Shown here: positions 1 to 15,227 of the stretch, piece by piece | How the letters are laid out: every line of letters starts with the position of its first letter | Numbering within the stretch: the stretch's first letter is position 1 | Source: Candidatus Heimdallarchaeota archaeon | Lineage (GTDB): Archaea; Asgardarchaeota; Heimdallarchaeia; JABLTI01 | NCBI GenBank assembly: GCA_019058275.1 | Contig: JAHLVW010000007.1 | Location: 1-15,227, forward strand | Length of the DNA stretch: 15,227 nt | Direction of reading: 5' to 3' | Program-made: the position numbers and the translations under genes | Notes under the pieces: generated by a model | What the model was told of the DNA's origin: nothing | What the model saw: the letters and a program-made list of their open reading frames with translations, nothing else | The model's database searches: none

Positions 1-1560
1 AAGAACAGTTGAGTGGGGGATTCCCGAGTCCATGTAGGGCACGGGGCTGGTTTGAGCTAAGCTCTTTATTTCTTGGTAGTCGATAAAGCTGGCTCGATAA
101 ATGTTGATTGCCGCGATGTAGTCTCGGTCTGCTATGAAGCCACATTCCGGGCAGTGGAAGAAGCGTCCTCGCTTTTCAGCAACAAGGTTGTTTGGTCCGA
201 GAACTTTTTGTCCTTTTGCTGAGCAACGGGGGCAGTGTGAGGAGGTGTTCCAGGGGCAGACTTTTTGCAAGAGAATTCCTGCTTCTTTTCTCTTGTATTC
301 TAGCAGGTTTGCTATTCTTCCTCTGAGCCACTGGCTTAATCTTCTTGACCAGCTTTTTCTTCCTTTTGGCGGTTTATAGTTTCTGAGGTCTTCTATGACA
401 ATTTTAGTACAGGACCACATTTGAGCAATTTTTATGAGGATGTTTGTTGTGGTGTGAGCGAGTTCTTCTCCAAGACGATTACGTTTTGCATAGAGCTTAC
501 TTCTTTCTTCCTCTTTTCGCACTACTCCTCTTTGGTTGCTTTCTCGTCTCTTCTTTTGCTTTGCTAGTTGTCTTTGAATCTCTGCTATGTGGTTGTAGAG
601 TCGCTCGATATGACGGTAATTTGAGCCTTTAAGGTTGATGAAAATGGGTTTTGATATTTGTTTTCCATCCTCGCAGATGACTATTGTTGCTACTTTTTTC
701 AACCCGAGATCCACTGCTAGTGCTCGACCATTCCCTTCCTTTCTTATTGTTCTTGGGCACTCCCATGGGAACTGGAGAAAGAAATAGTTGAGACCACCTT
801 TTAGTGTTCTTTTTGTCAAGGTTGGTTTAAGTGGTTGGAGTGACCGTGCTCGGGTTATTTTTTCTTTTATTTTCTCTGGGATGACGAGTTCGCTCTGCAC
901 CCACTCCCAGTCACTTTTGCTTTTTGGTTCTGAACAAGTTGGTAGCTTCATTCGTAGGTGGATGGTTTCACCATCAGAGTTGTATTGTATTGCTTGTCCG
1001 TCATCAGGTCCGAAAGGAAAAGCGTATTTGTTTATTTCTGGTTTCACAATGTCTGTGTAGGAGAACAAGTCAAAAACGTTATTTTGTCGTTGTTGCCATT
1101 TAAGTATCATTGCTATTGTTTGTTCGACCATGACTTTTTTATACTTGGGATAAGTTTTTCCGTTTTTAGAAATGGTTCTACAATGTTGCATCACAACAGA
1201 TAGAAGTTTGTTTTCATTTGTTTCTGGTCCTAACCAGTTGATTATTTCCAAGCAGTTATAGAAACATTGGTAGCGCTTGTATTGTCCCCTGATTATCCTT
1301 CCGATCCATTCTGTTGCTCCTCTACGTACTCTAGAGGGAAAGTATATCCCTTCTAAGGATATTTGTGCTTCGTTGATCACTTTATATGCTTTTAGTTCAC
1401 TTGTTCCTAGTTTTGTTATCGATTCTTCTAACCAAATTTCTTCTAGTAGTTTCTTTGCTGTTTTTGTTGTTAATTCTAGGAACCAAGTTAATCGCTCATC
1501 TGTCGGCAATTTGAATTGGTAGCTTTTGGTTGGGACTTTCTTTTTTCGAGGAGGAACCAT
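1..1560 (-). CDS. tnpB: TnpB/Cas12f-like RNA-guided RuvC endonuclease (IS200/IS605 family), 3'-partial, >520 aa
   Basis: Hand translation from ATG at 1560 (MVPPRKKKVPTKSYQFKLP...) stays open for 520 codons to the window edge. It is absent from the ORF track because there is no stop in the window. Motifs: RuvC-I ALAVDLGLKK (D284), RuvC-II KIVIEDLRNY (E390), Zn finger NTSSHCPRC...FFHCPECG, RuvC-III ADRDYIAAINI (D480). Confidence 0.93.
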   Translation of the reverse strand, partial: MVPPRKKKVPTKSYQFKLPTDERLTWFLELTTKTAKKLLEEIWLEESITKLGTSELKAYKVINEAQISLEGIYFPSRVRRGATEWIGRIIRGQYKRYQCFYNCLEIINWLGPETNENKLLSVVMQHCRTISKNGKTYPKYKKVMVEQTIAMILKWQQRQNNVFDLFSYTDIVKPEINKYAFPFGPDDGQAIQYNSDGETIHLRMKLPTCSEPKSKSDWEWVQSELVIPEKIKEKITRARSLQPLKPTLTKRTLKGGLNYFFLQFPWECPRTIRKEGNGRALAVDLGLKKVATIVICEDGKQISKPIFINLKGSNYRHIERLYNHIAEIQRQLAKQKKRRESNQRGVVRKEEERSKLYAKRNRLGEELAHTTTNILIKIAQMWSCTKIVIEDLRNYKPPKGRKSWSRRLSQWLRGRIANLLEYKRKEAGILLQKVCPWNTSSHCPRCSAKGQKVLGPNNLVAEKRGRFFHCPECGFIADRDYIAAINIYRASFIDYQEIKSLAQTSPVPYMDSGIPHSTVL

Positions 1561-1590
1561 TTTTCTTCAATAAAATATAAATATAGCTCA

Positions 1591-1606
1591 TTATATTTAA
1601 TTTTCA
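1591..1606 (-). promoter_or_regulatory. Putative archaeal BRE/TATA promoter of tnpB
   Basis: The minus strand reads TGAAAA-TTAAATATAA about 30-45 nt upstream of the tnpB ATG and has no obvious RBS, consistent with a leaderless or short-leader transcript. The AT-rich context lowers specificity. Confidence 0.35.
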
Positions 1607-1643
1607 TAAAGAGTTAGCTGAAAGTATTATCGTTTCTTTCAAA

Positions 1644-1667
1644 GAATAGTTAATTGATTAGCTATTC
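1644..1667. repeat. Near-perfect 24-bp palindrome in the divergent intergenic region
   Basis: GAATAGTTAAT-TG-ATTAGCTATTC: 10 of 11 arm positions are Watson-Crick complementary and the other is a G-T pair. Confidence 0.8.
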
Positions 1668-1729
1668 GAACAGTTGTACAAAGAGGTATTTAAGAAAGCA
1701 AAAAAGAATAATCTATTAGGAGAATTACT

Positions 1730-3355
1730 ATGCAAGAGTTTCTTAATTGGCAAACAGATCCACTGCTGGTTGATCCTGAACCACTAGCACAAAACACTTG
1801 GTTAACAGCGAATAATCTACTGGAAAGCAATCAATCAGAGAAGATCTTTACAGCTAATAATCAGTTTAATTTGTATTCAATTATGATTCGTAAAAATGAT
1901 TTTGTTACAGGCGAACGAATCATCCAATCATTTCCCTACATTATCCTGGATCAAGAATTGATAACAAAAATTAGAAAACATTCTCTTGCTCTTGCAGAAA
2001 AGACATATAACTATTTTCAAAAATCACATTACACTCGATCTATTCGTGATTGGCAAAAAAAGATCATAGCTTATCTTGAAAAGCAACAACGTCTTCCGTT
2101 CCCACTTTTCCGGTTGGTTCCATCATATGAAAAATTCTTTCAAGAAAAACAAACGGTTAATTTTCAATCCGCTAGAGGTGAGGACTTTCAATTACCTCTT
2201 TATCTTACAGAAAACCTTGCTTATCTTACAGGAGTGGTCATAGGAGATGGTCACCTTGCAGACTACTTTATCAATATTATCGATAGCTCAAAAGTGCACA
2301 TAGAAAATTTAACTCGATTATTAGAAGAATTGTTCAAGTCCAAAACAGAGTTTTTCGAGCAACCAAATGCCAATGCTTGGAATGTGAACATTCTTGGCAA
2401 ATGGGTCGTTCGATTCTTTAATTTCCTTTCTTCACAACCTATTGCTGCTCGAAAGTATCTTGCTTTACGTGAACCACTTATTTTCCAAAGTAATGATCTT
2501 TTCCGGAGTTTGTTTTGGCGTGGTTTGATGGATGCCGATGGAAGTTACAAAAGGGTAATTGGGGTTGCTTCTGCATCGAAACGATTACGGTCAGATTTCG
2601 CCACTTTCTTAACTCAACATCAAATTGATTATCGTTTCTATGAACAAGAAGTATGTGGAGGTTTAACATATAGTTTAAATGTCGCTGGGCAATCACGAAA
2701 ACAATTTGCAAAGTTAATTGGTTCGAATCATCCAGATAAACAACAAGAGCTTCAATCTTTGTTATCTCGCAAAGTTTATCGTTTTTCCCGTCGAATTCAT
2801 ACTGTGCGAAAAATCGGAACATGGCATGGACAGGTTATAGGTTTTAAACATGGAAAACTTGCTAGTGGTTATTTTGACTTTTCTAATTTCCCTATAAATA
2901 TAGTTAATAAAGGAAAGTATATTCGTAAATTACGTCTTTCTAATGAACATACTCAAGCTGAATTAGCAGAGAAATTAAACATAGCACAAGGTATGCTTTC
3001 CAAATACGAATCAAACACTATCTCTATTCCAATCCATACTTTCTTAGTTTTATTACAACAATATCATTTATCTATGGAAAATCTATTATCAGAATATTCT
3101 ATATTGACTTTCCAATTAAGTAAATCTAGTTGTTGTTTTCCGGTAAAACCGAAGAAAAAATTACTAAACCTTATGGCAGGTTTACAATTCAAGGATAATG
3201 GTTATTTCTATATAATAGGGGGATTAAACATTTCATTAGAGGAGTATAAACAAGCTCTAAGCAATTATTTCTTAATCACAATTCCATCCTCTATGAAATT
3301 CTATAATGCTGTTCTCAGAGCATTTTACAAGGAATTCTTTGTTTTAAGAGATTAA
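1730..3355 (+). CDS. Free-standing LAGLIDADG (DOD-type) homing endonuclease-like protein with XRE/Cro-C1 HTH
   Basis: Two LAGLIDADG helices, LAYLTGVVIGDG (D173) and FWRGLMDADG (D270). XRE HTH at ~aa 395-453 (GKYIRKLRLSNEHTQAELAEKLNIAQGMLSKYESN). AGGAGA RBS at 1718-1723. No Hint/intein splicing motifs seen. Confidence 0.85.
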   Translation: MQEFLNWQTDPLLVDPEPLAQNTWLTANNLLESNQSEKIFTANNQFNLYSIMIRKNDFVTGERIIQSFPYIILDQELITKIRKHSLALAEKTYNYFQKSHYTRSIRDWQKKIIAYLEKQQRLPFPLFRLVPSYEKFFQEKQTVNFQSARGEDFQLPLYLTENLAYLTGVVIGDGHLADYFINIIDSSKVHIENLTRLLEELFKSKTEFFEQPNANAWNVNILGKWVVRFFNFLSSQPIAARKYLALREPLIFQSNDLFRSLFWRGLMDADGSYKRVIGVASASKRLRSDFATFLTQHQIDYRFYEQEVCGGLTYSLNVAGQSRKQFAKLIGSNHPDKQQELQSLLSRKVYRFSRRIHTVRKIGTWHGQVIGFKHGKLASGYFDFSNFPINIVNKGKYIRKLRLSNEHTQAELAEKLNIAQGMLSKYESNTISIPIHTFLVLLQQYHLSMENLLSEYSILTFQLSKSSCCFPVKPKKKLLNLMAGLQFKDNGYFYIIGGLNISLEEYKQALSNYFLITIPSSMKFYNAVLRAFYKEFFVLRD

Positions 3356-3388
3356 TGGTTTTGATTCAAAAGAAAAATAACTCAATAG

Positions 3389-3459
3389 CTCACGCTTTGG
3401 GGTGTGCTCGCATCGACGCTACTCATCGCTTACAGCGATTCAAAACGCGTCAGAGTGAG
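3389..3459. other. GC-rich nested inverted-repeat element (possible structured RNA or ssDNA hairpin)
   Basis: Nested complementary pairs CTCAC(3389-3393)/GTGAG(3455-3459), GACGC(3415-3419)/GCGTC(3447-3451) and ATCGCT(3425-3430)/AGCGAT(3434-3439), set in an otherwise AT-rich intergenic region. Confidence 0.45.
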
Positions 3460-3536
3460 AAACCATTGAATTTTTTATCAAAATATACAAGCATGAGGAA
3501 AACAGTTAATCAAAAAGGAATGTCTTTTTTTTCGCT

Positions 3537-3554
3537 GTTTATATAGTTTATATA
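3537..3554 (+). promoter_or_regulatory. Tandem TATA-like boxes upstream of the Cas1-fusion gene
   Basis: Direct tandem repeat GTTTATATA-GTTTATATA about 100 nt upstream of the start. GGAGA RBS at 3645-3649 precedes ATG 3656. Confidence 0.4.
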
Positions 3555-3652
3555 CTTTTGTCGGTATTTTTTTAGCTCTTTTTAAAGAAAACTCAACAAA
3601 TAAAATTAGAGGTCAAAACTGAGTTGATTATAACTCTTTTCCATGGAGAAAT

Positions 3653-6600
3653 TTGATGAGCACCAGTATTTATCCCAAAAAACGCTTACCAAACAGTGTT
3701 TCACTTGGAATTACTAATCAATTAGCTGAAAATGAGTCTCTTTACGATCATATGTTTAGCTCATTCTCGAAAGAAAAACAAGAAGCAATACTATTCAAAA
3801 CGAATCATATGGCTTTTGTTTGCAGGAATGAAGGAAAAACCAGGACCAAGAAAAATGAATTGATCGTTTTCCTCGCAGTTCGTCGTGCGCTTGCTATGAA
3901 GAATCATACAAAACTACCTGTTTATCTAGTTGTTAAGTCAAAGCATGTGGGAAAACAAGTAGCAGTAGAATTAGCTAGGCACTCAACAGATTACAAACTC
4001 TATAATATGATCACATCATTAAGGAATAAGCTCAACAAAGAATTGCTTGAGAAAACCCGTACGGAAGCGGATTTCATTCTAATAACCTACCATAAACTTC
4101 GAGAGCTTGTTTTTTTAAGGGCTAATCCATCAACAGAACATATTGTCTTTGTGAATCCATTAACAACAAAAAATGGTTATAAAGAAGTCATTGCTATGGA
4201 TGATATCATAGGGGGATTGCATAGACACAAGTATCGAAAACCTCATTTCACCTTTCTCATCGATACTAATTCATTTCCTATCATGCAAAAAAAAGATTAT
4301 CAATACCTCTTAAATGTTGAAGAATGCCTTTTTTTCGGTTGTAAAGAAACACCCATGAGTAGTTTCAACAACAAACTAAGAAATACTTTAGAGCACCTTA
4401 ATGATGAGCACATACAGTTCTCTATTTTACGGGAGCTCTTCCGAAGAAAAAGCCTTCTTGATGGGTTAGATCAACGGTTCAAAGAGTCAATTACTTACAA
4501 ATTACATTTATTCAGCAATAATATCTACCCACAATACATTGAACAAAAGGATAATTTCTTCACAGAAGAAGTAATAAGTCGAAAAACTAAAATTGATAAA
4601 AAAATTTATGGAAAATTATCCCAAACACTCACTCTTTTCAATAAGAAAAAAACAACAATGACAATTATCGGAAAAAAACTAGTCGAGATTTTCGACCAAG
4701 AAAAGACAAAATACTCCTGGGAGGATCCAATTGAAACGCCACCGTTCCTACCCTTAATTGAGAAGAATCAAGACAAAAAATACGCTCTAACTAGTTTAGG
4801 TTTAGCATTACTAATTGGCACTTCAAATTTTTCCGGTGTGAAAATTGGCTTAACAGCTTTTTTGTTCTACGTGGCAAACATTCTTTACAGGAATAAGCGT
4901 TTCCCAGTCAAGCTTACTATTGGAGAAATCGTTAATTGTTACTCTAAGCTTATTGGTGCGGATCCAATTTACTTACCAACTGCTATCAAAGAATTTTCAG
5001 TCACAGAGACCATTCAGTCAGAAGAAGAGAAGGAGGAGTTGATCAAATCATTCAATTACTTTATTGAGCGAGAATTTGGGTACATAATGAATGATTACAC
5101 AAGTTATGCTGCACTAACTCTTCTAGGCGCTTTTGAAGAGCTTATGGATGAAAATGCTTTATACTTTTACGAACGATTAAAGGATTTCAAGGAGAAAAAG
5201 GAGCAAAAAAGAGAGTTTAACTTAACAGAAGCAATCTTCAATACGGTGAAAAACAAACCACTAATGATCAGAGAAGTAAGCCAAAAAGTCAAGGTGGAGT
5301 ACAAAGTAGCAAGTAAAGAGCTAAAGAAATTGGAAACGCAAGGACAAATCACTTCTATCAAAACGGTACTGAATGATGGTTTTGAACGTTTGAAGTACTG
5401 CCAACCGGAAGTATTGGAGCTGTTTCCATACCTCAAAAAGACTTGCGGCATTTGCGCTATATACAAAAGAAGGTTTCAGAATTGCCCTTTATTAGAACTC
5501 TTAGCGATTTTTAACACAACTAATTTCCCTATGGAGTATATCGGTTATATTTGTAATATTATCAAAGAATACGCTACAGCGTGCGAACACATAGTTGAAT
5601 ATACTGATTTGGAAGTTGAAGGAGAAAAAATCAGGTACACAAAAACCAAAGAAGATCTTGAACAAAAGAGAAGGGTTGTCAATGGCTCCTATCTTCTAGG
5701 ACAAGAAGTACAAACAAAGTATCTCTGTGCAACTTGTGAAGATGTGATAGAAGAATTCGGTACAGGAGAAGAGATCTTCTTTCCGCGAAGAAGAATTCTT
5801 TGCCCAAATTGCTCAACAGGTTACTACCTAAAAGATGATGGACGCATATTGATCCAGACAGAGCACAGAGATATTCTTCGTCAAAAATATTATGAGGTCG
5901 CAGGGTCGATACCAAAAATACTCAAAGAAGCGGAACCATCGTATGCTTACGTGATCTATGATCAGGTGCATGCAAACGTGGTGATACTCGAGGATGGTTC
6001 ATTAGTTCTTGAAATTTGTGATCACAGAGTTCCCTTGGAAAAAATCCAGTATATTTACTTTGCAGGACAAGAACACAAAGAACTTGAAGGATTTCTAAAA
6101 AAGCTTCTTGAAGTCAGACCGGATAGATTCAAATATACGATCAATAGGTCCCAACAAAAAGAAGAAGAGGATATAGAATTACGGGAAGGATGCGAACCAT
6201 TTACTTCAGAGCAGTATCAGGGTTTGCACAAATTTGTTGGTATAACATCCGAGGAAGAGCTTTGTAACAGCACTTTTCTGAAAGCAAGACAATTATCGAA
6301 TATAGGTGCCTTATTAAAGCATCAAAAAACTCTCCAAGAGAAAAATAAATACTCGACCAAGGTAAACAAGCAATTAAAAGAAATGTTCGATCTCTTGTTG
6401 ATCGTTCAAACAGGGATAAACTCAAGCTATTATGGCCGTCAACTTGAAGGGTTAAGCCAGAATTGTCTTTTTGATTTGATAAAAGAAGTGGGAGGAAAAG
6501 CAGGTCTTTGGACCCACGGAAGAGTTATTTCTCGACTTGTTAAAGACATATTCCTTTCTTCTACAATGAAGATCAGTAATGCTCGAGCACCACTGGATGC

Positions 6601-7477
6601 GCTGCTAAATCAAATATTTCGTCAATTCCGCTTTAAGGTCAACAAAGTGTTCCGAAAAATCGGCTGGGAACCATCCTCATTAGGACCTGGCTTGATCCAT
6701 AAAAGAAAAACAAAATCAGATATTGACCGGAAAGGATTCTACTTTGATATTATTGAGCCTGTTGGCTCATTAGCACTGATGACCTTACTTAATGCACTTA
6801 CTGATGGGTTGTTCTCTGATGCAGATTGCTCATTAGAATTAGATGGTAGTGGTCAAGAAATTTATCGAGTGAAAAACTCATCCATTGAGAAAATCGAGCT
6901 ACTAGTTGATGAAGCACTAGCAGAGCATGTGTTTTACAAAGGAGTAGGGGTGCCTTTTCTAGAAGCTTTTGAAGAAAATTTACTAAAACTCAGGCAAGCA
7001 GTCGAACTCTGGTTCCAAATAAGTGATGATGGAAAAGAACCAACCAGTGAGACGATCAGCCAATGCATGAATGCTGCTGATTATTTCCCCCTTGCTTTTT
7101 GCCCTGATGGTTGCGAAGAGGAGCTAACTATAATCAACAATTTCACAAAAAAATATTCATGCTTTTTTGAAGGTCGAGAAAAACAAGTCTTAGCTGCGAA
7201 GAAGAAACGTCAATTTTTCAGAATAAAAGCAAAGAAGAAATGGCTCATAAGCAACGGGAAAAGAGGAAAAGAAAAATTACAACTAACGAAACATCAAGCA
7301 AAAGAACATGAAAGAAGTTTGCTAGTAGTGTTAGTAATGCTCCAGCTTGGTTTTCATATGAATGGTTTCTTTGGTTATTACTCAACAAACCATATCAGAG
7401 AATTGCTACTATTAACTCAAAACCAAGCACAAAGAATCCTTACCAAAATGGTTACTCAAGGATTATTACTGAAATAG
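3653..7477 (+). CDS. cas1: Giant multidomain protein with diverged Cas1 integrase domain (degenerate SF2 RecA domain - wHTH - Cys clusters - Cas1 - wHTH)
   Basis: Cas1-like N-terminal beta domain YAYVIYD...VVILEDGSLVLEICDHRVPLEKIQYIYFAG (from aa 764). Helical domain GRQLEG (E932), APLDALLNQIF...IGWEP..LGPGLIH (H1016), GFYFDIIEP (D1032/E1035), FYKG...YFPLAF, in canonical Cas1 order. The likely start is ATG 3656. The frame continues past TAG 7475-7477 to 7783. Confidence 0.8.
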   Translation: MMSTSIYPKKRLPNSVSLGITNQLAENESLYDHMFSSFSKEKQEAILFKTNHMAFVCRNEGKTRTKKNELIVFLAVRRALAMKNHTKLPVYLVVKSKHVGKQVAVELARHSTDYKLYNMITSLRNKLNKELLEKTRTEADFILITYHKLRELVFLRANPSTEHIVFVNPLTTKNGYKEVIAMDDIIGGLHRHKYRKPHFTFLIDTNSFPIMQKKDYQYLLNVEECLFFGCKETPMSSFNNKLRNTLEHLNDEHIQFSILRELFRRKSLLDGLDQRFKESITYKLHLFSNNIYPQYIEQKDNFFTEEVISRKTKIDKKIYGKLSQTLTLFNKKKTTMTIIGKKLVEIFDQEKTKYSWEDPIETPPFLPLIEKNQDKKYALTSLGLALLIGTSNFSGVKIGLTAFLFYVANILYRNKRFPVKLTIGEIVNCYSKLIGADPIYLPTAIKEFSVTETIQSEEEKEELIKSFNYFIEREFGYIMNDYTSYAALTLLGAFEELMDENALYFYERLKDFKEKKEQKREFNLTEAIFNTVKNKPLMIREVSQKVKVEYKVASKELKKLETQGQITSIKTVLNDGFERLKYCQPEVLELFPYLKKTCGICAIYKRRFQNCPLLELLAIFNTTNFPMEYIGYICNIIKEYATACEHIVEYTDLEVEGEKIRYTKTKEDLEQKRRVVNGSYLLGQEVQTKYLCATCEDVIEEFGTGEEIFFPRRRILCPNCSTGYYLKDDGRILIQTEHRDILRQKYYEVAGSIPKILKEAEPSYAYVIYDQVHANVVILEDGSLVLEICDHRVPLEKIQYIYFAGQEHKELEGFLKKLLEVRPDRFKYTINRSQQKEEEDIELREGCEPFTSEQYQGLHKFVGITSEEELCNSTFLKARQLSNIGALLKHQKTLQEKNKYSTKVNKQLKEMFDLLLIVQTGINSSYYGRQLEGLSQNCLFDLIKEVGGKAGLWTHGRVISRLVKDIFLSSTMKISNARAPLDALLNQIFRQFRFKVNKVFRKIGWEPSSLGPGLIHKRKTKSDIDRKGFYFDIIEPVGSLALMTLLNALTDGLFSDADCSLELDGSGQEIYRVKNSSIEKIELLVDEALAEHVFYKGVGVPFLEAFEENLLKLRQAVELWFQISDDGKEPTSETISQCMNAADYFPLAFCPDGCEEELTIINNFTKKYSCFFEGREKQVLAAKKKRQFFRIKAKKKWLISNGKRGKEKLQLTKHQAKEHERSLLVVLVMLQLGFHMNGFFGYYSTNHIRELLLLTQNQAQRILTKMVTQGLLLK

Positions 7478-7783
7478 AAATATAGGAATCGCAGTTTCTA
7501 TCAACTGAATCTTGAGAGCGAAACAGTACATGAACTACTCTTTTCTTTTGAGCAAATTCCATGTGATGATTCGGATAAAAGAATCGAATTGATGGAAAAT
7601 TCAAGCAATGTTCTCGAAAGGATTGATTCTCTCTTAATGAAAATCCAACAAACCAAAGAGGGACTCCGAGTAACTACTGGTTGGAAAGGATGGAAGATAT
7701 CAGATAATATTGAGCCCATCATAGAACTAGTTGAGGAGAAATTAGCTATTAGTACAGAGCTATTAAGGAGGAAGTTTCAATGA
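7478..7783 (+). CDS. In-frame continuation of the Cas1-fusion ORF after a single TAG (probable C-terminal 101 aa; includes the 64-aa ORF 7589-7783)
   Basis: Same frame as 3653 and open for 101 codons after the TAG. It completes the wHTH wing (GLLLK*KYRNRSFYQLN) and ends in a TGA that overlaps the helicase ATG (ATGA, 7780-7783). Confidence 0.6.
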   Translation, partial: KYRNRSFYQLNLESETVHELLFSFEQIPCDDSDKRIELMENSSNVLERIDSLLMKIQQTKEGLRVTTGWKGWKISDNIEPIIELVEEKLAISTELLRRKFQ

Positions 7784-10700
7784 TTCTCAAAAAAGAAGAA
7801 GCAAACTTTAGCTCTCTCATTGTAGAGAAGTTCCCGATAAAAACAAGAACCAAACCTGAATGGCTAAAAATAGCTAAACTACCTGCAACGAAACCTGTTA
7901 CTTCTAATAATGTCTCTTGGAAGGATATTCTCCCAAAAGAAGCAGAAGCATTTACTGCTGTTCTAGAGACGATGATAAGTAGCTCTCATCCCTTTGAACA
8001 CCAAAGAGAAGCTCTCGAGTATTTACTAAATCCAAAGGATGAAAAAAAGGATCTAATAATTAATGGCGGAACTTATTCCGGTAAGTCATTGTCATTCACT
8101 GCCCCTGGAGTTGCTAAATTGTTGACAGGAGAGATTGACTTTATGGTGCTGTTCTACCCATCAAAACAATTGTTAATGGACCAATTTGAACAAGTGAAAA
8201 AAATGGTCGTTGAATTAGAGAAACGAATGGGAGTGCGATTAACAACTCGAATGTACAGCGGTGATGTTGGCAAGAGTTTAACACCAGGAAAAACAACTCA
8301 AAAAAGGGATCTTAATGATACAGAAAAACACCCACCAAACATACTCTTAGCCACTTTCGATAAGGTCTGGTTCCAGCAGCTAAATGGGAACAGTAGTCCT
8401 TTACATGAGAAAATAATGGATTGCCAGTATTTAGTCTTCGATGAAATACATGCATTTGATGGTTTTGCTGCTGCCATCATTAAGATGTTTATCCAAACAC
8501 ACAAACTAAGGAATCCTGCTTGTCAAACGATTCTTTCATCAGCAACAATAGATAGAGTGACAGAATTTCGAGATGCGTTTTTGCCAGGAGCAAAAGTTAT
8601 CACTTGCCCACCTGTTAGGGGTGAACAAGAATTCCTTGGCACAACAAGAAGGCATACCATTCCTATTCTGGTTAACCTCTGGGAAGAATTAGCGAAAATG
8701 CCAGGAAAAACATGTCTGATTTTTGCAGACTCGAAAGAAGACATAGAATTGTTGGCTGAACGGTTGTGTGCTGCCCTTAAAAAGAAGAATGAATTTTTTG
8801 ATGAAAACACAATTGCAGTAATTCATGCTGATTTGCCTTATATTCAGAGAAAAAAAGTGCTGGATGAATTACAAAAGGGAGAACGAAACATTATCCGCAT
8901 AGTGATCTCCTCTTCTGTCCTTGAGTTAGGAGTAAATATCTCAAACTTCCAAACAGTAATGAATATTGGTATACCCATTACAGGTAAGGATGGCGTTGTT
9001 CAAAGAATGGCTCGAAATCGCTCGAAACCAGGAGAACGAAGAGTGAATGTTTTCCTATTCGATTTAGCAAATGCTCGAGATAAATTCTACTGGGAACACA
9101 AGGAAATACTTCGAAAGATCCTTGAAACAAATGCTTGTAATCCCATTCTTTTCCCAAAAAGAAATGCAAAGGTTTTTGCAGGAATAATTATTTTGCTGGT
9201 CCAATATGGAATAACTTCTTTCGAAGAAATAATGAATTTCTTCCTTCAAGAAGGAAAAGTTGTTCATGAATTGGCCAGACAACAATATGTAAGACTAGTG
9301 ACCCAAATGATTCTGAAAAAAGAAAAAGGGAAACTATTATTCACTAGTAAAGGTGAAGAGCTCCTCCTAGAAAAGAAAGAGCTTGTTCCTTTCTCAATAC
9401 GAGCAATTGATCGTGGTTGGACAATAGACCAGCTGCAAGGAGTAGACTCGAACAGCTTGAATGAGAGGACGAGAGAAATCGGGAAAATAACTACAAGAGA
9501 TGTTTTAAGGAAAGGTTTCCCTGGGAACATTTTAACGAGAAACAAACAGAAATATCTTGTAGTAGGTATTGACCAAAGGATGAGAAGTGTTCTGGTTAAA
9601 AGGTATTTAATTAACCAAGGTGAGGAAATCAAAAGACTACCAATGAATCAATTATCTGACCCGAGCATTACGGTGGGGATTCTGCCAAAAATATCTGAAG
9701 GCCCTGAATTACTAGGCATTAATTTTGGCCAGCTTATTATTGAACGTAAACCTAAAGCAATAGTCAATGCTAGTCCAGACAGGATGATAAAAATAGCAGC
9801 AAATGGCAATAATACTAATTACTTTTGCTGGCAGGAATTAACTGAGGATGAAGTACAAGAGTGCAGTATCAGAGAGAAAGTAGAAGGAATAAGTTTAAGC
9901 TTAAAAACGGAAATGCTGAAAGAAAGCAAAGGAAGATCAAACAATCAAATCCTAAAACTATTTGGTAAAATACTCCTCATTGAAACGGAAGCAGTATTAG
10001 GAATTCCTGCTTCAGAGTTGGGGCAGATAAGTAACAATAAACAATTAGCAATAGTAGATAAGGGGAAAGGTAAGGGGAATGCTGGCTATTTGTACAAGCA
10101 TTTGAAAGAAGTAGCAGTGGATCTAAGAAAGAGATTGGCTAGGTGTTCATGTGCAGAAGGGTGCAAAGCTTGCTATGGAGAAGTAATTGGTGTATTACCA
10201 AAAGGCACGAAAGATAAATTAGTCTTTTTAGCGCAAGACTTGGAAAAGATAATCGAAACGAATTTACAAGAAAAACTTGAAGAACAATTAACCATACAGC
10301 CAAACTATCATGAAGGAAAGATCGTTGCTCTCTCAGACATTCACTTGACAAGTGAGTTTAGCTTTGAAGAAGAATTCTATGAAGCAATAAGCTCCCTTAG
10401 CAAACAAGCGGATATAATAATCATTAATGGTGATTTGCTGGATAAGGGAGGAACTGAAGGAGTTGAAGCAGTTAAGAAATTGCTACAAAAAGCGATCAAA
10501 GAAGGTTTCTGGTCAAAACTAGTACTTGTGCGAAGCTCGACTATACATGATGCTGCGTTAGCAAATTTTGGAAACATAATGCAACAAGACTATGCCTGGA
10601 TAGAAACAGCAGCTGGAGAAGTGCTATTTGTCCATGGAAATAAAATTGGTATTGATCCGAAAGTTGTTGCAGAAAGAAAAGCTAAAGGAGCAACGATAGA

Positions 10701-10947
10701 AGCAAAATGGGGATTAATAGACGAAGGCAGAAGGCGGTTGCCAAAAATTACCAAAGAAACTCACCTTGTGATAGGTCATTTGCACGAACGTTTCTTTGAC
10801 GAAGAGAACAGGGTTTATGGCTTGGGTCACTGGACAAGGAAAGGAAATGAATATCATCAGAAATGTCTGATGATTATTAACACTGATGATGCTTTAGATA
10901 CCCTTAAACTAAGAACTTTTACAAGTGATGTTCTTTCTTCTCTTTAA
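7780..10947 (+). CDS. YprA/Hrq1/SftH-like DEAH-box helicase with DUF1998 Zn motif, fused to a C-terminal calcineurin-like metallophosphoesterase
   Basis: Helicase motifs: Q PFEHQREAL, I GGTYSGKS (aa 96), Ia FYPSKQLLMDQ, YSGD, Ib LATFDKV, II DEIH (aa 221), III SAT, IV LIFADS, V SSVLELGVNI, VI-like QRMARNR. DUF1998-like D.GKGKG...CSCAEGCKAC (aa 789-798). Phosphoesterase motifs SDIH, NGDLLD, IHD, VHGN, GHLH (aa 848-1055). Confidence 0.88.
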   Translation: MILKKEEANFSSLIVEKFPIKTRTKPEWLKIAKLPATKPVTSNNVSWKDILPKEAEAFTAVLETMISSSHPFEHQREALEYLLNPKDEKKDLIINGGTYSGKSLSFTAPGVAKLLTGEIDFMVLFYPSKQLLMDQFEQVKKMVVELEKRMGVRLTTRMYSGDVGKSLTPGKTTQKRDLNDTEKHPPNILLATFDKVWFQQLNGNSSPLHEKIMDCQYLVFDEIHAFDGFAAAIIKMFIQTHKLRNPACQTILSSATIDRVTEFRDAFLPGAKVITCPPVRGEQEFLGTTRRHTIPILVNLWEELAKMPGKTCLIFADSKEDIELLAERLCAALKKKNEFFDENTIAVIHADLPYIQRKKVLDELQKGERNIIRIVISSSVLELGVNISNFQTVMNIGIPITGKDGVVQRMARNRSKPGERRVNVFLFDLANARDKFYWEHKEILRKILETNACNPILFPKRNAKVFAGIIILLVQYGITSFEEIMNFFLQEGKVVHELARQQYVRLVTQMILKKEKGKLLFTSKGEELLLEKKELVPFSIRAIDRGWTIDQLQGVDSNSLNERTREIGKITTRDVLRKGFPGNILTRNKQKYLVVGIDQRMRSVLVKRYLINQGEEIKRLPMNQLSDPSITVGILPKISEGPELLGINFGQLIIERKPKAIVNASPDRMIKIAANGNNTNYFCWQELTEDEVQECSIREKVEGISLSLKTEMLKESKGRSNNQILKLFGKILLIETEAVLGIPASELGQISNNKQLAIVDKGKGKGNAGYLYKHLKEVAVDLRKRLARCSCAEGCKACYGEVIGVLPKGTKDKLVFLAQDLEKIIETNLQEKLEEQLTIQPNYHEGKIVALSDIHLTSEFSFEEEFYEAISSLSKQADIIIINGDLLDKGGTEGVEAVKKLLQKAIKEGFWSKLVLVRSSTIHDAALANFGNIMQQDYAWIETAAGEVLFVHGNKIGIDPKVVAERKAKGATIEAKWGLIDEGRRRLPKITKETHLVIGHLHERFFDEENRVYGLGHWTRKGNEYHQKCLMIINTDDALDTLKLRTFTSDVLSSL

Positions 10948-11180
10948 GAGAAATTTCTTCTGATAATTGTTCAACAAATACAATGAGTTTCTCTTCTCAA
11001 ACTATTCTTCAAATGTTTTTTTACCTTGTCATAATTGTCTATAAAAAGAAGCAACGGTTCAACCCTCTGTTCTTCTCTTAAAAGCTTCTGAACAAAAGAC
11101 AATCCAAATAACTTTGTCAGTCAATTCAATTAAGGTAACATCAAATATCTTCATTTTTTATTGTAATTTATTTCCTCAAG

Positions 11181-11212
11181 AATCCTTGCGATGCCCCGAG
11201 ATAGGATTTTTT
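11181..11212 (+). terminator. Short hairpin followed by a T-tract; possible terminator or island boundary
   Basis: AATCCT(11181-11186)...AGGATT(11203-11208) encloses a GC-rich core and runs into TTTTTT. It lies between the helicase gene and pyrE. Confidence 0.25.
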
Positions 11213-11283
11213 AACCCGAAAGTTTTAGAAGTAATCCCGTAAAAGATAAAAGAAATAGATTCAAAAGGTTTTAATGGTGAGAA

Positions 11284-11847
11284 ATGATGTCTGAAAAACT
11301 ATCCAACACGAAAGAATTGATCATTAAAACTCTTGAAAAGACTGGTGCTTTAAAATTTGGTGATTTTACATTAGCTTCAGGAGCGAAATCAAAATATTAC
11401 ATTGATTTGCGTATCATTCCAAATTTCCCTGAGGAATTTGAAACAATAATAGATGAAGCTGTGAAGTATATCAAAGAGCATTTTTCAGAAATTGAAGGAA
11501 TTGTAGGTATTCCCATGGCTGCAATACCATATGGTACCTTAATAGCCCACAAACTAAAATTGCCTTATTATATCTTAAGAAAAGAACCAAAGAAGCATGG
11601 TCTTAAGAAAATGATTGAAGGTGAATTTTCAAAAGGTCAAAAAATTCTCCTGGTTGACGATCTAATATCTAGTGGTTTCAGTAAAGCCTTTGCAATAACT
11701 GCTTTAAGAGATGAAGGAGCCGAAGTGCAAGATCTCTTTGTATTTATAGATAGATCAGATGGATTGACTGACTTTGAAAAAGAACAATCAATTAAGGTTC
11801 ATTATCTAATCAATGCTAAAGACATTCTAGTAAAAGCAAAAGAATAG
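11284..11847 (+). CDS. pyrE: Orotate phosphoribosyltransferase
   Basis: GALKFGDFTLASGAKSKYYIDLR, RKEPKKHG, PRPP-binding LLVDDLISSG. GGTGA RBS at 11276-11280 (the start may be ATG 11287). Confidence 0.95.
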   Translation: MMSEKLSNTKELIIKTLEKTGALKFGDFTLASGAKSKYYIDLRIIPNFPEEFETIIDEAVKYIKEHFSEIEGIVGIPMAAIPYGTLIAHKLKLPYYILRKEPKKHGLKKMIEGEFSKGQKILLVDDLISSGFSKAFAITALRDEGAEVQDLFVFIDRSDGLTDFEKEQSIKVHYLINAKDILVKAKE

Positions 11848-11857
11848 AGTGAAAATA

Positions 11858-12601
11858 ATGTCTAAAAAATCAGCAATTATCTTATTAAGTGGTGGTTTAG
11901 ATTCCGCTGTTTGCCTTTGGTGGGCAAAAAATCAAGGGTATTCACGAGTGGAATGCATGACCTTTGAATATGGATCAAAAGAAGAAGCAGTTCTAAAAGC
12001 AGTAGCTAAAAAACTAGGATTGCTAGCAAAGGTAGATAATCACGAGTTCATCTCTCTTGAGTTTTTAGCTGATTTCTCAAGGAGAATAAATAGTTCATTA
12101 GCAAAAGGCAGCACAAAAGAATTACCCAAACTTTTTGCTGAGGATCTCGATAACATTGCCCGTAGTCAAGAAAGTGCAAGAGCTGTTTGGATACCTGGTC
12201 GGAATTTGTTGTTTCTATCAATAGCTGCAGCTTATTCTGAAACCTTAAGTGATGAAGTAGATATCATTACTGGATTTAATCTTGAGGAAGGAACAACTTT
12301 TCCTGATAACACTCAAGAATTCATTGATGATTTTATAAAAACTGCTTCTCGAGGAATTCTTAACGTGAAAGTTAATGTTTTGTCACCAATTATAGGTATG
12401 ACCAAATCAGAGATTGTAAACTTTGGTGTAAAGCTTAAAGTTCCATTAGGTTATAGTAACTCTTGCTATAACCCCAAAGGATTTGATGTTACTAATAAAC
12501 CAATTCATTGCGCTGTTTGTGAAAGTTGTCTTCGAAGGAAAAGAGGATTCAAAGGAAGCTCCATTGAGGACCCAACAAAATATGACAATAGTAATAATTG
12601 A
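11858..12601 (+). CDS. queC: 7-cyano-7-deazaguanine (preQ0) synthase
   Basis: PP-loop LLSGGLDS, WIPGRN, EEGTTFPDN, Zn-binding SCY...HCAVCESCLRR. ATG 11858 follows a GAGTGA RBS (the ORF track starts at GTG 11849). Confidence 0.95.
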   Translation: MSKKSAIILLSGGLDSAVCLWWAKNQGYSRVECMTFEYGSKEEAVLKAVAKKLGLLAKVDNHEFISLEFLADFSRRINSSLAKGSTKELPKLFAEDLDNIARSQESARAVWIPGRNLLFLSIAAAYSETLSDEVDIITGFNLEEGTTFPDNTQEFIDDFIKTASRGILNVKVNVLSPIIGMTKSEIVNFGVKLKVPLGYSNSCYNPKGFDVTNKPIHCAVCESCLRRKRGFKGSSIEDPTKYDNSNN

Positions 12602-12648
12602 GGGATTATTAAACAATACTAGATGAAAAATCGAAAGGTGAACTTTCA

Positions 12649-13446
12649 GTGACTGATGAAACAAAAATAGAAGGAAATCTTGTAGAAATATTTAGCTCCT
12701 ACCAAGGTGAAGGAGGATCTGTTAGAGGTTCGACTTTTGGCAGAAGACAGATTTTCATCAGATTTGCTGGGTGCGATTTGAAATGCCTTTGGTGTGATAC
12801 AGCCAAATCAAGAGATCCCAATTATCCTGAATGTAAAGTAGAAAAAGTACCTGGCTCATGGGAATTTATCACATACAAGAATCCTGTAGACGAGGAATTT
12901 ATCATTGAACAAATTCTTAATCTTTCCACCAAAGATTTTCACTCTGTTTCTCTTACAGGTGGAGAACCTACATATCAAGAGGAGTTTTTTTATCAGATGG
13001 TAAATCGCTTGTATGATCTCGAGATTCCTATCTTTTTAGAGACAAATGGTTATTTCCCTAAAAGAATAGAAAAAGTAGCCTCACTTATTAGCTATGCTTG
13101 TGTTGATATTAAGGATCGTAGTGCTAAAAGCATTAAGAGTAGTGAATGGGAAAAGCTCGTAGAAAAGGAGCTGGAATCAATTGTAATTTTAAATAATCAT
13201 CCTGTGAAGGTTTACGCTAAATTAGTAGTGACTGAAGACACTTCTCTTGAGGATGTCCGAATGTATGCTGACAAGCTAAGAGAAATAGTTGTTCCTTTAG
13301 TCATTCAACCAGTCACTCCAGTTGGAGGAGTAAAGCCAATATCACATCATAAGCTGTTTAAAATCACTGAAACAATTGCAGAAGTTCTTCCTACAGACCT
13401 ATATGGAATATCAATACAAAGTCATAAACTTTTATCCATTTTATGA
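12649..13446 (+). CDS. queE: 7-carboxy-7-deazaguanine synthase (radical SAM)
   Basis: EIFSSYQGEG, IRFAGCDLKCLWCDT (CxxxCxxC), SLTGGEP, LETNG, C-terminal QSHK. GTG start with GGTGA RBS. Adjacent to queC. Confidence 0.93.
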   Translation: MTDETKIEGNLVEIFSSYQGEGGSVRGSTFGRRQIFIRFAGCDLKCLWCDTAKSRDPNYPECKVEKVPGSWEFITYKNPVDEEFIIEQILNLSTKDFHSVSLTGGEPTYQEEFFYQMVNRLYDLEIPIFLETNGYFPKRIEKVASLISYACVDIKDRSAKSIKSSEWEKLVEKELESIVILNNHPVKVYAKLVVTEDTSLEDVRMYADKLREIVVPLVIQPVTPVGGVKPISHHKLFKITETIAEVLPTDLYGISIQSHKLLSIL

Positions 13447-13534
13447 GAATTTTACAATATTTTCTTCCAAAGAATTAAATATTGATTGTGGATTATGGAA
13501 TAGAAAAGTCTAGATAATTTTAAGTGTGATTATA

Positions 13535-14729
13535 ATGTCCTCTAAAGTTTATTTTGGTTCTTTACAGCCATGGTAAAGGTAATCGTTTTGCTTCACTTGG
13601 AGCTAAATATGAAGAAATTCTTGAAAAACTTGATTTCTCTTCTATTAAGAAGAAAGATAAAGTTGCAATTAAAATGCACCTTGGATTCAATGATGGCTAT
13701 TAAACGATTCCTGTTTTCTTTATAAGAAAACTAGTTGAAGCCGTCAAGAAAACAGGTGGTTATCCTTTCATTACCGATACCCCTACAGCAGTTTACAATG
13801 CAGCAAGTAGAGGTTATACTGAAGAAACATGTGGTTGTACTATAATCCCTGTTGCAGGTGTTAAAGATGGTTACAAATACTCTAAAGAAGTTAATTTCAA
13901 GGGTGTAGATTCTATAGATATGGCTGGAGTCTTACACGATGCAGATGTTTTAATTAACTTTGCTCATACAAAAGGTCACGGTTTATATGGCTACGGTGGT
14001 GTTATAAAGAACATTGCTCTTGGTGGATTTGCTGCCAAAACACGATGGAATAAAATCCATGGTGTTGTTCATTATGATAAATACTGGGATGCTGATAAAT
14101 GCACACCAGAACATACTAAAAAACCAGTCGATTCTTGTCCTGTTAAAGCAATTAACTACAAAGAAGATAAACATGAGCTCAGAGTAGCTTTCTATAACTG
14201 TAATCAGTGTATGGAATGCATAAAGGCTGATGAAGGCGTTGGTTGTTTAGAGATTAAACAAGAGAATTTGGATGCTTTCCAAGAATTCATGGCAATTGTA
14301 GCAAAACAAGTTTTTGACACTTTTGATAAGAAGAAAATCTTCAACATAAACATTGCATTACAGATTACTATTTTCTGTGACTGTATGGGTATGCCACAAC
14401 CAATTATTACTAATGAGATTGGTATTCTTGCAAGTAAAGATACTGTAGCTATTGAACAAGCACCCCTAGATTTAATCAAAAAAGAAGGTATTCTTGAGTC
14501 AAGTATTCATCCATATCTGAAAAACGTTCAATTAGATCCCAAATTAGATTTACATCCATTTCAAAGACTCTTAGGACCTATGAAAGATCCCTACAAAGTG
14601 GTTGAATATGCTGAAAAATTAGAAATGGGAACATCGAAGTATGAATTAATCGAGATACTTTCTCCTGAAGAAACAGCTAAAATGGAACCACCTAAAGAAC
14701 GATATGAAACTGAACCAACATTTTTCTGA
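13535..14729 (+). pseudogene. DUF362-family Fe-S protein, disrupted by a +1 frameshift and an in-frame stop
   Basis: ATG 13535 gives MSSKVYFGSLQ, then an extra C at 13568/13569. The shifted frame reads HGKGNRF...DKVAIKMHLGFNDGY*TIPVFF (TAA 13701-13703) and continues in frame with ORF 13920-14729 (HTKGH..YGGVIKNIALG, CPVKAI...CNQCMEC, CDC, ILASKDTVAIEQA). Confidence 0.8.
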
Positions 14730-14742
14730 AGAAAAAAATTGT

Positions 14743-15227
14743 TCATTTTTTCTTCTTTTTAGCTTTTTTTCTTAAATCGGCTCGTTCCAACCGCTCCTTT
14801 TTATATTTCTTTAGCATTAGTTTGTCTAGTTGTTCGTCGGTTAACTCTGGTGGGTTAATTAAAGGTTCAGGATTTTCTATTAGTTCTTTTAATAAATCCA
14901 TAGCTGGTCCAGTGTAACTTCCGGCTGCAATACGATCATCAATACTTATTCGTAACTCCATTACTGTTTTTATTTCAATTTCATCTGTTTCTTGATTCAC
15001 TATTGCATCTTTATGCATCTTACCAAGTGTGAAAAATAAACCAATAGTTCCCAATCCATAGGTGTGGTGATATACAGCATCAATACCAAGCGAACCTAAA
15101 TGAGCGATAAATGCAGTACTCCAAAATGGAAAATCTTCTGTTATTTTATACATTCGAAGATTACGTTCATCTGTCCACTTCAGAAACCATGCAATGAATT
15201 TAAGGGCAAAACGCGGTAAAGCACCAA
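14743..15227 (-). CDS. 2-oxoacid dehydrogenase E2 (acyltransferase catalytic domain)-like protein, 5'-partial
   Basis: The frame is open to the right edge (...GALPRFALKFIAWFLKWTDERNLRMYK). AFIAHLGSLG..AVYHH and MELRISIDDRIAAG...LKELIENPEPL resemble the E2 C-terminal SNLG and DHRxxDG regions. Confidence 0.75.
   Translation of the reverse strand, partial: GALPRFALKFIAWFLKWTDERNLRMYKITEDFPFWSTAFIAHLGSLGIDAVYHHTYGLGTIGLFFTLGKMHKDAIVNQETDEIEIKTVMELRISIDDRIAAGSYTGPAMDLLKELIENPEPLINPPELTDEQLDKLMLKKYKKERLERADLRKKAKKKKK

Follow-up and report, generated by a model that had tools for sequence, protein, structure and literature searches.

Cas1 is known from two settings, CRISPR adaptation and casposons, and the target duplication left by casposons measures 14-15 bp. 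The earlier basis for regarding Cas1-TnpB loci of Asgard archaea as transposons is said to be the work of Makarova et al. in the CRISPR J in 2020. Such loci, with flanking repeats, were subsequently proposed as transposons by Altae-Tran et al. (PNAS 2023, PMC10691335), who name the aCas1-TnpB groups Cas1H-Asgard-1 and -2. We have analyzed a stretch of 15,227 nucleotides from a Heimdallarchaeota genome (the window), in which a giant gene encoding a Cas1-like domain precedes a helicase-phosphoesterase gene. This pair is probably the core of a Cas1-family transposon of Heimdallarchaeota, ~11.17 kb in length and lacking PolB.

The locus resembles the aCas1-TnpB loci, as those portions of PMC10691335 describe them, in its Asgard host, in the highly diverged Cas1 that occupies the position of TnpA next to tnpB, in its flanking repeats, and in a conserved T, downstream of tnpB, that is immediately followed by variable sequence. 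It differs in that the GTTCACTCA motif, which is reported there to follow the variable region, was not found in the 7 loci searched and was not seen in the tnpB flanks compared, and in that the same portions of the text mention no Hel308-like fusion, helicase-phosphoesterase partner, ACC target or miniature copies. A first-pass annotation of the window had proposed an undescribed system; given that Asgard Cas1-TnpB loci with flanking repeats had already been proposed as transposons, the novelty is lower than this, and the element may be a variant on them, possibly identical to a family of 2020.

As in casposons, a Cas1-fold integrase is the sole recombinase candidate, terminal inverted repeats are present and the host is archaeal, and the model of the integrase (residues 740-1200) matches casposase 6opm with a Z of 18.7 in VIA. 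Unlike casposons, the element has no PolB, shows an ACC duplication of ~3 bp and not of 14-15 bp, adds tnpB with an omegaRNA-like region, a LAGLIDADG-HTH gene and a helicase-nuclease, and carries its Cas1 fused to a dead helicase. The two-domain Cas1 fold, the E/H/D-E residue set and a predicted dimer are shared with CRISPR Cas1-Cas2, whereas the window has no Cas2, array or leader and the giant protein lies below the PF01867 threshold. The likeness to IS200/IS605 elements consists of a TnpB above its NCBIfam cut-off and a conserved structured 3' region that ends exactly at the element boundary; on the other hand, there is neither a Y1 nor a serine TnpA, the ends consist of inverted repeats and show an apparent duplication, and the unit spans ~11 kb with three extra genes.

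Boundaries, contents and mobility of the unit

The features of the locus are collected in Table 1. The two large co-oriented genes of the first-pass annotation were confirmed, but the two-gene system that it described is instead a four-gene unit bounded by inverted repeats, which also takes in tnpB (1-1560), the LAGLIDADG-HTH gene (1730-3355) and an element end at 11061, all left out at that time.

Table 1. Features of the window and of the element within it.
Feature	Position	Strand	Description and basis
tnpB, first 520 codons	1..1560	-	Pfam OrfB_IS605, Cas12f1-like_TNB
LAGLIDADG (double domain) + HTH_3 gene	1730..3355	+	WhiA/homing-endonuclease-like; Pfam LAGLIDADG_3, HTH_3
Conserved ~300-nt spacer	3356..3652	+	Hairpin 3425-3439 (stem-TTACA-stem) and promoter-like block 3508-3587
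Giant gene (ORF 1)	3653-7477	+	1274 aa, ended by in-frame TAG
Giant protein, residues 1-745	3653..5887	+	Hel308/Ski2-like SF2 fold, pseudo-helicase; AF2 and Foldseek
Cas1-like two-domain integrase fold, residues ~762-1160	5936..7132	+	Structure model, invariant residues
Giant protein, C-terminal winged-helix region and tail	7133..7783	+	Interrupted by TAG at 7475-7477; intact end TGA 7781-7783
Helicase-phosphoesterase gene (ORF 2)	7780-10947	+	1055 aa; Pfam
Right terminal inverted repeat and element end	11035..11061	+	TTGTCTATAAAAAGAAGCAACGGTTCA; inverted match of left end
ACC, apparent 3-bp target duplication	11062..11064	+	Second ACC at C73:45327-45329, directly before left end

The element consists of positions 45330-45490 of a neighbouring contig (C73), which shares a 57-nt overlap with the start of the window, together with window positions 58-11061, giving ~11.17 kb and four genes in the order tnpB (- strand), LAGLIDADG-HTH, giant Cas1 fusion and helicase-phosphoesterase between the inverted repeats. 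The C73 segment supplies the left inverted repeat (GTTCCTTTTTTCATGGACAATTAT...), along with the omegaRNA-like region and the last ~20 codons of tnpB. The same pair of ends is present in another genome (locus L007), the lengths between the inverted ends being 11,165 bp in the window's copy and 11,156 bp in L007, and in both copies the inverted repeats are imperfect and ~25-30 nt long. Locus L005 holds the same four genes, and ends of the window's type were not found around that block.

In 9 copies the left end is conserved and then diverges sharply, and right ends are followed by ACC in 5/7 copies. Two empty-site comparisons and four filled sites showed ACC (3 bp) only on both flanks, although this apparent duplication could instead be made up of a target ACC and an ACC borne by the element. 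Two miniature copies of 365 bp, 96% identical to each other, have different flanks, and their sites are empty in the sister species G085, each with a single ACC. Near-identity between copies is limited to these miniature ones; full-length copies inside one genome share no more than 26-60% identity, which gives no indication that the complete element transposed recently.

An empty-site comparison upstream of pyrE, advised in the first-pass annotation, found a spacer of ~200 bp in G085, G083 and G090 versus at least 13 kb in this genome. The junctions of this 13-kb insertion with respect to G085 showed neither inverted repeats nor duplication, because the insertion extends past the element by ~1.9 kb at its left side (C73:43383-45326, with two small ORFs) and by ~140 bp at its right side; the true ends were obtained solely by comparing tnpB flanks. 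Downstream in the window lie pyrE-like, queC and queE-like genes. A link of queC and queE to a Dpd-like system was discarded, as both genes flank pyrE in relatives without the element, and these neighbours form an ordinary flank.

Pfam searches on the ORFs together with repeat and tRNA scans detected no CRISPR array, tRNA, cas2 or polB in the window, upholding the earlier report that array, cas2 and polB are absent; the repeat scan showed no long repeats either, and an Rfam scan of the window returned nothing meaningful. The genes very probably belong to a mobile unit bounded by inverted repeats, and among the three options offered initially a new mobile element is the favoured one, in view of its ends with inverted repeats, the ACC on either flank, the miniature copies and the empty sites.

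At the left of the unit, TnpB scores 110 bits against the NCBIfam guided_TnpB model (cut-off 100). The conserved structured region 3' of tnpB stops at the element boundary (...GGAAC, then GGT, then variable flank), and the stems of the predicted omegaRNA-like region covary among copies. The LAGLIDADG-HTH gene is oriented divergently to tnpB, and the Atlas neighbours of its product are LAGLIDADG proteins; it adjoins full-length tnpB at all of the genome's 7 longer tnpB matches except C19 (6/7), and stands beside tnpB also in L005 and L007. The spacer that follows is conserved across five aligned copies whose proteins share just 37-60% identity, and its promoter-like block (AATCAAAAAGGAA..GTTTATATAG..CTTTTTAAAG) was found again at C27, C33 and C105.

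The giant gene followed by the helicase gene occurs in L004, L005/L006 and L007 with differing flanks, and the pair has at least six diverged copies in this genome and is present in sister species as well, so that the conserved pairing, singled out in the first-pass annotation as a check, holds for several Heimdallarchaeota genomes and at least six loci of this one. The homologues carry the NCBI name Heimdallarchaeota. Presence is patchy (12/400 genomes of the phylum, 6/10 other genomes of the genus).

The Cas1-like domain of the giant protein

The N-terminal part of the giant protein, residues 1-745, was modeled by AF2 with a pLDDT of 75, and its best Foldseek matches are Hel308/Hjm proteins over ~720 columns (E 6e-5). 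The Walker A and DExH motifs are not conserved in the motif columns of two homologue alignments. This part contains winged-helix parts and two zinc ribbons, both Cys4 (C598/C601/C611/C644 and C692/C695/C717/C720).

The following region, residues 740-1200 (AF2, pLDDT 83), has structural matches exclusively to Cas1 and casposases. The best 50 Foldseek matches are all of these two kinds, with E values down to 4e-9, and VIA aligned 269 residues with 4n06_A (Z 20.2, rmsd 3.6). The model displays the two-domain Cas1 fold, with an N-terminal beta domain and a C-terminal helical domain. Residues E932, H1016, D1032 and E1035 are invariant in an alignment of 16 homologues and align with the E/H/D/E of the genome's canonical Cas1 (hhalign 98.6%, intermediates included), in agreement with the Cas1 fold and catalytic residues previously annotated. 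When the giant protein was compared by hhalign with two canonical Cas1 proteins alone, the result was not significant.

Sequence-family searches speak against this assignment, which lies, by sequence, below every family threshold. No Cas1 (PF01867) match was obtained with Pfam for the whole protein or four pieces of it at E<=10, and NCBIfam, PADLOC and a profile search of PDB sequences returned nothing. A PF01867 scan of the whole genome found C26, C76 and C48, and not the giant gene; C26 and C76 are the separate canonical Cas1 genes of this genome. Distant profile matches of the giant protein do bear marginal PF01867 matches.

A homodimer of the Cas1-like domain was predicted with a score of 0.54 versus 0.00 for the best control, with contact agreement between runs of at least 94% and pLDDT of at least 74; the mark used is reached by 20/30 solved homodimers and 1/23 solved monomers. 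This pass could reflect the predictor's memory, because solved Cas1 dimers exist.

The size of the duplication is a further point against, as it is unlike that of casposons or CRISPR integration. Duplications of 3 bp are typical of DDE transposases, and the ends could therefore be moved in trans by another enzyme. Pfam searches of the element's ORFs found no PolB, no Y1 or serine TnpA and no other candidate transposase. That the Cas1-like domain is itself the transposase of the element is a proposal that we make with moderate confidence.

Relatives of the giant protein bear on a different role. Genome G307 encodes distant relatives of ~1300 aa that are fusions of an active helicase to Cas1, the N-terminal helicase having strong DEAD and Helicase_C matches, with RAMP-superfamily genes directly after them, and ARAMP systems with a distinct Cas1 have been described (PMC8730458). 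These RAMP-adjacent relatives hint at a defence role of the wider family. It is conceivable, though unlikely, that the giant Cas1 and the helicase-phosphoesterase together serve as a module for defence or DNA capture, derived from the ARAMP type and carried as cargo on an element moved otherwise, in which Cas1 would capture or process foreign DNA and would have no role in transposition. The numerous diverged paralogues per genome would suit diversifying defence genes, helicase-nuclease pairs are common in defence, and PADLOC gave weak matches to SngC, BrxHI and Cas3. In the ARAMP-type loci of G307, as in the window, a protein of ~1300 aa begins with an SF2 helicase fold and carries a Cas1-like domain towards its C-terminus, but the window's protein has lost the helicase motifs, no RAMP genes accompany it, and a separate helicase-phosphoesterase stands next to it. 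Moreover, the unit holds no RAMP, array or effector genes, no PADLOC system model matched the giant protein, and in two genomes the repeats enclose all four genes in the same order; nor does the element offer an alternative transposase, yet its ends have moved. The analogies once drawn with DISARM, Dpd and Druantia have no basis beyond generic SF2 similarity: PADLOC matches to DruE and DpdJ are weak, partial and confined to generic helicase motifs, and none of the partners of these systems (DrmB/C, DpdA-C, DruA-D) is among the window's Pfam families.

The in-frame TAG and the helicase-phosphoesterase gene

Beyond the TAG that ends ORF 1, the same frame is open for 101 further codons, to a TGA (7781-7783) that overlaps the ATG at 7780. 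The ATGA junction between the two genes reported earlier therefore exists in the extended frame, with readthrough of the TAG, and not in the genes as annotated, where TAG 7475-7477 intervenes. Homologues of the giant protein are 1355-1392 aa long and can be aligned past the position of the TAG, and the codons 3' of it retain conservation in that alignment. In P0003, from a sister strain and 99% identical, the codon is CAG (Gln) and the protein has 1376 aa, and because of this the TAG of the window is a strain-specific nonsense change or an error, which may be one of assembly. A reading as pyrrolysine was rejected: no PylS above its cut-off was found, TAG is a common stop (22% of long ORFs end with it), and the sister strain has CAG.

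The TAG deprives the Cas1 protein of its 101 C-terminal residues, and the window's copy may be defective. It is rather improbable, however, that this copy is a decayed remnant without present function, a reading that is restricted to this copy and would not conflict with a transposon reading of the family. The TAG itself, set against the CAG of the sister strain and the lack of a pyrrolysine synthetase above its cut-off, and an altered phosphoesterase motif III in ORF 2 would fit such decay; on the other side, the TAG is the one lesion in more than 11 kb and may be an assembly error, the codons after it are still conserved, and the remaining ORFs and the helicase motifs are intact.

ORF 2 combines an SF2 DEXH helicase (residues 73-412), an MZB/DUF1998 zinc domain (737-798) and a C-terminal metallophosphoesterase (847-~1040), with DEAD, Helicase_C, MZB and Metallophos all above Pfam gathering cut-offs, as the first-pass architecture had it. 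The helicase motifs are intact (GTYSGKS, DEIH, SAT, QRMARNRS); those of the phosphoesterase are DIH, GD, HGN and GHLH, with a non-canonical motif III in which SSTIHD replaces GNHD. No NCBIfam equivalog threshold was reached, the best match being a ligase-associated DEXH helicase far under its cut-off. Helicase and phosphoesterase, fused in ORF 2, are separate genes in paralogues, and in another Asgard family genes for a helicase-MZB protein, a phosphoesterase and a giant Cas1 stand together.

Helicase-metallophosphoesterase operons such as Lhr-MPE and MrfAB function in bacterial DNA repair. ORF 2 resembles MrfA/YprA and Lhr-MPE pairs in its DEXH helicase with C-terminal MZB/DUF1998 and in a partner nuclease of the binuclear metallophosphoesterase type; it differs from them in lying inside a mobile element and in being translationally coupled to a Cas1 fusion. 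That the mobile unit is only tnpB with its RNA, perhaps with the LAGLIDADG-HTH gene, moved in trans beside a chromosomal repair operon formed by the giant and helicase genes, as those bacterial operons, the sub-threshold NCBIfam match, the LAGLIDADG-HTH gene with the promoter-like block ahead of unrelated genes at C33 and C105, and the solitary tnpB 3' fragments with a left end at C5, C53 and C78 might suggest, is very improbable, as the right inverted repeat follows the helicase gene and not the LAGLIDADG-HTH gene in the window, L007, the C27/C101 copy and C19, and the pair is multi-copy, has flanks that vary between genomes, and is missing from most genomes of the phylum and ~4/10 other genomes of the genus.

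Proposed mechanism and implications

For the transposon reading of the pair we propose the following mechanism. Dimers of the Cas1-like domain would cleave the two ends of the element and join them to ACC(C) targets with a stagger of ~3 bp, while binding of the ends or of the target would fall to the dead helicase scaffold, the zinc ribbons and the winged helices. The helicase-phosphoesterase would unwind and trim DNA ends or intermediates; a helicase activity still present in cis in related fusions would thereby be provided in trans. Using a guide taken from the flank beside the left end, TnpB would cleave emptied sites and so promote retention, as in IS200/IS605, and the LAGLIDADG-HTH protein may regulate the conserved promoter block or add site recognition. 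Tentatively, and with rather less assurance than for the transposon itself, these traits could define a class of Cas1-driven transposons with no polymerase, ~3-bp integration at ACC(C), a dead-Hel308 fusion, an obligatory helicase-metallophosphoesterase and TnpB/omegaRNA retention.

With its defined ends, defined target and ready miniature substrates, a third setting for Cas1 would open a very diverged member of this family to direct biochemical tests. It would illustrate how integrase geometry can shift from a stagger of 14-37 bp to one of ~3 bp and what the helicase-nuclease partner contributes. The element is a possible source for compact integration tools, and it bears on the origin of CRISPR adaptation in mobile elements and on the spread of TnpB via transposases other than TnpA. 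Within the genus, these elements are a major repeat family that breaks assemblies and causes presence/absence differences among sister species. Taken with the helicase-active, RAMP-linked relatives, the reading would, if true, mean that in the archaea most closely related to eukaryotes Cas1 has repeatedly been exchanged by mobile elements and CRISPR-like defence.

Extent and termini of the element

The window comprises an entire contig, C50 (15,227 bp), of a 4.1-Mb genome assembled in 118 contigs (G000), and the NCBI names attached to homologues of its proteins are those of Heimdallarchaeota. In agreement with the first-pass annotation, which had proposed a two-gene system without a CRISPR array, cas2 or polB, no array, tRNA, cas2 or polB was found within the 15,227-bp window. 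The restriction to two genes did not hold, as a tnpB (- strand) and a LAGLIDADG-HTH gene (+ strand) also lie upstream of the pair in L005 and L007, homologous loci from other Heimdallarchaeota assemblies, and in a second full copy of the same genome (C27/C101).

Features of the window
Feature	Position	Strand	Remark
tnpB-like ORF	1-1560	-	extends past the left end of the window
LAGLIDADG_3 + HTH_3 protein	1730-3355	+
Conserved spacer	3356-3652		follows the LAGLIDADG-HTH gene
Giant protein, 1274-aa ORF	3653-7477	+
In-frame TAG	7475-7477		closes the first large ORF
Helicase-phosphoesterase, 1055-aa ORF	7780-10947	+
Right end, ...TTGTCTATAAAAAGAAGCAACGGTTCA	11035-11061		88-114 nt past the helicase stop
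pyrE-like phosphoribosyltransferase, queC, queE-like radical-SAM gene, DUF362	from 11284	+

Nine copies share a common sequence downstream of tnpB, ...TTGTCCATAAAAAAAGGAAC GGT, beyond which they diverge completely. Its inverted counterpart is the right end of the window copy, and starts about 28 nt past the helicase stop in L007. The last 57 nt of contig C73 are identical to the first 57 nt of the window and the left end lies on C73, so the element is composed of C73:45330-45490 and window positions 58-11061, with a length of 11,165 bp (11,156 bp in L007). All copies have ACC before the left end, and 5 of 7 have it after the right end.

The spacer that follows the LAGLIDADG-HTH gene has a conserved DNA sequence, in copies with proteins only 37-60% identical. 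It holds a TATA-like block and a hairpin with a TTACA loop and a covarying stem (ATCGC/GCGAT, CCAC/GTGG, CCAT/ATGG), and is found elsewhere at G000:C27:10822-11136, C33:~3301 and C105:~40006; in the latter two the block stands ahead of unrelated or no genes.

A Cas1-like domain in the giant protein

The giant protein was unmatched by every sequence library tried, and a profile run against 1.8 billion proteins recovered only 41 relatives, the distant ones with marginal PF01867 matches. The Cas1 fusion claimed from sequence was supported at the level of the fold: a model of residues 740-1200, built from a 16-sequence alignment (pLDDT 83), has structural matches only to Cas1 and casposase (Foldseek E 4e-9, with the top 50 matches all in this family; VIA Z 20.2, rmsd 3.6 over 269 residues against A. 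fulgidus Cas1, and Z 18.7 against casposase). Residues E932, H1016, D1032 and E1035 are invariant in the homologue alignment and align to the E/H/D/E of the genome's canonical Cas1 in a profile comparison including intermediate sequences (hhalign 98.6%), the comparison with the two canonical Cas1 proteins alone not being significant. A homodimer of the domain was predicted (score 0.54, best control 0.00, contact agreement at least 94%, pLDDT at least 74), a mark attained by 20 of the 30 solved homodimers and by one of the 23 monomers used for comparison; as solved Cas1 dimers exist, the pass may reflect memorisation by the predictor.

The model of residues 1-745 (pLDDT 75) resembles Hel308/Hjm/Ski2-type helicases over about 720 columns (E 6e-5). 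Its Walker A and DExH positions are unconserved in the family, the latter being occupied by a conserved VNPL motif; what remains is a dead helicase scaffold. Two Cys4 zinc ribbons follow it, and the C-terminus has weak winged-helix matches.

The frame remains open for 101 codons beyond the TAG and closes at a TGA overlapping the helicase-gene ATG as ATGA. Full-length homologues are all 1355-1392 aa long and align through this position, where they carry V, M, E or K; in another assembly, a protein of 99% identity carries Gln (CAG) and is 1376 residues long. As no PylS above cut-off was found in the window genome and TAG terminates 22% of its long ORFs, recoding was rejected in favour of a single CAG-to-TAG change or an assembly error, and the extended frame, on which the first-pass annotation had relied for the overlap, is the ancestral gene.

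The helicase-phosphoesterase and related loci

The architecture assigned to the 1055-aa product was borne out, with DEAD, Helicase_C, MZB and Metallophos above Pfam cut-offs. Of the helicase motifs, I, II, III and VI are intact; the phosphoesterase has canonical motifs I, II, IV and V, its motif III being SSTIHD and not GNHD. Among named families, the closest are Lhr-like and YprA/MrfA-like helicases, SngC, BrxH and Cas3, all far under their cut-offs.

Pairing of the two genes proved to be conserved, the helicase gene directly following the giant gene in three other Heimdallarchaeota assemblies (37-45% protein identity, unrelated flanks) and at six loci of the window genome (25-60% identity), and the same order is present in sister species. 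The giant-protein family is patchily distributed (12 of 400 genomes of the phylum, 6 of 10 other genomes of the genus). Diverged paralogues have the phosphoesterase encoded separately and the giant protein split over three or four genes. At G000:C52:1-9810, C33:92925-102722 and C84:117-13074, its place is taken by 3-5 smaller genes in succession (about 185, 500, 700 and 200-260 aa), ahead of a separate helicase gene, followed by a separate phosphoesterase gene in C33 and C84 and by the contig end in C52; these loci may represent the unfused ancestral form. At G000:C48:25616-30328, an ORF of 623 aa that matches PF01867 marginally is separated by a few kb from a further LAGLIDADG-HTH paralogue and may belong to a smaller Cas1 element related to this one.

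Another Asgard family (G122) has clustered genes for a helicase-MZB protein, a phosphoesterase and a protein of 1247 aa whose Cas1 match is marginal. Relatives of about 1325 aa in a third family (G307; L063, L064, L065) combine a strong DEAD/Helicase_C match at the N-terminus with a Cas1-like C-terminus. They are present in three or four copies in one genome, and behind each lie a RAMP-superfamily gene and another gene of about 268 aa, a layout that recalls the ARAMP systems as summarised in PMC8730458. That these active-helicase fusions are accompanied by RAMP genes instead suggests that a separate helicase is supplied where the fused one died.

Mobility and a candidate transposase

Two 365-bp miniature elements (G000:C117:~50578-50938 and C45:~13188-13548) consist of the left end, an omegaRNA-like region and the right end, with no ORF. 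They are 96% identical within unrelated flanks, their stems covary with those of the window copy, and both sites are empty in the sister species G085, with a single ACC(C). The window genome has the left-end/omegaRNA segment at about 9 sites, and G086 at 10 or more. Full-length copies within a genome share 26-60% identity and are old, and only the miniatures look recently active. Contigs of G000 hold about 20 LAGLIDADG-HTH, 10 tnpB and 10 helicase-phosphoesterase copies, and several end within these genes, indicating that the repeat family fragments the assembly.

Upstream of pyrE, where comparison with relatives had been proposed, three sister species carry no element and only a spacer of about 200 bp before a conserved 445-aa gene; the window genome has the element plus about 1.9 kb. 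This segment (C73:43383-45326; ORFs of 94 and 212 aa), between the 445-aa gene and the left end, is genome-specific and absent from G085. Relative to G085 there are two more large insertion/deletion differences, immediately before the 445-aa gene on its upstream side (G000:C73:33449-40832 vs L046), which makes the neighbourhood a variable region. In three further sister species, G087, G084 and G081 (L038, L039, L041), a 428-aa open frame contains pyrE, and no 445-aa neighbour was found within the upstream stretches retrieved, which suggests a different upstream arrangement or a fusion.

No DDE, Y1 or serine transposase is present among the element's ORFs, which leaves the Cas1-like domain as the natural candidate transposase, a role proposed for Cas1 at Asgard Cas1-TnpB loci (PMC10691335). 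The domain would carry out the joining, with ends processed by the helicase-phosphoesterase; TnpB would take left-flank sequence as guide, and the LAGLIDADG-HTH protein would act on the promoter-like spacer, whose conservation is striking. A flank repeat of 3 bp does not resemble that of casposons, which leaves room for another enzyme moving the ends; there is room, too, for the repeat being a target ACC plus a terminal ACC with no true duplication.

PMC10691335 describes aCas1-TnpB loci that are flanked by repeats, and also a motif, GTTCACTCA, which was not found in the 7 loci scanned for it here. Loci of this kind with repeats are known; the dead Hel308 fusion, the helicase-phosphoesterase partner, the ACC target and the miniature elements, of which the accessible portion of that description makes no mention, are apparently added here.

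Follow-up and report, generated by a model that had tools for sequence, protein, structure and literature searches.

The metal-binding residues of Escherichia coli Cas1 (E141/H208/D221) lie in the helical domain of the protein, and both Cas1–Cas2 and casposases perform staggered integrations that leave duplications. Asgard archaea also contain divergent Cas1 homologues (aCas1) next to tnpB genes; the Cas1 homologues concerned are reportedly those of Makarova et al. 2020 (CRISPR J 3:156). The aCas1-associated TnpBs fall into two Asgard groups, Cas1H-Asgard-1 and -2; their loci are described as often repeat-flanked, with aCas1 put forward as the transposase and with a hypervariable region that lies 3′ of tnpB between a conserved T and a GTTCACTCA motif (Altae-Tran et al. 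2023, PMC10691335). Helicase–Cas1 fusions encoded next to RAMP proteins have, for their part, been described as ARAMP (PMC8730458).

The stretch of DNA analysed here (the window, 15,227 nt) carries a locus that fits the aCas1–TnpB element type already predicted computationally for Asgard archaea (PMC10691335). Shared features are the Heimdall-group host, a divergent Cas1 homologue beside tnpB, the repeat flanks, the lack of a Y1 or serine TnpA, and a Cas1 homologue as the proposed transposase. The window element differs in that GTTCACTCA is absent downstream of tnpB, the omegaRNA scaffold ending in GGAACGGT; GTTCACTCA is likewise absent from loci L001–L003 and from all module-holding contigs of the genome. 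Far from being an isolated oddity, the window aCas1 is part of a multi-copy TnpB-carrying element, laid out as follows.

1–1560 (−): tnpB, first 520 codons (Pfam OrfB_IS605, Cas12f1-like_TNB)
1730–3355 (+): LAGLIDADG plus HTH_3 (XRE-type) protein, 541 aa (Pfam LAGLIDADG_3, HTH_3)
3378–3478 (+): GC-rich structured element, ~100 nt (DNA conservation, RNAalifold)
3653–7783 (+): giant Cas1-homologue gene, aCas1 (homologues align end to end)
3692–5212 (+): predicted Hel308/Brr2/Ski2-like SF2 helicase scaffold, aa ~14–520 (VIA-align, Foldseek)
5240–5887 (+): conserved-cysteine segment, putative zinc ribbons, aa ~530–745 (invariant CxxC pairs)
5939–7126 (+): Cas1 domain, β plus catalytic helical (AlphaFold model, Foldseek, VIA-align, hhalign)
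7475–7477 (+): in-frame TAG (a relative with 99% identity has CAG)
7780–10947 (+): SF2 helicase–MZB (DUF1998)–calcineurin-like phosphoesterase, 1055 aa (Pfam DEAD, Helicase_C, MZB, Metallophos)
11011–11062 (+): right terminal inverted repeat, core ATAATTGTCTATAAAAAGAAGCAACGGT (inverse alignment with contig C73:45323–45375)
11059–11157 (−): fragment of a split small host gene (other half starting at C73:~45326)

A Cas1 domain within a giant protein

The first-pass annotation had proposed that positions 5942–7110 encode a complete, catalytically intact Cas1 domain. These positions correspond to residues 764–1152, which is also where the AlphaFold model can be superposed on Cas1; there, a β-rich domain (aa ~763–832) precedes an all-helical catalytic domain (aa ~836–1158), the organization of the Cas1 superfamily. 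The motifs that it had quoted are all in place: VVILEDGSLVL at residue 776, VPLEKIQYIYFAG at 793, LEG with E932, PLDALLN at 980, GWEP at 1004, GLIH with H1016, FDIIEP with D1032/E1035, FYKG at 1094 and YFP at 1144. Structure searches were run on the AlphaFold model of residues 740–1274. With Foldseek, one of the checks that had been suggested for this region, the top 50 matches were all Cas1 or casposase (best E 1.9e-9). VIA-align gave Z scores of 18.9 with Archaeoglobus fulgidus Cas1 (4n06_A; 260 residues, 3.4 Å, model residues 97–411), 18.4 with 7mi4_B and 18.0 with the casposase 6opm_B; across these three targets, 250–264 residues were aligned at 3.2–3.9 Å, and the alignments that take in the β domain span model residues 24/31–411. 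The match to Cas1 is far beyond chance.

The catalytic residues E932 (codon 6446–6448), H1016 (6698–6700), D1032 (6746–6748) and E1035 (6755–6757) are invariant across the 14 full-length homologues of alignment A1 and are kept in all six paralogs of the same genome; E, H and D are also invariant in the wider alignment A2. When the family profile A2, which includes more distant members, was aligned by hhalign with 22 canonical Asgard Cas1 sequences (A3), the four residues fell on the Cas1 invariants E161/H226/D238/E241, bearing out their proposed assignment as the Cas1 metal triad, even though the profile match itself is weak (E 2.5e-4, probability 43%). The aCas1 protein therefore carries a true two-domain Cas1 fold with a conserved E/H/D(E) metal site, both catalytic residues and domain being complete as predicted; it would have integrase activity and act as a transposase.

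The Cas1 match predicted beforehand was thus found in structure and, faintly, by profile comparison, but not directly with Pfam: aCas1 remained below the gathering threshold of PF01867 and had no Pfam match at E ≤ 0.01, and searches of Pfam, NCBIfam, PADLOC and PDB sequences did not detect Cas1 in it. Homologues, which bear the name Candidatus Heimdallarchaeota in public records, are labelled ‘hypothetical protein’ there, as had been anticipated. The sequence link to PF01867 is only transitive, because it runs through Asgard helicase–Cas1 fusions, which Pfam Cas1 matches above its cut-off (36.5 bits) and which profile A2 matches at E 2e-18 (hhalign E 1.5e-5). By sequence, it is these fusions, of the ARAMP type, that come closest to the Cas1 part of aCas1; they resemble aCas1 in size (1323–1363 aa) and in combining an N-terminal SF2 helicase region with a C-terminal Cas1. 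In contrast to aCas1, they possess a canonical DEAD/ResIII/Helicase_C ATPase as helicase and are encoded beside RAMP proteins rather than tnpB, LAGLIDADG or a second helicase; in the window, the scaffold has lost its ATPase motifs, and a separate gene encodes an active helicase.

The N-terminal ~520 residues are modelled as a degenerate Hel308/Ski2-like helicase cassette. In VIA-align superpositions it shows the overall fold of such a cassette, matching Hel308 2p6r_A (Z 21.5, 360 residues, rmsd 6.7 Å) and 2p6u (Z 20.8, 341 residues, 4.4 Å) over model residues 14–518, as well as Brr2 5gao_B (Z 20.8, 363 residues, 4.3 Å), and the top Foldseek matches of this region are all SF2 helicases; Pfam gave no helicase match for it. 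Neither Walker A (GxGKT) nor DExH is conserved in alignment A1, so that the ATPase motifs are missing, and an invariant N168-P169-L170 follows the strand where DExH would be expected. The next segment contains two sets of invariant cysteines in CxxC pairs, C598/C601/C611/C644 and C692/C695/C717/C720, which may form zinc ribbons; model residues 573–656 have pLDDT values mostly below 50. As for the casposase-like C-terminal HTH that had been suggested, a winged-helix TrmB match (PF01978) is on record for the tail of some homologues and recalls the casposase HTH only loosely.

The stop codon at 7475–7477

The ORF at 3653–7477 (+) encodes 1274 aa up to a TAG at 7475–7477. The earlier estimate of ~1300 aa holds up to this codon; past it, however, the aCas1 frame stays open to a TGA at 7781–7783, so that the ancestral protein would have had ~1376 aa, in line with the full-length homologues (1355–1395 aa, alignable end to end). 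As had been noted, it exceeds Cas1 in size about fourfold. Protein P0002 has a glutamine at the TAG position, and the site reads T in contigs of sequencing runs X1 (word depth 11.9) and X3 (word depth 110.8), both of which may be source samples, and C in run X5, which represents a sister population. The TAG is therefore a real allele and a genuine premature stop. It removes the last ~101 residues of aCas1, which are conserved among homologues, and breaks the coupling between aCas1 and the helicase gene, whose ATG overlaps the TGA of the full-length frame (ATGA). The truncated allele may be impaired.

A four-gene module with omegaRNA-derived ends

The tnpB gene runs off the start of the contig; its 3′ end and the omegaRNA scaffold lie on contig C73, the end of which is identical to window positions 1–57 (57-nt overlap). 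In an alignment with TnpB/Cas12f chains of solved structure, the TnpB RuvC residues D284/E390/D480 fall on the catalytic motifs. The scaffold ends at C73:45327, a sharp boundary since the flanks of its eight genomic copies diverge right after it. The LAGLIDADG–HTH gene is divergent from tnpB, holds the same position in related loci and has ~25 paralogous ORFs or fragments in the genome. Between this gene and aCas1 sits the GC-rich element, followed by TATA-like boxes; its DNA stays conserved even in loci whose flanking proteins share only ~40% identity, and RNAalifold predicts 22 pairs, nine of them with compensatory changes. A covariance model of this element (R1) found six copies in the genome, of which three lie apart from such modules, and comparison with Rfam and tRNA gave no match. 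The helicase–MZB–phosphoesterase has a Walker A (GTYSGKS) and a DEIH motif.

The genome contains six Cas1-bearing paralogs, which fall into three subfamilies (~27–61% identity). A helicase homologue lies directly downstream of the Cas1 gene in all six, a LAGLIDADG–HTH gene is found within ~10 kb on the same contig in five (the sixth being on a 6-kb contig), and tnpB is also present in three. The four genes are also kept together between genomes in which the giants are only ~40% identical and the flanking genes differ. In the window, tnpB is within 2.1 kb of the aCas1 gene, and it also adjoins the module in contig C27 and in loci L001, L002 and L059–L061; its family differs between genomes and its orientation varies, so tnpB may associate secondarily. 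No Y1 TnpA (PF01797) was found in the 92.8%-complete genome, so that the usual TnpB mobilizer was not detected, and Pfam revealed no other transposase candidate among the ORFs of the element.

Inverted repeats ~11.2 kb apart mark the ends of the module. The right one repeats the final ~50 nt of the omegaRNA scaffold in inverse orientation, which ties the Cas1–helicase pair to the element termini. Inverted omegaRNA-end copies bracket the module in three independent loci: that of the window genome (G000), G238:C17 (perfect arms of 22 bp, separated by 11,090 nt) and G123:C9 (perfect over 18 bp). Similar repeat motifs occur just 3′ of other helicase paralogs. The element interrupts a small host gene: in a tblastn search, an uninterrupted 122-aa ORF of G190:C264 matched window positions 11157–11065 and C73:45348–45187. 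This gene, also uninterrupted in G238:C6, is split exactly at the repeat ends in the window genome. No target duplication was seen, although a very short one may exist, as the comparison sites are only ~60–80% identical. Genome G190, whose flanks are 91–96% identical, has 34 nt where the window genome has ~13.3 kb; the missing island exceeds the repeat-bounded element at both ends, by 1.9 kb (left) and ~145 nt (right). The module is also absent upstream of pyrE in five other genomes of the genus. Note that the window and C27 copies share 69% DNA identity; copies within the genome are thus old, and this comparison does not support recent transposition.

The element shares with casposons (family 2, 6opm) a non-CRISPR integrase of Cas1 fold, terminal inverted repeats and an extra C-terminal DNA-binding domain. 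It differs from them in the absence of a family B DNA polymerase and of a visible target-site duplication, in its termini, which derive from a guide-RNA scaffold, in the presence of TnpB and in an integrase protein ~4 times larger. We rejected a casposon identity because there is no PolB, the Pfam domains of the element ORFs being only TnpB, LAGLIDADG/HTH, helicase, MZB and phosphoesterase. With CRISPR Cas1–Cas2 it shares the two-domain fold and the E/H/D metal site; CRISPR adaptation was rejected because the large ORFs scanned included no Cas2 family and neither a CRISPR array nor a leader was present. The window contains no direct-repeat array or tandem repeats, and two ordinary Cas1 genes lie elsewhere in the genome. 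IS200/IS605-type TnpB (OMEGA) elements have in common with it an intact RuvC triad, a scaffold that ends exactly at the element boundary, a guide taken from flanking DNA and no visible target duplication, but the window element lacks TnpA, has symmetrical inverted repeats instead of distinct left and right hairpins, and reaches 11 kb with three large extra genes.

Proposed role of aCas1 and alternative readings

Altogether, aCas1 is probably the Cas1-core integrase or transposase of an ~11.2-kb TnpB element that has omegaRNA-derived ends and sits inside a host gene. The element comprises omegaRNA–tnpB on the minus strand, LAGLIDADG–HTH, aCas1 and helicase–MZB–phosphoesterase. In the manner of Cas1 and casposases, aCas1 would attack target DNA via the 3′-OH ends of the element, while the translationally coupled, ATPase-competent helicase–phosphoesterase would unwind or trim these ends. 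TnpB–omegaRNA, with adjoining host sequence as its guide, would cleave sites that lack the element, which would thereby be kept or copied back.

Alternatively, aCas1 and the helicase–MZB–phosphoesterase could be a two-gene module for defence or DNA repair, in which a Cas1 derivative without CRISPR, related to the ARAMP-linked fusions, would work as nuclease or DNA-end sensor rather than as transposase, the whole being cargo on or beside a TnpB/LAGLIDADG mobile unit. The kinship of the Cas1 part with fusions that neighbour RAMP proteins speaks for it, as do weak PADLOC matches of DUF1998/MZB helicases to the SngC, BrxH, Cas3, DruE and DpdJ models; giant and helicase stay adjacent while subfamilies differ in how the two are oriented with respect to LAGLIDADG/tnpB, LAGLIDADG–HTH and tnpB matches outnumber giants in the genome, the locus is part of a variable island, and no target duplication was seen. 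Against this reading, however, all four genes lie within the inverted repeats in three loci, the helicase-side repeat copies the omegaRNA end, the giant itself has no PADLOC model match and no rival mobilizer was found in the element or, as Y1 TnpA, in the genome; we consider this reading improbable. Much less credible still, to the point of being scarcely worth retaining, is the idea that the Cas1 domain writes new TnpB guides by CRISPR-like spacer acquisition into the omegaRNA locus. Its appeal lies in the linkage of Cas1 to an RNA-guided nuclease, in the hypervariable region described for aCas1 loci (PMC10691335) and in the sequence 3′ of the scaffold end, different in all eight copies. Yet the ~20 nt after that end simply continue the split host gene, which is the arrangement of ordinary TnpB elements, GTTCACTCA is missing near these tnpB genes and no repeat arrays were found.

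Irrespective of what the family does, the window copy could also be a decaying pseudogene, the nonsense codon inactivating the Cas1 protein and uncoupling the helicase, and the element a fossil at its site. The TAG allele of X1 and X3, set against the CAG or glutamine of X5 and P0002, the loss of conserved C-terminal residues, the disrupted host gene and the age of the paralogs would all agree with such a decay, which we nevertheless hold to be rather unlikely: the sequence preceding the TAG remains intact, shares 99% identity with the untruncated allele and encodes the complete catalytic domain, no frameshift was detected, and the 101 open codons of the 3′ extension, with the ATGA overlap retained, imply that the mutation is recent or tolerated.

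If aCas1 is indeed the integrase, then it might, more tentatively, carry out with its coupled helicase–phosphoesterase a polymerase-free, Cas1-catalysed transposition in which the ends are copies of the guide-RNA scaffold and little or no target duplication arises. Because the ends copy the TnpB scaffold, one sequence would serve both as integrase substrate (as DNA) and as nuclease guide scaffold (as RNA). This would constitute a transposition mechanism separate from those of casposons and IS200/IS605, and a living case in which, outside CRISPR, an RNA-guided nuclease and a Cas1 integrase are physically coupled.

The Cas1 domain of aCas1

The largest gene of the window (3653..7477, plus strand) encodes a 1274-residue product, hereafter aCas1, and the DNA at 5942–7110, in which the first-pass annotation had recognized a complete Cas1 domain, corresponds to residues 764–1152 of this protein. 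Translation of the window places each Cas1 motif quoted there at its given residue number. The catalytic codons (from the translation) and the Cas1 subdomains (from structural alignment of a model) are as follows:

6446–6448 (+), codon of E932
6698–6700 (+), codon of H1016
6746–6748 (+), codon of D1032
6755–6757 (+), codon of E1035
aCas1 residues ~763–832, Cas1 beta domain
aCas1 residues ~836–1158, Cas1 helical domain

The whole protein matches nothing in Pfam, NCBIfam, PADLOC or the PDB sequences (phmmer), and the family profile retrieves only noise from the PDB sequences (E > 1). A collection of 5.8 billion proteins contains about 20 homologues, nearly all of 1355–1392 residues; the named ones are annotated as 'hypothetical protein' from Candidatus Heimdallarchaeota, the very label that had been anticipated. 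An exhaustive phmmer search of 1.84 billion representatives with residues 740–1274 returned 14 proteins, all from the same family, with no canonical Cas1 among them.

Residues 740–1274 were modeled with AlphaFold2 from a 21-sequence alignment (mean pLDDT 79.5). When this model was compared to the PDB with Foldseek, the top 50 matches were all Cas1 or casposase structures, the best being 4n06_B (E 1.9e-9). VIA-align gave similar results, with Z-scores of 18.9 for A. fulgidus Cas1 (260 residues, 3.4 Å), 18.4 for a Cas4-linked Cas1 and 18.0 for the casposase 6opm; the alignments cover model residues 97–411, and several of them add the beta domain from ~24–31. Profile–profile comparison with 22 canonical Cas1 proteins from Asgard genomes yields a weak match (E 2.5e-4, probability 43%), which pairs E932, H1016, D1032 and E1035 with the Cas1-invariant residues E161, H226, D238 and E241, respectively. 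The aCas1-family profile also finds, at E 2e-18 (hhalign E 1.5e-5), a set of helicase–Cas1 fusions of ~1323–1363 residues from other Asgard genomes, on which the Pfam Cas1 model passes its cut-off:

L044–L046 (G041:C5, G041:C4 and G058:C9), 1323–1363 aa, DEAD/ResIII helicase plus Pfam-positive Cas1

At the sequence level, aCas1 is tied to Pfam Cas1 transitively, through these fusions. E932, H1016, D1032 and E1035 are invariant in 14 full-length homologues, the E, H and D remaining so once more distant members join the alignment, and the catalytic residues are retained in six paralogs of the same genome (G000), which fall into three subfamilies with 27–61% identity to the window copy. This conservation in homologues and paralogs, together with the fold matches and the alignment of the E/H/D/E residues, therefore bears out the claim that a complete Cas1 domain is embedded in a giant protein. 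We conclude that selection maintains the catalytic site.

The rest of the protein, its truncated allele and its neighbours

The model of residues 1–745 (pLDDT 75.8) resembles SF2 helicases of the Hel308/Brr2/Ski2 type across model residues 14–518, with Z-scores of 21.5 for 2p6r_A (360 residues, rmsd 6.7 Å) and 20.8 for 2p6u (341 residues, 4.4 Å). Neither Walker A nor DExH is conserved in the aCas1 family alignment, and no Pfam helicase model matches aCas1: the N-terminus is a degenerate helicase scaffold. Residues ~530–745 contain invariant cysteines arranged in CxxC pairs, which may form zinc ribbons; at 573–656, within this region, the model is of low confidence. The C-terminal ~220 residues are helical, and some homologues display a winged-helix match (TrmB, PF01978) in their C-terminal part.

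The in-frame TAG that ends the gene (7475–7477) is a true C-to-T nonsense allele and not a chance assembly error. The T is read in contigs of the two possible source sequencing runs, X1 and X3 (word depths 11.9 and 110.8, respectively), and the codon is CAG (Gln) in a near-identical sister population (run X5) and in P0002, an untruncated protein 99% identical to aCas1. Pyrrolysine read-through of the TAG was set aside, since the 99% identical allele has CAG. The truncated allele is devoid of the last ~101 conserved residues and may be impaired. In the full frame, the TGA of the aCas1 gene shares bases with the ATG start codon of the gene behind it (ATGA at 7780–7783), a translational coupling that the TAG ends. 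This downstream gene encodes a 1055-residue protein combining an SF2 helicase, an MZB/DUF1998 zinc domain and a calcineurin-like phosphoesterase, in which GTYSGKS and DEIH are intact. Two genes lie upstream of aCas1:

1–1560 (−), tnpB, divergently oriented
1730–3355, LAGLIDADG plus HTH_3 protein

The TnpB RuvC residues D284, E390 and D480 align with their counterparts in solved TnpB and Cas12f structures. The four-gene set recurs in other genomes, where the giants share only ~40% identity and the flanking genes are different. Within G000, the helicase homologue is directly downstream in all six Cas1-bearing paralogs, and a LAGLIDADG-HTH gene is located within ~10 kb on the same contig in five of them, with tnpB beside it in three of these five; the sixth paralog is on a 6-kb contig. 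A seventh, split locus (contig C117) corresponds to the N-terminal part of the protein only, with no partner genes nearby. The family is essentially restricted to one genus (its own genome plus six of nine others, out of 301 genomes of the phylum), carriers having several copies each.

Related genes are numerous in G000. The LAGLIDADG plus HTH_3 family is much expanded, with 25 matching ORFs or fragments, to be compared with 11 tnpB, 20 helicase–phosphoesterase ORF matches (some genes being split) and ~7 giant Cas1 loci. Shorter ORFs (~500–655 aa) on contigs C84, C48, C33, C52, C29 and C16 match A2, a wider profile of the Cas1 part (E 1e-9 to 1e-19); on C84, C33 and C52 they are upstream of helicase–phosphoesterase paralogs, with LAGLIDADG-HTH genes on the same contigs. 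With these ORFs, a single genome harbours the Cas1 lineage in two architectures, the second being the smaller. The ~700-aa ORFs that precede the shorter genes are not matched by the N-terminal profile A4.

Ends of the element and its insertion site

The window is the complete contig C50, whose first 57 nt recur unchanged as the final 57 nt of another contig, C73; the join is backed by synteny with the sister genome G190. On C73, the 3′ flank of tnpB is a structured scaffold conserved at eight places in G000, with compensatory changes between copies. It stops sharply in ...GGAACGGT at C73:45327, beyond which all copies diverge, a pattern characteristic of a TnpB omegaRNA. The end of this scaffold recurs, inverted, at the other side of the module:

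C73:45327–45490 and seven other genomic sites, predicted TnpB omegaRNA scaffold
window 11011–11062, right end, final ~50 nt of the scaffold in inverted orientation, just downstream of the helicase gene
window 11059–11157 (−) and C73:~45187–45326, halves of a host gene
C73:43383–45326 (L080:1884–3827), left island flank, 1.9 kb, HEAT-repeat ORF (212 aa) plus 94-aa ORF

The positions of the repeats therefore define an element of ~11.2 kb, extending from C73:45327 to window ~11062. The same inverted layout is present in two other genomes, with 22-bp perfect arms 11,090 nt apart in G238:C17 and 18 perfect bp in G123:C9. Nothing convincing was found in L001 and L002, two homologous loci where tnpB belongs to another family, and L061 has no clear terminal repeat.

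The element is inserted within a small (~120-aa) host gene: an uninterrupted 122-residue ORF of G190:C264 matches window 11157–11065 and C73:45348–45187, and the sequence is also uninterrupted in G238:C6. At the junction, neither residues nor bases are seen in duplicate; a very short duplication could escape detection there, as the reference copies are only ~60–80% identical. The G190 flanks are 91–96% identical to those of G000, with 34 nt between them there versus ~13.3 kb here. This larger island, which comprises the element, 1.9 kb on its left and ~145 nt on its right, proved negative when tested for terminal repeats of its own. The left flank fills the stretch from the left end of the element to the position at which the G190 homology picks up again; none of the sister genomes contains a full-length equivalent, and there is therefore no pristine empty site for the whole island. 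The module upstream of pyrE is missing from five further genomes of the genus.

A second structured element, ~100 nt long, GC-rich and with three stems, is located between the LAGLIDADG and Cas1 genes (window 3378–3478). It is conserved across distant loci, with compensatory changes in 9 of the 22 predicted pairs, and matches neither Rfam nor a tRNA (ARAGORN). Three of its six copies in G000 (C50, C33, C27, C73, C105 and C30) are not beside any module gene.

Relation to known systems and possible role of aCas1

In PMC10691335, Asgard aCas1–TnpB loci are described as carrying a Cas1 homologue in place of TnpA and as often repeat-flanked, aCas1 being the proposed transposase. Compared by description, our element agrees with that account, and Y1 TnpA (PF01797) was not found in the 92.8%-complete genome G000. 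Unlike the loci of that account, the motif GTTCACTCA reported downstream of tnpB is absent near these tnpB genes. The element is thus an instance of a computationally predicted, already catalogued kind, which our analysis confirms and refines rather than discovers. Other assignments were rejected: a casposon, as the element has neither PolB nor a visible duplication; CRISPR adaptation, as no Cas2 family was found among the scanned large ORFs and no CRISPR array in the window; and 'aloposons', defined by tandem giants of 3,000–6,000 aa, tRNA sites and a ParA-like gene, in a description that does not mention Cas1 or TnpB (PMC8813620). In its Cas1 part, aCas1 is most closely related to the active DEAD-type helicase–Cas1 fusions, encoded beside RAMP proteins and corresponding to the ARAMP systems mentioned in PMC8730458; at L044, the next gene downstream encodes a RAMP protein. 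aCas1 may reasonably be supposed to have descended from such a fusion and then to have lost the ATPase function.

The best-supported mechanism is that aCas1 acts as the transposase of the element, which we consider, on balance, probable. Because no target duplication is visible and the copies are old (the two closest paralogs share 69% DNA identity), alternatives stay open. The main one, that the genes form a defence or repair cargo module, strikes us as rather unlikely. We disfavour a role of Cas1 in writing guides for TnpB, since the sequence in the guide position is simply the second part of the interrupted host gene. As to TnpB itself, the tnpB genes adjoining the module in L001 and L002 are too divergent for a phmmer match to the window TnpB at 1e-5 and that of L061 is co-oriented with the other module genes; it may be, therefore, that members of the element family have swapped TnpB or gained it anew.

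CRISPR memory was made possible by Cas1, an enzyme thought to derive from transposons (casposons); TnpB is the ancestor of Cas12, and Asgard archaea are the archaeal group closest to eukaryotes. Here, a predicted Cas1-type integrase shares one element with TnpB in an Asgard host. Our analysis adds handles on this system: the limits of the domains and the identity of the catalytic residues, an N-terminus built on a dead helicase next to a separate live one, the exact terminal repeats, the host gene split by the element, and a sister allele that is intact. If aCas1 truly moves the element, then Cas1 integrases and RNA-guided nucleases would have been united more than once, and the element would provide a compact natural pair of integrase and programmable nuclease.
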